From: a virus
Taxonomy: Duplodnaviria; Caudoviricetes
IMG/VR virus record: IMGVR_UViG_3300047160_002318
Location: 4,463 to 68,462 of that record
Length of the DNA stretch: 64,000 nt
Direction: 5' to 3' (one strand)
Shown: piece after piece, positions 1-64,000 of the stretch
Layout of the letters: each line of letters starts with the position of its first letter
Numbering within the stretch: the first letter of the stretch is position 1
The notes under the pieces: generated by a model
Told to the model about the DNA's origin: nothing
What the model saw: only the letters and a program-made list of their open reading frames with translations
Databases searched by the model: none
Made by a program: the position numbers and the translations under genes

Positions 1-41
1 CAGGGCACCGCCCTCCCCCTCCCACACGTCCAGTTCGTAAG

Positions 42-437
42 TCATGCTGCTTCTGCCTCCTGTTGCTCTTTGGCCAGCTGCTTCATGCGCGCAGCCCGCC
101 ATGCCTCGTCGGGCCAGAACCGCTGGCCGACCTTCATGAGATTTGCCGGGCTCATGTCGATGCCCAGGTGCTCAGTGATTTGACTGGCGTTGCGGAAGTA
201 GCCCATGACCTGCGCGTGACGCGGATCGCGGACCCTCCACCACCAGCCGTCACCCTCGGGATTGCCGTAGTACAGCCAGGTGTCCCGGCCGGGCTCGTCC
301 GTGCTCCCGTACCCGGCCCCGCTCCATGTGGAGAAGTAGACGTCGATGACGATGCCCACCGGGTAAGGCTCGGTAGGGTGCAGCGTCACCAGCCTGGTCG
401 GCGGGGTGTCCGTGTGAAACGGTGGGTAAGTTGCCAT
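42..437 (-). CDS. hypothetical protein (leaderless; starts MATYPP)
   Basis: ATG at 437 lies 6 nt downstream of a TATTCT -10 box; the upstream TTG start in the ORF track runs through the promoter. Confidence 0.75.
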   Translation of the reverse strand: MATYPPFHTDTPPTRLVTLHPTEPYPVGIVIDVYFSTWSGAGYGSTDEPGRDTWLYYGNPEGDGWWWRVRDPRHAQVMGYFRNASQITEHLGIDMSPANLMKVGQRFWPDEAWRAARMKQLAKEQQEAEAA

Positions 438-443
438 GCGTCT

Positions 444-472
444 AGAATAGACGCCTACTTGACTCAAGTCAA
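444..472 (-). promoter_or_regulatory. sigma70-like promoter with operator palindromes
   Basis: TTGACT-N17-TATTCT; contains TTGAC-TCAA-GTCAA palindrome and TAGGCGTCTA box. Confidence 0.85.
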
Positions 473-491
473 ATCGGATAATTAACGCTGG

Positions 492-691
492 TCAGCGCAC
501 CGATCCTCGAGCCTCAAGCGTCTGGCGGTTCCAGTCCATGCCGCAGAAACTCCCGGCCAGGATGATAGGCGTGGGCCAGAAGGTCGCCGGGCTCAGCAGG
601 CTCAGCACGCCCAGCACGGTGCACGCCGCCCACAGCCAGAACAGCCACCAGATGACCGGTCGTCGCCAGCCTTCCTATGCGTCGTCCCCAT
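492..691 (-). pseudogene. small membrane protein, apparently frameshifted by one missing base
   Basis: ATG overlapping the upstream gene end gives MGTTHRKAGDD; hydrophobic VIWWLFWLWAACTVLGVLSLL... continues in another frame; adding one C restores a 66-aa ORF. Confidence 0.45.
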
Positions 692-896
692 CCTGGCAAT
701 CCTTCGCCCAGCGCTGAACATGCTGGTCAGCAGTGCCTTCGTACGGCACGATGGCCCAGATGTACTGGCGGGCTCCCTCTAGCACCACGGTGCCCGGCCC
801 CAGGCCCAGTACCACCCACCATCCCCTGGCCACGGCCAGGCAGAACGCGATGGCCAGCACCCAGGCGACCGTACCGGCCTTATTGACCCAGGTCAT
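675..896 (-). CDS. small membrane protein
   Basis: 73-aa ORF with hydrophobic N-terminal segment, coupled to neighbours. Confidence 0.65.
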   Translation of the reverse strand: MTWVNKAGTVAWVLAIAFCLAVARGWWVVLGLGPGTVVLEGARQYIWAIVPYEGTADQHVQRWAKDCQDGDDA

Positions 897-1140
897 CTGG
901 GTGATCTCGCTTGTACTCCGCGCTTCGCCAGGTCCGCCGCTTGCCCCGGACCCGCACGCTCAGGTAGGTCAGGCGGAAATTCAGGATCATGAGCGCTGCG
1001 ACCGCAGTGAACAGCACCACGATGGTCTTGAGCCACCACGGGAACGCCACGGCGTCGAAGCCGTAGCAGATGACGCCGAGGATGGCCCCGCAGCTGAACC
1101 CGCACCACTGCTCAAGCGTCAGCTGCCTCAGGGCCTTCAC
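880..1140 (-). CDS. small membrane protein (2 TM)
   Basis: two hydrophobic stretches; overlapping start/stop with neighbours. Confidence 0.7.
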   Translation of the reverse strand: MKALRQLTLEQWCGFSCGAILGVICYGFDAVAFPWWLKTIVVLFTAVAALMILNFRLTYLSVRVRGKRRTWRSAEYKRDHPDDLGQ

Positions 1141-1355
1141 TGCTTCTCCTCGATAGTCAGCATGGGCCAGCAGTAGTGCACGAACCCGTCCGCTTCCAGC
1201 ACCTCGAACTCCCCGCCCTCACCGAAGCCCAGCAGCACGCCCGTGGTGATGACGGCCTCCGCGCCGCCATCCGGCAGCTTGAGGGTCACCGTCACGCGCC
1301 TGCCCAGCAGCTTACGGGCCTGGTCGTGCAGCAGTTCTTCCTGGTTCACCGTCAT
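1137..1355 (-). CDS. hypothetical protein
   Basis: MTVNQEELL... start overlaps stop of 1352..1552 (ATGA). Confidence 0.7.
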   Translation of the reverse strand: MTVNQEELLHDQARKLLGRRVTVTLKLPDGGAEAVITTGVLLGFGEGGEFEVLEADGFVHYCWPMLTIEEKQ

Positions 1356-1552
1356 GATTCTCCGAACAGCCCGTCCAGCAGGGACCTGCCGTGCAGTGCC
1401 TTGTAGCAGTCGCAGCCGCAGTAGTCGATGCTCACCAGGTCGCCCGCCTGGTTGAACAGCGGCACCATGACGGTACAGGACCCGGCGAACGCGCTGGTGT
1501 GATGCCCGCAGCTCGGGCACATGTCGTAGCCGTCAGGCGTGCGCGTGCTCAC
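1352..1552 (-). CDS. small Cys-rich (zinc-binding) protein
   Basis: CPSCGHH and CGCDC motifs. Confidence 0.7.
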   Translation of the reverse strand: MSTRTPDGYDMCPSCGHHTSAFAGSCTVMVPLFNQAGDLVSIDYCGCDCYKALHGRSLLDGLFGES

Positions 1553-2085
1553 GATGCCCCCCGGACGCGCTTGTACGCGCTCTGGTAGGCCCGCCAGTCC
1601 CCGTCTGGCCTCAGGCTGTCCAGCACTTCCCCCATGCGCCTGTGGGCCAGCACGATGCCGACCGTGACCGCCAGGTTCAGCGGCCCGTCGCTCGGCACCA
1701 CCAGGAACCTGTGGCAGGCGGACTTAATCCCCTTGTCCAGGTCCCCATCCTCTGGCCCGAAGATGTAGACGGCGTTCGCCGGGTGCTCGAAGAAGGTCAG
1801 GTCCTCAGCCGTGGGGTGCACTTCCACGCACACGGGCACGGCCTTGGGGCCGAACTCGCCCAGGAACCGGCCCCGGCCCTGGATGACGCGCACCCGGTCC
1901 ATGTTGCGCGGGTCCCGCTCCTCGCGCGGCAGCCGCTTCATCTGCTGCCAGCGCTCCTTGGCCCGCGTGCCCGTGTACCAGACCTGCGGGATGCCGAAAG
2001 AGGCAGCCGTGCGTACCACGCTGCCCACGTTGTGCGGATATTTAGGGTCGACCAGCACGACGGCTGGTGTCTCTCCGATTGCCAT
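1549..2085 (-). CDS. SPOUT (SpoU/TrmH-like) RNA 2'-O-methyltransferase
   Basis: motif 1 PKYPHNVGSVVRTA, motif 2 YIFGPEDG, motif 3 PLNLAVTVGIVL. Confidence 0.85.
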   Translation of the reverse strand: MAIGETPAVVLVDPKYPHNVGSVVRTAASFGIPQVWYTGTRAKERWQQMKRLPREERDPRNMDRVRVIQGRGRFLGEFGPKAVPVCVEVHPTAEDLTFFEHPANAVYIFGPEDGDLDKGIKSACHRFLVVPSDGPLNLAVTVGIVLAHRRMGEVLDSLRPDGDWRAYQSAYKRVRGAS

Positions 2086-2112
2086 GTCTGCTCCCCGTTT
2101 CCGTCGGGCTGC

Positions 2113-2562
2113 TCATGCCGCCCTCGGGCAGATGTTGGAGTGCTCGCAGTAGACCGTGCCGCCCTCCGGGTAGTACCCGCCGCCGCAATCCGGGCAGGGC
2201 TTAGCTGAGCCGAAGCTGTACCCGCGCGACGGGTCGAAGGTGACCACGTAGTCGCCCAGCCGGTAAGTGCCCAGCGCCGCCGCGTACAGCAGCGCGTCCC
2301 GCACCCGCACCCGCGAGTTGATGCGCACGTACAGCAGGTCGAACATGTCCTGCCAGTCGGCCTCGAACTGCTCCCGGTCCATGACGCCCACGTGCTCATA
2401 GCTGGCAGCCACCGCCTCGGGTACCTGCACCCAGCGGTAGCCGGGCTTAGCCGTCCGCACCTTGATGTCCGGTATTTCCGGCGCGACCCAGCCCCGGCCC
2501 TCCCGGCGTGCCCTGGCCAGCATTTCGCTCACCGTGCTCGGCGTCCCGTCCCTGTGTGTCAT
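2113..2562 (-). CDS. hypothetical protein with C-terminal CxxC/CxH zinc ribbon
   Basis: MTHRDG start overlaps Nudix stop; CPDCGG...CEHSNIC. Confidence 0.65.
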   Translation of the reverse strand: MTHRDGTPSTVSEMLARARREGRGWVAPEIPDIKVRTAKPGYRWVQVPEAVAASYEHVGVMDREQFEADWQDMFDLLYVRINSRVRVRDALLYAAALGTYRLGDYVVTFDPSRGYSFGSAKPCPDCGGGYYPEGGTVYCEHSNICPRAA

Positions 2563-3803
2563 GCTCCTGCCTCCTCGCTCTCTAGCGTGGCCAGCCACGC
2601 TTCCGTCTTCTCGATGGCCTCGCGGGTCCGTGCCCAGCCCCGCTTCATGCCGAAGTGAAGGTCCAGCTTCTCGACCGCGTCGAGAGGGACCCAGGCCAGC
2701 ATGTCGGTCTCCCAGCGAGCGCCGGTCTTGACGCTCAGCTTGGGCAGCTTGCCGTTCGTGTGGACGCGGACCACGTACATGATGTAGTACCACCCGCACC
2801 CGGCCGGGCAATCCCAGCGGAACTCCGCGACGATGTCGTCCTCGTCGAACTTGCCCGCCAGGCCCTCGACCTCCTCGTTGACCTCCCGCATGGCCGCTTC
2901 CCACGGGCCGGCGTCCTTCTTGTCCACCGCGCCGCCGAACTGCGCCCACGTGCCGCCGTGCTGGACGCTCTTGGACCGCTTGCCCAGCGCCACGTACGGC
3001 TCGCCGCCGATTTCCCGCACCGCGTAGGGCAGGATGCCAGCGGCCCCCGCCGGCCCCCAATGACGGCCGGCCGGGCACGCCCGGTAGCCCTGCCTGCGGT
3101 CCCTGCGCCGCGCGATGCTCTTGGACTTGGCGCTCCCGCTGCGCATGTAGTCCAGGCTCAGGCTCTCAGACCAGAACGGCTTCTTGACCCAGCTCTTCGC
3201 GCTGGCAGTGGCCGCGTAGTAGCTGGCCGGGTACGGGTCACCGGGCTTCCAGTCCTGCCAGCTCGCCGGGCGCGGCCCGGTTGGCGTAGTGGTGCCGGTG
3301 TCTGCGGGCACCCACTTGCCGTCAACCCACTTCGCGGCCTTGCCGGGCGCGATGGGTGCCGGCGTGGTGGTGGTGGTAGTGCCGTAATAGCCCTTTGAGC
3401 CGTACAGTTCCTTGTCCTTCTCCCACGCTTCCACGGTCAGGAACTCGTCAGCGACCTCGTCGCCCCAGGTCTGGATGAACTCGTCCACGGGAAGGTCGCC
3501 GCGCTCAACGGCGTCCACGTCGCGGGCTACCTCGTCCAGCAGGGCCTCGTCGTTGGAGATTCGGGCCAGGGTGTAGTGCTCGTCCGTGACCAGGTTGTCG
3601 TCCTGCCAGCGCCACTGAGACTTGTCCTTGCCTGCGCAGTCAGCGCAGGCGTACAGCCCGTGCGCGTAGCACCGCTCACTGTCGTCTGCTGTGCAGTCGT
3701 CGCAGTTGACCTTGCCGTGCAGCCAGCATTCCCGCTGTAGCGGCTTCGTGTAGTCCCTGGTGGTCTGACCGCCTGCGCGGCCACCGTAGCCTTCGCTTTT
3801 CAT
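2559..3803 (-). CDS. Nudix hydrolase with long Cys/His-rich N-terminal extension
   Basis: Nudix box GGAVDKKDAGPWEAAMREVNEEVEG; GGAGG SD upstream. Confidence 0.85.
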   Translation of the reverse strand: MKSEGYGGRAGGQTTRDYTKPLQRECWLHGKVNCDDCTADDSERCYAHGLYACADCAGKDKSQWRWQDDNLVTDEHYTLARISNDEALLDEVARDVDAVERGDLPVDEFIQTWGDEVADEFLTVEAWEKDKELYGSKGYYGTTTTTTPAPIAPGKAAKWVDGKWVPADTGTTTPTGPRPASWQDWKPGDPYPASYYAATASAKSWVKKPFWSESLSLDYMRSGSAKSKSIARRRDRRQGYRACPAGRHWGPAGAAGILPYAVREIGGEPYVALGKRSKSVQHGGTWAQFGGAVDKKDAGPWEAAMREVNEEVEGLAGKFDEDDIVAEFRWDCPAGCGWYYIMYVVRVHTNGKLPKLSVKTGARWETDMLAWVPLDAVEKLDLHFGMKRGWARTREAIEKTEAWLATLESEEAGA

Positions 3804-3848
3804 AGCCCTGCCTCCAAGTCTGAGATTTCAGGTGCGCTTACAACGTCC

Positions 3849-3877
3849 ATGATAGACGCCTACTTGACTCATGTCAA
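3849..3877 (-). promoter_or_regulatory. sigma70-like promoter with operator palindromes
   Basis: TTGACA-N17-TATCAT; TTGAC-ATGA-GTCAA and TAGGCGTCTA. Confidence 0.85.
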
Positions 3878-3974
3878 ATTTAGGAGCGTACGGGGCCATT
3901 TGGCAGAGATTCGCCTGGCCTAACTTGGGGTCTGCCTGCTTGCGCCTGGCCAGAAGGACCCCGCACACTCCCTT

Positions 3975-4095
3975 GTCCCACATGTCCCTACACGGCCACC
4001 ACTACATACGGGTCGCGCTCCCCGGTGGCCCCGCCTAGTTCACCCTGTCGCGCTCCGGGCTAGCACCTTCCTTCTCACCTCGGGACAGGTGGGAC
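3975..4095 (-). ncRNA. candidate structured RNA with two GGAGCGCGAC hairpin loops
   Basis: closing stem GUCCCAC-C-UGUCCC / GGGACA-U-GUGGGAC; direct repeat at 4012-4021 and 4047-4056, each in a hairpin loop. Confidence 0.5.
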
Positions 4096-4097
4096 TT

Positions 4098-5111
4098 CTA
4101 CGGGATGACCTTGGGCAGCAGCCCGGCCGCATCCAGCGCCAGCCGCTCTAGCTCAGCGCCGTTCAGCCCCGGCCACCCGTGCAGCTTCACGTCCCAGTCG
4201 CCCGGCACCGCGCTCGCGCCGTAGATAGCGCCCAGCAGACCGCCGGCGATGGCCGCGATGGTGTCGGTGTCACCGCCGATGTCGATAGCCAGCTGAACGC
4301 CGAACTCATAGCCCGCGCCCAGCTCTAGCGTGTGCGCCACGGTGGACAGAGCCGCCTGGAACGCCGGCACCACCGCGAGGTTGTGCCGGAAGTCGTACGG
4401 GCTCTTCGTCCTGGCGTCCCCGATGATGCGCAGCCACTCGTGCTGCCGGCTGTGCAGGTAGTTCACCGCGTCAGCAGCGGCCTTGGCCAGGTCGAAGTCC
4501 GTACCGGAGTGGATAGCCTGCTCAACCAGCAGGGACCACAGCACAACCGCGTCCATGGCCATGGGGTCGGCGTGAGTCAGCCCGCCGATGGACCGCACCA
4601 CGTGCGCACCCTGCGCCCGCCTGCCCAGGTAGGGAAGGATGGCGGGGTTAGTCCGCATGAGGGACCCGTTGCTCTGCTGGCCCATGGGCCGGCCCCGGTC
4701 CTCGTACGTCCGCTTCGCGGCCAGTTCCAGGTGCGCGCGGATGCGCTCAGGGTGAGTGTCCAGCATGTTGGGGTGCACCCTGATCTGGCCCAGCGTGCGG
4801 CCGGCCGTGGGACCCACGTCAGCAGGCCCGCCCTGGTACCACCGCACCAGCCCGACGCCCGCCTGCTCGATGTACTTCGCGTCACCCCTGGCGCTGTTCC
4901 TAGCCACGTTCTGCGCGGCCTGTGCGATGATGACGGCCTGCTGAGTGTCGTCTGACCACTCCCACGGGCCGAAGCCGTACCCGCCGCCCAGCATCTGCGC
5001 GTTGCGCTTGCTCGGGATGCCGGTCTCGTAGTGCACGCCCAGCGCGTCACCGTACGCCTGGCCCACCAGCACGCCCTTAACGCGGTCCCTCAGGTTCCTG
5101 TCTTCCGTCAC
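4098..5111 (-). CDS. ADP-ribosylglycohydrolase (ARH/DraG family)
   Basis: GQAYGDALG, WSDDTQQ, SNGSLMR, THADP, GGDTDTIAAIAG motifs. Confidence 0.92.
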   Translation of the reverse strand: MTEDRNLRDRVKGVLVGQAYGDALGVHYETGIPSKRNAQMLGGGYGFGPWEWSDDTQQAVIIAQAAQNVARNSARGDAKYIEQAGVGLVRWYQGGPADVGPTAGRTLGQIRVHPNMLDTHPERIRAHLELAAKRTYEDRGRPMGQQSNGSLMRTNPAILPYLGRRAQGAHVVRSIGGLTHADPMAMDAVVLWSLLVEQAIHSGTDFDLAKAAADAVNYLHSRQHEWLRIIGDARTKSPYDFRHNLAVVPAFQAALSTVAHTLELGAGYEFGVQLAIDIGGDTDTIAAIAGGLLGAIYGASAVPGDWDVKLHGWPGLNGAELERLALDAAGLLPKVIP

Positions 5112-5140
5112 GTCTCTGCCTCCTAAGTCTCTCGGTCGGG

Positions 5141-5229
5141 GGACGGCACGCTAGCGGTTCAATGACCGGCCGGATTCCCTACTGCCGTCACCCCGCCGTT
5201 CCGGGGTATCTATGACCAGCGTGCCGTCC
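5141..5229 (-). ncRNA. candidate structured leader/small RNA
   Basis: perfect 12-bp closing stem GGACGGCACGCU/AGCGUGCCGUCC starting ~3 nt after the predicted TSS; two GGUCAUWGA(U)ACC hairpins. Confidence 0.55.
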
Positions 5230-5238
5230 TACACGTCC

Positions 5239-5267
5239 ATAGTACACGCCTAGGCGTCTACGCGCAA
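5239..5267 (-). promoter_or_regulatory. sigma70-like promoter with TAGACGCCTAGGCGTGTA operator
   Basis: TTGCGC-N17-TACTAT; spacer holds two overlapping TAGGCGT boxes. Confidence 0.75.
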
Positions 5268-5273
5268 ATAGAC

Positions 5274-5310
5274 AGAGCCCCACCGCCCTGTTGGGTTCCG
5301 GTGAGGCTCT
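5274..5310 (-). terminator. probable terminator hairpin
   Basis: AGAGCCUCACC...GGUGGGGCUCU stem followed by GUCUAUUU. Confidence 0.55.
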
Positions 5311-5340
5311 GCCGAACGGCCTAGAGGTTCAGCGTGACTA

Positions 5341-5449
5341 GGGATTGGCGGTCCTTCGCCGCTGCAAGTCTTACTACCTCCGTGGTACGGGTTGCCAGCC
5401 CTGCCGCTCTGATTGTAGGGAGAGTGCGGTGCTCAACCGCCAGACTCCC
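5341..5449 (-). ncRNA. candidate multi-hairpin RNA
   Basis: ORF-free ~200 nt gap; closing helix GGGA/UGGCGG with CCGCCA/UCCC, several internal hairpins; TAACAT possible -10 at 5459-5464. Confidence 0.35.
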
Positions 5450-5523
5450 GCCCCCTGAATGTTAGGCCCGGCCCGGTCGGGTGGCTCAGCCGCTCAGGAG
5501 CGCACGGCGGTCGATGGGTCAGG

Positions 5524-6051
5524 TCACCAGTCGTCGCCGCTGGTCATCCCGTAGCCGCGCGGGTAGGCCGGCTCGGTGCGGGCGCGGTGCGCCGCGTTGG
5601 CGTGGAACAGCTCCTCGTTGAAGCCGGGCTGGCCCGCAAGCCACTCGCCCACGGCCTGCTCCATGGCGTCGACGCCGACCAGCATGGCCGGGGACTTCTC
5701 GTTGTACGGCGCGCACTTCTGGTGCCGTGCCGTGCGGATGTGGTTGGCCAGCGCGCCGTAATACGGCGGCTTGTCGTAGGTGGCGCTCAGGAACCGCGCC
5801 GGCTCGAAGCCGGGGCTGTCCGCCTGGAACTGCGCGACCAGCACGGAAGCCAGGCTATCGGCCACCTCGTCGCCCTTGTCCGCGCGCAGCTGCTTGACGG
5901 TCTTGGCGAACCTGTCGTAGTCCGTTCCGAAGAAGGTGCGCTCCGGGGTCGGGTCGACCGTGTCGGCCAGTTCGTTCGTGTCGTTGGCCGGGGTCTCTTC
6001 GCCCTCTGCGCCCTGCGGGTCCGTGCCCGCGTCCTCGGGTGTCTCACTCAT
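5524..6051 (-). CDS. hypothetical protein, acidic N-terminus
   Basis: 175-aa ORF, GGAGG SD, downstream of promoter at 6137-6165. Confidence 0.75.
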   Translation of the reverse strand: MSETPEDAGTDPQGAEGEETPANDTNELADTVDPTPERTFFGTDYDRFAKTVKQLRADKGDEVADSLASVLVAQFQADSPGFEPARFLSATYDKPPYYGALANHIRTARHQKCAPYNEKSPAMLVGVDAMEQAVGEWLAGQPGFNEELFHANAAHRARTEPAYPRGYGMTSGDDW

Positions 6052-6136
6052 AAGTGAAGACCTCCATTCTGTTGCTTGTTCCTACGGGCAGGTCCGGGCC
6101 GGCGTGCCGTAGCCAGTACGTGCCCCTGCAACGCCT

Positions 6137-6165
6137 AATGTACACGCCTACTTGACTCAGGTCAA
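6137..6165 (-). promoter_or_regulatory. sigma70-like promoter with operator palindromes
   Basis: TTGACC-N17-TACATT; TTGAC-CTGA-GTCAA, TAGGCGTGTA and a second TAGGCGT just downstream. Confidence 0.85.
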
Positions 6166-6172
6166 ATCGGGT

Positions 6173-6370
6173 CTAGCAGACGCAATGGTCCGTCAGCACC
6201 CAGAACCAGCCCTGCGGCTCAGTGCTCCACGGCTGGCCAGGCCCCTCACGAACGTACACGTCCAACCCGCCCAGCTCCCCGGTGCCGGGCCTCAATCGCA
6301 CGTTGCCCTTGCCATATCGCCGCATGTACGCCTGGAGGCTGCACCAGTTGCACTCGGTCAGCTCACTCAT
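6173..6370 (-). CDS. small Cys-containing hypothetical protein
   Basis: CNWC ... HCVC. Confidence 0.65.
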   Translation of the reverse strand: MSELTECNWCSLQAYMRRYGKGNVRLRPGTGELGGLDVYVREGPGQPWSTEPQGWFWVLTDHCVC

Positions 6371-6494
6371 AAGGACCGCAGAACGGCTGCGTGACGTGCG
6401 CCGAGACTAGCCGGCACAGCGCCACGTGGTGCCCTGCCCGGCAGTGCGGTCGCAGCGGCCAGCGCTGATAGGCGCGGGCCATGGCCCCGATCAT
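6363..6494 (-). CDS. 43-aa hypothetical protein
   Basis: MIGAMARAYQRWPLRPHC...; start/stop overlap both neighbours (below ORF-track cutoff). Confidence 0.5.
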   Translation of the reverse strand: MIGAMARAYQRWPLRPHCRAGHHVALCRLVSAHVTQPFCGPYE

Positions 6495-6631
6495 GACCTC
6501 ATCGCCCACATCTCGCACTCGTCCAGCTTGGTGATGGCCAGCGAGCGCTCCCGCGAGGATTCCAGCCCTTCAAGGGCCTCGCGCAGGTTCATGACGGCGT
6601 GCTCCAGCGCACGCGCCTGATCCGGTGTCAT
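6491..6631 (-). CDS. Acb2/Tad1 hairpin-domain-like small protein
   Basis: 46 aa MTPDQARALEHAVMNLREALEGLESSRERSLAITKLDECEMWAMRS; SRERSLAITKLDECEMW resembles the Tad1/Acb2 helical hairpin. Confidence 0.65.
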   Translation of the reverse strand: MTPDQARALEHAVMNLREALEGLESSRERSLAITKLDECEMWAMRS

Positions 6632-6798
6632 GTCTTGTCCTTGGTGTTGTCCTTGGTGTCAGCCTTGGTCTCCTTGGCTTCCACCTTGGTGTACGTGCCC
6701 TGGACCTTGGCGACCTCCTTGGCGTCGGCCTGCGTGGCCCCTCTGGGCAGCTTCAGCTTCTTGTTGTGCGCGTCACCCCTCAGGTGCTTGCGGGTCAT
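6628..6798 (-). CDS. 56-aa Lys/Thr-rich protein
   Basis: MTRKHLRGDAHNKK...; ATGA overlap with next gene. Confidence 0.55.
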   Translation of the reverse strand: MTRKHLRGDAHNKKLKLPRGATQADAKEVAKVQGTYTKVEAKETKADTKDNTKDKT

Positions 6799-7174
6799 GG
6801 TTCCCGTTCTCGATCCTTGCGAGTGCTCTGGTCAGGTTCTCGATGGTCTCAGCCAGTACGCGGTTCTGCCTCACCATGGTCTGCACGTCCTGCGTCAGTG
6901 CGGTGTTCCTCTCCAGCAGCTCCTGCTGGACGGCACTGGCCGCGTCGGCCAATCGCTGCGTCTTGTTGCCAATCCAGGTCAGCAGCGGCAGCGCGAACAG
7001 CTGGACCCAGCCGGACCCGTAGTAGAAGACCTGCGCGGAGAAGGACCGGGATATGTACGGCGCGACCAGCGGGATGATGAAGAAGACCCAGACCGTCCAG
7101 ACGAACCCGAAGACCAGCGCCAGGTAGCCGGCGGCCCACTCACTGCCTGCGTTAATTCTGCGCCATAGCCCCAT
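6773..7174 (-). CDS. membrane protein with C-terminal coiled coil (DUF1003-like)
   Basis: two TM segments, SGWVQLFALPLL, heptad-like tail. Confidence 0.7.
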   Translation of the reverse strand: MGLWRRINAGSEWAAGYLALVFGFVWTVWVFFIIPLVAPYISRSFSAQVFYYGSGWVQLFALPLLTWIGNKTQRLADAASAVQQELLERNTALTQDVQTMVRQNRVLAETIENLTRALARIENGNHDPQAPEG

Positions 7175-7189
7175 GACCAGGGAAATCGT

Positions 7190-7339
7190 CTATGGCTGCA
7201 CCTGCGAGCCGCACAGCACGGTGCCCTCGTTGTCCTGCACGCAGACGTACCCGGTCGGCCGGGTCAGCACCACCAGCGCCAGCACGCCGGCAATGATGAT
7301 GCCCACCACCAGCGCCAGGGTGACCTGCCTAGACGACAT
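7190..7339 (-). CDS. 49-aa single-TM protein
   Basis: MSSRQVTLALVVGIIIAGVLALVVLTRP... Confidence 0.6.
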   Translation of the reverse strand: MSSRQVTLALVVGIIIAGVLALVVLTRPTGYVCVQDNEGTVLCGSQVQP

Positions 7340-7469
7340 GAATCACAGCGTAGAGGACGGACGCCAGGATGGTCGGCATGAAGACCATGCAGGGTGGCGG
7401 GGGGTTAGCCGGGTACGGCCGCTTCTGCCAGTTCTGCACCGGGTCGCACGCTTCCTGCCAGTTGCCCAT
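7329..7469 (-). CDS. 46-aa membrane peptide
   Basis: MGNWQEACDP...MPTILASVLYAVIHVV. Confidence 0.45.
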   Translation of the reverse strand: MGNWQEACDPVQNWQKRPYPANPPPPCMVFMPTILASVLYAVIHVV

Positions 7470-7483
7470 GGCTGCCCGATCGG

Positions 7484-7711
7484 TCAGATGTTCTGGATGA
7501 ACTTGGCCAGGCCCGTGAACACGGCCTTGAGCAGCACGCCCAGCTGGCCGAAGGTGAAGACGATGCCATCCGATACCACGGTCCAGAACGTGCCGCCCTT
7601 CGCGGCCGGCACGAACAGGATGCCCACCGTCCACATGACGCCCAGGAACGCCAGGATGCCCAGGAACGCGGCGATGATCTTCTTGGGGGTGTCCAGGATG
7701 TCACTCAGCAT
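7484..7711 (-). CDS. small membrane protein (2 TM)
   Basis: 75 aa, hydrophobic. Confidence 0.7.
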   Translation of the reverse strand: MLSDILDTPKKIIAAFLGILAFLGVMWTVGILFVPAAKGGTFWTVVSDGIVFTFGQLGVLLKAVFTGLAKFIQNI

Positions 7712-7848
7712 GGCTCACCCTCCCCCGCCTCGTCCTCATTCTCGCGCTGCTGCGCCTCGGGGTACTCGCCCGGGTCGTGCGGCGACACGTCCTGCGGACG
7801 GCCCTCGTCGCGGCGCTTGCCAGGGAAGGTGAACCCTGCGGCGGTCAT
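7705..7848 (-). CDS. 47-aa acidic hypothetical protein
   Basis: MTAAGFTFPGKRRDE...; coupled overlaps. Confidence 0.5.
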   Translation of the reverse strand: MTAAGFTFPGKRRDEGRPQDVSPHDPGEYPEAQQRENEDEAGEGEPC

Positions 7849-8195
7849 GTCTGCGTCCTCAGCTCAGGATCAGGCGCGTCAGGCGCAATCGCCAGCGGCC
7901 GGGTCTTCTTTTCTTCCTTCTTGAGCGCGTGCAGCTTGTCGTAGTCCACGGTCGGCCGGTCGGCCAGCTTGCGCAGGGCCTTCTCGTGCAGCCCGTACAG
8001 CGCGATGACCTCGCCGCTCACGGCGATCCAGCCGACCCAGAGATAGAAGTCTGAGCCGGTGACCAGGCCGATGATGAACAGCAGCCACCACAGGCCCAGG
8101 AAGCCGAAGCCGGCCCAGAGCCGCCGACGCTGCCGCGCCTCGCGCACGGCCCGGACTTCCTTGGGAACGTGCTTGTCCTTCTTCTTGCGGTCCAT
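7845..8195 (-). CDS. membrane protein (2 TM)
   Basis: MDRKKKDK start with GGAG SD; two hydrophobic segments. Confidence 0.7.
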   Translation of the reverse strand: MDRKKKDKHVPKEVRAVREARQRRRLWAGFGFLGLWWLLFIIGLVTGSDFYLWVGWIAVSGEVIALYGLHEKALRKLADRPTVDYDKLHALKKEEKKTRPLAIAPDAPDPELRTQT

Positions 8196-8203
8196 GACTG
8201 CTC

Positions 8204-8806
8204 CTACGACCACTCGCCGTCGCCCATCTTGTCCATGGTCATATTGAGCGACTGCTTGCCCTCCGGCGTCCAGTAGCCGCTGTGGTTGCGCCGGCGGGCC
8301 AGGAACAGCATGGTCACGGTGACCGGGCTCACCCTGGTGATGGAGTGCGCCTGATCCCAGCCCAGCCGGTGGATGCCGAACCTGCGGTGCTTGACGCGGC
8401 GGACCCTGCCCAGGTCCTTCGGGTCGTCGTACACGTCCTCGTCATAGGTTCCCCACAGCTTCCACGACCAGAACGTAGCGCTGTGGTCGTGCGGGTACTC
8501 CCGCTGATCATCGGCCATGTGAATCCGGGTGACGTGGCACCCGGCCCAGGGGGTGAAGAAGAACACGAACCGGGTCAGGAACCGCTGGCCGTCAATATCG
8601 GACCAGTACGGTTCCATGAACATCCACTTCCGCATGCCCCCCTTCTTGCGCTCGGTGACGTGGGTGATGAGGCTGCCGTACGCCCTGCACCCGCTGCTCT
8701 CGTTGCCGCAGTGCGCCCCCTGCTTGCAGCCGGGGCGCAGCGTCGTGCCGCACGAACAGCTGCAATTCACCAGCTCAACGGGGTCTGCTTCAGTCTTGAC
8801 TTGCAT
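8204..8806 (-). CDS. cupin-fold (cysteine dioxygenase-like) protein with Cys-rich N-terminal part
   Basis: YPHDHSATFWS ... QAHSI metal-binding pattern; a possible internal start at MRKWMF. Confidence 0.6.
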   Translation of the reverse strand: MQVKTEADPVELVNCSCSCGTTLRPGCKQGAHCGNESSGCRAYGSLITHVTERKKGGMRKWMFMEPYWSDIDGQRFLTRFVFFFTPWAGCHVTRIHMADDQREYPHDHSATFWSWKLWGTYDEDVYDDPKDLGRVRRVKHRRFGIHRLGWDQAHSITRVSPVTVTMLFLARRRNHSGYWTPEGKQSLNMTMDKMGDGEWS

Positions 8807-8818
8807 AACTTTCCCTCC

Positions 8819-9052
8819 TTACTTGGTCGCCTGGTAGGTCCCGCTGCCGTGGCACAGCGTGCAGCTCTGCGGGTCCTTGACGTGCCAGGCCCGGCTCAGG
8901 CTCGGGCAGGCTACCACTTCGGTCTTCTTCTGCTCACCGGCTTGCAGCTTGTACCGCCCGGTGCTGCGCCGCCCAGTCTTCTTCTCCTCGGCGGGCTTGC
9001 CCTTGGCCCGGCCTCCCTTGGCAGGACCGGGCTTACTCTTGTCCCTCGCCAT
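8819..9052 (-). CDS. basic protein with C-terminal zinc finger
   Basis: MARDKSKPG...; CTLCHGSG (DnaJ-type CxxCxGxG). Confidence 0.6.
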   Translation of the reverse strand: MARDKSKPGPAKGGRAKGKPAEEKKTGRRSTGRYKLQAGEQKKTEVVACPSLSRAWHVKDPQSCTLCHGSGTYQATK

Positions 9053-9323
9053 TGTCCTGCGGCCCGACCCATACCATGCGGCCCTTGACCCACTGCCGCC
9101 GCACTTTGTCGAGAGGCTTGACCCAGCCCTGGAACCCGCCCGTGGCGTTGCAGCCCCGGAAGCCGGGGATGAACCCGGCCTGCCGCTCGTAGCTGCGCCA
9201 TTCCGTGACCGTGACCTCCTTCTCGGCGGCCCGGCCGACCGTGACGTAATAGCGGTACCAGTTCTCCTCAGCCTGCTTCCAGAACTCCCGCAGCTGCTCG
9301 GAGTCCCACTCACTCGCGCTCAC
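9033..9323 (-). CDS. hypothetical protein
   Basis: 96-aa ORF in operon chain. Confidence 0.65.
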   Translation of the reverse strand: MSASEWDSEQLREFWKQAEENWYRYYVTVGRAAEKEVTVTEWRSYERQAGFIPGFRGCNATGGFQGWVKPLDKVRRQWVKGRMVWVGPQDNGEGQE

Positions 9324-9658
9324 GGCAAGGGGTGCAGGTCGTCGGCCATGCTGTCCAGCAGCTCAGCCACCCTGGCACGCCAGTCCTGGCCCTCCCAGCG
9401 CCGCCTCAGTGCCGCCGCTGCCATCCGGTACGTGGTGGCGTCGGTGATGTCACGGGACAGCTGCTCGTCGCCGGCGGTGTCAGCCTTGACGGCCTCCACC
9501 ATGGCCCGGTAGTTGCTGATGTCGTCAATAGCCTCGCTCAGCCGGGCGGTGTCAGGGGTCAGGCGCACGCGCGCCCCGCTCCTGGCCTCCCGCTTGAGCG
9601 CGTCAATGACCAGCTCGATGGTCCTGGCATCCCAGTCGACCTTGACAGTGGTAGTCAT
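9320..9658 (-). CDS. hypothetical protein
   Basis: 112-aa ORF, GGAGG SD. Confidence 0.7.
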   Translation of the reverse strand: MTTTVKVDWDARTIELVIDALKREARSGARVRLTPDTARLSEAIDDISNYRAMVEAVKADTAGDEQLSRDITDATTYRMAAAALRRRWEGQDWRARVAELLDSMADDLHPLP

Positions 9659-9912
9659 GACGGCCTCCCTCCTGATGCCCAGAACTCCCGCATGTGGGTG
9701 TTGTGGTCCTGTACGTCCTGCGTGCCCAGCCAGTAGAAATGCTCGGTCGCGTCACGCAACAGCTCGTACAGCTCCTCGCCCCGGAAGATGACGGTCTTCC
9801 GCTCACCTTCCCGCACCCTGGTGTTGGGCACGTGCTGCTTGACCCAGCGCGCGAGCCGCGCGTCGTTGCCGTTGCCCTCGGGCTCGGGCCGGTCGTCGAT
9901 GGTGGTTGTCAT
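9655..9912 (-). CDS. hypothetical protein
   Basis: 85-aa ORF, GGAGG SD. Confidence 0.7.
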   Translation of the reverse strand: MTTTIDDRPEPEGNGNDARLARWVKQHVPNTRVREGERKTVIFRGEELYELLRDATEHFYWLGTQDVQDHNTHMREFWASGGRPS

Positions 9913-9925
9913 TGCTCAGACCTCC

Positions 9926-10327
9926 TTACGCGCTCTGCGCGACTGCCCAGGTCTCCCAGGCAGGCCAAGACGACAGCGGCCCGCCCAGGACGGCCTCAGG
10001 GTCCTGTAGGACCAGTTGAGGCCGCTTGGGCGGGTCCGCCACCCGGTCGGCAATCCGTGCCGCCTTCGCCCTCTTGGACTTGCGCCGGTTCATGACCATG
10101 GCCGCGTACTGGTTGCACGCGGCGTGCGCGGCCCGCAGGTTAGCGGGCTCGCTGGACCCGAACATGGCCCTCGGGACGATGTGGTCCACGGTGGGTGCCC
10201 ACGGGTCCGGGTGCTTGAGCGCCCGGTCGATGGCCCGATCCTCGAGCCCTTCCGCGTCCTTGTGCAGGCAGACGGGCATGAGGCAGACATACTTGTCACG
10301 CCTCAGGACCATCAACCGGACATTCAT
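9926..10327 (-). CDS. HNH endonuclease (leaderless)
   Basis: CLMPVC...PTVDHIVPRAMFGSSEPANLRAAHAACN; ATG 6 nt after -10. Confidence 0.88.
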   Translation of the reverse strand: MNVRLMVLRRDKYVCLMPVCLHKDAEGLEDRAIDRALKHPDPWAPTVDHIVPRAMFGSSEPANLRAAHAACNQYAAMVMNRRKSKRAKAARIADRVADPPKRPQLVLQDPEAVLGGPLSSWPAWETWAVAQSA

Positions 10328-10333
10328 ATGCCC

Positions 10334-10362
10334 AGAGTAGGCGTCTACTTGACTCAGGTCAA
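10334..10362 (-). promoter_or_regulatory. sigma70-like promoter with operator palindromes
   Basis: TTGACC-N17-TACTCT; TTGAC-CTGA-GTCAA and TAGACGCCTA. Confidence 0.85.
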
Positions 10363-10367
10363 ATGGA

Positions 10368-10757
10368 TTAATAGACGGCCGGGGTCTGGAACAGCGCCAC
10401 GACCAGGCCGGTGTTGGAGCTGAAGTCGATGGCGACCTGCGTCGTGCCCGGCTGGCTCAGGATGGAGTGGAACGCGCCGATGCAGGACGTGGCGCTCACC
10501 GGGATGGTGATGGCGAACGTGGTCGCACCGATGGGCAGGGACTGCATGCCCACCTGGACGGTGGCGGTGCACGCGGTCGCGCCCAGGCTGAACATGAGCA
10601 TGGACACGCCGACGATGTTGGTGAAGATGATCCCGTTGCCGGCCCCGGTGGCAGGCACGACCGCGTTGGGGTTGCCGCCCGTAGTGAGCAGCGTAGTGAG
10701 GTTGGAGACCGCGTTATCCGCCGCGAGCGTGGTGGGGTTGATCTGGACCCGTGCCAT
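10368..10757 (-). CDS. probable virion-associated protein
   Basis: Thr/Gly/Ala-rich beta-type sequence; CGATT 13 nt upstream of ATG. Confidence 0.6.
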   Translation of the reverse strand: MARVQINPTTLAADNAVSNLTTLLTTGGNPNAVVPATGAGNGIIFTNIVGVSMLMFSLGATACTATVQVGMQSLPIGATTFAITIPVSATSCIGAFHSILSQPGTTQVAIDFSSNTGLVVALFQTPAVY

Positions 10758-11451
10758 GGCTGCTTAATCGTCTCCCCTGACTAGCCAAGTCTCCCTGAAT
10801 TACCAGGGTAGCGGGCACGAACCCGGCCTCAGCCAACAGCTTGTGCGCCTGGCCAGGGTCGGTCTTGAGCAATACCTCTAGCGCATGCGCCAGCAGGTCC
10901 TCCGGGCGCGAACCCTTGTGGTTGTCCGCCTTGAGCCAGACCTCCAGGTTCTCCGGGCGGTTGTCCTGCCGATTACCGTTCTTGTGATGCACGATCTCGT
11001 CGTCCCGCAGGGGTCTCTGTAGCACCTGCTCCATGACCCAGCGGTGCTCACGGACACGGCCGACGTAGACGTAACCCTCCGGGTGCACGCGGCGCTCCCT
11101 GGTGTGCCCCAGCGGCGCAGGGGTATCCGGGCGCACCGGCTGCCAACCCTTGTTGACCTCGACGTAGCCGCCCGTCTTGGTTACCCGGCGTGTGTCGCTG
11201 CCCGCCAGTTCAACCGCCCGCAGATGGCTGGGAGCACCACGCTTATCCCGTATGCAGTTGTCGCAGTACCAGCGCCGGTTGCGGTCCTTGGCACGCTCCT
11301 GCTTGGGGATGGTGAACTCAGCCCCGCACTCTCGGCAGGTCTTGATGCGCCAGCAGGCGTCACAGAACCGCTGCGCTGGTCCATTGGGTTGGTACGGATG
11401 CCCGCACCGCTCGCACTTCTTTACCTTGAGCTGCTTGCCCTGCCAGGCCAT
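10714..11451 (-). CDS. HNH endonuclease with N-terminal zinc ribbons
   Basis: REHRWVMEQVLQRPL..EIVHHKNGNRQDNRPENLEVW; own promoter TTGACA-N17-TAGCTT at 11460-11488. Confidence 0.88.
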   Translation of the reverse strand: MAWQGKQLKVKKCERCGHPYQPNGPAQRFCDACWRIKTCRECGAEFTIPKQERAKDRNRRWYCDNCIRDKRGAPSHLRAVELAGSDTRRVTKTGGYVEVNKGWQPVRPDTPAPLGHTRERRVHPEGYVYVGRVREHRWVMEQVLQRPLRDDEIVHHKNGNRQDNRPENLEVWLKADNHKGSRPEDLLAHALEVLLKTDPGQAHKLLAEAGFVPATLVIQGDLASQGRRLSSHGTGPDQPHHARGG

Positions 11452-11518
11452 AACCCAACAAGCTACGCCTGCTTTCTAAGGCTGTCAATGTGGCTCTGAC
11501 CTGCATTTCCTACTAAAC

Positions 11519-12232
11519 CTAGCTGAATGTGAGGGTATTAGTGAAAACCCACGCCGCGCCTGCGGCCTTCGTGCCCAGCGGGTTGGGCGTCGGGACCTTG
11601 TGACTGACCATGAAGCCGCCGCCGCTGAAGACTCCGGTCAGCGTCGAGCCGGGCGTAATGGACCCTGATCCCACCGCGTAGCACCATTCGGCCCAGACGC
11701 AGTTGGCGTTGCCTTGCGCGAAGGTGCACTGGCCGTTCACCTGCCCGCCGTTGAGCGTGCCCGCGCCGGCCCAGGCCGGGTAGCCGCTGTCGGCCTGCTG
11801 GTAGTACGCCCCGGTGGTGCCGTTCGGGGTGGTGCCGTCCGCGCCCAGGTGGGTGTCCGCGACGGCTGCCGCCGTAGCGCCTGATCCCACGCCGATGACC
11901 GTCTGCGCGTTGGTGAGCGCCCGCACGGTGCCGGACTGCGCCACGCCCAGGAGCAGCTGCGTGAAGCTGCCCAGCCCGCCGGCCACGCAGATGTTCCCCT
12001 CGGACAGCGCGTACCCGTCCTCGGGCTCAGCGAACAGCTCGCGCAGCCAATCCCCGTGCAGCCTCGGCGTGCCGATGCCCAGCGTGTGCAGCAGCACGTG
12101 CCGTCCCCAGCTCAGCGATGCTTCCAGCTTCATTTGCGCCCAGCGTGTCTGATCGGAGCTGTACTTCTCTACCCGCACGTAGGGGTACTCCTTGATGAAC
12201 TCCCGCTGAGACACAGACACTCCCTCGCTCAC
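11519..12232 (-). CDS. probable minor virion/tail protein
   Basis: FAQGNANCVWAEW...LGTKAAGAAWVFTNTLTFS C-terminus typical of actinophage minor tail proteins. Confidence 0.6.
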   Translation of the reverse strand: MSEGVSVSQREFIKEYPYVRVEKYSSDQTRWAQMKLEASLSWGRHVLLHTLGIGTPRLHGDWLRELFAEPEDGYALSEGNICVAGGLGSFTQLLLGVAQSGTVRALTNAQTVIGVGSGATAAAVADTHLGADGTTPNGTTGAYYQQADSGYPAWAGAGTLNGGQVNGQCTFAQGNANCVWAEWCYAVGSGSITPGSTLTGVFSGGGFMVSHKVPTPNPLGTKAAGAAWVFTNTLTFS

Positions 12233-12291
12233 GGCCCGCCCCTTCCTGCCTGCTCAATCGACCAGACTAGACCCCGTGGCAACCTTATTAT

Positions 12292-12309
12292 CGGGTAAAG
12301 CTTTACCCG
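12292..12309. repeat. perfect 18-bp palindrome CGGGTAAAGCTTTACCCG
   Basis: lies between divergent promoters. Confidence 0.9.
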
Positions 12310-12326
12310 GTCTTGACCCTCCTGGC

Positions 12327-12355
12327 TTGACTTGAGTCAAATAGGCGTCTAACCT
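12327..12355 (+). promoter_or_regulatory. plus-strand promoter with operator palindromes
   Basis: TTGACT-N17-TAACCT; TTGAC-TTGA-GTCAA and TAGGCGTCTA. Confidence 0.85.
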
Positions 12356-12389
12356 AGACAGAGTAAGCAACTAGGAAGGTGGTGAGCAG

Positions 12390-12515
12390 ATGGCTGCTAA
12401 GAGCACCGGGTTCGACGGCATGGTCGAGGGCTTTGAGGGTGACTTCCTCGGCTCTGGTCCCTGGATGGTCCCCGACCCCGAGGACAAGAGCGATGAGGGG
12501 GTGGATGACGAGTGA
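12390..12515 (+). CDS. 41-aa acidic peptide
   Basis: MAAKSTGFDGMVEGFEGDFLGSGPWMVPDPEDKSDEGVDDE; GGAAGGTGGTG SD; GTGA overlap with next gene. Confidence 0.6.
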   Translation: MAAKSTGFDGMVEGFEGDFLGSGPWMVPDPEDKSDEGVDDE

Positions 12516-12790
12516 ATAGCCCGACGCAGGCTTGCGCCACCTTCCTTGACGATGTGCGTCATGTCGTCAGCGAGGAAGCGCGGGCTGCTCTCAGCGAGCA
12601 CCACGAACCCGAGCACCGGCTGGCCAGGGTCCTCACCAGGATTGAGGCGGTCATGCTCCCGATTGCCATTCTGACGATCTGGATGCTGACCCTCGCTCAC
12701 CTGCCCGAGATTCTGACCCACCTGTGCGAGTCCCTGACGCTCGCGCCGAACAGCCTCTCCGCGCTGGTGCGGCTGGCGTCGGGGCACTGA
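12512..12790 (+). CDS. single-TM membrane protein
   Basis: VMLPIAILTIWMLTLAHL hydrophobic segment; followed by hairpin. Confidence 0.65.
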   Translation: MNSPTQACATFLDDVRHVVSEEARAALSEHHEPEHRLARVLTRIEAVMLPIAILTIWMLTLAHLPEILTHLCESLTLAPNSLSALVRLASGH

Positions 12791-12795
12791 GCCAG

Positions 12796-12828
12796 CGAAG
12801 GACCCTAGCCCGGGGGCAGGGTCCTTCG
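12796..12828 (+). terminator. terminator hairpin
   Basis: CGAAGGACCCT / AGGGTCCTTCG stem followed by TTGT. Confidence 0.7.
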
Positions 12829-12912
12829 TTGTATCCCCGGCGCTGCGCCTGACCTGCGTTTCCTTCGGTCTGTAACAGCCGGCCCGCCAAGACCCCGGGG
12901 ATAAGCCAGTCC

Positions 12913-13036
12913 TCAAGTAGAAAGGCAGGCCCAGGCTAACCAGTACCACCGCCTGCCCGCAACCGGGTGGCCGAAGCTGCCCAGCGCGAACAGCACCAGC
13001 CCGATGACCGGCGTAGACCGCGTTCTGGAAGGTCAT
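12913..13036 (-). pseudogene. 40-aa membrane peptide with apparent 1-nt insertion
   Basis: MTFQNAVYA + extra G + VIGLVLFALGSFGHPVAGRRWYWLAWACLST*. Confidence 0.45.
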
Positions 13037-13158
13037 GACTCACGCTCCGGGCAATTCTCCTGACTGTGCCAGCCTGGCTTGTGGTTCGGCTCATGCGCCC
13101 AGTAGCAGTGCACCGGGCCGATCTCGCAGTCCGGGTCGCACGGCAGGATGCAGGTCAT
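13033..13158 (-). CDS. 41-aa Cys/His-rich peptide
   Basis: MTCILPCDPDCEIGPVHCYWAHEPNH...; ATGA overlaps both sides. Confidence 0.55.
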   Translation of the reverse strand: MTCILPCDPDCEIGPVHCYWAHEPNHKPGWHSQENCPERES

Positions 13159-13571
13159 ACCGGGTACGGCATGATCTCGGTGACGGTCACGCCGTCGCTG
13201 AACACCTGCGGCGCGGCGTTGCCCCGCGTGTTGGGCGCGACGGTCCAGATGCGCTGGATCTGGACCAGGGCCTGCACCTGCTCCACGGGCAGGCCCAGCA
13301 GGCCGGCCAGGGCCTGGCAGATGGTGCTGAGCGCTGCGGTAATCCCTGCCTCGGCCTGCACCTGATCGAACCAGGAGTAATCCCAGCTCACGGTCTCCAG
13401 GTCAGACTGCGGGTCGGGCTGGCTGGTGCCGGTCTCGAACAGGAACTTGAACTGCACCGGGGGAGAGCCGAACGCGACCTTGCCGCCCTGCGCGGTGACC
13501 CCGCTGAACATGCAGGCGTACTCCACGCTAACCATGTGCATGGCGGTGAGGTCGGGCATGTTCGCAGGCAT
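13155..13571 (-). CDS. hypothetical protein (tail-fibre associated position)
   Basis: 138-aa ORF directly after the tail fibre gene. Confidence 0.65.
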   Translation of the reverse strand: MPANMPDLTAMHMVSVEYACMFSGVTAQGGKVAFGSPPVQFKFLFETGTSQPDPQSDLETVSWDYSWFDQVQAEAGITAALSTICQALAGLLGLPVEQVQALVQIQRIWTVAPNTRGNAAPQVFSDGVTVTEIMPYPV

Positions 13572-13576
13572 GGTCC

Positions 13577-16500
13577 CTACTTGGTGTAGTTAATGATGAG
13601 CCGGGGCCACAGCGCGTTCGCGGCGTCCAGCCCGGACAGGTGCCCGTAGTTGTTCTGGTCGGTGTAGCTGTCCTTGGAGCTGGCCGGGCCGATCATGAAC
13701 GCGGTGAAGGTGCTGGCCAGCGAGCTGACGATGGGGGTGACGCTGGTGATGTCCTGGGCGAGGGTCTGCCCGTTGTTGATGTGGAAGCTGGTCTGGTTCG
13801 AGACGCTGCCGCCGCCAGGCTGGAACGGATCACCGAAGGTCCCGGTGTAGTTGGAGGACCCGAGGATAACGGTCATGCCGGTGGAGTACCAGGAGTAGTT
13901 GCAGTTGACCTGGAGCTTGACGCTGTTGATGGTGGCCCCGGCCAGGTCCGTGCGCATCTGGCTGTAATTGAACTGGATGAAGCTGTACTGGTCACCCTCG
14001 TAGAAGGCCCTGTCCTGCGGGGAGTACTCGCAGCTCTGCCATATGTTGCTGTTGTCGTTGCGCTTGCCGTACTTAGTGTGGCCGTTGGCTGCGGTGGCCC
14101 CGTAATAGCAGTGCGTGGCCGTGGCCACGTAGGTCTTGGTGTAGTTGGTGTGCGCTGCCGCCCCGGTGGTGCCGGTGCCGATGGCCGCGCCGTTGTTGGA
14201 GGTGGACTGCGCATCCCAGATGCCCAGGTCCTCGATGCGCATTTCCATCTGCGACTGGTACTGGAAGGTGCCGGCCTGCACGTAGGCGGTCAGCAGAATC
14301 CGGTAGTTGGTGTCTGACGTGAGGTTCGGGAAGATGTACTCCATGACCGGCGTCATGTAGTTCTGGCTGGCAGCGGACATGTACTGCACCCTGGAGCCGA
14401 CCAGCTGCGTCGAGGACGTGGTCGGCGTGGTGCCATCGGTAGTGCCCTTGATTAGGGAGACGTACTGGGTGGCGCTAGTCGGGATGACCTTGGCCGGGAC
14501 CACGGTCAGCTTGTAGGAGCGGCCGGCCGAGAGCAGCTGGTCTACCTCCAGGATCGCGGTCTCGGTCGTGCCGATGGCCGTCGAGGGCCAGGGCGTGGTC
14601 GTAGGTGTCCATCCCCTGACGAGAACTCCCTGCGGCAGCGAGTTAATCCACTGGCTCACGGACTGCCCGCTCAGCCAGACGTCGGTGGCCGAGCTGAGGG
14701 ACTGCCCGCTGACGTTGCCCTGGCCGTCAATCTGCGCGAGCACCTGGCCCCAGGCGTTCTGCACGGCCAGGATGTTGGTCAAGCCGGCCAGGCCGGTGAA
14801 CGTGAGGCCCTGCTGGTAGGGGTTGCCGAGCGCGTCCGTGCCGCTGGTGGGGGACAGCGAGTAGACCAGGCCGCCGGCCACCTGCACGGTGTCGATGCTG
14901 AAGTTCGTGCCCGCCGCGTCAGTCGCTGATTCCTGCACGAAGAACCGGGCCTGCGTGGCATTGGACGGCGCGGTCGCCCCGGTGATGGTGAAGGTGCTGA
15001 CCGACCCGGCCGTCAGCGCGACGTTGCCCTGATCCCCAGCTGAGCTGGAGATGTACGTGCCGCCGCTGGTGTACCAGTTGAACCCGATGTTCACCGCGCT
15101 CAGCGCGGTGGGGTTGTAGACGGCCACCTGCATAGAGGCGGGCATGTACGGGGCCACCGGGAACAGCGGGCTCATGGTCCCCCAGGTCGCGCCCCCGGTG
15201 CTGGTGACCTTCAGGCCCCAGGACCCGCTGGTGGACCACGCCGTGGTCTCCGCGATTGTGCTGTTCACCACGCCGCTGCTGTTCTGCGCCAGCCAGGTGC
15301 CGTTCGCCACGGTGACGCCGGGCCACTTCCACCCGACCAGGGACGCGGCCCAGGCTGCGGACACGATGGTGGCCGACGCGGTGACGCTGGCCGCGCTCGC
15401 GGTGCTACTCACCCACAGCGTGAGGTACGGCCCGGTGCCGATGGTGCCGAGCTGCTGCCACCCGTCAGCCATGGCGGACGGTGCGCCGCCCGCCGCCGCA
15501 TCGCAGATGACCGCGAACAGGGTGTCCTGCGCCAGCGTAGGGGCTACCGCGCAGGACACGGCGGTGCCGCTGCCGTTGGCGGTGTTGCCGGCGTCCCGCG
15601 CGCCCAGGCCGGGCGTGGTCACGGCCATGATGACCTTCTGCTGCGTGTTCGTGGCCGCGTACGTCGTGGTGATGGTATCCGTGGTGCTCAGGGCAGCGGT
15701 GGTGCTCGCGCAGTAGAAGGACTGGAGCTGCTGGTTCGTAGTGACGTTGGCGTCCCTGGTGTACGTGTTCCCCTGGCTGTCGACCACGGTCGTCGCGCTG
15801 GTGGCCCCGGAGCACGCGGCCCAGACCATGACGTTGGACCCGATGGGCACGGCACTGCCGCAGGTGATGGCGTAGCTAGCCGCTGAGGTCGCGGAGTTGA
15901 CCGTGCCCAGGATGACGGTGGCACTCGGCGGCTCGAAGACCCAGCTCTGCGGCCCGGTGGCCCCGGCGTAGATGAGCGTGGTCCCGCCCGGCTGGAGCTG
16001 CATCTGAAGCTGGCCCGTCTGGGTGTACCAGTTCATGGTGCCGTCCGGGCCGAGCGAGAACACGACCACGCCGGCGGCGTTGGTGATGGAGACGGACCCG
16101 TCCGGGTTGATGCTGGTCCGGGGGTTGACACTGCTGTTCTGGAGGGTGCTGCCGGTAACCACGGTGCCGTTGATGATCCCGGCGATGACGATGCCGGCCT
16201 GGAAGAGCCCAGCGGTGAGCGTGCCCGTGGCGATCTGGTTCGCGGTGATGGTCGAGGCGGCGATTTGCGCGCTGGTAATCGAGCCGGTGGCTATCTGAGC
16301 TGCGGTTATCGTGTTGGCGGCGATGATGGCGGCGGTCACGGAGTTGGCGGCGAGCTGGCTCGTGCCGATGGAGTTGGCCTGGATTTGCGCGCCCGTGATG
16401 GTGCCTGCCGCGATGTCCCCGGCCGTGATGGTGTTCGCCGCGATCTGCGCGGAGGTAATGGAGCCGGTCTGGATTTGAGCAGCAGTAATAGTCCCGGCAG

Positions 16501-19500
16501 CAATGTTGCCGGCAGTAATAGTGGAAGCCGCGATGAGATTACCGGCGATGGTCCCGGCCTGGATGACGTTGCTGGCGTTCTGGACCACGGGTACCCAGGA
16601 GGACCCGTTGTACTGGTTAATCTGATAGCCGCTGGCGCTGTTCAGCCAGATGTCTCCGGCGACCGGGGAAGACGGCGCGCTGCTGGCGATGGTGGTCGTG
16701 ATCCCGCCGAGCGCCCGTGCGGTGACGGTGGCGTTGAGCAGCGCCGGCGTAATGCTGTTGGCGCTCAGCACGTTCGCGGCGTTCCAGCTGATGGGTGACC
16801 AGGCCGCGCCGGTCCACTGGTTCACCTGGTTGCCGCTGGCACTGTTAATCCACAAGTCCCCGGTGGTCGGGGAGCCCGGAGCGCTGGCGGCGATGGTCGT
16901 GGTGATCCCGCCCAGGGACCGGGCGGTGACCGTGCCGGCCAGCTGCGCCCCGCCGATGGCCCCGCTGGCTATGGCTGCGGTGCCGTACTGGTAGGCGGTC
17001 CAGGCCGCGCCGGTCCACCGCTTCAGCTCGTACCCGTTGCTGCCGTCGAACCACAGGTCGTTGGTGTTCGGGCTGGCCGGCGCGGTGTTGGACACGGTGA
17101 CCGCTGGCCCGCCGCCGATGGCACTGGCAGTGAAGGCCACCTGCCCGGCCGTGATTCCTGCCGTGGAGGACAGCTGGCTGCCGAGGATGTTCGCGGTGGG
17201 AGACAGCTGGCTTCCGGTCAACGTGCCCGTCGTGATGACGTTGCCGTTCAGGGACCCGGGCGTGATCGACCCGCCGACTGACGTGGGCGTGGCCGTGGCC
17301 TGCGCGGAGGCGGGTCCGGCCACGCTGGCGAGGTTGAGCGCGACCAGCTTGACGTAGTACGCGGTCCCGGCCGCCAGGTTCCCGACGCCGAACAGGCCGC
17401 CCGCGATCATGGTTCCCTGGAGCGTGGCCGGGGAGGGGGTGAACCCGGTCGTGGTGGAGCCGTGCACCTGGACCAGCTTGAAGTCACTCAGCGGGCCTGC
17501 CCCGCCCAGCAGCCCGTCCCACCCGACGATGACGCCGAGCGCCCCGGCTATGCAGGTGGGAGTGGACGGGGCTGCGGGCGCGGGGGCGTTCACGGTCTTG
17601 ACGGTGACCGTGCCGTCCGACTGCGCGCCGATCACGACCCGCTGAGTCCCGGTGGAGTCGGTGATGACGTGCCCGTTCGGCGTGGTCACGGTGCTGGCGA
17701 CTGGCGCTGGCGTGCCGGTGTCAGCAGGCGCGACGGTAGGCGCGGCCACGGTGGTGCTGCCGCCGCTGATGGTGGTGGTCCCGTTGGGCGTGGACACGCT
17801 CATGACCGTGGTCCCGCCCGTGTCCGGGTTCTGCGTGCCTGCGGGCACCCACTTGCCGGTGACCGGGTCGTAGACCAGCGGGGCCTGGCCCTGCGCCCCG
17901 GCGCTGAGCACGTCCCCCAGCCCGGCCAGGGTGGGGGCGAACACGGTGGGGGTGACGCGGCTGGTGACGCCTCCTGCTACCTGCGTGGTCCCGTTGACGG
18001 ACAGCAGGTTCCCGCCCATCTTCTGCTGGATGTAGGTGAACTGCTCCTGGAGCCAGGCGATGTAGCTCACGAGAGTCAGCTCGTGCGTCTCGATGCCGGT
18101 CGAATCCACCGATACCGCGATGGCGATGACCCGCACCGCATCCACCGCGCTGTAATCCGGTCTCTCTAGCCCGACCCAGTCGCCCACCTGGAAGTCGCGG
18201 AAGACGGTCTTGCCTGCGACGTTGGGGATGATTTGCATGGTCCAGGCCAGCTGCTCGCCGGCGGTCTGCTGCACGCTGGCGGACGCGACGATGGCGATGT
18301 CCTGCTCGGTGACCTGCACGCCGGCGCTCAGCCATGCCTCGCGCTGCGCCCAGTTGGCGATGGAGGTGGAGTCCGAGGTGGTGACCGTGCGGCCATCCGC
18401 ATTCTGCACGCCGATGAGGTTGGCGATGGTGGCACGGGTCCGGGTCCTGGTCTTGGCTGACTCGTCGCGGGCCTCGCGGAAGATGATCTGCTGGCTGCGG
18501 TCGGCCCCCAGGGTGATCTTCCCCGACACGGGCACGCCCAGCTTGAGCACGAACCCCGGTTCCATGATGAAGTCCGCGTTGACCATGGACGCATGGCCCT
18601 GGAGCAGGGAGAACAGGTCCGTGCCGGGTGCAATCTGCACGCTCTGGGTGTCGGTCCAGGGGTTGCCGAAGCTGTCGTGCGCGGTCGTCATCTTCGTGGT
18701 GATGAACGGGACGGTGCCCCTGGCCTGGGACTGCTGGAGGTTCTGGAGGAACACGCTCATGATGGGCTGGCTCAGGTAGATGGTGCCGCCCAGCGAGCTG
18801 TTGGTGACGTTGGAGTTGAGGCTGGTGAGGGTGGCGTACTGGGTGTTGTCCACGCTGTACTGCGCGGCGAAGAAGAAGGCGACATGGGTGGCATTCCAGC
18901 TGTGCTTGACGCTGTACTGCTGCGCCCAGTTCTGCCCGTCCGGGCTGGTCCAGAACTGGAAGGTGCCGGCATGCTCGCTGATCATCCAGTAGTCGTAGTT
19001 GTACTGGCCGCTGGTGCCCGAGGCGGCGTTGAACTGCGCGGCGGAGGCGATGACCTGGGTGGTGCTGGTGGTCCCGCTGCCGAACCGGCAGTAGAAACTG
19101 GTCCCGCTCACCCCCATCAGCGCGTAGTTGCCGCTGTTGTTCATGTCCTGGATGTAGAACTGCGTGAGCTGGCTGCCGTTGAGGCTCTGGCCTGCGGCGT
19201 TGGGGGACACCATGGGCCTGATGTTGGCTGAGATGAGGGTCTCGGTGCCGTCGTAGACGGACGTGCCCAGGTACGTCGTCGACGGGCTGCCCATCACCTG
19301 GATGGTGCCGCTCGGGTTGAGGCTGATCCGGTTGAGCGGCTGCGCCTGGTTCCACAGGTTGGTATCCACCACCAGGTTGCCGTTGACGTCGGTCTCGGAG
19401 AACCCGTCCGCCAGGGCGTCCAGCTTGTAGATGATGTTGGGGAACCCGGACGGCATGGACATGGCCCACCCGAGGGCGGCCATGCTGCCCGGCCCGGTGA

Positions 19501-19915
19501 CGGTGACGATGCGCTGCTCGCTGGCGTCCAGCAGCTGCTCGGTGATGGTCTCCCCGAGGAACTCGAACCGGAGCACGCCGTCCTGCCAGCACTGCCACAG
19601 GTGCTCGTAGTCCAGGATGTTGTGCGCGGCCAGCCCTCCGGGCAGGGTGGTGGACCAGAAGGCGTCGTCCATGGACAGCGTGACCGTACCGCTGCCCTTG
19701 TCGTTGAGCTGCTTGACGAACTGGATGCCGGTCAGGATCTGGGTGCTGAACTGGGCCAGCTGCCGGTAGTAATCCGGTGCGCCGAGGACCTTGACTTCCC
19801 ACCCTGATCCCAGGCCGGGAGGCGCTGCCCCGCCAGGCCCGCCGGCCGAGCCGGGGTCGCCTGCCGGGATGATTCCGTTCGGCAGGGCCTGCGCGAGCTT
19901 GGTGGCCAGGGGCAC
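13577..19915 (-). CDS. tail hub/fibre protein (host-range protein)
   Basis: N-terminal siphovirus hub-like region, FN3-like module, three DLW..W.G..W repeats, 10-aa ITAxQI repeats, carbohydrate-binding-like C-terminal modules. Confidence 0.85.
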   Translation of the reverse strand: MPLATKLAQALPNGIIPAGDPGSAGGPGGAAPPGLGSGWEVKVLGAPDYYRQLAQFSTQILTGIQFVKQLNDKGSGTVTLSMDDAFWSTTLPGGLAAHNILDYEHLWQCWQDGVLRFEFLGETITEQLLDASEQRIVTVTGPGSMAALGWAMSMPSGFPNIIYKLDALADGFSETDVNGNLVVDTNLWNQAQPLNRISLNPSGTIQVMGSPSTTYLGTSVYDGTETLISANIRPMVSPNAAGQSLNGSQLTQFYIQDMNNSGNYALMGVSGTSFYCRFGSGTTSTTQVIASAAQFNAASGTSGQYNYDYWMISEHAGTFQFWTSPDGQNWAQQYSVKHSWNATHVAFFFAAQYSVDNTQYATLTSLNSNVTNSSLGGTIYLSQPIMSVFLQNLQQSQARGTVPFITTKMTTAHDSFGNPWTDTQSVQIAPGTDLFSLLQGHASMVNADFIMEPGFVLKLGVPVSGKITLGADRSQQIIFREARDESAKTRTRTRATIANLIGVQNADGRTVTTSDSTSIANWAQREAWLSAGVQVTEQDIAIVASASVQQTAGEQLAWTMQIIPNVAGKTVFRDFQVGDWVGLERPDYSAVDAVRVIAIAVSVDSTGIETHELTLVSYIAWLQEQFTYIQQKMGGNLLSVNGTTQVAGGVTSRVTPTVFAPTLAGLGDVLSAGAQGQAPLVYDPVTGKWVPAGTQNPDTGGTTVMSVSTPNGTTTISGGSTTVAAPTVAPADTGTPAPVASTVTTPNGHVITDSTGTQRVVIGAQSDGTVTVKTVNAPAPAAPSTPTCIAGALGVIVGWDGLLGGAGPLSDFKLVQVHGSTTTGFTPSPATLQGTMIAGGLFGVGNLAAGTAYYVKLVALNLASVAGPASAQATATPTSVGGSITPGSLNGNVITTGTLTGSQLSPTANILGSQLSSTAGITAGQVAFTASAIGGGPAVTVSNTAPASPNTNDLWFDGSNGYELKRWTGAAWTAYQYGTAAIASGAIGGAQLAGTVTARSLGGITTTIAASAPGSPTTGDLWINSASGNQVNQWTGAAWSPISWNAANVLSANSITPALLNATVTARALGGITTTIASSAPSSPVAGDIWLNSASGYQINQYNGSSWVPVVQNASNVIQAGTIAGNLIAASTITAGNIAAGTITAAQIQTGSITSAQIAANTITAGDIAAGTITGAQIQANSIGTSQLAANSVTAAIIAANTITAAQIATGSITSAQIAASTITANQIATGTLTAGLFQAGIVIAGIINGTVVTGSTLQNSSVNPRTSINPDGSVSITNAAGVVVFSLGPDGTMNWYTQTGQLQMQLQPGGTTLIYAGATGPQSWVFEPPSATVILGTVNSATSAASYAITCGSAVPIGSNVMVWAACSGATSATTVVDSQGNTYTRDANVTTNQQLQSFYCASTTAALSTTDTITTTYAATNTQQKVIMAVTTPGLGARDAGNTANGSGTAVSCAVAPTLAQDTLFAVICDAAAGGAPSAMADGWQQLGTIGTGPYLTLWVSSTASAASVTASATIVSAAWAASLVGWKWPGVTVANGTWLAQNSSGVVNSTIAETTAWSTSGSWGLKVTSTGGATWGTMSPLFPVAPYMPASMQVAVYNPTALSAVNIGFNWYTSGGTYISSSAGDQGNVALTAGSVSTFTITGATAPSNATQARFFVQESATDAAGTNFSIDTVQVAGGLVYSLSPTSGTDALGNPYQQGLTFTGLAGLTNILAVQNAWGQVLAQIDGQGNVSGQSLSSATDVWLSGQSVSQWINSLPQGVLVRGWTPTTTPWPSTAIGTTETAILEVDQLLSAGRSYKLTVVPAKVIPTSATQYVSLIKGTTDGTTPTTSSTQLVGSRVQYMSAASQNYMTPVMEYIFPNLTSDTNYRILLTAYVQAGTFQYQSQMEMRIEDLGIWDAQSTSNNGAAIGTGTTGAAAHTNYTKTYVATATHCYYGATAANGHTKYGKRNDNSNIWQSCEYSPQDRAFYEGDQYSFIQFNYSQMRTDLAGATINSVKLQVNCNYSWYSTGMTVILGSSNYTGTFGDPFQPGGGSVSNQTSFHINNGQTLAQDITSVTPIVSSLASTFTAFMIGPASSKDSYTDQNNYGHLSGLDAANALWPRLIINYTK
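16200..16560 (-). repeat. coding 30-nt/10-aa tandem repeats (ITAAQIAAGT-like)
   Basis: about a dozen degenerate units in the tail protein; boundaries approximate. Confidence 0.8.
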
Positions 19916-20124
19916 TAGTAACGGCCCTCCAGCACCTTGTTGTGCGCCTCGCAGACCTCGTCGGCCAGCTTGGGCGTGGCCATGACCCCGATGAGATCGT
20001 CGGTCTCCGCTTGGTGGCGCTTATCCTGCTGCGCGAAGACGGCGCGGCCGACCCGACGCCAGGGCCGCAGGATGTCGTCGTCTTCCGGCTCGTAGGCCAG
20101 TCCCTCGGTCATGAGTCCCTCCAT
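19915..20124 (-). CDS. hypothetical protein
   Basis: 69-aa ORF coupled to tail fibre start. Confidence 0.65.
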   Translation of the reverse strand: MEGLMTEGLAYEPEDDDILRPWRRVGRAVFAQQDKRHQAETDDLIGVMATPKLADEVCEAHNKVLEGRY

Positions 20125-20306
20125 TACCGTCCCTTGGAGTGCGTGCGCTTGCGCCCGGTGTCCGGGGGCATGGCAGTGGGTGCCGGCGTGTCCGGGTAGG
20201 CCGACTCCTGGTTGATGACATCCCCCATGCGGCCCTGAGCGCGCCGCTGCGGGCCTTTCAGCTCGACCTGGGCATGCGGGTTAGACCCGTTGCTGCTCTC
20301 GCTCAT
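20124..20306 (-). CDS. hypothetical protein
   Basis: MSESSNGSNPH...; ATGA overlap. Confidence 0.5.
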   Translation of the reverse strand: MSESSNGSNPHAQVELKGPQRRAQGRMGDVINQESAYPDTPAPTAMPPDTGRKRTHSKGR

Positions 20307-20464
20307 GCGCCCTCCAGCAGCGTGAGGATGTCGCGGATGTCCTGGCTGGCCTTGGCGCTGAGGGTCAGCCGGCGCAGGGCCTCGGCCCGCCGCCACTCGG
20401 CCATCTCCCGCTGAGCGCGCAGCTCGTTGGCCCGTTCCGCCAGGTCGATGTGCACTTCAGTCAT
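20303..20464 (-). CDS. 53-aa coiled-coil protein
   Basis: MTEVHIDLAERANELRAQREMAEWRRAEALRRL... Confidence 0.55.
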   Translation of the reverse strand: MTEVHIDLAERANELRAQREMAEWRRAEALRRLTLSAKASQDIRDILTLLEGA

Positions 20465-20467
20465 GAC

Positions 20468-21373
20468 TCACCCGAATCCGTAGAGCCCGAAGAAGGTACC
20501 CAGCACGAAGTTGCCGTTGGGCGCGGTCAGCGCAAGCGTGGTGATGGCCGCCTGCGTGCCGGGGTTGTAGAAGCCGAACCGGAGCCGGCCATCCGTCATG
20601 TTGTTGCCGCCGTTGGCACCGGAGATGCCGTAGAAGCTCTTGTTGAAGGCGGCTGCGGAGTAGTTGGGGATGATGGCGAACCCGCCGCCTACGTTGACCG
20701 CCGTGCCGCTCAGGCTGGCGCTCATGCGGGCCAGCGGCCAGTTGGCGGCGTTGCCGGTGAAGTCCCCGACCGCCGACAGCGCGCCCGTGGTCGAGCCGCT
20801 GATGTTGGTGGCGCTGAAAGTCAGGTAGTTGTAGTTGTTCGCCGTATCCCCGTTGATGGTGCAGGTCACGTCGTCTGACTGCACCGTGTTCTCGGTCAGC
20901 CTCCCGCTCACGATGATGAGCAGGTTCTTGTACGTCTGCGGGATGGATGACCAGGTGAGCAGGTTGGACGTGCTGTTGGGCATGGTGGTCTCGTTCAGCG
21001 TGGCGAACGCCGACGCCTGCCAGGCGGTGGCCGGCAGCCCGTGCGGCAGCTGCGCCTGCTGCGCGGCCTCGTGGATGCGGCTCAGGCTCAGGTCCCCGGC
21101 AGTCAGCTCGTGCACCAGCGTCGTGCTGATGGGCCAGGCCGACGCTGCGGTGCCGTCCTGGCCACGGGTGATGGTCCACGGCGTGCCCGCCGTGCCCGCG
21201 CCTGCGGTGACGTGCACCACCTCGGTGCCGCCGAGCACCACCCGGAACGGGAACGTGCCGGGGAACCCGGACGGCGCGCTGGTGCAGTACATGGACGTGG
21301 CTGAGTTGGAGATGGCCGCGCCCAGCGTGTTGTTGACGCTGTTGTTGCTGTAGTTGAACGCAGGAGTGCTCAT
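20468..21373 (-). CDS. minor tail protein
   Basis: SAPSGFPGTFPFRVVLGGTEVVHVTAGAGT...WTITRGQDGTAA motif; position. Confidence 0.75.
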   Translation of the reverse strand: MSTPAFNYSNNSVNNTLGAAISNSATSMYCTSAPSGFPGTFPFRVVLGGTEVVHVTAGAGTAGTPWTITRGQDGTAASAWPISTTLVHELTAGDLSLSRIHEAAQQAQLPHGLPATAWQASAFATLNETTMPNSTSNLLTWSSIPQTYKNLLIIVSGRLTENTVQSDDVTCTINGDTANNYNYLTFSATNISGSTTGALSAVGDFTGNAANWPLARMSASLSGTAVNVGGGFAIIPNYSAAAFNKSFYGISGANGGNNMTDGRLRFGFYNPGTQAAITTLALTAPNGNFVLGTFFGLYGFG

Positions 21374-22230
21374 AGATATGCGTCATTCCAGCGGAAGGTG
21401 GCCGTGCCAGCGGACACGGTAATGACATTAGCGCCCGGCAACAGGACCATCCACATGCGTGAGCCTGTATGAGTCAAGCCAGCTACTTGATTCACTCCCG
21501 CGTTATCCGTCGCCATGTAGTTGAGGATGTCGATGGTGACCGGGTAGGTCGCGCCCGGTGCGTTGAAGGTGAAGGCCGTGCCGGCCGTGCCGTTGGTGAC
21601 GGTGGCGGCTGCGCTCAGGGTGACGGTGAACCCGGCCACCGTGCTGGGCTGGCCCTCCCCGACGATGCCCTCCCCCAGCGCTGTGCAGGTGGTGGACGCC
21701 CCGGTGCACGCCTGGGTCTGCTGCGCGCCGTAGAAGTAGGGGTCGGCCAGCAGCAGGTCCACGCTGAACCCGGCGTGCGTGCGGCCCTGCATGGTCAGGT
21801 CCATGCTGCCTGCCACCTCGGCCATGGCGGTGGACGTGACCAGCTTGTTCGTGCCCTGCGTCAGGTACCAGTTGCGCTGGAGCTGGCCCTGGAGCGAGCC
21901 GCCCGCGCCCTGCCGGGTCCAGAACAGCTGGCGGATTTGCTGGAGGTTGTTGTTGAAGGCGAGCCGCTGATCTGCTGCCGGGTACCCGGCCGCGCTGCCC
22001 AGCCCGTCGATCCACATGGCCAGGGTGACGGTGCGCTGGTCCGGGTACTTGGGACGCCACACCTGCCCGGCCCGGTAGGGCACCTCGTAGTTCTGGCCGC
22101 GCAGCACCGGCAGGCTGAACCGGGTCCCGCCGTACGTACTAATATTCCAAAATGTTGATTGAAGTGCAGTACCATTGAAGTACCACAACTCTTGAGGCGA
22201 ATAGGCTGCGACGGGCGGTGCTGCTGGCAT
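21370..22230 (-). CDS. distal tail (Dit-like) minor tail protein
   Basis: immediately after tape measure region; RTVTLAMWI, FSVDLLLADPYFYG, LLPGANVI motifs. Confidence 0.8.
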   Translation of the reverse strand: MPAAPPVAAYSPQELWYFNGTALQSTFWNISTYGGTRFSLPVLRGQNYEVPYRAGQVWRPKYPDQRTVTLAMWIDGLGSAAGYPAADQRLAFNNNLQQIRQLFWTRQGAGGSLQGQLQRNWYLTQGTNKLVTSTAMAEVAGSMDLTMQGRTHAGFSVDLLLADPYFYGAQQTQACTGASTTCTALGEGIVGEGQPSTVAGFTVTLSAAATVTNGTAGTAFTFNAPGATYPVTIDILNYMATDNAGVNQVAGLTHTGSRMWMVLLPGANVITVSAGTATFRWNDAYL

Positions 22231-22970
22231 TAAGCCATCCCCCTCCCTGCCAGGTTGAGGTAGGAGCTAAGAGACTCCCGAAATTCTTCGACTCTCCCGA
22301 CCAGGGTGTTGCAACCGAAGCAGAGCAAGCCGCGCACGCACTTACCGCACGATGTGCTCAAGGCTGGGCAACACGAATGGTCATGGTCTACATGCAATCG
22401 CCGCTGAGCTGGCAGCTTCCGGCAGATGGCGCAACGTCCGTCCTGCTGGGCCAGCAGCTCCAGGTACCGCTCCGGGGTGATGTGATAGCGCGTCCAGAGG
22501 TACTGCCGCCAGCGCCAGTCCGGGTCGCTCCGATCCCAGACGATGCGGGCAGCGTCAACGTCCTTCTTCTTACAACCGCACGACTGGACCGTGCCCCGGA
22601 TCAGGTTCCCGAGGAGCACGGTCAACTCAGTTCCACAAGTGCACCGCACCACTACAAGGCGATCCCTACTCGCCCTACCCGCCTCATCAATTACGGTAAG
22701 GCGACCAAACACCTGACCCTGCTGAAGATGATGCTTGCGCTTCTCAAGCTTCGGCCCAGCCCGGTTCTCCGCATTCAAGCAGCCACAGGACACCGTGGCC
22801 CCGCGCAGCAGCGAACCGAGCACGACGTCCTTGACGGTCCCGCAATCGCACCGCACACGCGCGCCACGCGGGCGCTGGTTGCCAGACTGAACGTGGATGT
22901 CCGGGCCGACCACGACGAGGCGGCCGAACCGCTGGCCTGACACGACCGAACGAGTCTGCTTTGCACTCAT
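22230..22970 (-). CDS. recombination endonuclease VII-like homing endonuclease (leaderless)
   Basis: two GRLxV...CDCG...SCGC modules; QDGRCAIC...LHVDHDHSC...RGLLCFGCN; promoter TTGTCA-N17-TACGGT at 22978-23006, ATG 7 nt later. Confidence 0.88.
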   Translation of the reverse strand: MSAKQTRSVVSGQRFGRLVVVGPDIHVQSGNQRPRGARVRCDCGTVKDVVLGSLLRGATVSCGCLNAENRAGPKLEKRKHHLQQGQVFGRLTVIDEAGRASRDRLVVVRCTCGTELTVLLGNLIRGTVQSCGCKKKDVDAARIVWDRSDPDWRWRQYLWTRYHITPERYLELLAQQDGRCAICRKLPAQRRLHVDHDHSCCPALSTSCGKCVRGLLCFGCNTLVGRVEEFRESLSSYLNLAGRGMA

Positions 22971-23020
22971 ACAGGCGACCGTAGAACACCTTAGCGCCAT
23001 TGACAACCCCAACATAACAC

Positions 23021-26000
23021 TCACGCAAGCCCCCTACCTGCAAGGAAAGCTAGACGATTAGACGCCCTGGCGATGCTTTGCGACGGTGCTTCAGACACGG
23101 GGTTGTTGATGTTCATGGTCTCCACGTTGAGCCCGATGCCACGCCCTGCCGCGCCTGCTGGCGACAGGGCACGCGGGTACTCGGTGCCACCGGGGCTGCC
23201 GCTGAAGCTGAAACTCAGTGCGGACGGCGGCATGAACGGGACGGGTCCGCCCAAGGCGAATTGCTCCGCGAAGTTGACGACCTGCCCGGCTGCTACCCCG
23301 TGGCCGGGGCCGACCGGGCCGCCTGCCGCGAACCCGTACCCCGCGTCGCCGGGGCTGCCGATGACCGGCTGGGTCGGCCCGCCGATGGTGGCGATGGCCT
23401 CCAGCCCCGGGAACGGCGGCGGTGCCGGCTGCGCGCCGGGGGTGCCCGGCCCGAGGATGCCGCCCGCCTGCCCTGCGCCGGCGTACAGCTCCTTCCAGGC
23501 AGAGGACGCGATCCCGGCGACCTTCTTGAGGTTGAGCAGCTTGTTCCGCAGGTCCTGCCACAGGCTGTGCTCTGTCTTCCAGCCCCAGTACCCCATGGGC
23601 TTGATGTGGCCGGGCGTGGCGTGGCCGACCTTGAATCCCTTGGGCCACTTGCCCTTGGTCTCCAGGTGCCAGGTCGATGAGGGCGGGTCCATGCCACCGG
23701 GCACCCCCGGCCCGCCCTGCCAGCTGACCAGGGTGTTCAGGTCGGTGGCCCAGCTGGACCACCAGGAGGCGGGGATGGCGTCCGGCCGACCGAAATACTC
23801 CTGGAGGCGCATGTAGTCCCCGGCCGGGCGGTCGCCCATGCCGATGGCCTTGACCTGCTGCTGGGACTGGATGATCTCGTCGGCGTACCAGCTGGCCCAG
23901 TCCGCCGGCTTGACGGTCTTGGGCAGCTTGGTGCCGTACAGCTTCCAGAACGCGGCAATCTCGGCGTTCACTGCCTGCGGCAGCAGGGTCTGGGAGTACA
24001 GCTGCCAGGCGTCCTCCGCGTCGTAGCCACCGGGCGGGTACGGACCCTGCCCTGGCTGCGGCTTCCACGGCGGCGGGGCCGGCTTGGGTCCGCCCTTGGG
24101 TCCGGGGGTGACGGGCGGGGTGGGCTTGATGCCGAGCGCCAGCAGCACTTCCTTCCACGCCTTGTCCACTGCCCCCTGCCCGTGAATCTTGGGCAGGCTG
24201 CGGGACTCGGCCCAGTCAGCGGTGCTGGTCGCGGCCTTCTCCGGGGTGGCCGCCCACTCGCGCGGGCCGACCACGCGGATGCCGTTCTGGTAGCGCGGCA
24301 TCATGAGCTGGACGGCCTTGGCGATGTTGTGCCAGGTAGAGGCGGGGTGCGCCTTGGATGCCCGCTGCGCGAACGCCCCGTACTCCCCGGCCTTGCTGTT
24401 GGAGTAGTTGCTGTTCCACCCGCTGTCCAGGTAGGTCCCCAGCGCCATGGCCTCGCGGATTTGCTGGTTCCTGGTCTGCTTCTTGATTTCCTCGATGACC
24501 ACGCCGCCCAGGGCGTAGGACCCCTGGCCTCCGGGGTGCTGGAAATACTGCGCCCACGCCGCGTTCGGGTCGCCGTACCTCTGCTTGATGTACTTCATCA
24601 TGTACTGGAGCTGGAGGTACGGGTCGGATGTCTTGGTGCCGCCGACCGTGGCCCAGGTGGAATCCAGGAACTGCCCGATGCCGTAGGCAGTCGAGTGCGG
24701 GTTCTGCGCATGCGGGTCGTACCCCGCCTCGTGCATCTCCAGGTTGTTGTACGCGGGCCACTGGTTCGACCAGCCGTAGGCAGCCAGCAGCTTCTTGGCG
24801 TAAGCCACGATGGGTCCTGCCGCCGCCGGCAGGTTCCCGGGCGTGCCGGCCTGGGACTGGGCCTGGGCCTGCGCGTTCTTGTCCTGCGTGGAGAAGAACG
24901 AGTCGATGGCGCTCTTCATCTCAGCCGCGCCGAGCTGGAGGACCTCACCGGGCAGGCTGTCGCTGGGCACCAGGCCGACGATGGGCTTGACGGTATGATC
25001 CCAGATGGCGTCGATGACGGCCCTGGCACCCTGCTTGGCCAGCTTCAGCAGCTCGCCCGCCCCTCCGGTGATGAACCTGCCCACCGGGGCCAGCTTGCTG
25101 GACACGGCATTTCCTGCCGCGTTGAGCAGTCCCTCGGCGTTCTGCCACAGCGAGACCAGGAACCCCTTGAGCTTGGACAGCAGGCCGGGGCCGCCAGGGC
25201 TGCCCTTGGTGAAGATGCCGGCCGGGCCGCCGAGCGAGTGGATGAGGTTGGACGCAGCCACGCCCCAGGCGGTGGACCACGCGCCGGGGTCACCGGACGT
25301 GGGAATCTGGTGGTCCCTCGCGGCTGCGGTCTGCCCGCCCTGCCCGGTGGCCCACCCGAACTCGGTGAAGGGGTAGCTGCCGCGTGCGTGGCCGATCTTC
25401 TGGCCTGCGCTGACGCCCTGGCCCACGGACACGGACGGGGCGATGTTCTCCGCTGCGTACCAGTACCCGGTGCCGTAGGGCGGGTTGAGCTGGATGTCGA
25501 TGAACGTGCCGCCCGGCCACCCGGAGTTGTAGACGTTCCTGATGTTGCCCGAGCCGAGCGCATAGACGTCGAAAGCACCCGTGTAGTCCACGCCCATGTC
25601 AATGCGGGCCGGGCCTGCACCGGGTCCGATGGGGTTGACCAGACCGCCCACTGCATACCCGTTGCCCCACAGCTGCGGTCCCTGGCTGGCAGGGGTGCCG
25701 CGCGACCCGGACCCGAGCCAGAAATCTGCCTGGTTGAGCCGGTTGAGGAAAGCCGGGCCGAAGGTCTGGTCGATGGCGCTGCGGGCGGGCTGACGCAGCA
25801 TGTACTCCCCGCCCATGGCCATGATGGGGAAGTGGTCGATGGCACTGGGACCGGGGATGCTGCCGCCCCCCGCCATCAGGCCCTTAGTCTGGCTCGTGCC
25901 CGTGGGGCTGGCGCTGTACCCGCCGAAGGGACCGCCGGCAGCCATCCCGATAGGTCCGCCTGCCGCGACATGGCCGACCGTGTTGACGTGCAGCCCGCCC

Positions 26001-29000
26001 GGCAGGTGCTTCAGCACGTCGTTGTTCAGGAACCCGATGACCTTGTTGATGGTGTTGTCGATGACCCAGTTGATGGCTCCCTTGAAGGCGTTCTTGATTG
26101 ACGTGGGGACGGTGTTGGTCACCCAGTTGGCGAACTTGGTCAGGACGTTGTTGTAGAAGTCGCTCCAGACGGTCTTCCACAGGTTCAGGAACGACGTGCC
26201 GAGGTGGCTGATGAACCTCGGGATGTCCACGTACACCCAGTTGTAGACGTTCCGGTTGACCCAGGTGTCGTAGTCATGCCAGACGTTCTTCCAGGCGGTG
26301 GTGAAGTCAGACCACAGCCCGCTCAGCCACTGCGGGATCTTCTTGGTGAAGAAGTCGATGAACGGGTGGATGACGTTGTTGTCGAACTTCTGCCACACGA
26401 TGACGAAGGCGTGCTCGAAGTCGCTGGTCAGGCTGCTGCCCCAGAGCCAGTTAGGAATCTTCTTGGTGAAGAAGTCGATGAGGTTCTGGATGATGTGCTT
26501 GTCGAACCAGTGCCAGGACGCTATCCAGGCGTTGGCGAAGAACCCTCCGATGGCCCCGATCCAGCCGGGCAGGGTCTTGGTGAAGAAGGTCTTGCCCGGC
26601 TGCACGAACACGGTGTCGAAGAAGTGCCAGATGTTATGCCACACCTGGATGCCGAGGTTCTCGATGTCGTGCCAGATGCCCTCGAACCCGGTCTTCAGGG
26701 CGTTCCATACCTGGAGGGCGTACTTCTTCATGTCATCCCACGCCCGGCCCCAGTGGCCGGTGATGAGGTCGAGGATGACGGAGACGATCATGACCAGCGT
26801 GTCCCACCCGATCTTGAAGATCATGATGGCGGTGGTCCACATGGCCTTGAAGGCGAAGGCGATGATGTCCCAGGCGTTCTTGGCAATCATGACAATGCCG
26901 GAGAACACGTCCTTGACCACGCCGACAACGCCGCCCCAGATGCCCTTGAAGACCTTATCCAGCCCGGAGCTGTGGAAGAAGACGAACATGCCGTCCCAGG
27001 CGGTGCGGACGAAGTCGATGATCTGGACGATGCCGTCGTAGAAGGTCTTGGCGTCCCTAATCAGCCAGCCGACCGTGAAGTTCCAGACATCCTTGATCCA
27101 GTTGGTGACGTTGGTCCACACCTGCTTGACCTCGTCGCCGTGGCCCTTCCACCACCCATCGAACCCGGTGACGATTGCGCCCTTGATGGTGTCGAAGACG
27201 TGCACCACCGGGCTGACCAGGGCGGACCACACGTGCGCCCAGGCCCCCTGGATGGTGTTGGTGAACGGCCCGGCGAAGAAGTTCCCCACGTCGGAGGCCA
27301 GACCGGGGATGGTCTTGATGAAGAAGTTGACGAACGGGCCGGTGAAGAACCTGCCGATGGTGTCGCCCACCGACATGAAGGCGTGCTCGACCTGGCCCCA
27401 CAGGCCGGGGCTGCCCAGGTCCTTGATGGCCTTGCTGCCCCCGGCAATCTTCCCGCGCAGCTGCCCGGCTGAATCCCCCGCGATGTCCAGCTTGCCCTTG
27501 ACCTGGTCGAGTGCCTGCTGGGTGTCCTTGATCTCGGCCTCGATGTGCAGCTTCTTGGTGCCGGTGGCCCCCTTGAGCTGGTTCTTCAGGTTCGCCAGCT
27601 TGGTGTTGAGGTCCTGCTCCTCGACCAGCAGCTGAATCTGCACCTTGGTCGGGACGGTGCCGAGCTTGGCCTTGACCTTGTCGAGGTTGTCCTCGGCGGT
27701 CTTGATTTCCGCCTCGATGTTCAGCTTCTTCTGGCCGGTCGCTCCCTTCAGCTGGCCCTTCAGCATGGCGATCTTGGTCTCTAGCTGCTGCGCCTCGATG
27801 CCGAGCTTGATTTCCACCTTGGGCGGCAGGTTCTTCAGGGACCCGCTGACGTGATCCACCTGCTTCCACAGGCCCTCAGCGACGGGACCGCTGACCTTCC
27901 ACGTCTCCATCATGGCCACGAACTGGTCGTGCGCCGCCCTGGAGTTGGGCTCGATGGCCAGCAGGATGTTGGCCACCTGCTGAGCTGCGTCCCGGGCCTG
28001 CTGGCTGTTGGGGCCGAAGTCCTTGATGGCCTTGGCGAAGGCGTTGAACGCCGGCTGGACGTTGTTGGCACCCTCCCATGCCTTGGTGATGGCCGGGGTC
28101 AGGTCGTTCTGGAGGCTGTCGGTCAGCTTCAGCGCGTCCTGCTGGAGGTTGGACAGCGGGGTCTCCAGCTTGGTTGTCTCCCGGTTCAGGTCCTGCTCGG
28201 CCCCGGCGACTCCCTTATTCCCGATCCAGTCAGTCAGCTTCTGCCAGGTGTTGATGGCCGGGTCAGCCTGCTGCGCGATGGCCAGCACCCCGTCGCGTGC
28301 CTGCTGGCTGGCCCCGGCCGATGAGGCGAGGATGGTCACCCAGTCCTTGGTGACTCGGGTCAGGTCGTTGATCCCCTGCTGCCCGTCCTGGAGCGCTGCG
28401 TTCTGGTTCCGCACCGCGTCCAGGTACTTGCCGACGTTGGGGATGAGCTGGTTGTAAGTGTTGCGGGCGGCGAGGGACTGGCTGTTGAGCCCGTCCAGGG
28501 ACGTGCCGGCCTTGCCCAGCTCCTGCGTCAGCGACTGCCAGACCTGGAGCGAGCCAACCATGGTGGTCTGCCCGCCGATCACCAGGGTGGTCCACTTGTC
28601 CCACGCCTGGTTGATCTTGTCCATCTGCGCCAGGGTCTCCTGGTTGGAGACGAGCTGGACGGAGATGTCTCCCTGGAGCTGGTCCAGGCCCTGGCCCATG
28701 TCCTTGTAGCCGGTGACCAGCCCGTGAATCTTCTGGAGGTCCGCGTCCCAGACCACGCCCTGCTTGGTGAACAGGTCGTTGGCCTTGACCCCGGCCGTGT
28801 TCATGAGCTGGAGCGCGGTCACCATGTCGACGCCGTAGGCGTGCGCCACGGAGTTGACGCGGGTCAGCTCCAGGTTCAGCTTGTCGCTCAGGCCCTGCTG
28901 CCCCTGCGCCAGCTCAGTGACGTTGCCGGTGCCGGTCTTCTGCGCGTAGGCCAGCTCGTCGGTGCTCTGCGCCAGGGCCTTGACGGTGGTGTTGATCTTG

Positions 29001-32000
29001 TCGAAGATGGACGCCTTATCCACGGCCTGGTTGAGCGAGGCAATCCACTTCTGGGTGGCGTCAGGCATGGTGGCGAGCTTGAAGGAGACGAGCCCGATGG
29101 CGGCGGCGACCAGGGCGATGTCCACGTAGATGTTGGAGAACAGCGGGGCGAACCGGCCGATGACCCCGAGGAACCCGGTGCCCGCGACGGCTGCGCTGCC
29201 TGCCTCGGCGGCTACCCCTGCCTCGCCTGCGGCCAGTCCCTCAGCACCCTTGGCTGCCTCGCCGGCAGCCTTGGGCAGGTTGCCGATGAGCCTGGAGAAC
29301 AGGCCGGTCTTGGTGGCCGCTGCGTCAGTGCTGGCAGCCATGGCCTTGAGCGTCTCGTCGCTGGCACCCATGCCGGCAGCCCAGGCCAGGGCATCCTTGC
29401 TGCCCTGCTCCATGTCCTTGCCCAGGTCCTGCACCACCGCGCGCCGGCCTGCGGGCAGGGCTGTCTCGAAGGACATGCCCATGTTATCCACGGCTGCCTT
29501 GTAGGCCAGGGCCTCGGTCTCGCCTACCTGCATGGCGCGGGTGACCTGCTGGATTGCAGTCTCGGTTCCCTTGAGCTTGCCGGGGATGCCGGTGAACACC
29601 GCGCCCAGGTCGGTGAGGATGGCCATGAACCGCTGAACCCCGGTAGCGTCCTTGCCCAGGCTGCCGAGCGCGGTCTCTTCCACGCTCATCCCGGCCAGCG
29701 CCACGCTGACCGCGCGGATGGGGCCGAGCAGGTTGGCCAGCACGGTGGCGAGCAGCCCGCCCCAGAGCCAGAAGGCGTGCAGCGCGACGACGGCGACCAG
29801 CAGCGGCTGTGGCAGCTTGGTGATGAGGTCCAGCACCTTGGCCAGGACGACGAACAGCTCCAGGAAAATCTGGTCGATTTGCGTCTGCTGGGTGATCTTG
29901 ATGAGGTTCATCAGCGCGTCACCGAGCAGGTAGAAGGCGTGGCCGAGCTTGGCCAGGTCTTCCTCGCCTATCTTGACGAAGTCGGACATGCCCGGCCCCA
30001 TCTTGGTGAACAAGACGGTAATCCTGGCGGCCATGGTGTCGACGGCACGGCCGGTGTCGAGGGCCAGCTTGTTGAGCAGCCCGTTCTTGGTGGCCGCCAC
30101 GTCCATGGCGTCGCCGTACAGCTCCCAGACCATGGGCCTGACCTGCTCGTGCAGCTTCTCCAGCTGCCCGGTCAGCGGGGCAATGGACAGGCCGGTGGCG
30201 TTGGCCACGGTCTGGAGCGCGGTGAACCTGTTGTAGACGGACGTGGCGGCGTCCAGCCCGGCCAGCCCGAAGGCGGCGAGCCCGGCTGTCAGGGTGACCA
30301 GGGAGGGGACCAGGACGGCGACGGCCTCGATGATGAGGTCCAGCAGCGCGTGCCACACGGCGACGTGGCCCATGATGCCGGGCAGGATGCCGGCCCACAG
30401 CGTCATCTGCGTGCCGAGCCCGAACCACCCCTTGGTCGCGCCCATGAGGGGGATGACCATGAGGCCGATCTTCTTGCTGGCGTCGTCGGCCTTGTCCCCG
30501 GCGTCCTTGGTCGCCTTGGCGGTCTCCTCGGTGGCGAGCTTGTTGGCCATGACCGCTGCGGTCTCGAAGCGGTAGGCGTCCTTGGCGTTGTCCGCCTCGC
30601 CGGCCTGCTGGTGCAGGGCGTCCGCCGCCTCCTTGATGGCTTCCCTGTCCCCGGCCGACACGCTCTCGTGCTGGAGCATGGCCATGGTCATGTAGCGGTA
30701 GGCGTCCTTGGCATTGTTGGCTGCCGCTGCCAGGGCTGCGTAATCCGCTGCGGTCTTGGCTGTCCCGCCGTCCCCGCCAGCCACGGCGGTGACCCCGGCC
30801 GGGATGGTAACGCTGCCCGCGCCGCCGATGTCTGAGCCGGATGCCCCGCCGCTGCCGAACACCTGGGCGCGCAGGGCTTCCTTGCCGGCCTCGCCGGCCT
30901 GGAGGTACTTGATGATGAGCTTGCCGGCCGCGTCGTCAGCGGCCTTCATGAGCGCAATCTGCTCGGACTGCGCCTCGTTCTCGCTCTTGATAGCACCGGT
31001 CAGCGTGAAGTCCGCTGCGGCCAGCCGCGCGCTGCCGAGGGTGGCCTGCTGCTGCGCCAGGGACAGCACGTAGGCGTTGGCTGCCGCGCCCCGCTCCGCG
31101 TCGGACACCCCGCGCAGGGCGTTGGCCAGCCCGGTCCAGAAGCTCTGATCCCCGCCGCCGCCTCCGCCTCCTGGTCGCGGCGGCTCGGCCCCGGCCGGGG
31201 CCGGGATGACCGGGGGAGGACCGCCGCCACCGCCCGCGCCACCGCCCTGCGTGACCAGCAGCGGGCGGGTGATGTTAGCCGGGTCGGTCGGCCGGGGCAC
31301 GATGGGCACCGCGCCGCCCACCGGGGCACCGCCCATGCCCATAGCTGCCTGGACCACCTCCACGGTGGTGACCTTGCGGTCGGGAATCCCCTTGACGATG
31401 GCGTCGAACTGGGCGATCTGGCTGATGGCGCGGGCGTCGTCGACGCTCAGCGTGGTGATGTTCGTATCCGGCACCGCGCCGAGCGCTGCGTTGAACGTGC
31501 CGATGTCAGCCAGGCCGCCGGCGCTGTCGACGTTCAGCTGCGTGGTGTTCTGGTCCTGCACGTTGCTGACGGCCTGCTGGAAGGCATTGATGCCGGCGAC
31601 CTGCGCGCCCAGGTCGGTGCGCTGCCCGCCGAGCCCGGAGATGCTGCGGCCCAGGTCGTTGGCGGCGACCGCCGACTCCTGGAACAGGCCCAGCCGGGCG
31701 CGCATGGCCGAGTTGAGGTTGTCCAGGTCGGTGCGGTACTTGACGAGGTACTGGAGGTACTGATCCGGCGTCGTGTACCCGGCCCACTCGGCCCGGTTCA
31801 TGAGCAGTCTCTGGTTGTACTCCTGCTGTCTCCAGCTGTACGCCTGCTGCGGGGTGGTGAATCCCAGCCACTTGGCCCGGTTCAGCAGGTTGGTGAGGTT
31901 GACCTCGGACTGCTCGTCGGACAGGTGCTGCTCCATGGAGGACCTGCCGCCGTACAGCGACTGGACGTTGGCGAGCTTGGCCGCCGCCGCCATCTCCAGC

Positions 32001-32208
32001 AGCGCCTTGGTCTCCTCGCGGATGGCCTCAGTGTCCTTCTTGTGGGCGGCGGCTGCGGCGGTGGAGCTGGCGACCTCGACGGCCCCCTCGTCCTTGGCGG
32101 CCTTGCCCACGTCCTCCAGCGCGGCCTTAGCCTTGGCCGCCTCGCTCATCACGTCCCCGAAGTCCGCGATGGCCTTAACTTGTAGATGACCTCCCAGTAT
32201 TCAGCCAT
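23021..32208 (-). CDS. tape measure protein with C-terminal M23-like and lytic transglycosylase domains
   Basis: 3043-aa ORF from 32152; helical Trp/Phe-spaced repeats; HEAGYDP..GIGQFL..TW lysozyme motif; probable true ATG at 32208 with a 1-nt frameshift near 32179. Confidence 0.92.
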
Positions 32209-32901
32209 CTACCAAACCACCCCCTTCCATTCCAGAAGGGGTCGCTGCACCAAGTAATCCGCGAAGCGCCAGGCTTGCCCAGTCTTCTCAGCAAAGCCAA
32301 CCAGCCGGTTGCAGTCGTCACAGAGCAAGCTACGAATGCACCAGGCACATGCCTTGTCTGGCCCATGCCGCTCGCATGAGTGGTCATGGTCGACGCCCAG
32401 GTAGTCGACCACCCGCACGACGCCGTGGCGGTCCTGGCGGCGGCGCTGAGTCTCAGGCTGGCCGCACAGTGCACACTTGTGGTCCTGCTGCTCAGCCAGC
32501 CGCTCGTACTGCTCCAGGGTCAGTCCGTACTTGTGCCTGAGGTACCAGCCTCTCCGTGCCAGCCTGTAATCCTCAACGTGAACGGCACGGACCTGGCCTG
32601 CGGTACCGTTCCGGCAGACCTTGCAAGCTGACTGGTGGCCAGTGAGCTTGGCGCGGGGGTTGGGTGAGTACTCGCCCCAATCCTTGAACACCCCGCAGTG
32701 CGAACACTCCCGACCCTTGTCAGTGATGAGCCCCTTGGGTGGAACATTCCGAAGCCGTGGTCCAGTCCGCCGCTTGCCGTTAACGATCATGCTGACTGCC
32801 GACTGAGACACGTCGAACATGACGGCCAGCTCATGCTGGTAGATGCCGCCCTTATCCCACAGCTCCTTGATTTCAGCAGCTTGCGTGTCAGAGAGTTTCA
32901 T
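32209..32901 (-). CDS. endonuclease VII-like homing endonuclease with N-terminal HTH (leaderless)
   Basis: QQDHKCALC...LGVDHDHSC...SLLCDDCN; TATTAT -10 7 nt before ATG. Confidence 0.88.
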   Translation of the reverse strand: MKLSDTQAAEIKELWDKGGIYQHELAVMFDVSQSAVSMIVNGKRRTGPRLRNVPPKGLITDKGRECSHCGVFKDWGEYSPNPRAKLTGHQSACKVCRNGTAGQVRAVHVEDYRLARRGWYLRHKYGLTLEQYERLAEQQDHKCALCGQPETQRRRQDRHGVVRVVDYLGVDHDHSCERHGPDKACAWCIRSLLCDDCNRLVGFAEKTGQAWRFADYLVQRPLLEWKGVVW

Positions 32902-33962
32902 GCACGTAATAATAATGGCACATCACCCCCGTCCTCCGCAGGCAGGTCAGGGACGGCTGCCAGGTGCGCGCCACCGGGGTCGAAGGCACGCATGAAGGAC
33001 TCGAATGACCCGTCTGCATTAGCTGCCTCTATGCCCCTCTCAGGGTCCGCTGCGACCGGCTTCTGAAGCCGGGGGTCGTCCCGCCAGTCAGCGGCCACGA
33101 CCTCGCCGCGCAGCTCGTCCAGCTCCCGCTCCCGGGCCAGGTGCTCGGGCGATGACCCGGCGAAGATGTCGATTTCCCTGGCCGCTTCGACCAGGGGGTT
33201 CTTGCCGTTCTGCGCTTCCACCATGCCCGCCGCGCCGACGAAGCTGGACAGCACCTTGGTCTGCCACTCCACCAGCCGGGCGTTCATTACCCGGTCTCGC
33301 TCGATGCGGCGGCTCGCCGCTTCGATGCACTGCCTGAGCCGGCAGACGGGGAGGTCGAGGATGTGCTCGTCTGTCCATCCGTACTCGTGGGAGATGAGGT
33401 CGAAGGCTGCGGCGAAGCTGCCGGCGATCCGTTCAGCTCCTGTGGGGTCGGGGCTGGCGGGGTCGGCTCGTCGGCGGCTCCCGTCCGCTGTGCCAGCTTG
33501 AGCATGCTGGCGATTCGTTTTCCCAGGTTGCGGATGTCCTCGGACTCCTGGGTGATGATGGCCTCCACCAGGTCCAGGGTGTCGTCAGGCTCGGGGTTGT
33601 TCAGCTCTTCCCCGAACTTATCCCACAGCGCGGCGTTGTCCTCCTTCTCCTGCTTGGTCAGCTGGCTGTCCGGCTTGTCCTTGATGCCAACCGGGCGGCA
33701 CATGGAGGACAGGAACAGGATGGCGTCATTCTCCGCGTCGGGGATGGCCATGATGACCAGGAAGACCAGCCGCTGGCCGAACGCGGCGGGGTCGCTAGGG
33801 TCCAGCTCCATCTGCATGAGCGCTGGCCCCGCGCCGTGGGTGAGGATCTTCAGCAGCCTGAAGAACTGCCGCGTCTTCAGGCGCAGCACCTCGACCTCGA
33901 AGCCGGTAGAGAACTTCAGCGTCATGGGCTGCGGGTCCAGCCGGTCCAGCTCACTAGCCACG
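32898..33962 (-). CDS. tail assembly chaperone, -1 frameshifted long form
   Basis: -1 frame is open from GGGAAAA (33518-33524) through FAAAFDLISHEYGWTDEHILDLP to stop at 32898. Confidence 0.8.
33287..33962 (-). CDS. tail assembly chaperone, short form
   Basis: between major tail and tape measure; GGAGG SD before GTG at 33962. Confidence 0.8.
33518..33524 (-). promoter_or_regulatory. programmed -1 ribosomal frameshift site G GGA AAA
   Basis: XXXYYYZ heptamer in correct phase (ctG GGA AAA cga). Confidence 0.8.
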
Positions 33963-34007
33963 TGACCCTCCAAGGGTTCTCGGCACTGCTGCGGTCAGGC
34001 AATCGGC

Positions 34008-34211
34008 CTACGGGAAGGCATAGGCGAACGCCCACGCGGCGAACCCTGCGGCCAGCCACTCGTACCCGTTGGCGTCGAAGGTCCTGTGCCCGCCGAAGGC
34101 CAGCGCCGCCAGGAAGAAGCACACGGCGCTGACCAGCATGAAGATGCGGAACAGGTACCACGGCGACCGGGCGGTGTACGCCGGCGCTTGCGCCGGGCCA
34201 GGCGCGGCCAT
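34008..34211 (-). CDS. small membrane protein (2 TM)
   Basis: 67 aa hydrophobic. Confidence 0.65.
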   Translation of the reverse strand: MAAPGPAQAPAYTARSPWYLFRIFMLVSAVCFFLAALAFGGHRTFDANGYEWLAAGFAAWAFAYAFP

Positions 34212-34212
34212 G

Positions 34213-34848
34213 CTAGACGACCGTGCCCGAACCGAACGGCTCAGCGACGAACGCGCCGGTCTGGTTGCCCGGCCAGGCGACCAGCCGGCCGATGCTCATG
34301 GGGTAGCCGCCGGGTAGCGCCGTGCCCAGCTCATTCACCGGGGAGAACAGCGCGCGGCCGGCGATTGAGCAGCTCAGGCCCGTCTTGTAGGACGGACCTG
34401 TGAAGTTGAAGGGCTGGAACTGAACTCGGTAGAGCACGAAATCGAGAGTACGCACCTGACCTGTGGCATCCTTGCTCGGAACCCGGATGGCCAGCGGCTG
34501 GGTCGGCTGGTTCATGGAGGCCAGCGTCCACAGCGGGATGGCGTAGTAGTCCGAGCCCGCCGCGCCCGAGCTGGTCACGCTCGTGCCGGTGATGAGGGCG
34601 ATGGTGCTGAAGGGGATGTATCCCTCTTCAATGGTGACGTTGGCAAAGTTGATCCAGAAGTGCTCACTGAGCACCACGTCGTCACCAGTGTTCTCGAAGT
34701 TCCCCTGGTCAGTAGAGATGGTCCCGTTACGCACGCCGTAGATAGTGGACGCCTCTGCACCAGTGGTGCCGCTGAGGATAGCGGCGTGGCTGAGCGAGAA
34801 GCCCTCGAACGGGGTGCCCTGAACAGAACTGGCAAGCGCAGGTGGCAC
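34213..34848 (-). CDS. major tail (tube) protein
   Basis: position upstream of chaperones; FEGFSLSHAAIL...RTLDFVLYRVQF; strong SD. Confidence 0.8.
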   Translation of the reverse strand: MPPALASSVQGTPFEGFSLSHAAILSGTTGAEASTIYGVRNGTISTDQGNFENTGDDVVLSEHFWINFANVTIEEGYIPFSTIALITGTSVTSSGAAGSDYYAIPLWTLASMNQPTQPLAIRVPSKDATGQVRTLDFVLYRVQFQPFNFTGPSYKTGLSCSIAGRALFSPVNELGTALPGGYPMSIGRLVAWPGNQTGAFVAEPFGSGTVV

Positions 34849-34983
34849 GGCTTTCCTCCAGGTCTAAGTCCTGTCCGGGTAATCGACTGAGGGAGCAGGG
34901 CCGGGTCTTGTCGCGTGGCTTCCAGCTGTTTCCCGGCCCTGTCCCGGGGGCGGCTGCCGTGCCAGGAGCCGTCCTGCTTCAGG

Positions 34984-35268
34984 TTACGGCGGGCAGTGCG
35001 GCCTCACCACGTGCGCGATGACGGCCACCTCCTGCTGGTACTGGCACACCTGCTCGCGGACCTGGTTAATCTGGCTGTCCGCCGCGACGGAGTAGGCGGC
35101 GGCCACGCCCAGCGCCACCCCCAGCGCCAGGCTGGCCAGCGCGGCGACGATGACCACCCACCACGGCGGGCGGCTCAGTGGGACAGCCGCAGGTGCACGT
35201 ACGTCACCAGCAGGGTCACCAGCAGCGGCATCAGGAAGCTCATGAGCAGGATGGTCACCAGTGTCCAC
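34984..35268 (-). CDS. membrane protein, lysis-cassette position (start uncertain)
   Basis: TM segment WWVVIVAALASLALGVALG; N-terminal part overlaps upstream gene. Confidence 0.5.
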   Translation of the reverse strand: MDTGDHPAHELPDAAAGDPAGDVRAPAAVPLSRPPWWVVIVAALASLALGVALGVAAAYSVAADSQINQVREQVCQYQQEVAVIAHVVRPHCPP

Positions 35269-35495
35269 TGCCTGCCCCTTCGCGTCTCGACTGATGCGGA
35301 CATGTCCTTGACGTCGTCGGCCAGCTGAGCGCGGGCCTGGTCAGCCGTGACCACGGCCCGCTCGTTGGCCTCAATCCTACGGAACTGCTGCTCGGTGTAG
35401 GTGTCCAGCTCGTCCAGCCGGCGCAGCACCGCCTGGTGGGCCTCGTACCACCGGCCCCAGGTGACCGGCTGGTCGTCCGGTACTCCGTTGGGCAT
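35175..35495 (-). CDS. holin-like/coiled-coil membrane protein
   Basis: coiled coil followed by C-terminal TM, directly after the peptidase. Confidence 0.6.
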   Translation of the reverse strand: MPNGVPDDQPVTWGRWYEAHQAVLRRLDELDTYTEQQFRRIEANERAVVTADQARAQLADDVKDMSASVETRRGRQWTLVTILLMSFLMPLLVTLLVTYVHLRLSH

Positions 35496-35496
35496 G

Positions 35497-36315
35497 TCAC
35501 GTGCCCAGGTCCAGCGTGCGTCCGGTCAGCTGGTGGAAGTCAGCCGCCAGGGCCTGGCTGTTGACGCCGGCCTGGAAGGCAGCACTGCCCAGGTGCTCGG
35601 GCCAGATGCAGACCCAGGCTTCCTCGGCCTGGTACTGCCAGAAGGCGTCGGTGAAGGAGGTCTCGGTGGCCCAGGTGATGAACCGCTCGTCCCCGCCCAG
35701 GGTGCCGGGGAACCTGGGTCCGTACCCCCCGGTGATGACGGAGTGCCCGCCCTCGCCCTGGCTGCGGGGCACGTAATCCCATGGCTGGCCAGCCCCGAAC
35801 TCGTCCATGTTCGCGGCCAGCACGTTGACCCCGGTCCACAGGTAGCCGAAGACGGCCAGGGCGAACTTGACCTGCGGGATGTTCTTGACGTTGACCTGGC
35901 CGAACGCGATGGCCTTAACCCCGTCCGGGCCTCCGGTGCTGACCAGGTACTCCAGCGCGGTCTGGATGTCCATGCCGTTGTCCTGGCCGCTGCCCGGCCC
36001 GTTGTTGGCTGCCGTCCCGGCCGGATCGAAGCCGGGGTTCTGCGTCTTGTAGAACTGCCACACCTGGTCCTGGGTGGGGTAGCTCGGCGTTCCGGTGAGC
36101 ACGGTGGTGACCAGCCTGCGGGCATTGGCCCAGGTCACCGACACGCAATCCGATGCCACGTCGTTGCCCAGCATGTCCCAGCCGGGGCCGGTCTTAGCCA
36201 GGAAGTCCACCGCGTTGGGGTAGACGTACTGCGGCGTGACGCCGAGCCACCGGCCAGCCTGCATGGCAGGGGCACGCTTGGGCTGGCGGCGTCCGAACTG
36301 TCCGGGCTCGGGCAC
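35497..36315 (-). CDS. papain-fold cysteine peptidase, candidate endolysin
   Basis: MLGNDVASDCV (Cys) ... GGHSV (His) ... ITWA; followed by membrane genes. Confidence 0.6.
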   Translation of the reverse strand: MPEPGQFGRRQPKRAPAMQAGRWLGVTPQYVYPNAVDFLAKTGPGWDMLGNDVASDCVSVTWANARRLVTTVLTGTPSYPTQDQVWQFYKTQNPGFDPAGTAANNGPGSGQDNGMDIQTALEYLVSTGGPDGVKAIAFGQVNVKNIPQVKFALAVFGYLWTGVNVLAANMDEFGAGQPWDYVPRSQGEGGHSVITGGYGPRFPGTLGGDERFITWATETSFTDAFWQYQAEEAWVCIWPEHLGSAAFQAGVNSQALAADFHQLTGRTLDLGT

Positions 36316-36333
36316 GCTGCCTCCTGGAACGCC

Positions 36334-36364
36334 AAAGGGCGAGGCCGCTCTGGCCTCGCCCTTT
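36334..36364. terminator. bidirectional-looking terminator hairpin
   Basis: AAAGGGCGAGGCC / GGCCTCGCCCTTT. Confidence 0.75.
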
Positions 36365-36381
36365 GGGATCGACGGAGTGCG

Positions 36382-37245
36382 TCAGGCGTTGCGCACCAGG
36401 ATGTGGCCGGCCTCGACGGTCTCGGAGACCTGCGGCGAGCCGTTGACGCCCTGGCTGAACGTGTCAGCGGCAGGGAAGTGGCCGTTGTGCGCGTCCAGGG
36501 TCAGGACCGCGCCCGCGAACGGCACCGGAGCCCCGTGCCAGGTGGCCGGGATGGTGACGTTGAAGGACACGTTCTGGCCCGGCACCTGGATGCTGGCCGA
36601 GCTGATCGGGGCCACGAACCGCAGCACCTCGCGGAAGGAACCGGCACCCAGGGTCCAGGTCAGGTTCTGGTTCTGCGAGCTGGTCGCGGTGCCGTGCGCG
36701 GAGCCGTTGGGGGCGATGGTGCCCTTGCCGTCCACGGTGTAGGCCGGGCTGCCGCCCCACGGGCCGTAGGTGATGTGGAACCGCACGTCGTCACCGCGCA
36801 CGGTGCCCCGGATGGTCCACGGGTCGACGGACGGGTTGGTCCCGTACTCGCCGGTCCCGCTGAACGCCACCGCGTTCGGGCCGAGCGCACGCAGGGTGAG
36901 CCCGCCGCCGTTGAGGGTGTGGACGTACGGGGAACCCACGCCGTTCAGCTGGAAGTCCAGCGTGTCGGTCGAGGGTGCGGGTGCCCACACACCGGAGCCC
37001 GGCATGGGGTACTGGTCGTTGGTGTAGGACTCCCAGCCGTGGTTGGGGCCGTACCCGGACAGCGCCACGAACTGCTGATACTGCTCGTAGCCCTCCCCGT
37101 TGACCTCGATGGACGCTGCCGCCACCTTGTGGTGCTGCGGATGGTACGGCAGCGGGCTCGCGGACGCGGCGGACGCGCCGACAGTGGCACCCGCCATCGC
37201 CAGTGCGCCAGCGAGCACCCCGGCCTTGAGTAGTGCATGCTTCAT
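36382..37245 (-). CDS. secreted beta-rich protein
   Basis: Sec signal MKHALLKAGVLAGALAMAGATVGASAASA; own promoter. Confidence 0.75.
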   Translation of the reverse strand: MKHALLKAGVLAGALAMAGATVGASAASASPLPYHPQHHKVAAASIEVNGEGYEQYQQFVALSGYGPNHGWESYTNDQYPMPGSGVWAPAPSTDTLDFQLNGVGSPYVHTLNGGGLTLRALGPNAVAFSGTGEYGTNPSVDPWTIRGTVRGDDVRFHITYGPWGGSPAYTVDGKGTIAPNGSAHGTATSSQNQNLTWTLGAGSFREVLRFVAPISSASIQVPGQNVSFNVTIPATWHGAPVPFAGAVLTLDAHNGHFPAADTFSQGVNGSPQVSETVEAGHILVRNA

Positions 37246-37287
37246 AAAGAACCCTCCCTTTGATCGGAGACTGTTGGGTTACTCGCC

Positions 37288-37315
37288 AGTATAGGCGTCT
37301 AAGCGCTTTTGTCAA
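37288..37315 (-). promoter_or_regulatory. promoter with three TAGGCGT boxes
   Basis: TTGACA-N16-TATACT; TAGACGCCTA in spacer and two further ACGCCTA at 37316-37330. Confidence 0.8.
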
Positions 37316-37477
37316 ACGCCTAAACGCCTATACTAGGAGGACCAACGTCCCGAACACTTTACTGACCAGCTCGCCCCGGCCCGCCCGCTCAACGGGGAGC
37401 GATCTGTAACGATTCGGAGCGCTTTGCCCTACAGGTGGGACGCGCAGGCGCGCGGGAAGGTTTACACGGGCAGCGAA

Positions 37478-37508
37478 AGAGCCGGGCACCTTTTCGATGC
37501 CCGGCTCT
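37478..37508 (-). terminator. terminator hairpin
   Basis: AGAGCCGGGCA / TGCCCGGCTCT stem; TTTC follows on minus strand. Confidence 0.7.
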
Positions 37509-37590
37509 CGCGTAGCCGGCGGGCTGGTCCTAGGTCAGACGCACCAGGCCGCCGTCAGGTTCCGTCACTCAGGTGATGCCAGGGAGAAGG

Positions 37591-38451
37591 CTAGGCCGAC
37601 GCCGGGGCGGTCGGGCTCCAGATGACGGGGCGGACAGTGCGGAACAGCAGCGCGCGGCCCTGCACCGAGAAGTCGTCCGTCGCGGGAGCGGGCAGGCCGC
37701 CGCCGCTGCTGGACAGGAGCGCCCGGAGAATCTGGCCGTCGCTCACGAAGGCCAGCGGGCAGCGGTTGCGAACCAGGTCCCAGGACAGCTGGCCCTCAAG
37801 GTTGAAGCGGCCGGTATTGGCGAAGACCCTCCAGCCACGGCCGATGCCGGCCCCGGACAGGATGACGAACCGGGCGTTCAGCTGCTGGATGTCGACGGTG
37901 CAGGTGTAGCGGTCGACGCTCAGCTGCGCGTCCGCCGCGTTGAGGCCCTCGTGCCAGAGCACGACGTTGTTGTTGCCGCCGACGCTGCGGAACTTGTCCA
38001 CGTTGTTAGACAGCTGCACGTCAATCCAGCGGTTGAAGCCGATGGCACCGCGACCGCGCACGTCGTTCACGTTGATGCCGTCAATGTCGCTCAGCTGGAG
38101 GTCGAAGGTCCAGTTGGCGCACTGCACGGTCGGCGTGGGGGTGGGCGGCGGGGTCGGCGTCACGGTGATGGTCGGCGTGGGGGTGGGCTTGGGGGTCTTG
38201 GTGTAGCTCGGGGTCGGAGTCGGGTTGCCGTGGTAGGCAGTCAGGCTGGCCTCGTCCACGTTCACCGGCTTGCCGTCGCGGCCGACCCGGCACAGCGGGT
38301 TGACCTGAGGCGGCGGAGTGTGGGTGTACGTCGGGGTCGGCGTGGGCTGCACGCCGGCATGGGCAGACGGGGCGGTGAGCGCCACGCCGCCGGCCACAAG
38401 GGCCAGCGCGCCTACCGACGCGAACCAGCCGTACTTACTGCGCTTGGACAT
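37591..38451 (-). CDS. secreted protein with Pro/Thr-rich linker
   Basis: signal peptide ending SAHA; PTPTPT repeats. Confidence 0.75.
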   Translation of the reverse strand: MSKRSKYGWFASVGALALVAGGVALTAPSAHAGVQPTPTPTYTHTPPPQVNPLCRVGRDGKPVNVDEASLTAYHGNPTPTPSYTKTPKPTPTPTITVTPTPPPTPTPTVQCANWTFDLQLSDIDGINVNDVRGRGAIGFNRWIDVQLSNNVDKFRSVGGNNNVVLWHEGLNAADAQLSVDRYTCTVDIQQLNARFVILSGAGIGRGWRVFANTGRFNLEGQLSWDLVRNRCPLAFVSDGQILRALLSSSGGGLPAPATDDFSVQGRALLFRTVRPVIWSPTAPASA

Positions 38452-38602
38452 AAATGTCCCTTCCTAGAGGTCCCTGACCAGGAACGGAGCACGCTGAGGT
38501 AACGACCAGCCACCTTGCTACGCCCGCCCTTGGCTGTCACATGAAGCATGACTTTATACAGGGAACTCAGAGGCTCTCAACAGAACAGCTCAAGCTTGAG
38601 CG

Positions 38603-38678
38603 TGTATCCCGCCCCGTTCTTGATCAGGAAGCTGCTGACCTGCGGGTCGGCAGTCCCCCCGGGACGGGGCGGGATACA
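38603..38678. repeat. 15-bp perfect inverted repeat enclosing an internal hairpin
   Basis: TGTATCCCGCCCCGT / ACGGGGCGGGATACA around CTGCTGACC-TGCG-GGTCGGCAG. Confidence 0.8.
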
Positions 38679-38689
38679 TCACGGTTGAG

Positions 38690-39163
38690 TTACGCGACCT
38701 CATAGGCGGCGGTGGGTGCCCAGCTGCCAGGCCACCACCTGATCCACCCGACCGTCGTGCCGCTGTCGTGAGCGCCGAAGGACATGTCGTGCCAGACAGT
38801 GGCGAACTCCACGTGGCCGGTCCCGAAGAACAGGATGTCCCCGCGTCTTACATCAGACAAGGGAACCCTTATCAGGTGACGTGAGCCGAGCATGGCGTAG
38901 GTGCTGTGCGGCAGGTAGATGCCGACCTTGGCAAAGGCAGCAGAGACCAGGCCAGAGCAGTCGTACCCGTAGGGACCGGACCCTCCCCACACGTAGGGGT
39001 GGCCGGTAGCGTGGCTCTCGGCCCAGTTCAGCGCGGCGTTGTCCAGCGCACTGATCCTGTCCGGGGCGGCGGGCTGCGTCGTGGCGGCGAGCGCAGCCCG
39101 CGCCGGCATGAGAGCGAGCATGGCGATGAGAGCCGTGGCCAGCACGGCATACCTGGCCTTCAC
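38690..39163 (-). CDS. secreted NlpC/P60 peptidoglycan endopeptidase
   Basis: PYVWGGSGPYGYDCSGLV ... RGDILFF..GHV ... AH; signal peptide. Confidence 0.92.
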   Translation of the reverse strand: MKARYAVLATALIAMLALMPARAALAATTQPAAPDRISALDNAALNWAESHATGHPYVWGGSGPYGYDCSGLVSAAFAKVGIYLPHSTYAMLGSRHLIRVPLSDVRRGDILFFGTGHVEFATVWHDMSFGAHDSGTTVGWIRWWPGSWAPTAAYEVA

Positions 39164-39999
39164 TAGCAGCCGCCGCTCGCGGCCCAGGCAGAGTAGCCGG
39201 ACTGCGCCACCTGCTGGTAGTAAGCCTGGTTCTGCTCGGCCACGCTGGCGTTCTCGGGCAGTCCCGAGTGCCCCAGCGCGTGCCAGGTGGACGGCAGGAA
39301 CTGGTAGAGGCCGCCGGCCCCGCTGGACGGGTTGACCGCCCTGGCGTTGCCGCCGCTCTCGTCCGCGATGATGTGCGCCTGGCAGCCGCCGCTGCCGTGG
39401 TAGGTCCCGCCACCACTGCTGTAGGTCCGGTAGCTGTGCCGGGTGCCGCTGTAGACGCGCCGGGTCGTGCTCTGATAACCCGGGTTACCAGCGCCGTGCA
39501 GGTACTGGCACGGCATGTCGAACCCGTCATGGTCGCCATCACCGCAGGCGTGGTGCTGTCCGTCCCACGGGTCGCTGACAGCATAGTGCCTGGTTACCCG
39601 CGTTACGGTCTGGTAACCGCCGCCAGCGCTGGTGCAGCTGATCCTGACAGTCAGGCCGACCGGAACCAGATTCGGATTGGCGATCCCACCTGTGGCATGC
39701 CAGATGCCAGGCCAGTCTGCTGCGGTGCCGCAGTACATCTCGGACACCTTCGACAGAGAATCACCGCTGCGCAGGGTATATGTGCGGGCCTGTGCGGCGC
39801 GGTATGTTGCGTGCGGGGCAGCCTGCGTAGTCACACTGTCGTCAGCCATTACCTTGGCCGGGATCGGGCTCTCGACAGTAGCCGCATGCGCTAGAGGGAC
39901 ACTCAGGGCGAGTGAGCCGGCCAGCGTGGCGGGTGGAGCGGCTAGGCGGGCTGCCCGCCTTACACGGGCAGCCTTAGTATCTCGGCGGTGCCTTCCCAC
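39163..39999 (-). CDS. secreted LysM + Rpf-like transglycosylase
   Basis: MGRHRR signal; LysM YTLRSGDSLSKV..IANPNLV; IIADESGGN..NPSSGAGGLYQFLPSTW..SVAEQ. Confidence 0.9.
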   Translation of the reverse strand: MGRHRRDTKAARVRRAARLAAPPATLAGSLALSVPLAHAATVESPIPAKVMADDSVTTQAAPHATYRAAQARTYTLRSGDSLSKVSEMYCGTAADWPGIWHATGGIANPNLVPVGLTVRISCTSAGGGYQTVTRVTRHYAVSDPWDGQHHACGDGDHDGFDMPCQYLHGAGNPGYQSTTRRVYSGTRHSYRTYSSGGGTYHGSGGCQAHIIADESGGNARAVNPSSGAGGLYQFLPSTWHALGHSGLPENASVAEQNQAYYQQVAQSGYSAWAASGGC

Positions 40000-40198
40000 T
40001 GGACCTCCTCGGCCCGGGTACTCGGCGGCCGACCCACACGCGACAGGCCGCCTCCCCCGGGCGCACTCAGCAGCCGCCCGGGGCGGGCGGCATAACGGTG
40101 GGGTGAATTAATCACCACGAGACAGGAGAATAGACCTCGCCATCATTGCTTGTAGAGCCTTTCACCAGGTGAATCACGGATCAGTGACGGAGCCCAGG

Positions 40199-40447
40199 TC
40201 AGGGGGGCTTGGGTATCTTCCCGTAGCCCCGGCACTCCGGGCATGTGATGCGGCTGCCGGCCGGATTGCGCCTGGTCCTGTTGACGATGAGGTAGGTGTC
40301 GCCCCGGCACCGGCCGCACCGCACCCACCTGTTGACAGGCTTGTCGTCAGGCTTGGGCTCGTTGCGCCTGCGCCGCTTGATGGGCTCAGCCCACTTCTCG
40401 CAGCCGGGCACGTGGCCGCGCTTGGCCCCGCACTTGTCACACGCCAT
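40199..40447 (-). CDS. zinc-finger protein
   Basis: CDKC, CGRCRG, CPECRGYG. Confidence 0.7.
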   Translation of the reverse strand: MACDKCGAKRGHVPGCEKWAEPIKRRRRNEPKPDDKPVNRWVRCGRCRGDTYLIVNRTRRNPAGSRITCPECRGYGKIPKPP

Positions 40448-40449
40448 GC

Positions 40450-40638
40450 CTAGTGCTCACGGACGGAGCGCAGGCTCGGCAGCGGGCCAGGACGGTGGCA
40501 GCCGAACTTGTGCGGCCCGCCAGGGCGCTTGGGGCAGGCAGGGCAGCGGCCGGTGTGATAGCGCACCAGGGACCGCAGCCTGTCCTTCTCATAGCGCAGC
40601 CAGGCACGCTTGAACTGCCACCAGGTCGGTTCGTCCAT
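40450..40638 (-). CDS. small basic zinc-binding protein
   Basis: CPAC..HKFGC; GGAGG SD. Confidence 0.65.
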   Translation of the reverse strand: MDEPTWWQFKRAWLRYEKDRLRSLVRYHTGRCPACPKRPGGPHKFGCHRPGPLPSLRSVREH

Positions 40639-40661
40639 GTCCTTCCTCCCTCCGAAGACAG

Positions 40662-40704
40662 GACCGCCGCGCGGGCAGCCTCCCGAGAAGCCCGCGCGGC
40701 GGTC
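40662..40704. terminator. GC-rich 15-bp hairpin, probable terminator
   Basis: GACCGCCGCGCGGGC / GCCCGCGCGGCGGTC. Confidence 0.65.
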
Positions 40705-40719
40705 GCCTGAGAGCTAGGG

Positions 40720-41646
40720 CTAGTGCGCCCCAGCCGCAGGGCCGGCCAGCGTGAGCCAGGCCCCGATGCCGCTGGAAATGATGGTGAACGCCGCGCCGAA
40801 CAGCAGGACCCGGACGGCCCACACGCTGTGCTCCACGACCTCGGCCCCGGTGTCCAGCAGGTAGTGCACCCGCACCCGGTGCTGCGGCGTGCCCCACACG
40901 CGGGTCCGCAGCCTGTTCAGCCCGGTGTCATCCTTGAGCTTCGCTGCACTGCGCTCCGCGAAGAACCACTGCGCGGAGTCCGCCGGCCACCGGCTGGCGT
41001 ACTTGGCGAAGAACTGCGAGCCCAGCAGACCCATGAGGGTGCCGACCCATGCCCCGGCCGCGACCCAGCCGTTGGCCTCATTCGCCAGCGCGCTGCTGCC
41101 GGGAACGCTCAGCCCGTGCACCTGCAACCAGGGCACGAAGTGCACCAGCACGGCCACCACGGCGATGCCGGGGATGGCGTAGATGATGGCCATGAGCGGG
41201 GTGATGGCATACCGGAACCCGCTCGGGTCCTGCCCGGTGTCCGGGCGGCTCGGCTTCTGGAACATGAAGGTGATGATGACGCCGGCGATGAGGCCGATGA
41301 GCACGCCCCGCGCCAGGTGGCGCGGCTCGGTCCAGGACTCGTCTACGTGCTTGCTCATGAGCCAGGCCACCCAGGATGCGTGCACGCCCAGCAGGTTGAA
41401 GAACTTGCCCACGTAGTGCGGCAGGTGGTCCCACACGCGCTTCATGTACCACCACGTGTGGTACTGCCCCAGCGGGTACATGAAACCCCAGCCCACCTGA
41501 GTGACGGCGAAGTACCAGAAGTCGACGGCCCACTTGACGATGTGGCCGATGACCACGGCCCACCCGATGGACTCGATGCCCGCCAGGCTGAACAGCCTGA
41601 TTTTAGGCACGCCCGGCCGCTTGACGGCGACGGTCTCGGTGCTCAC
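40720..41646 (-). CDS. multi-pass membrane protein
   Basis: at least 5 hydrophobic segments. Confidence 0.75.
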   Translation of the reverse strand: MSTETVAVKRPGVPKIRLFSLAGIESIGWAVVIGHIVKWAVDFWYFAVTQVGWGFMYPLGQYHTWWYMKRVWDHLPHYVGKFFNLLGVHASWVAWLMSKHVDESWTEPRHLARGVLIGLIAGVIITFMFQKPSRPDTGQDPSGFRYAITPLMAIIYAIPGIAVVAVLVHFVPWLQVHGLSVPGSSALANEANGWVAAGAWVGTLMGLLGSQFFAKYASRWPADSAQWFFAERSAAKLKDDTGLNRLRTRVWGTPQHRVRVHYLLDTGAEVVEHSVWAVRVLLFGAAFTIISSGIGAWLTLAGPAAGAH

Positions 41647-42080
41647 TTGCTGCTCCCGGTGGTGGCGGGGCTAGGGGTGGTGCCCGGCACGGCCGGGTTG
41701 GCCTGCGCGTAGAGCACGACCTTCTGCAACCAGGCGTCACGGCCGGCCTTGTCATGGACGTAGCCGATTTTGAACGTGCTGATTGCGTACTGCTCGATGG
41801 CGGCGGTGTTGCCGTTCGGGAAGGTGGCCTGCACCGCAGCCTTGGCGGCGACCTTGGCGTTCTTGTAGGGGTGCGCGCCAGGGTGGTAGTTCTTCTGGAA
41901 GTTGGACCACAGCGCGTTCTCGGTGGTGCTCAGGTCCTGCTGGACGGTGGCGTTGCCAGTGACCCCGGCCACCGCGCTGTGGCCGGCCTGCACGGCGCTG
42001 CTCTTGCTGCTGCCGCAGGCCGCCAGGACGATGGCCAGCAGGGCTGCCACCGCCAGCTTGGCAAGTGTCTTGGAACTCAT
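41643..42080 (-). CDS. lipoprotein
   Basis: lipobox VLAAC after MSSKTLAKL; GGAGG SD. Confidence 0.8.
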   Translation of the reverse strand: MSSKTLAKLAVAALLAIVLAACGSSKSSAVQAGHSAVAGVTGNATVQQDLSTTENALWSNFQKNYHPGAHPYKNAKVAAKAAVQATFPNGNTAAIEQYAISTFKIGYVHDKAGRDAWLQKVVLYAQANPAVPGTTPSPATTGSSK

Positions 42081-42118
42081 GCTCTCTGCCTCCTTAACTA
42101 GGCTGTCTGTAGGCACAC

Positions 42119-42147
42119 ACTATAGACGCCTACTTGACCTGAGTCAA
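42119..42147 (-). promoter_or_regulatory. sigma70-like promoter with operator palindromes
   Basis: TTGACT-N17-TATAGT; TTGAC-TCAG-GTCAA and TAGGCGTCTA. Confidence 0.85.
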
Positions 42148-42435
42148 ATCGGACGGCAGCAGCTCCTCGACGTGCTCAGTCTCGGTGATCGTCACGTGCT
42201 CGGCACGGGCCTCATGGCTGCGGTACACGTCCAGGAGGTACTGGACGGCGTTGACCCACCCCTTTATCCGCTCGGGCCACTCCCCGGTGACCGGGTAAGC
42301 CCGGTGGTACGGGTACTGGTCCAGCCGCTCGGTGCGGCCGATATCCGTTCCCTCCCAGACGATGACCCACCACCTGGGCGGCATGGTGTCCCCTTCCACG
42401 CGCTTGCGGTGGATGCCTTTAGGGGTCTTGCGCAT
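42130..42435 (-). CDS. hypothetical protein
   Basis: 101-aa ORF; its 3' end runs over the downstream promoter. Confidence 0.6.
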   Translation of the reverse strand: MRKTPKGIHRKRVEGDTMPPRWWVIVWEGTDIGRTERLDQYPYHRAYPVTGEWPERIKGWVNAVQYLLDVYRSHEARAEHVTITETEHVEELLPSDLTQVK

Positions 42436-42450
42436 GCCGCCCAGGGTGGC

Positions 42451-42939
42451 TCAGCTCGCTTCCTGCTCCTCGTCCCCGACCTTCTCCAGCAGCCTCTGCT
42501 GGACCACGTACTCGTTGTAGGCGTCGATCAGGGACTTCGGATAGTAGTAGGAAGCGTGGCTGTTCCCGTCAGTGGGCTTGGTGGTGTAGTTCAGGTCCCG
42601 CGCGTCGGCCCACTCCCGCAGGTTCTTCAGGTACTCCCGGCGCTCCGGGCTGCCCCGGCGTCCCTGCCCGGCCGGCGGCTCGGTGCCGCTGCCGTTGCTG
42701 ATGGCTGCCTGCGCACCGCGCCGGTCCAGCGGACCCTTGCCAGCCTCGCCCTCAGGGGTGCGCCCGCACAGCCACCACGGGTCGAACATGGCGTGGAACT
42801 TCTCGACGTTGGGGTCGGACAGGTCCAGCTCCCGCCACTTGCCGTCGACGCCGATGAGCACGGTGTTCTCGGCGTGGACCTTGCGGCCCTCGTGGAGCAG
42901 GTCGTAGTCGTCCCACTCGGTGATGATGACTTCCTTCAT
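42451..42939 (-). CDS. lsr2: Lsr2-like nucleoid-associated/xenogeneic silencing protein
   Basis: TVLIGVDGKWRELDLSDPNVEKF (dimerisation) and LREWADAR...IDAYNE (DNA binding). Confidence 0.65.
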   Translation of the reverse strand: MKEVIITEWDDYDLLHEGRKVHAENTVLIGVDGKWRELDLSDPNVEKFHAMFDPWWLCGRTPEGEAGKGPLDRRGAQAAISNGSGTEPPAGQGRRGSPERREYLKNLREWADARDLNYTTKPTDGNSHASYYYPKSLIDAYNEYVVQQRLLEKVGDEEQEAS

Positions 42940-43367
42940 GACACCGGCACCTTCGGCTTGCTGGCTTTGGGCGCGGGCGTGGGCGGGGCCTGCGCCAGCA
43001 GGTCTTCCATGGACCTGCGGAACACTTCGCCCATGAAGTCGCGCGGGGTCAGCCCGGACCCCTTGGGCGCGGCGTAGCCGGGCGGCTGCTTGTAGACGTA
43101 GATGGTGTCCTTGTCGAACACGCCCTTGGGCAGCGTGGTGGTGGCCCGCTCCATCTTGCACACCGGGCAGACAAACGTGACGTTGTAGACGCCCTGACGC
43201 CGGTTGACCGGGTCGAGGCGGATGCCCCTGGGAATCTTCCCGGGCTTCAGCTTGGGCCAGCTATGGCCCTGGCTGCGGCATTGCGCGAACTCGTCGGAGA
43301 CGTGGAGCAGGAACTGCTCGGCCTCCATGTCCAGGGTGAGAGCCGGCACGGCGGTCAGCTCGACCAT
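42936..43367 (-). CDS. hypothetical protein with CxxxxH/CxxC
   Basis: QCRSQGHSW ... CPVC. Confidence 0.7.
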   Translation of the reverse strand: MVELTAVPALTLDMEAEQFLLHVSDEFAQCRSQGHSWPKLKPGKIPRGIRLDPVNRRQGVYNVTFVCPVCKMERATTTLPKGVFDKDTIYVYKQPPGYAAPKGSGLTPRDFMGEVFRRSMEDLLAQAPPTPAPKASKPKVPVS

Positions 43368-43663
43368 GAGAACTCCCTCAGTGCACTAGGGGCGCGGGCG
43401 TGCACATGTCTGCGATAGCCACTGCGCTGTCGGCGCGTGGTCCCGCCCCATATCCCATACGCCTCGGGCAGGGACAGCGCGTGATCAAGGCACTCCGCGA
43501 TGACCGGGCACTCCCGGCAGTACGCCCTGGCCTTCTCGACCCGGCGCTTCTCCGGGCCGCACGCCTCGGCGTACAGCGCATGACCGGGCGGCATGTCGTC
43601 GATTCCGCCGAACCAGATGTCGGGGTCGCTGCCCCCGCAGGCGGCGCGGCTCACCCAGTCCAT
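43355..43663 (-). CDS. whiB: WhiB family transcription factor
   Basis: W..RAAC..DPDIWF ... C.ECPV..ECL.HAL ... GIWGGTT..QR. Confidence 0.92.
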   Translation of the reverse strand: MDWVSRAACGGSDPDIWFGGIDDMPPGHALYAEACGPEKRRVEKARAYCRECPVIAECLDHALSLPEAYGIWGGTTRRQRSGYRRHVHARAPSALREFSWSS

Positions 43664-43671
43664 GTCCTTGA

Positions 43672-43944
43672 CTACGGCCGGGCGTCGACCACCAGCGTCT
43701 CGATCAGCTCCCCGGACATGTCGTAGCGGTGCAGCACCCGGCGCACGTCGGCACGGACCTTGCGGAGCCTCCGCATGCAATCCGCGCACGGCATCTCAAT
43801 CAGGTTGTCCGGGTGGACGAAGGAGGGCTGCCCGCCCGCCCTGTGCAGCAGGGCCAGGAGCTTGCCGGGGTGGCAGGTGCCGTCGTGCCGGGGGTACTCC
43901 ACCGGGCAGCGCAGCTCCACTACCTCTACGTCACTGACTGGCAT
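43672..43944 (-). CDS. small zinc-binding protein
   Basis: ELRCP..C ... CADC. Confidence 0.7.
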   Translation of the reverse strand: MPVSDVEVVELRCPVEYPRHDGTCHPGKLLALLHRAGGQPSFVHPDNLIEMPCADCMRRLRKVRADVRRVLHRYDMSGELIETLVVDARP

Positions 43945-45142
43945 TGCCCACCAGCTGCCCCAGCGTCGGTGGCCAGTCCCACCCGCTGCCGCCCGGCTTG
44001 CGCTTGCAGGCCAGCGCCTTCTCGCTGACCTCCGGGCCGGGTCCCTTGATGAGCGCGAGCCGGCGGAACAGCGCCTCGATGACCACCTGCCAGTCGCACA
44101 TCTTGGGGATGATCTCGGCGGCCAGCTCGGCCCTGGCCTTGGCCTCGGAACGGTGGGTCCAGATGTGCCAGATGACCTCGGCCAGGTGCTCCGGGCTGAC
44201 CTCGGCGTGGTGCGCGGCCCAGGGCTTGTCCTCGAAGGTGGGCACCAGCTCGTACCCCAGCGGGTAGGCGTAGTCCTCGCTGAGCCACTGCTCGGGTCCG
44301 CCGAAGTTGGTCACCGCGCAGGTCCCGCCCGTCGTCATCATCTCTAGTGCTGGCAGCAGCTTGCCCTCGCCCATGGACGGGGCCAGCAGCACGTGCCCGG
44401 CCGCGTAGAAGTCGTCCAGGTCCTGCTTGGGGAACGCGGAGGTGAAGACCTTAATCCCGCTCTTGGACTTGGCGAACGGCTCGTTCAGCTCGGGGAACAG
44501 GGTGCCGGGGGCGCTGGTGTGCAGGGCCAGCCTGGCTCCCTCGAACTCGCTGCCCTTCTCGAACTTGAGGTTCTGGAATGCCTGGATGGAGGTCCACGGG
44601 GCCTTGCGGCGGTTCAGCATGCCGTGCATGACGAACTGGAACCGCTCGCTGTGCCAATCCCGCTCCGTCTTCTTCCACAGCCGGGAGTCATACCCGCCCT
44701 GGAGCACCCCCAGGCGCGTCTTAGACGGCGTGTACGGGCTCAGCGCCTCCACGGTCACCTGGTCATACCCCAGCACCATGTCGAACCACCTGAGCCGCTT
44801 GGGCAGCGTGCTGCGGCCCCCGCAGTGCGGGACCAGGCCGGGCACCGGGCCGGGCTTGCCGGACGGCCACGGGCCGGGGCCGCCGGCGAACTCCCACATG
44901 GTCCAGGCCACCGCGATCCGGCTCATGCCGCGCGCCTCGCGGGTGATGAACAGCTGGCTCGGGTCCTGGTGGTTAATGAGCAGGTCGAACGGCGGGTCCA
45001 GGGTCTTGGCGAACAGCGACAGCAGGTCCTTGGGGATGGGCACGTCCACCCAGGTGGGCTGCGGGTACACGTCACAGCCCCACTCGTGCAGTGCCCGGAT
45101 GATGCCAAACCCGTCATTGCCATAAATAGCCGCTATACGCAC
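43931..45142 (-). CDS. glycosyltransferase (GT-B, GT4-like)
   Basis: NRRKAPW..IQAF; DDFYAAGHVLLAPSMGEGKLLPALEMM..G. Confidence 0.85.
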   Translation of the reverse strand: MRIAAIYGNDGFGIIRALHEWGCDVYPQPTWVDVPIPKDLLSLFAKTLDPPFDLLINHQDPSQLFITREARGMSRIAVAWTMWEFAGGPGPWPSGKPGPVPGLVPHCGGRSTLPKRLRWFDMVLGYDQVTVEALSPYTPSKTRLGVLQGGYDSRLWKKTERDWHSERFQFVMHGMLNRRKAPWTSIQAFQNLKFEKGSEFEGARLALHTSAPGTLFPELNEPFAKSKSGIKVFTSAFPKQDLDDFYAAGHVLLAPSMGEGKLLPALEMMTTGGTCAVTNFGGPEQWLSEDYAYPLGYELVPTFEDKPWAAHHAEVSPEHLAEVIWHIWTHRSEAKARAELAAEIIPKMCDWQVVIEALFRRLALIKGPGPEVSEKALACKRKPGGSGWDWPPTLGQLVGNASQ

Positions 45143-45254
45143 TAAATGGAGACTTCACCACCACTTTGAGCGACGGGACAGCGGACAATAGCATCACCCC
45201 CCTGTGTACCTGAGCCCTTGAGCGCGTCTGTTCCCACCTGTCCGCCCCGCCCGC

Positions 45255-45767
45255 CTAGACCCACCCTGAGAAGAAAACGGCATAGTACGCCGTGCCTCGC
45301 AGAATGTTATCCCCGTCAGGCAACGTCGAGATAACAGGTTCGGTCAGGAGCGTACAGGCCAGCGTCACCATGTCACCGAACAGCACCGCGTCCGGGTCGG
45401 TGCGCTGGAGCCGGAAGTGGATGGCGTTGAAGACGGACTGGCAGCGGTTCAGCGTGTAGATGCTGGACTCCGTGATGTTGTTGAGCTGGTCCCGCTCGGG
45501 ATCGGTCCACACGTCCACCCTCAGGCGTCGGAACCGCTGCGTGCCCAGCTGCGGGGGTGCCGTCCACCCGCCGCCGTCCCCCAGCACCACGGCGGATGAG
45601 CTGGTCGACTCGACGCGGGCCAGCACGCCGGCGTTGGCGTCGGAGAACAGCCACGGCTGCCCGGCGTTGGCCACGTTGGCGTCGTCAGCGGGGAAGGAGC
45701 CCAGCAGCTCCGTGACGTCGTCGAACTGGAGCAGGTACTGGACCCCTCCGGTGGCTACCGAATCCAC
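45255..45767 (-). CDS. tail terminator-like protein
   Basis: position after neck genes; RLRVDVW. Confidence 0.65.
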   Translation of the reverse strand: MDSVATGGVQYLLQFDDVTELLGSFPADDANVANAGQPWLFSDANAGVLARVESTSSSAVVLGDGGGWTAPPQLGTQRFRRLRVDVWTDPERDQLNNITESSIYTLNRCQSVFNAIHFRLQRTDPDAVLFGDMVTLACTLLTEPVISTLPDGDNILRGTAYYAVFFSGWV

Positions 45768-46195
45768 TAGTCGCCTCCCGACGCCCACTCCAGGCCCTCG
45801 GAAGGTGCATCGCCACCCTCCCAGTCGGTCACCCAGTCCCAGACCGCCTGCCGGACCCGCTTCTCGAACTCATGGCCACCCGGATCGAAGAAGTAGTGGC
45901 GGCCGGGGTAGGGGTGGTACTTGGTGGGCGCGTCTCCCCTGGCCAGCTCGTAGATGCCGGGGTAGCGATCGTAGGCGATGGTGCCGGTCCAGATGTCCCC
46001 GCCGAACTCGCTGTGCGGGTTGCCGCTGCCCTTGAGCTTGCCGGTGATGACGTGCACCCGCGTCTCGGTAATCCCGTATCCCAGCGCGAGCGCTCCCTCC
46101 ATCTCCATGAGCGTGCGGCCGACCGGGCCGACTTCCAGCCGGTCCAGCTCGAACCCTGCGCCGTGCGGGCCGTACAGCTCCACGTCGTAGACCAC
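45767..46195 (-). CDS. neck protein (HK97 gp10-like position)
   Basis: VHVITGKLKGSG ... YPGIYE ... HYFF. Confidence 0.6.
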   Translation of the reverse strand: MVYDVELYGPHGAGFELDRLEVGPVGRTLMEMEGALALGYGITETRVHVITGKLKGSGNPHSEFGGDIWTGTIAYDRYPGIYELARGDAPTKYHPYPGRHYFFDPGGHEFEKRVRQAVWDWVTDWEGGDAPSEGLEWASGGD

Positions 46196-46200
46196 GATGG

Positions 46201-46695
46201 CTATGGCGCACCCCCGGGGAACGGGGTGATGGACCCGGGCTGGAGCGCCTGGCTGACCTCGATGACCTGGGCTTCCATGTGGTGCGCGCCCAGGTAGTCC
46301 TGCTCCACGTCGGGGATCATGCGAATTTCCCAGATGCCGTAGACCGGGCCGAGCACGCACTGGAGCCGGTCGCCTGCCTTGACGAACGGGATGCCGGTGA
46401 CGGCGTCGGCGGCGCAGTCGTAGAAGACCACGCCGACCCGGTCGGGCGCGCGGCCGGCCACGAACGGGGCGGGCTGGTCCCGGCCGGGGCGGACCAGGCC
46501 GATGTTGAGCAGGCACTTGAGCAGGCCGGGCTCGTCCAGCGTGGGGTCCACGATGTCGGACAGCTGTGACCAGGCCAGGCTCATGCCGCCGCCGACCTGG
46601 AGGCTGGGCTGGAGCCGGGACACCTGGACCGTGCTCTTATACATGGCCCGCATGGGGCTCGGGCCGGTGAACCTCGGCTGGTACGGGGTGGTCAT
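46201..46695 (-). CDS. head closure/stopper-like protein
   Basis: position; KAGDRL...HHMEAQV. Confidence 0.6.
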   Translation of the reverse strand: MTTPYQPRFTGPSPMRAMYKSTVQVSRLQPSLQVGGGMSLAWSQLSDIVDPTLDEPGLLKCLLNIGLVRPGRDQPAPFVAGRAPDRVGVVFYDCAADAVTGIPFVKAGDRLQCVLGPVYGIWEIRMIPDVEQDYLGAHHMEAQVIEVSQALQPGSITPFPGGAP

Positions 46696-47273
46696 GGGTC
46701 GTGGGGGAAGGACTCGGCGTTGATGGCGATGAACGGGGCCTCAATCTCGTTCATGTCGGCCGGGCCAAGGAGGACCTTCTGGCCAGTCTTCTCGTCGGTG
46801 CGCAGCAGGACGGTGGAGGACCGCTCCTCGATGTGCTCGAAGACCTCAATCTGCCCGTAGAACACCCCGGCCGTGCGCCGCCGCCTGGACAGCATCTGCA
46901 CCGCCAGGTCCCACAGCACGATGCCGGTGGCCATGAGGCCCAGGCTCAGCTCCATGGCCTGCACGTTGCGGGCCTCGACCGGGAACGGCTTGGAGTAGGT
47001 GTAGGACCCGACCGTCTCTGACTCCATGGGGGAGGCCAGGATTTGCTGGTAGGGCTGCCGCAGGTAGATGTAGTCGGCGTAGGACAGGATGCCGTTGGTG
47101 GCGAGCAGCTGGTCGTCCGCGCTCAGCCCCGGCCAGTCGTCCGCGCCCAGCTCCGTGACCTGGGTGAAGATGAGCGTGGCCTGTAGCAGCGCGGAGTCGG
47201 CGTAGCCGGTGTAGCTGGACTCGGCACGGCCAGACCAGACCGCGAGCTGGCCAAGGGAAGGTACTGGAAACAC
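46692..47273 (-). CDS. head-to-tail adaptor-like protein
   Basis: SETVGSYTYSK motif; GTG start 13 nt downstream of CGATT. Confidence 0.7.
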   Translation of the reverse strand: MFPVPSLGQLAVWSGRAESSYTGYADSALLQATLIFTQVTELGADDWPGLSADDQLLATNGILSYADYIYLRQPYQQILASPMESETVGSYTYSKPFPVEARNVQAMELSLGLMATGIVLWDLAVQMLSRRRRTAGVFYGQIEVFEHIEERSSTVLLRTDEKTGQKVLLGPADMNEIEAPFIAINAESFPHDP

Positions 47274-47734
47274 ACCCAGGTAATCGGGCTGCCTGATACG
47301 CCGCGCTGGCGGCTGCCTCGTCACTGAACAGGCCAAGAGACCTTCGATGCCCGTCAACCTTGATCTGAGCGTGCCATTTGCTCTTGCGCTTGTTCCAGTA
47401 GACGCCCTTGTACTGCGACGTAAGACCCTGTTCCTTGCGCAGCTTGCTGTTCTGCACGCTGTAGGGCTCCCACTGCACGCAACCGGGCTCATAGTTGTCC
47501 ATAGTTGTCATCCGGGCGAATGCGACCCAGTGTGCAGCCCGGAGGGCACGGGCCAAGCAGGGCGTCGATGTCCTCCAGGAACAGCCGGAAATCGTGCCAC
47601 CGCTCGCAAACCGTTATCCCACGCTCGCCCCAGTAGCGGTACTTAGGATGGGCAGGCTTCTCGCAGCGGTAGAGCATGTTCTTCCACCGCTGGTAGTCCT
47701 TCTTCCGGGCTTCCGACAGCCCGCCCCAGTCCAC
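47274..47734 (-). pseudogene. HNH-AP2 homing endonuclease inactivated by a 10-bp tandem duplication
   Basis: YQRWKNMLYRC..YWGERGITVCERW..F..LGRI in one frame, DNYEPGCVQW..TSQYKGVYW..W.AQI..LG.F in another; GACAACTATG duplicated at 47490-47509. Confidence 0.8.
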
Positions 47735-47754
47735 AACCTGAGTGTAATCGAGCA

Positions 47755-47896
47755 GGAGCCAGGGTCCGTTGATGCAGGGACGACCCTCTCAGATAGGTGA
47801 GACCACCTGGGCGATAACACTGACCACATAGCGGCCCTAAACAGCGAGGGGTTTTACAGCCCGAGCATCCTCGTCCGAAGAGCGGACCCTGGCTCC
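47755..47896 (-). ncRNA. candidate structured RNA with perfect 14-bp closing stem
   Basis: GGAGCCAGGGUCCG / CGGACCCUGGCUCC enclosing 114 nt with nested helices (GAUGC/GCAUC, GGGC/GCCC, CCCU/AGGG, AGGU/ACCU). Confidence 0.45.
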
Positions 47897-47908
47897 CACG
47901 TCTATACG

Positions 47909-48325
47909 TCAGTCACACGGGTGGTGCCCCTTGCTGGCGAACCACCGCCTGTGCTTGACGAACTTGACACCGTTCTTCCAGAACCCCCAGGTTCGGATGA
48001 CGCGGCCGGTGAGCAGCACCGTCCAGGCCCCGTCCTCGTCGGGGACCACGGTGTGCTTGTGCAGGGCCGGCCGGTACCGGACGGCGGGGACGCGAAGGTG
48101 ATCCTCGCCGTCCGGGCTCTTGTCGGTGTACCCGCCCTTCACCACGAAAGTGAGGAACCACCAGGGGTGGTCATGGAAGGCGCGGTCGTCGTCCGCCTTG
48201 AGCCAGTGGTGCACGCGGGCCGATGCCCACGGGGTCTCCGCGACCCAGCGGATGACGTAGGGGCACTCGGGCAGGCCCAGCGCCTCGCGCCAGCGGAACC
48301 GCCACCTGGGCTGGTCTTCTGCCAT
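47909..48325 (-). CDS. cupin-fold (cysteine dioxygenase-like) protein
   Basis: RVHHW..DDDRAFHDHPWWF..VVKGGY ... HKHTV; starts 20 nt after the tRNA-like CCA. Confidence 0.75.
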   Translation of the reverse strand: MAEDQPRWRFRWREALGLPECPYVIRWVAETPWASARVHHWLKADDDRAFHDHPWWFLTFVVKGGYTDKSPDGEDHLRVPAVRYRPALHKHTVVPDEDGAWTVLLTGRVIRTWGFWKNGVKFVKHRRWFASKGHHPCD

Positions 48326-48344
48326 GCGTCACCCCCTCAGTCCT

Positions 48345-48423
48345 TGGTGCGCGGGGAGGTGCACAACGCCCCGACTTCTGGCTTATCCGACCAGCGCCCG
48401 TGTGACTTGCGAGCTGCCCGCGC
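48345..48423 (-). tRNA. non-canonical tRNA-Ile(GAU)-like cloverleaf with encoded CCA
   Basis: GCGCGGG CA GCUC GCAAGUCACAC GGGC G CUGGU CGGAUAA GCCAG AAGUC GGGGC GUUGUGC ACCUC CCCGCGC A CCA; canonical arm lengths but no U8, G18G19, U33 or TPsiC loop. Confidence 0.7.
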
Positions 48424-48429
48424 AGGACC

Positions 48430-48457
48430 ATGATAGCACCGGCTTGACTCAAGTCAA
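48430..48457 (-). promoter_or_regulatory. promoter of the tRNA-like RNA
   Basis: TTGACT-N16-TATCAT with TTGAC-TTGA-GTCAA palindrome; the 7th nt after -10 is G1 of the cloverleaf. Confidence 0.8.
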
Positions 48458-48459
48458 AT

Positions 48460-48789
48460 TCAGAGCAGGGCGGCGATGTCCACGGATGCGCCGAGGGTGC
48501 TTGGTATCTGCACGTTCTGGATGACCTTGTTGTCACTGTCACCATCAGGCCCGCTGATCCTCAGTGTAATTGTGTAAGCAAACGGCGGCAGCACGCTGTC
48601 CGTGGTGGGCAGGGTGATGGTGTCCATGACCCCGTTGCGCACGGTGGCGTCGGCTGAGCCGAGGAACACGGCCGGCATGTCGGGGATGTCCACCGGGCCG
48701 TCCGTGCTGAACAGGATGAAGCCGTTGAGCGGGGTTCCGTCCAGCGTGGTAATGGACTGGCCGGTGACCTGAATCATCGTGGCTGGCAT
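48460..48789 (-). CDS. hypothetical, probable virion protein
   Basis: 109 aa beta-rich. Confidence 0.65.
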   Translation of the reverse strand: MPATMIQVTGQSITTLDGTPLNGFILFSTDGPVDIPDMPAVFLGSADATVRNGVMDTITLPTTDSVLPPFAYTITLRISGPDGDSDNKVIQNVQIPSTLGASVDIAALL

Positions 48790-48793
48790 GGAA

Positions 48794-49981
48794 TCACCCG
48801 AATACCGGGGCGGGCACGCCCCGGCCCCGCGCTTGCTCGGCGGCGTCGGCCTGGCGCAGCTGCTCCTGCGACGGGCCGGCGAACTTGCCGCTCCTGTCCA
48901 TGGTCTGTAGCTCCTCGAAGGACCCCGCGCCCTCAGTGTAGGACCGGCGTCCGGGCCAGGGGCCGTGCGCGAAGAACTCCTTGCCGTACCGCTCGACCTG
49001 CTCGTACCGGGTCAGCATGATCCACTGGCTGGCGTCGGGCCAGCGGGGGTGGCCCGGCCCGATTTCCAGCTCCTGGCCCCGGTACCAGACCCGGCCGGCG
49101 AAGGTGAACCCGTCGTTGACGAAGTGGATGACGATGGCCTCGCCGGGGGTCTGCACAATCCGCTCGGGGGCGCGCTCGAACGCGGCGGCTGCGGTGATGG
49201 CGGCGGCGTGCTGCGCGGCCCGGTCCTCCTTCTCCTTCACGGAGAGCTGGCCCTCGGGCTTGGGCGGGGACATGTCCGGCTTGGTCATGGACGGCGAGGC
49301 CATGGGCAGGCCGCAGACGGAGCAGAACATGGTGTTCGGCGGGTTGGGATGACCGAACGCCCCGCAGGGCACGGTGTTGCTCACTGTCAGGACGCTGCCG
49401 GCCTGCGGGAACGGGGAGGCCGCTGCCGCTGCTCCCTGGCTGGCCAGCAGCGCGCGTGCCACGGCGGGCACGTCCACGATCTTTGCGTCCTTGGCGCTGA
49501 TACCAGTCACGGCAGGATGATCGTCACCGAACTTGAGCCGCCAGAGCTGCTTGCGCCGTCCCTGGTCAGGGACCTCATTGCGGGGCCGGTTGCCGTTGGC
49601 CCAGCCGATGGGGTGGGACTGGCGAACGAACCGCCAGCCGCTGGCCTTGAGCGACGTGCCGGGCTCGCTGGCCAGGATGTAGGTCTGCACCCAGCGGAAC
49701 CCCATGGCCTTCGCCGCGCGAGCGCTGGCGGCGTACAGCATGGAGCAGGCGTTGGGGGTGCCGTCCGTCACCAGCCTGACGACCTCCGCGATGAGCTGCT
49801 GGCTGACGCCCTCGGTCGCGCCGCCGACCGGGCGGCCGATGATGGCCGCCCCGTGCGCGGTGCCGTCCTCGTCGAAGACGCCGATGGAGAAGCGGTGCCC
49901 CTGGCTGCGCTTATGGTGCCGGTGCCACTGCTCGACCAGGTCGTTGGCCTGCGCGAGGGTCAGCGGCTCGATGTGCAGCAT
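48794..49981 (-). CDS. XF1762/Mom-like GNAT-fold protein fused to zinc-ribbon C-terminal region
   Basis: LTLAQANDLVEQWHRHH..GHRFSIG..GAAIIGRP..EVVRL.TDG..NACSMLY.A.AR..KAMG...TYIL..E.GTSLKASGW. Confidence 0.65.
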   Translation of the reverse strand: MLHIEPLTLAQANDLVEQWHRHHKRSQGHRFSIGVFDEDGTAHGAAIIGRPVGGATEGVSQQLIAEVVRLVTDGTPNACSMLYAASARAAKAMGFRWVQTYILASEPGTSLKASGWRFVRQSHPIGWANGNRPRNEVPDQGRRKQLWRLKFGDDHPAVTGISAKDAKIVDVPAVARALLASQGAAAAASPFPQAGSVLTVSNTVPCGAFGHPNPPNTMFCSVCGLPMASPSMTKPDMSPPKPEGQLSVKEKEDRAAQHAAAITAAAAFERAPERIVQTPGEAIVIHFVNDGFTFAGRVWYRGQELEIGPGHPRWPDASQWIMLTRYEQVERYGKEFFAHGPWPGRRSYTEGAGSFEELQTMDRSGKFAGPSQEQLRQADAAEQARGRGVPAPVFG

Positions 49982-50030
49982 GCCCTGGAAATCGAGAAGG
50001 CCCGGGGGCACCGGGCCTTCTCCTGGGCTG

Positions 50031-50219
50031 CTACCTGACACTGCCGTGCCATACCGACTCCTTACGCCGGCCCTTCCCGGGGGTCCTCTCCGGGTCGCGC
50101 CGGGTCCGGGCAGGGTTGTTGCGGGTCCGCTTGTGCTGAGCCGCGTACCGGGCGCACTTCTTCCTGTTCCTCCCGTGCTTCCGGTTCTTCTTCTTGCCCT
50201 GCTTCTCCGACTTGGCCAT
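50031..50219 (-). CDS. 62-aa highly basic protein
   Basis: Lys/Arg-rich; GGGGGTG SD-like. Confidence 0.55.
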   Translation of the reverse strand: MAKSEKQGKKKNRKHGRNRKKCARYAAQHKRTRNNPARTRRDPERTPGKGRRKESVWHGSVR

Positions 50220-50253
50220 GGGGTGTTGTCACCCCCTCTCCTGACTAGCCCCC

Positions 50254-50289
50254 CTACGGGACTGTCAGGAGATGGCGCAGAACACGCAC
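50254..50289 (-). CDS. possible 11-aa leader peptide VRVLRHLLTVP
   Basis: AAGGAGG SD at 50298-50304; ORF lies in the 5' arm of a 9-bp hairpin. Confidence 0.3.
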   Translation of the reverse strand: MRVLRHLLTVP

Positions 50290-50321
50290 TACTCTTTCCT
50301 CCTTTGACCTGCGGTTATTAC

Positions 50322-50436
50322 GCCCACCTGAAGGCGGTCCTGGCCCGATCCTTTAGAAATGGCGGCGATCCAGTGTTCCGCCAACCAGGGGTCCGCGCGG
50401 TTACCGACGTGTATCCGATGGGTACTCCAGGTGGGC
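50322..50436 (-). ncRNA. candidate small RNA with 12-bp closing stem
   Basis: GCCCACCUGGAG / CUUCAGGUGGGC begins 6 nt after TAGACT -10 box (50443-50448) preceded by TAGGCGTG; internal UGGCGG/CCGCCA and UACC/GGUA helices. Confidence 0.55.
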
Positions 50437-50459
50437 ACGCTCAGTCTACACGCCTAAGC

Positions 50460-50705
50460 TCAGCTGCTGGGACCGCCCGAGCGCCGTCCCTTCGCGCCAC
50501 TGGCAGCGCGGGACTTAGCTGCCGGCGGAACCTCACCGTCGTCCTCGGGAGCGTCCCGCTCCCACAGGATGGACATGCCTGGCCAGGCGACGTCGGCAGT
50601 ATGCACGCTCCAGCCGTCTGTCACCCTGGCGTCGATGAGCCCGTACGCTTCCTTGCCGTCCCCGGCAGTCACGTCGTAGTAGTTCAGACGGTATTGCTTC
50701 GCCAT
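50460..50705 (-). CDS. hypothetical protein (MAKQYRL...)
   Basis: ATG 13 nt downstream of CGATT. Confidence 0.6.
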   Translation of the reverse strand: MAKQYRLNYYDVTAGDGKEAYGLIDARVTDGWSVHTADVAWPGMSILWERDAPEDDGEVPPAAKSRAASGAKGRRSGGPSS

Positions 50706-51000
50706 GGCTGTGAAATCGGCCAGGCGGGGAGTCTTTGACAGGGACTCCCCGAGACCCGGCACCCGAGTTTTACGTGCAGGCTGCACCGCACGGCCCCTGC
50801 GAGGACTGCTGTGCTGTCCCCGACCGGAGGCACCACCAGGAGTCTCTTTTACGCCGGCTCCTGGCCCGGCCACCATCCACCCTCACGGTGGTCTAAGCCC
50901 AGCCTAAACCCTCACCTGCTGGAGGCCGCGCGCCCTTTCCGTATCGTGCGGCTAGGTTCCCAAGCGGGACCGCTGCATGTGGACCCGCCTGACTATACGG

Positions 51001-51159
51001 CTAGCCGTGGAAGTAGGTGTGCGCTACGCCGGCACAGTGGTAGTACAGCGACGTGCCCACCATGCTGAGCGCGTGCGCCTGGCTGGTGCTGGCGGCGACG
51101 ACGGCGAGGACCAGGCCGATGAAGACCAGGCCGATGATGCCTCTGCGTGACACGGACAT
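51001..51159 (-). CDS. 52-aa secreted peptide with SRR (Tat-like) signal
   Basis: MSVSRRGIIGLVFIGLVLAVVAASTSQAHA-LSMVGTSLYYHCAGVAHTYFHG; GGAAGG SD. Confidence 0.6.
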   Translation of the reverse strand: MSVSRRGIIGLVFIGLVLAVVAASTSQAHALSMVGTSLYYHCAGVAHTYFHG

Positions 51160-51218
51160 GGGAACTATGCCCTTCCAAACTACCCCCGGTTACCGGACGA
51201 CCACCGCCAGGCAGCAGC

Positions 51219-51247
51219 ACGGTAACACGCCTGCCAGGGAGGGGCAA
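51219..51247 (-). promoter_or_regulatory. promoter with AGGCGTGT box
   Basis: TTGCCC-N17-TACCGT. Confidence 0.6.
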
Positions 51248-51264
51248 CACCTGGTGACATGCAA

Positions 51265-51292
51265 GACCCCCGGCGTTACTACGCCGGGGGTC
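51265..51292 (-). terminator. capsid-operon terminator hairpin
   Basis: GACCCCCGGCGT-TACT-ACGCCGGGGGTC just after the capsid stop. Confidence 0.75.
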
Positions 51293-51319
51293 CTGTGCAC
51301 TGAGGCCCTTGACTGCCTG

Positions 51320-52489
51320 CTAGTCGATGGTACCGGCCCCGCCTGCGTAGTACCCGGCCGGCGCGGCACCGCTGGCACCGATGATCCCGGTAGCCACAAG
51401 CATCTGCTCGGGCCGCGTGATGATCGGGAGCAAGTGCCATTCCAGGAGGTACTGCCTGGCACTCGGGTCCTTTTCCTTCCAGGTCTTCGCGTACTTCCCA
51501 GTGAACCCTTCCGGCGCTTCGTCATCAGCCGTGGGTCCGATGAGCAGCTCAACGGGACGCTGGTCGGAGTAGTTGCCCATGTAAATCTGGCCGTCCGGCA
51601 CGAAGAACGTCAGGTACCCGGCGTCGTTCTCGTAGACGTGCTCGACCGTGGTCCAGGTCATGCCCATGAAGCCGGACAGGATGCCGGACGAGAAGTACTC
51701 GTCCTTCATGCGGTCACTGATCATGGTGGCCGGGATGACGACCGCCGTGCCTGACGACCCCGACGCCACCCAGGCTTCCATGAGCGCGGCCATGGTGGCG
51801 GTGGTGGCGAAGCACTCGCGGGCCGGCACGCGCCCGTGAATCTGCACGATGCGCTTCCAGGAGCGCACGTCCTCAATGATCTGGAACGGCGTGGCATACG
51901 TCACCGTGCCGCCGCCCTGGAGGTTCGTGTTCACCTGGCTCAGCGTGGTGGACTGGCCAAGGTTGCCGGCCGTGGGGAAGTTCAGCCCGGTGTTGGCCAG
52001 CCAGGCGTGCGACGGGGTGACGAAATGGCTCGACGGGAACTTGAAGTCCACAGTCGCCTGAATCTCCGCGTAGTTGTACTGGATGCCCCCGCCGAGAGCC
52101 TGCCAGATTGTCCATTCCGCGAAGTTATCGAAGCGCTGATTGAGGTCATTGACCTCCCTTAGCACTGCCCTTTCCGCATTGATTCTTGCCAGCTCACCGG
52201 GGGTGCGGAGCCAGTGGAGCGTCGTGGGCTCGAACACCTTCTTCTCACGAAGATAGATAAAACTAGCCGACTCCTGGGAACGGCCGAGCCGCGAAATGAT
52301 ATGTGCTTCGGAGTTCGGCACATTGGGCTTTGCGACCATTCTTGAGCCCTTGATTACGTCCCATGTCGCGGACGGGAAGGGCCATGGGGTCTGGTCCATG
52401 CGGTTGAGCATCATGAGAGTGTCCGGGGTCATGAACTTCTCGACCACTCCCCTGAGAACTACGGGTTCTAGCAGGCTGATGTCCGGCAT
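51320..52489 (-). CDS. major capsid protein (phage major capsid E-like)
   Basis: 389 aa after protease and decoration genes; TWDVIKG.R.VA..N.P, KTWKEKDPSAR..LLEW..LP. Confidence 0.88.
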   Translation of the reverse strand: MPDISLLEPVVLRGVVEKFMTPDTLMMLNRMDQTPWPFPSATWDVIKGSRMVAKPNVPNSEAHIISRLGRSQESASFIYLREKKVFEPTTLHWLRTPGELARINAERAVLREVNDLNQRFDNFAEWTIWQALGGGIQYNYAEIQATVDFKFPSSHFVTPSHAWLANTGLNFPTAGNLGQSTTLSQVNTNLQGGGTVTYATPFQIIEDVRSWKRIVQIHGRVPARECFATTATMAALMEAWVASGSSGTAVVIPATMISDRMKDEYFSSGILSGFMGMTWTTVEHVYENDAGYLTFFVPDGQIYMGNYSDQRPVELLIGPTADDEAPEGFTGKYAKTWKEKDPSARQYLLEWHLLPIITRPEQMLVATGIIGASGAAPAGYYAGGAGTID

Positions 52490-52782
52490 ATCCGGTTACT
52501 CCCCAGTCCGATGGCTTCCGGTTGCAGCGACACCAGCTGGTGCCCGGCCTGCGCCGCCCGTGTCTCAGGGCCACTTGGCTGGCCTATGGCTGTCTTATCG
52601 ACCCGGCATAGGTACGGACATGCCACGGCCCCTGCCGTTGGAGTGGCAGGGGCCGTGGTACTGAGCGTGGGCGGGGGGATGCCCAGGCTGGTTACAGTGC
52701 CAGGGTACTGCTGGCCGGCGAGGCACCAGAAGATGAGGCTCATCAGCACGATGTACACGGCGAGGATGATCACGGGCAGCAC
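52468..52782 (-). CDS. single-TM protein (leaderless)
   Basis: TACGAT 6 nt before GTG; hydrophobic N-terminus. Confidence 0.5.
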   Translation of the reverse strand: MLPVIILAVYIVLMSLIFWCLAGQQYPGTVTSLGIPPPTLSTTAPATPTAGAVACPYLCRVDKTAIGQPSGPETRAAQAGHQLVSLQPEAIGLGSNRICRTSAC

Positions 52783-52852
52783 GCCCGCATCGTACAGTCA
52801 TTCCTGCCCGGTCGGCCGGCACGACGGGGCGGCGGCTCCGTACTCTTCAGGT

Positions 52853-53098
52853 ATGAGCAGGAAAGATGGAGATGACGAGATGACCCGCCGGATCCGGGAG
52901 GCATTTTCCGCGCCGCTGTCCCCTGCCGCGCAGGCCGGATATGACCAGCGGTCAGCGGAGTTCCTGGATGGACTGCCGGATGCCAGCGGGTCGTTTGAGG
53001 GGCACCTGGTCTCGGACGCTTGCTACCGGATGGGCGGGTGCGGCCCGGATTGCCCGGTGTGGGCTGGTGAGGCGGAGGACGCGCGGGGACCGAACTAA
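52853..53098 (+). CDS. 81-aa acidic protein (leaderless, antisense to head operon)
   Basis: TACTCT 6 nt before ATG; C-terminal C...GC.PDCP. Confidence 0.5.
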   Translation: MSRKDGDDEMTRRIREAFSAPLSPAAQAGYDQRSAEFLDGLPDASGSFEGHLVSDACYRMGGCGPDCPVWAGEAEDARGPN

Positions 53099-53171
53099 CG
53101 GTCATCCATGACAGCCGGCGTACCGGCCGGGCCTGCGGCTACCGGCCGGTGAGGGACCGGGGCGGCGGGCA

Positions 53172-53819
53172 CTAGAAGATGAAGGCGTTGACACCAGTGG
53201 CCGCGCTGAGCGGTGCACCCGGCTGGCCGTCCATGGGGCCACCGGGGAACGGGGCAGTCGCGCCGATGGACCCGCCGAACGGGGTGACCCTGGCAGCCAG
53301 CGCGGTCACGGTCGCGGCAGCCACGCCGCCGGCCGTGCCTGCCACCGTGGCCCCGGTGTCCGTGCCGGACACCAGGTTGGCGTTCAGAATCCCCCGGTAG
53401 ACCAGGTTGCCCAGCTGGCCTGCGGCAGCCTTCCCAGACGGGCTGGGCGGGAACGCCGCCACGTGCCCGGCGACCAGGGAGGTGCCGAACGCGGTGTTGT
53501 ACGCAGCGATGGTGTACCCGATGCCACCCGTGTCGCGGGCGTCGCGGAGCACGCCGAGCGCTACGTTCCGCCCGTCCGTCGCCGTCCCATCGTAGGCGTA
53601 GTACAGGCCGGTGGCCGTGACCTTGCCCAGGATGCAGCCGGTGGGCAGTGCCCCCTGGCCGGGCGCGAGCATGACGCCGCGCTGGGTGTACCCGGCCATG
53701 GACAGCATGAGTTCGGCAACCGCCTCGGCGTGGAACTCATCACCGAACGGCTGGCCGTACTCATGAGTCGGCTTGACATAGCCGGGCGGTACGTCGAACT
53801 CAAAAGAATCCGCTGGCAT
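53172..53819 (-). CDS. head decoration protein
   Basis: GVMLAPGQGALPTGCILG...YDGTATDGRNVALGVL; position before capsid. Confidence 0.75.
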   Translation of the reverse strand: MPADSFEFDVPPGYVKPTHEYGQPFGDEFHAEAVAELMLSMAGYTQRGVMLAPGQGALPTGCILGKVTATGLYYAYDGTATDGRNVALGVLRDARDTGGIGYTIAAYNTAFGTSLVAGHVAAFPPSPSGKAAAGQLGNLVYRGILNANLVSGTDTGATVAGTAGGVAAATVTALAARVTPFGGSIGATAPFPGGPMDGQPGAPLSAATGVNAFIF

Positions 53820-53850
53820 GGCCTGCTGCTCCTTCTACGCTCCGGGCCTG

Positions 53851-54900
53851 TTACTTGTCCTTGGAGAACAGCTGCTGATGCTGGTTGGTCAGCCGCATGA
53901 TTTCCTCGTCCACGTTCTCGTGCTGCTTCTGCTCGCCGTCTGGCGGGGCCTGGCCGACCTGGTTGTTGAGCTTGACGTACGGCTCCTTCTCCGGGGCCAG
54001 GAAGTCCTCGACGCCACGGCCCAGGAGGATTTCCTCGATGGCCCGGTTGCGGCTCTTAGGCAGCAGGCGGCCGACCTTGATGTACCCGTCGACCTCGCCC
54101 TCGGCGGCCTTGCGGGTCAGCGTGGCTACCTGATCGGTGAGCACCTCGTTCTTGCCCGCCAGCTCGACAATCGCGCCGACCACGTCGCCGGACTCCAGCT
54201 GGCCGTCGCTGAGCTTGACGCCAGCGCCGGAATCCTTCAGCGCGTCCATGATGGCTGAGGTCAGCTGGGTCGTGTCCGGTGCGGCCTCGGCCTGCGCCTG
54301 AAGGGCTGCCACGTCGATGCCGTGCTCGGCCTTCAGCTGCTCCAGCAGCTCTTCCTTGGTCACTGCCGTCTCCTGTCCCAGCACGATGATGTCCTCTGTC
54401 TCATCGGCTGTGGCCTCGATGACCTCCTGGTAGTCCTCCAGGCCGGTGATGTAGGGCCGGTTGGTGACGCAGACGTGCAGCAGGGCAGGCCCCACCCGCT
54501 CCTGGGTGGAGGTGTCCTTGTAATTCATGTGCAGGAACGCGCTGGACCCCAGGTAGGTGGTGCCGAACTTGTCGGCGTCCTGGCGCGCGTCGATGATGGC
54601 GTAGACCTTGTTGCCGTCCCGCTCTACGTCCACGACCTCACCGAGATTGCGGGACGGGTCCTCGCTGTGCCGGTTGTTCGCGTCGGCCAGCGGGACCTGG
54701 ACGATGTCGGCCACGCCCGTGTTGAAGTTGTGCTTGAGCCTGGAGTACCAGTTCTCGTCCAGGTCGAAGACCTGGCCCTCGTACTGGAGCTGGCCCAGGT
54801 TCAGGATGTGCTTCTTGAAGAGCCGGCCCTGGCGGCTGCGGCTGAGCGGGACATAGCCCTCGGCGTTGCGCGGCGAGGGGATGATGCACAGGTCTCCCAT
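53851..54900 (-). CDS. Mu gpI-type prohead protease/scaffold
   Basis: GPALLHVCVTNRPYI motif plus helical C-terminal scaffold; ATG 13 nt after CGATT. Confidence 0.8.
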   Translation of the reverse strand: MGDLCIIPSPRNAEGYVPLSRSRQGRLFKKHILNLGQLQYEGQVFDLDENWYSRLKHNFNTGVADIVQVPLADANNRHSEDPSRNLGEVVDVERDGNKVYAIIDARQDADKFGTTYLGSSAFLHMNYKDTSTQERVGPALLHVCVTNRPYITGLEDYQEVIEATADETEDIIVLGQETAVTKEELLEQLKAEHGIDVAALQAQAEAAPDTTQLTSAIMDALKDSGAGVKLSDGQLESGDVVGAIVELAGKNEVLTDQVATLTRKAAEGEVDGYIKVGRLLPKSRNRAIEEILLGRGVEDFLAPEKEPYVKLNNQVGQAPPDGEQKQHENVDEEIMRLTNQHQQLFSKDK

Positions 54901-54923
54901 GCAGGGAGAATCGGATACTCCTA

Positions 54924-55076
54924 CTAATAGAGCGCGGCAGCCGGGACGGGCGTGAGCAGGCTGGAGGCGAAGTCCTCGAAGATCACGCGCTCTCCCTGGA
55001 GCCTAACTAGGCCGACCACCATGGTGTCCCCGGCTGACCTGTAACCGGCTGTGAAGCTGTTGCCGTTGCTGAACAC
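54924..55076 (-). CDS. 50-aa hypothetical protein
   Basis: GTG start with AAAGGA SD; VFSNGNSFTAGY... Confidence 0.45.
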   Translation of the reverse strand: MFSNGNSFTAGYRSAGDTMVVGLVRLQGERVIFEDFASSLLTPVPAAALY

Positions 55077-55139
55077 TGTAAGTCATCCTTTCGTACCCAG
55101 GTGTCAGCAAGACAATACGGGAATCGTTTAGACGATGCA

Positions 55140-55445
55140 CTACTCGGCGGGGGTCAGCACCTCGGAAGCGGCCTGGTGGCGGGCCACGGACAGCGCGTAC
55201 TTCGCGTCGGACCCGTCAGGAACGTCGACCTCGTACCACCGCCCGGCGTAGGGCGGGAGCTGCTGGAGCAGCTTCACGTGCTGGTTCCAGGTGGTCTTGG
55301 TCCCCCGGCTGCCCATTTGCGCGTAAGCCTGCCTGGTGATGGCCGGATCAGCCGGGATGGCGGCGGAATCAGGGACCTTGCCGGGCTTGGGCGGGAGGAA
55401 CGCGACGGTGGGACCCAGCTTAGATTCGTAGATGAGCGCCTTCAC
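55140..55445 (-). CDS. hypothetical protein
   Basis: GTGA overlap with upstream stop; KALIYESKLGP... Confidence 0.65.
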   Translation of the reverse strand: MKALIYESKLGPTVAFLPPKPGKVPDSAAIPADPAITRQAYAQMGSRGTKTTWNQHVKLLQQLPPYAGRWYEVDVPDGSDAKYALSVARHQAASEVLTPAE

Positions 55446-55852
55446 TTGTCCGGGTCTCCCTTCAGCACGCGGCTGCCGCCGTTGGGTGCGTACGCGACCA
55501 TCTTCTCCCGGTCCCGGGCCATGAGCCGGACGGCCTCCTTGGGCACGGCGGTGCTCCAGACCATGGGCTTGCCGTTGTTGTCGAAGGTGACCCGGACGGC
55601 CCGGTTGGGGGTGCTGTGGACCTGCTCGTAGGACAGCACCCGCCACGGGCCGAAGGACTTCTCGGACCCGGAGAACACCGGGAGCCATACCACCGGGTCC
55701 AGTCCCGCCATCTCCGTCACAGCCACGCGGGCGATGAAGTAGTTGGCGGTGCCGCGCTCGAAGTGGGCGACCAGGCCGTTGGGGAACTCCTTGTCCAGCT
55801 TCTGCTGCCAGCGGGTCACCTGGTCCGGGCCGTGGCCGTTGCTCTCGGTCAT
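55442..55852 (-). CDS. hypothetical protein
   Basis: 136 aa, ATGA overlap with giant protein stop. Confidence 0.7.
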   Translation of the reverse strand: MTESNGHGPDQVTRWQQKLDKEFPNGLVAHFERGTANYFIARVAVTEMAGLDPVVWLPVFSGSEKSFGPWRVLSYEQVHSTPNRAVRVTFDNNGKPMVWSTAVPKEAVRLMARDREKMVAYAPNGGSRVLKGDPDK

Positions 55853-58800
55853 GGCTTCTCCTCGGGCATGTCAAAGCCATCGCCGTCGCCGTCACTGTGC
55901 ACGGAGAGGGTGACCGGGTTCCACGCCGAGCCGGTCCACTGGCTCACCTGGGTCCCGGCAACCCACAGGTCGCCCTGCTTGGGCTCGGACGGCGGGACGG
56001 CTGACTTGGTGACCGTGGTGGAGGGGAAGACCGGGGCCAGGGTGCTGGTCGCAGTCTCCTCGTAAAGCTCGTCGAACTGCTTGTCAGCCAGCTTGTTGAT
56101 GGCGTCCTTAGCCGCCTGGGCTGCCTCGGACATCTTGTCGGTGGCGCTGATGGCCTGGTCCAGCTTGTGCAGCTGCTGCTTCTTGAAGATTTGCTTGGCG
56201 GTCATGCTCTTGACGGCCAGGCTCATGTCCTTGCCCTCGTACGCCTGGCAGAACGGGCAGCTGGACTTGTCATGCTCGGTGTGCTCGTAAGTGCTCTTCC
56301 AGACAGGCGCGGGGTAGTCCTCCACGTTCTTGTAGAGCTTCTGGAACTTGGGCGGGTAGTGGTAGGTGTGGGTGCCGCCCGTGGTGTAGCCCTCGCCGTC
56401 GCTTATGGTCCACTTGGACGGCTGCCACTGCACGACGGGGCCTGTGGCCAGGTGGTCGGCGGTGATGGAATTGGCCGCCATGTTGTACGTGCTGCCCACC
56501 GTGCTGGTGGACGTGCTGACCACCGGGACGTTGAGGGTGACGTACTCGTTGCCGAAGGCGTCGGTGTTCTTGGTGGCGGTGAACGGCGCTCCGCCGGCCT
56601 CGGAGGCAATCTGGCTGGCCTGGCTCTCCAGGTCCATGGCGGCCTGCTGGGCGTGGGCTGCCTTCTCCGCAGGGGTAGCGTCGGCGGGCAGCGGCTCGGT
56701 GCTCCACTCCACGGTGGACGGCACGAACCAGTCCTTGGCCTGCTTGGCCAGCTCGGCCTTGGCCTTGGCCAGCGCGTCGGCCACGCCGTAGTTGGTGACG
56801 ATGCGGTCCTCGACCGGCAGGCCACGGATGGTGGTGATGCCGAAGCTCTTGAGGTCCTTGATGATCTTGGCCCGCTGGGTCTCGCTGGCCGCCTGGAGCA
56901 CCTCGATGTCGTCCAGCAGCGTGACCGCGTCGGGAATCATCATCTCATTCGAGCCGCCCGTGTGCTGGGTGTGCTTGTCGAAGTTCCAGTAGGACTCGTC
57001 GTGCCGCAGCGCCACGTTGCCGTAGTGGTCCTGGTTGAAGCTGTAGCTCTGGAGCTGCGCGGCCACCCGGGGGCTGATCCACACCTGGTAGTCCCCAGAC
57101 CCGCCCTTGCCCAGGTTCTGCCGCAGGAACACGAACCCGGAGCTGCCCTTGATCTTGTCCGACCCCCAGCTCATGCCGGTCTTGTGCGTGCCCAGCGCCC
57201 GGATGCGGCCCTCGGACGAGAACAGGCCGCCGGCCCTGGCCACCAGCACCGCGTCGGTGTTGGGCGAGTACAGGTGGTTGACCAGGAAGTTCTTCTTGGC
57301 CACCTGCTCCGGGGTGACGTCGGGCCGGTACCAGATGGGCTTGCCGCCCGGCACGTTCTGGGAGTGCAGGCTGTAGTGGTTGAAGTGGGGCAGGTAGCTC
57401 TTGTTCTCCACCCACTGCTCGACCTTATCCGCCCCGAGTTCGGTGCCCATGGCCTCGCGCCAGATCAGGTTCTCTTCCTCGGCGGGCAGGTCCATGGCAC
57501 CCAGGTCGTCGACCAGCGAGCCCAGGTGCTTGCCCTTCATCTTCGCCAGCGCGCCCGGCCCGGTGCCGTACACGGCGTTGGCCAGCACCTTCCACATGGC
57601 CCCGTGCGACTTGCGGTCGGCCCGGTCGGCCATGTCGGTGGCGACCAGCCGCCAGTACAGGTTCTCCATGGACGCCTGGGTGGCCTCCTGCATGGGCAGG
57701 CCGGCCTCCTGGAAGAAGGACCGGATGTTCTCCAGCGAGCTGGACCCGTTCTCGGCCACGGCGGTGAACCGGACCCGGCCGTGCTGGGCCTTGGGGGTGT
57801 TGGATTCCTCCTCGTCGCTGATGTCCACGACCTCGCCGGTGGGCAGGGTGACCTGCCAGACGTTGCCCTCCTCGGTGACGGACAGGTCCTTCTTCAGGTG
57901 CAGGTGCCCGGTCTTGGGGTCCAGCGGCCAGCTGTTCTCATTCACGGTGTTGGAGTCCAGGCCCAGGTACCGCTTGACCTGCTTGTACTCCACCTTGATG
58001 CCGCCGGCGGCCTCGAAGACCTGGCCCTTCAGCTCCCACTGCGGGTAGTCGTTGAACCCGAGCGCCGCGCCGCTGACCTTAGTCTGGTTCACCGTGCTGA
58101 TCTGGTCCAGGTACATCTTGGCCATGGAGACCACGGCGTGCGGGTCGCCGTACTTGTCGATGAACTCCTGGTATGCCTTGGACGCCGCGCCCTCTTCCAG
58201 CACCTGCTCGGCCAGCTGGAGCCGCTGCTGGAGGTCCAGCCGGGTGGCCTCCAGCTCCTCGAAGATTTTGCTGGTCTCCGGGCCGCCGAAGTACCCGTAC
58301 TGGCTGCCCGCGTCCGGCCCCCAGTGCCACTCCACCGTCTGCGCGGCCTTGAGGATGGCGATGTGCAGGCTGGCCTCGTCCTTGGGCGCGAGCTTGGACG
58401 AATCCCCGGAGTGCTGCTTGACCCACGCGATGAGGTTCTTCAGCGACTTGCCGCGCATCACGGCCTCGCCGCGTATGTCCAGATGGCCGGCCGGGTTGTA
58501 CTCCTGCCAGGAGTGGATGACGCCGTTGGCCAGGCCGGGCTCGTTGAAGAAGAACCCGACGCCCGCGTTCTTGGCCGCGTCCAGATGCTCCATGCTGTCC
58601 ACTTCCTGGAACCCGGAGTGGATGCCGTGGCTGATGGCGGCCTCGGGCACCTCGGGAGGGGTCCACCCCAGCGCGGAGTAGACCTGATCCCACATGGACT
58701 TGATGTCGTCGGCCAGGGCGTTCTTGCGGGCGGTCAGCGCGGCCACGCCCGCCTGGTCCAGCCCGGTGCCCTCCAGCGCCTGCGCCAGCCGCTTGTCGCT

Positions 58801-61800
58801 CAGCTTGGACATGCGCTGCGCGGTGCGCATGGCGGCGACATACGCCTCGTCGGCGGATGCCTGGCCGATGCCGCCATTCTTCATGGAGTCGAACAGCAGC
58901 GAGACCGGCTGCTTGAACTGGTCATCCAGGTGGGCGAGGTCGGTGCCCTTCCACGCCAGGTCGCTGAACGCGCCGGGCTTGCCGGCGCTGACGATGCCGC
59001 CGTGCTCGCCGCCCAGGATGAGCATGGACGCCGCGCTGGAGGACGGGTTGGCCAGCAGGTAGTCCAGCACGTGCTCGCGGGCGATGTCGGCCAGCTGGCG
59101 GTTCTCCAGCGAGGTCAGGCCACCCGGCAGCGCGTCCAGCGACCCGGTCGGCTTGACCTCGTCGGTGATGATGCCGGGCTTGCCGCTGTCCTCCAGCTTG
59201 GCGTACTCGGCCTTGGGGGTCTTGAAGCCGAACGCGCGGGCCAGGGTGTTGACCGCCACCCGCTTGCCCAGCTCGGCCTTGGACCCGGTGAACCAGAGCT
59301 TCTCCTTGCCGAACTGGTTGACGACATAGCCGGGCTTGCCCTCGACCAGCGCCCACTTCGGGCGCATCTCCTCGTCCTTGGCCTTCTGAAGCTCCGCGTC
59401 CAGCCAGGACTGGATGGTGTTGGTCTTGGAGCTGGACCCGGCGAGCACGTTCTCGGCGCTGGAGTAGCCGTACTGCTCCACCTGCTGCTGCGCGAACGGG
59501 AGCAGGGCGTCGTGGTAGTGCTCCACGAAGTCGTTCTTGGCCTGGACGGACCAGCTGGCGGCGGGCTTGGCGTCCTCCAGGAACACGCTGTAGCTCTTGG
59601 CGGGCTGGAGCGTGTCGTGCCAGACGGGCGGCGCGGTCAGCGGCTTGGAGGTGCCATCCTTGGCCCGCTCGGAGGCGGTTCGGGACAGCTCGTCGACGGC
59701 TTCCTGATCGTGGTTGCGGTGCGCCTTGACCAGGGCGCGGCGCTCCTTGTCGGACAGGAACGCGGCGTGGGCGACGTTGACCTTGATCAGATAGTTGTCT
59801 ACCTCGTCCTTCAGCGGCGTGATGGACAGGTCCGACCAGGTGCCCTCGATGTCCTTGCTAGCCGCGATCTGCCCGGTGTCCCACGGTGCCCAGGTGATGT
59901 GGTGGGTGACGGTGTTGTCCGGCGCTCCGGGGTGGGCCGGGGAGACCTTCCCGCCCTTGGCGTCCAGGTTGAACACCGCCTGCATGTCGCCCTTCTTCCA
60001 GGCGGCAATCCAGGCGAGGCGCTCGCCCTTGGTCAGCCCGGCCGGGTGAGTGCCGACGATCTTCCCGCCGCCGAACTCGGCGCTGATGGCCTTGATGGTG
60101 TCGGCCAGATCGGGCGAGCCCATGAGGACGAGCTTGTTATTGTCCAGCGAGCCGGCGAACTTGGTGGCGTAGCCCTGCTTGACGAACTTGAACACGTCGG
60201 TGGGGCCGTAGATGCCGGGCGGCAGGCCCTTGAGGTACTTGACCTCGGCCGGGGCGACGGCCTTGGACCCGGCCTGCTGCTGCGGGATGTTCAGCAGCTC
60301 GTTGATGAGCCCGATGATGGCGTGCTTCTGCTCTTCGCCGCCGACGCCCGCGCCCTTGTCCTGGACAAAGGACATGACCTTGGACTTGCTGAACTCGGTC
60401 TGCCCGCCGATCCCGTTCCACAGCTCCTTGACCCACCCGTAGGTGTTGGTCTGGAGCTGGTTGCGCAGGGCCTCCAGCTCCATGTACGTCTTGCCGGGGC
60501 TGCCGAACAGGTGGTACTGGGTGGGGATGACGCCGGGCTCGACCACGGACGTGCCGTACTGGTCCAGGACCGCGCCGCCCTCCAGCGAGCTGAACGACCC
60601 GTACAGGGTGCCGTGCTCGCCGCTCACCTTGTCCTGCCAGGACGCTGACCCGTCGCTCTGGATGTTGATGAAGCTGCTGCTGTGCGCGCCCTTGTCGTCC
60701 GACCAGAGCATGTAGCTGCCCGGCTCGGAGGTGGTGGCGTACTTGTTGGCGAAGGTGGCCTTGGGGGCGAACTCCTTGGGCGTCTCGTGGTACTCGGTGT
60801 TCTTCTCCAGCTGGCTGGTGGCCCAGTTCGGGGTCTTGAGCACCAGCTGGCCCTTGGTGTCGTGCCAGACGAACGCCGCGCTCACGCCGGCCTTGCCGTA
60901 CTTGTTCTTGTGGTACTTCCCGTAGGACTTGGCCTCCTTGATTTCCAGGTAGGCCGTGCCCTTGGCGCTGTAGTAGTAGCCGAACTTGTAGACCTTGCCG
61001 TCGTCCATGGTCACGGCGTTGGGGGTCAGCATGCCCTTGACCGCGTCGATGATCTCGGATACCGGGACCTTCTCGCTCAGGCCCTCCTGTAGCTGCGGGT
61101 TCGGCTTGATGTGGTGCTCGACGATGAGCGAGTCGGTGTCGACCTTCCAGTACTCGTTGGCGTTGTGCGGCGGGTAGCCGGTGGCCGACCACTTGCCGCC
61201 GCCGCTCTGGAAGATGTGGTCGCCGTAACCGCCGCCGCCCTTGCCGGTCAGCTTCTCCGCGAAGTAGTGCTTCCAGCTCTTCTGGGCGTCCGCCTTGGAG
61301 ATGGCGGCGGTCTTGGCCCACGCGATGAGTTCCTGCGCGCCCTTGGCGTCGGCAATCTCCTGCGCGGTGGGGCCGGGAATCTCCTTGATGCTGCCCTTCT
61401 CCAGCTGCTTGGCCGCGCCGTAGTAGCTCTTGGACAGGTTGTTGCCGTAGGGGCTCTCCAGCCAGGTGCCGTCCGGCTTGAGCACGTAGTACGGGGTGTA
61501 GCCGTACTCGGGCTTCTCCCCCTTGTAGAACTTGGACCCGGCCGGCACCATGCCCAGGAGCTTGTTGTCCAGGATGGCCGGGATTTCCTCGGGCTTGTCC
61601 GGGGTGACCGCCGCCTGCTCCCCGGTCTTGACCAGCGCGCCGACCTTGACCAGCTCGTCCAGCTGCTTGCCCTCGCTGGTGCCCTGGTCGCCCTTCTGGC
61701 CCTCTACGAAGATGCCCCAGGACCCGTCGCCGTACTTGACGTAGTAGGCCGCCGCGTTAGCCTCCAGCTTGTCCTTGCTGGTGGTGGACCAGTACGGGGT

Positions 61801-64000
61801 GGCGTCGGCGGGGATGTTGCCCAGGCTCTTGCCGTGCAGCATGAGCGGCTTGACGGCCGGCTCCGCGTTCTTGGCCAGGTCATGGCCCTCGTCCGGCTCG
61901 ACCTTGGGCGCGGCGGCGGTCTGGGCCAGCAGCTTGGCGCTGTGCGACAGCGGCTGGAGCAGCCCGTTGCCGATCCAGTTGTCCAGCGCGGAGTTCTCCC
62001 CCAGGTGGTCCCCGCCGCCGTTCTTGTACTGGATGGACCAGGTGCCGTCCTCGTGCTTGATGTACGTGCCGTACATGGGCTCCTGGGTGTCCTGCCAGGT
62101 GGAGTCCCCCGGCTGCCCGGTGTAGATGTCGCTGCCGATGCCAGGCAGGAACACCACCTTAGGCTTGGGCTTCTCCGCAGGCTTGGCCGATGGCCAGACC
62201 TCCTTGATGAGGATGCCCTTGTCCAGCCACGCCTGGTACTTGCCCTGCACCGGCTCCTCGTAGGGCGTGCCGCTGGTGCCGTACCGGACCCACTTCCCGT
62301 CCGCGAACTTCACGTACTTCTGGCTGGCGGTCTCCGCGTCCGCGCCCTGGCCGACGTAAATGACGGCGTCGGCCGGCACCATGGCGACCAGCTTGCCCTT
62401 GACCTTGACCTCCTGGGTGGCCTCCACCACAGGCGGCTGCTCCGGGGCCTTAGCCTCGGGCTCGGCGGGCTTGGGCGGCTCAGGCGGCGGCTCGGGCTTG
62501 GCTTCCTCCTTCTTGGCCAGCCGCTGGGCAATCTTGAGCACCATGCCGGGCTCGAACGCGGTCTCCCCGCCGCCCTTGGACACGAAGATGATCTGATGGT
62601 CCGGCGTGATCCGGTAGTACATTTCCCCCGGCGCGCTGAAGGAGCCGGTGTGGCCTGGCTCCTTGGAGAACGTCCAGCCCCCGGTCTCCTTGGCCCGGAT
62701 GTACCGGGTGGCTCCCAGCTTGGCCGCGCCCCACAGCCCGGTGGCCAGCGCGTCGTCCACGTTGTCCTTGACGCCCGGCACGTCGGTGGTCTTGGCCAGC
62801 ATGACCAGGGAATGGATGTCCGTCCATTCCGACGCGGCCTTGAACTTCCACTCAGCCGTGGGCAGCTGCGCGGGCTCAGGCGGGCCGGGCGGCGGCTCGT
62901 GCACGGCCTCAGGCAGCGGCGCGGGCTTGGGCGGCTCAGGCTCCGGTGGCTTGGGCGGGATGGCTGGGGGATTCGGTCCCGGGGGCGGCTTGACTTCCTC
63001 CTGCTGCGGAAGATTGACGTTAGTCTTCAGGGCCTCCAGAACGATGCCCGCGCCCTTGTCCTTGGTCTCCCCGTTCGGCCAGTTCAGGGTGAGCGTGTGC
63101 TCGGGCGTGGCGGTGAAGTAGATGCTGCCAGGCGGATGGGTGAACCCGATGTCCCACCCGCCAGCTGATCCCTGATCAAGGAAGGCGTAGATGTCGGTCT
63201 TGTTGTGGTAGGCGTACAGGATGGCGGCGGCGATGGCCCCGCTGGAAGTCTGCGCCCAGCCCTTCTTCAGCGCACTGGTCTTCTGGCTGGCGTAGAGATG
63301 CAGCTCAGACGCCGCGTCGTGCCCGGTCTCCTGATCCGCCTTGGCCAGCTCGCCAGCATGCTCCTTCAGCGACTCCAGCATGAGCTTCTTGGTGGACCAC
63401 GCCTTGGCCGTGTTCGGGTGGGCCGTCTTGTACTTCTTAGCCTCGCCCATGTAGTCGGCCGTGGCCAGCGGGTTCCCGGCCTTCTTCATGGCCTGGCTGA
63501 AGCTCTGCTTGCCGCCCATGGTCTCTTCGAGCCAGCCAGCAGCCTCGGTCAGCTGCTCCTTGGTGGCGGTCTTGCCACCCCAGCTGTAGGTGTGCGGCGT
63601 CAGGTCCTGGGCGTGCTCGGCTGCTGCCTTGGCCTTGTCCTGGGTCTCCTCGATGATGGCCTGCTCGGCCTCGGTGGAGGACATTTCCGCGAGCTTGCCC
63701 GCCAGGTGGTGCAGGATTGCGCCCTTGACCTTGCCGACGTGCTTGGCCTTGGTACCCGTAGGTACTTGTAGCTCCGGGTACTTTGCCAGCTCTTCCTTGG
63801 AGACCTTGTCGTAGTCCATCTGCCACAGCGGGTTGCCCGCCACCTTGAGCGGACCCTTGACGTTGGTGGACTGCTTGGAGTTCAGCACGCTGATGGCGTG
63901 GTGAATCTCGTCCTTGGTGACCGGGATGCCGCCGATGTCCACCTTGACCGGCTCCGCGCCGGTCGACTTGGGCGTGGTGGGCACGGGGGGCTTCTCTGGC
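55849..64000 (-). CDS. giant polyvalent head-region protein (5'-truncated, >2716 aa) with kinase-like and ADP-ribosyltransferase-like domains
   Basis: frame open to window edge; internal repeat families; REHVLDYLLAN kinase-like region ~58690-59350; H...GGLFS...NE ART-like region ~56820-57330. Confidence 0.85.
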   Translation of the reverse strand, partial: PEKPPVPTTPKSTGAEPVKVDIGGIPVTKDEIHHAISVLNSKQSTNVKGPLKVAGNPLWQMDYDKVSKEELAKYPELQVPTGTKAKHVGKVKGAILHHLAGKLAEMSSTEAEQAIIEETQDKAKAAAEHAQDLTPHTYSWGGKTATKEQLTEAAGWLEETMGGKQSFSQAMKKAGNPLATADYMGEAKKYKTAHPNTAKAWSTKKLMLESLKEHAGELAKADQETGHDAASELHLYASQKTSALKKGWAQTSSGAIAAAILYAYHNKTDIYAFLDQGSAGGWDIGFTHPPGSIYFTATPEHTLTLNWPNGETKDKGAGIVLEALKTNVNLPQQEEVKPPPGPNPPAIPPKPPEPEPPKPAPLPEAVHEPPPGPPEPAQLPTAEWKFKAASEWTDIHSLVMLAKTTDVPGVKDNVDDALATGLWGAAKLGATRYIRAKETGGWTFSKEPGHTGSFSAPGEMYYRITPDHQIIFVSKGGGETAFEPGMVLKIAQRLAKKEEAKPEPPPEPPKPAEPEAKAPEQPPVVEATQEVKVKGKLVAMVPADAVIYVGQGADAETASQKYVKFADGKWVRYGTSGTPYEEPVQGKYQAWLDKGILIKEVWPSAKPAEKPKPKVVFLPGIGSDIYTGQPGDSTWQDTQEPMYGTYIKHEDGTWSIQYKNGGGDHLGENSALDNWIGNGLLQPLSHSAKLLAQTAAAPKVEPDEGHDLAKNAEPAVKPLMLHGKSLGNIPADATPYWSTTSKDKLEANAAAYYVKYGDGSWGIFVEGQKGDQGTSEGKQLDELVKVGALVKTGEQAAVTPDKPEEIPAILDNKLLGMVPAGSKFYKGEKPEYGYTPYYVLKPDGTWLESPYGNNLSKSYYGAAKQLEKGSIKEIPGPTAQEIADAKGAQELIAWAKTAAISKADAQKSWKHYFAEKLTGKGGGGYGDHIFQSGGGKWSATGYPPHNANEYWKVDTDSLIVEHHIKPNPQLQEGLSEKVPVSEIIDAVKGMLTPNAVTMDDGKVYKFGYYYSAKGTAYLEIKEAKSYGKYHKNKYGKAGVSAAFVWHDTKGQLVLKTPNWATSQLEKNTEYHETPKEFAPKATFANKYATTSEPGSYMLWSDDKGAHSSSFINIQSDGSASWQDKVSGEHGTLYGSFSSLEGGAVLDQYGTSVVEPGVIPTQYHLFGSPGKTYMELEALRNQLQTNTYGWVKELWNGIGGQTEFSKSKVMSFVQDKGAGVGGEEQKHAIIGLINELLNIPQQQAGSKAVAPAEVKYLKGLPPGIYGPTDVFKFVKQGYATKFAGSLDNNKLVLMGSPDLADTIKAISAEFGGGKIVGTHPAGLTKGERLAWIAAWKKGDMQAVFNLDAKGGKVSPAHPGAPDNTVTHHITWAPWDTGQIAASKDIEGTWSDLSITPLKDEVDNYLIKVNVAHAAFLSDKERRALVKAHRNHDQEAVDELSRTASERAKDGTSKPLTAPPVWHDTLQPAKSYSVFLEDAKPAASWSVQAKNDFVEHYHDALLPFAQQQVEQYGYSSAENVLAGSSSKTNTIQSWLDAELQKAKDEEMRPKWALVEGKPGYVVNQFGKEKLWFTGSKAELGKRVAVNTLARAFGFKTPKAEYAKLEDSGKPGIITDEVKPTGSLDALPGGLTSLENRQLADIAREHVLDYLLANPSSSAASMLILGGEHGGIVSAGKPGAFSDLAWKGTDLAHLDDQFKQPVSLLFDSMKNGGIGQASADEAYVAAMRTAQRMSKLSDKRLAQALEGTGLDQAGVAALTARKNALADDIKSMWDQVYSALGWTPPEVPEAAISHGIHSGFQEVDSMEHLDAAKNAGVGFFFNEPGLANGVIHSWQEYNPAGHLDIRGEAVMRGKSLKNLIAWVKQHSGDSSKLAPKDEASLHIAILKAAQTVEWHWGPDAGSQYGYFGGPETSKIFEELEATRLDLQQRLQLAEQVLEEGAASKAYQEFIDKYGDPHAVVSMAKMYLDQISTVNQTKVSGAALGFNDYPQWELKGQVFEAAGGIKVEYKQVKRYLGLDSNTVNENSWPLDPKTGHLHLKKDLSVTEEGNVWQVTLPTGEVVDISDEEESNTPKAQHGRVRFTAVAENGSSSLENIRSFFQEAGLPMQEATQASMENLYWRLVATDMADRADRKSHGAMWKVLANAVYGTGPGALAKMKGKHLGSLVDDLGAMDLPAEEENLIWREAMGTELGADKVEQWVENKSYLPHFNHYSLHSQNVPGGKPIWYRPDVTPEQVAKKNFLVNHLYSPNTDAVLVARAGGLFSSEGRIRALGTHKTGMSWGSDKIKGSSGFVFLRQNLGKGGSGDYQVWISPRVAAQLQSYSFNQDHYGNVALRHDESYWNFDKHTQHTGGSNEMMIPDAVTLLDDIEVLQAASETQRAKIIKDLKSFGITTIRGLPVEDRIVTNYGVADALAKAKAELAKQAKDWFVPSTVEWSTEPLPADATPAEKAAHAQQAAMDLESQASQIASEAGGAPFTATKNTDAFGNEYVTLNVPVVSTSTSTVGSTYNMAANSITADHLATGPVVQWQPSKWTISDGEGYTTGGTHTYHYPPKFQKLYKNVEDYPAPVWKSTYEHTEHDKSSCPFCQAYEGKDMSLAVKSMTAKQIFKKQQLHKLDQAISATDKMSEAAQAAKDAINKLADKQFDELYEETATSTLAPVFPSTTVTKSAVPPSEPKQGDLWVAGTQVSQWTGSAWNPVTLSVHSDGDGDGFDMPEEKP

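Follow-up and report, generated by a model that had tools for sequence, protein, structure and literature searches.

tRNA mimicry is known from viral 3' ends, from tmRNA, and from a few bacterial mRNA leaders. The paradigm of a tRNA-mimicking translational operator in an mRNA leader is that of E. coli thrS, which mimics anticodon arms only and is bound by the gene's own product, an aminoacyl-tRNA synthetase (aaRS). The tRNA-like structures (TLSs) of TYMV and BMV and tmRNA unite a tRNA mimic with a coding function in one RNA; the plant-virus TLSs stand at RNA 3' ends, the tmRNA mimic is built from both ends, and the roles served are replication and ribosome rescue. Non-proteinogenic tRNAs are exemplified by the Staphylococcus tRNA-Gly on which Fem transferases draw; such tRNAs have free-standing genes and normal anticodon loops, and their partners are GNAT-fold transferases. 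Phage tRNAs with altered anticodon loops evade host anticodon nucleases, as reported in a paper that does not mention position 33 or Ile (eLife 2023, PMC10264068).

Here we analyzed a 64-kb stretch of viral DNA (the window) in which a cloverleaf derived from tRNA-Ile(GAU) stands at the 5' end of a small cupin gene. A literature search yielded no published description of a complete tRNA-derived cloverleaf heading, or lying within, a cupin message. Like canonical bacterial and phage tRNA-Ile(GAU) genes, the window element has 7/4/5/5-bp helices, GAU, a 5-nt variable loop, A73, and CCA. Unlike them, the family to which it belongs has a purine at position 33 and a variable residue at 37 and is either overlapped by a protein gene at that gene's 5' end or fused to it; even its type A members (described below) fall under the Rfam tRNA threshold, and the window element itself replaces U8, G18G19, and the T loop. 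As in thrS, the anticodon-like loop is conserved, and in sister phages the tRNA-like element covers the ribosome-binding region, with the Shine-Dalgarno (SD) sequence and AUG inside the cloverleaf; in the window the SD is 10 nt past it. Unlike in thrS, the mimic is a whole cloverleaf that stems from a real tRNA, the cupin gene behind it is unrelated, and in type A the cloverleaf lies inside the ORF. The element resembles non-proteinogenic tRNAs in keeping synthetase identity elements while losing features used by the translation machinery and differs from Fem-type tRNAs in that the phage RNA overlaps the ORF of its partner, and that partner is a cupin. A tRNA mimic is joined with a coding function in one RNA molecule, as in the TYMV and BMV TLSs and tmRNA, but the phage mimic heads an mRNA or lies within it. 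Finally, the element shares with nuclease-escaping phage tRNAs a phage origin and a non-host anticodon loop, and A33 tRNA-Ile genes with the loop CAGAUAA also occur in arrays away from cupins; the nuclease-escaping tRNAs are, however, decoders with A37 and a canonical elbow, encoded by free genes, whereas the cupin-linked elements have a variable position 37, contain insertions, and are joined to an ORF.

The cloverleaf and its promoter in the window

The IMG/VR record that contains the window is a 68.5-kb virus with 66% G+C that CheckV rates as 45% complete. In a sequencing-run search, pieces of the window recurred letter for letter in several soil metagenomes; the runs listed for the locus were soil DNA runs, with no RNA run among them, and because they carried identical pieces, no informative variants were seen.

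Alignment to a covariance model gave the window cloverleaf helices of 7/4/5/5 bp, linkers of 2 nt and 1 nt, and a 7-nt anticodon loop, with one non-standard pair, in the T stem (Table 1). Canonical residues were replaced by C8, a D loop that lacks GG, G33, and a T loop of sequence GUUGUGC. This geometry is the one described in an earlier note, which had been made from the DNA sequence alone and which also anticipated that standard finders might miss the element. Indeed, ARAGORN found 0 tRNA genes in the 64-kb window, Rfam returned no match at the gathering score on the window (the tRNA model, RF00005, misses the cloverleaf), and a search of 48200-48600 gave no Rfam match even at E<=10. By thermodynamics alone the sequence was unremarkable (MFE z = -0.89), and a rod-like MFE structure (-33.6 kcal/mol) was ~3 kcal/mol more stable than the cloverleaf (-30.9 kcal/mol). 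A covariance model trained on 12 relatives with the window excluded (R1) nevertheless matched the window, once in 64 kb, at 48423..48347(-) with 46.4 bits and an E value of 4.6e-10, and the window cloverleaf aligned column for column with the elements of its relatives. We rejected a chance fold on these grounds, as a model independent of the window gave its sole match there despite the ordinary MFE z. The cloverleaf is very probably a real and selected member of a cupin-linked family.

The cupin promoter was the sole sigma-70-like site in 47800-49000 (1.2 kb; 0.1 expected). It is near consensus, with a spacer of 16 nt between the -35 and -10 elements, and its predicted transcription start is G 48423, the first base of the cloverleaf, 6 nt past the -10 element. 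In 9/10 members of the window's clade (B/C elements, below), 6-7 nt likewise separate the end of the -10 box from cloverleaf base 1, and this conserved spacing lends comparative support to initiation at G1, as the earlier note had proposed. The cupin gene begins 20 nt downstream of the cloverleaf, also as proposed (ATG at 48325; cloverleaf end at 48345).

The palindrome TTGAC-N4-GTCAA, within which the -35 element falls, had 10 matches in the window versus 0.7 expected; exact copies lie at positions 459, 3864, 6152, 10349, 12327, 42134, and 48444, and copies with one mismatch at 883, 28854, and 35825. It also lies over the -35 element of the cupin promoters in three related loci (L184, L189, L008). 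The palindrome probably marks a class of promoter/operator that serves a single dimeric regulator throughout the phage.

Table 1. Features of the cupin locus and its surroundings, in window coordinates.
Feature	Position	Strand	Details or basis
-35 hexamer TTGACT	48457..48452	minus	promoter scan
Palindrome TTGAC-N4-GTCAA, contains -35	48444..48457	minus	promoter/operator motif used across the phage
Extended -10 element TG-n-TATCAT	48430..48438	minus	hexamer at 48435..48430; promoter scan
tRNA-Ile(GAU)-derived cloverleaf, 79 nt including A73-CCA	48423..48345	minus	R1 match; alignment with relatives
Acceptor stem GCGCGGG/CCCGCGC	48423-48417 / 48355-48349	minus	7 bp
Linker C8 A9	between acceptor and D stems	minus	
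D arm	48414-48396	minus	stem GCUC/GGGC, 4 bp; D loop 11 nt, without GG
Anticodon arm	48394-48378	minus	stem CUGGU/GCCAG, 5 bp; loop C-G-GAU-A-A
GAU anticodon position	48388-48386	minus	
Variable loop AAGUC		minus	5 nt
T arm	48372-48356	minus	stem GGGGC/ACCUC, innermost pair a C-A mismatch; loop GUUGUGC
A73 + CCA	end at 48345	minus	
Possible relic uORF, GTG in T loop to TGA 48331-48329	48329..48364	minus	comparison with type B loci
SD-like GAGGGGG	48332..48338	minus	6 nt before cupin ATG; read from sequence
Small cupin, 138 aa	47909..48325	minus	phrog_4786, E 5e-30
142-nt element	47755-47896	minus	just after cupin stop; strong fold, z = -2.8; closing stem ~17 bp
109-aa ORF	upstream of the cloverleaf/cupin locus		
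Mom-like protein, 415 aa	48794-50041	minus	PF25680, E 1.4e-8; phrog_1384, E 1.6e-33

A search for relatives of the 109-aa upstream protein found none. The gene second upstream of the cloverleaf encodes the 415-aa protein, which combines a Mom-like DNA-modification domain at its N terminus with a zinc-ribbon-like stretch; the major capsid gene is also upstream, and a short HNH gene is downstream of the cupin gene. About 90 nt of the 142-nt element recur, with few differences by eye, ~100-200 nt past the cupin stop of L189, and this recurrence, at a locus whose cupin is only ~68% identical to that of the window as a protein, suggests a conserved non-coding RNA or a mobile element. The 142-nt element had no Rfam match.

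The cupin-linked family and its architectures

Twenty-two viral contigs with the same cupin (54-72% identity) had a tRNA-like element at the same place. ARAGORN called the elements of the relatives mostly as tRNA-Ile(GAU), and the family consensus, GUAGCUCAG..GAGCGC..GAGGUCGGUGG, clearly descends from a gene of that kind. A profile of the cupin matched 284 viral loci; among the 80 of these that were fetched, R1 matched ~33 distinct loci immediately 5' of the cupin gene and on its strand. In an alignment of 12 relatives without the window (A2), 97.2% of cells were paired and 13/21 pairs had changed on both sides, 0/500 shuffles were as good, and slid controls were 40-53% paired. Covariation among homologues, which the earlier note had looked to as a check, extends to all four helices. 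Some cupin-adjacent relatives carry insertions of 20-90 nt in the anticodon arm and keep the acceptor/T domain.

In a tree of the cupins, the Ile-type cloverleaf loci grouped in one clade (A+B+C; support 97/97) in which the element was present in 25/25 rows; further, deeper relatives beyond this clade also carry a cloverleaf. Flanking genes vary, with an SNF2 helicase in L182/L183 versus the Mom-like gene in the window, and the differing flanks, together with an element in every row, argue that promoter, cloverleaf, and cupin gene move as one unit. None of 44 gammaproteobacterial chromosomal cupin homologues had a tRNA-like element alongside. A search of cultured phages found only short pieces of the cupin at the DNA level and no cupin relative above 47% identity at the protein level, and in the two cultured records that we examined, CcrPW and prophiGD54-2, a tRNA-like element adjoining the cupin gene was absent. 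By these sequence comparisons, the family is one of phage cloverleaves descended from tRNA-Ile(GAU) that head the same cupin gene throughout. Near some distant cupin homologues (L020/L050, L021/L051, L053, L055, L061-L064) there are tRNAs with a CUA anticodon, which would read amber codons and which ARAGORN labels 'Pyl'.

tRNA genes are frequent integration sites for phages, which then carry a matching piece of the tRNA, and this common habit would be the reason to regard the element as an attP site bearing a copy of a host tRNA gene. We consider this extremely improbable here. The cloverleaf is complete and not a 3' part, it has no canonical tRNA match, differing from any canonical tRNA at positions 33 and 37 and in its loops, it varies in a compensatory manner among phages, and it sits between the Mom-like gene and the cupin gene with a promoter of its own.

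The cupin-linked loci had four architectures, types A to D. In type A, an ATG follows the -10 box by 6-7 nt, so that the mRNA would be leaderless, and a leader peptide, M-x-x-WEPT-x-x-GG[FLV]RR, is followed by the cloverleaf and then the cupin in one open frame. Entropy over the WEPT..GGFRR leader was 0.44/0.25/1.34 at codon positions 1/2/3, a coding signature in which the third position varies. Within the cloverleaf, 1 of 3 frames was free of stops and was the frame in use. From the leader to the CPY codon of the cupin, distances of 138-183 nt took seven values, all multiples of 3, in 11/12 loci, and in L031 and L039, D-loop indels of +2 were offset by +1 in the linker. These triplet distances and compensated indels favor read-through translation and exclude clean excision. 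Accordingly, intron-like excision and ligation of the cloverleaf was rejected, because L031 and L039 stay in frame on read-through but not on exact excision. Two pairs of loci were exceptions to the in-frame rule: L016/L044, where in L044 the leader frame passes the cloverleaf in another frame and meets a TAG just past it, and L009/L032, where in L032 the leader contains a stop but still has a GGGGCC..GGCUCC hairpin across its codons. In L037 (1264-1545), two tandem tRNA-like units follow a WE.T..GGFRR leader, and the frame is open through both into the cupin.

Type B loci, the closest relatives of the window, are without this leader, and their promoter would fire at base 1. The called proteins start with M[FL]R..PSRTKGSGKGKW, from an ATG within an expanded T loop; the 3' strand of the acceptor stem encodes the residues PSRT, and the SD is a GGAGG in the variable region, so that SD and AUG are both inside the cloverleaf. 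A conserved TKGSGKGKW follows just past the ACCA, without a start of its own. Type C, the window, has the type B layout, with what is probably the decayed T-loop start, a GTG-led run of 11 codons that shares the frame of the cupin ATG and stops one codon before it. This frame is a possible relic of the T-loop start of the sister phages and could still couple translation. The cupin start of the window is displaced 22 nt downstream relative to its sisters; its SD is ~10 nt past the cloverleaf, and SD and ATG are both within 10-22 nt of the encoded ACCA. In the cupin tree, B+C (support 96/87) was nested in type A, with the window within B, and the 'elbow-less, starts-at-G1' state is therefore derived; we take type A to be the ancestral form within the A+B+C clade. 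The earlier note's report of a lost elbow thus holds for the window but describes a trait of one derived sub-clade, as most relatives retain U8, A14, GG, and a near-canonical T loop.

Type D loci are deep relatives with more canonical tRNAs of Val or other type that have G33. In three of them (L049, L052, L082), all with canonical elbows, a cupin ATG that has no SD lies 2-3 nt past the end of the tRNA-like element. These loci are what might be expected if the cloverleaf were only 'punctuation', a site at which RNase P, RNase Z, or RNase E processing gives the cupin mRNA a defined and nearly leaderless 5' end. For the family, this explanation is decidedly improbable. Types A and B, with a start codon ahead of the cloverleaf or within it, leave no room for it; L031 and L039 would lose their frame on exact excision; and the window would start its transcript at base 1, has lost the elbow, and has an SD of its own.

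Lost decoding features and retained constraint

Over distinct ARAGORN calls in the cupin loci, base 33 was a purine in 16/17 cupin-adjacent tRNA-like elements and in 2/51 other tRNAs of the same loci. Base 37 was A in 2/17 of the former and 42/51 of the latter; across the 17 cupin-adjacent elements it was G in nine, T in five, C in one, and A in two. A database-wide pattern search for Ile-type loops with a purine at position 33 gave 32 matches, of which 21 were cupin-linked, and the remainder resembled ordinary array tRNAs with A37 kept. The Rfam tRNA model passed type D relatives only, not types A or B. Judged by these features, the cupin-linked cloverleaf is not a decoding tRNA.

Phage tRNA-Ile(GAU) genes with A33 (loop CAGAUAA) that are otherwise canonical, including A37, were seen in L150, L152, L153/L181, L155/L166, L169, L170, and L177. 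Some are in tRNA arrays and none adjoins a cupin gene; these may be decoders with a nuclease-resistant loop.

Constraint in the window's own clade was evident in three ways. First, in an alignment of 10 B/C elements (A4), 95.7% of cells were paired and 12/21 pairs had changed on both sides, counts that are somewhat inflated because A4 was fitted to the structure of the model. Second, the C32-N-GAU loop and the 3' ACCA were invariant in 10/10 members. In the B/C clade the region 5' of the T loop is untranslated, as is the entire cloverleaf in the window, so coding does not explain this conservation; invariance in a largely untranslated stretch points to sequence-specific recognition of the loop and the ACCA end. 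Third, the loop oddities of the window are not private to it: its D loop (GCAAG..) recurs in L187 and its T loop (GUUGYG-like) in L182, L183, and L184, which marks them as shared characters and not as private decay. The window cloverleaf is, on the evidence of its helices and loops, still under constraint.

These results bear on whether the element is a functionless relic, an old tRNA-Ile gene captured as a promoter and N-terminal coding sequence and kept by those overlapping constraints only. The cupin tree, which gives vertical co-inheritance from a more tRNA-like ancestor, the progressive loop decay in the window's clade, and the unremarkable thermodynamic z-score all agree with a relic. 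The untranslated acceptor, D, and anticodon helices, however, still pair through two-sided changes, and C32, GAU, and ACCA are invariant at 65-77% protein identity, by which neutral sequence would be scrambled. We therefore regard a relic as quite unlikely. The earlier note's argument against random decay survives the comparison, with helices kept by compensatory changes both in the clade and in the wider family. A near-canonical tRNA-Ile-like gene does occupy this place in relatives, a finding that the note had counted against its own reading if joined to uncompensated decay; the changes in the window are instead compensated and shared with relatives. The note's claim that Ile identity elements were kept stands in part: C32 and G34-A35-U36 are invariant in the clade, whereas A37 varies across the family, and A73, which the clade retains, is absent from a minority of the relatives.

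The cupin protein and possible roles of the cloverleaf

PHROGs names the cupin family 'cysteine dioxygenase', and the window cupin had no match in Pfam. In an alignment of the family (A1), the histidines of FHDHPWWF and HxHT, Cys21, and a C-terminal GHHPC are invariant columns, which suggest a metal site. An AF2 model (pLDDT 81) was that of a generic small cupin; its best PDB match was the Mn cupin TM1459 (E 9e-6, TM 0.57), no PDB relative was found at the sequence level, and the Atlas lead was a weak CDO only. Bacterial homologues adjoin genes for P450, carotenoid oxygenase (RPE65), and SnoaL proteins, neighbors from which the cupin is probably a small-molecule enzyme and unlikely to bind tRNA, and the simplest autoregulatory model is thereby removed. 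A cupin that acts on tRNA likewise found no support, given the generic model, this genomic context, and the weak CDO lead.

We tentatively favor, at somewhat less than an even chance, a model in which the cloverleaf is a leader of the cupin mRNA that mimics a tRNA and acts in cis. A strong phage promoter would start transcription at or next to G1 in the window, and the mRNA 5' end would thereby be buried in the acceptor helix. The cupin would be translated from its own SD and ATG past the encoded ACCA. The fold would be recognized by a host tRNA-binding factor that reads C32/G34-A35-U36 and the acceptor end, for which IleRS is the obvious candidate, although a guess. Folding and binding would set the amount of cupin mRNA that is translated or survives, either of them competing with translation. 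Features specific to the ribosome (U33 and A37 and, in the window's clade, the D/T elbow) would have been discarded. The observations behind this model are homology, covarying helices, obligate linkage to the cupin gene, promoter spacing, and frames in the relatives that are compatible with translation. Among the roles listed in the earlier note, a tRNA-like leader of the cupin gene is accordingly the one favored, as in the clade the element always accompanies that gene and, in sister forms, contains its start codon or is read through; nothing in our analysis spoke for a decoy, an anticodon-nuclease target, or an effect on RelA.

Three points weigh against action in cis. First, a stabilizer in cis needs, by itself, no conserved GAU loop or ACCA, and a released RNA recognized by an aaRS fits at least as well. 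Second, the rod-like fold is more stable than the cloverleaf, and folding of the whole window leader revealed no clear structure that sequesters the SD, leaving an SD/anti-SD switch without support. Third, the cupin, with its small-molecule context in bacteria, is an unlikely tRNA binder.

The main rival is a mimic that works in trans and off the ribosome, an RNA that is released, recognized by IleRS, perhaps charged, and used as an amino-acid carrier, cofactor, or decoy together with the cupin enzyme. We judge it somewhat unlikely. GAU and the acceptor end are kept while U33 and A37 are lost, with A73 present in the clade and most relatives; ACCA is encoded at the exact tRNA 3' end in 10/10 clade members; and relatives with large anticodon-arm insertions retain the acceptor/T domain, all as expected for such a mimic. 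Type D elements pass the Rfam tRNA threshold and have the cupin ATG 2-3 nt past the tRNA end, so one transcript could yield both products, and in the window the SD and ATG are outside the cloverleaf, so release would leave the mRNA intact. In types A and B, however, tRNA-style 3' processing would sever the cupin ORF from its start codon, and frame continuity is selected. The canonical D/T elbow, on which RNase P, RNase Z, the CCA enzyme, and most aaRSs rely, has been lost in the window's clade. Moreover, the partner is a plain small cupin with no known aminoacyl-tRNA-dependent fold (Fem/GNAT, CDPS, or LanB-like), and its bacterial homologues have no tRNA link.

A further reading is a transcript with two fates, built around a tRNA-Ile mimic that the ribosome cannot use but a synthetase can recognize. 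Selection would act on one stretch of RNA both for the cloverleaf and for its use in coding or initiation, and each molecule would either be handled as a 'tRNA', by binding or processing, or serve as the message for the cupin. Through this competition the phage would couple cupin production to the state of the host IleRS/tRNA-Ile pool; in another version, the transcript would yield a charged carrier RNA for the cupin. We think this reading unlikely.

We found no description of a complete tRNA-derived cloverleaf that is selected at once as an RNA fold and as a 5' leader, start site, or in-frame coding sequence. Because tRNA finders miss or miscall these elements and gene callers extend the cupin ORF through the cloverleaf, the annotation of phage genomes is affected. 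If a synthetase or another tRNA-binding factor does read the mimic, as the favored cis model supposes, then phages would have a new way to sense or exploit the host translation apparatus, and a function would be in view for a widespread and uncharacterized cupin family that spans >280 viral contigs and 308 protein clusters.
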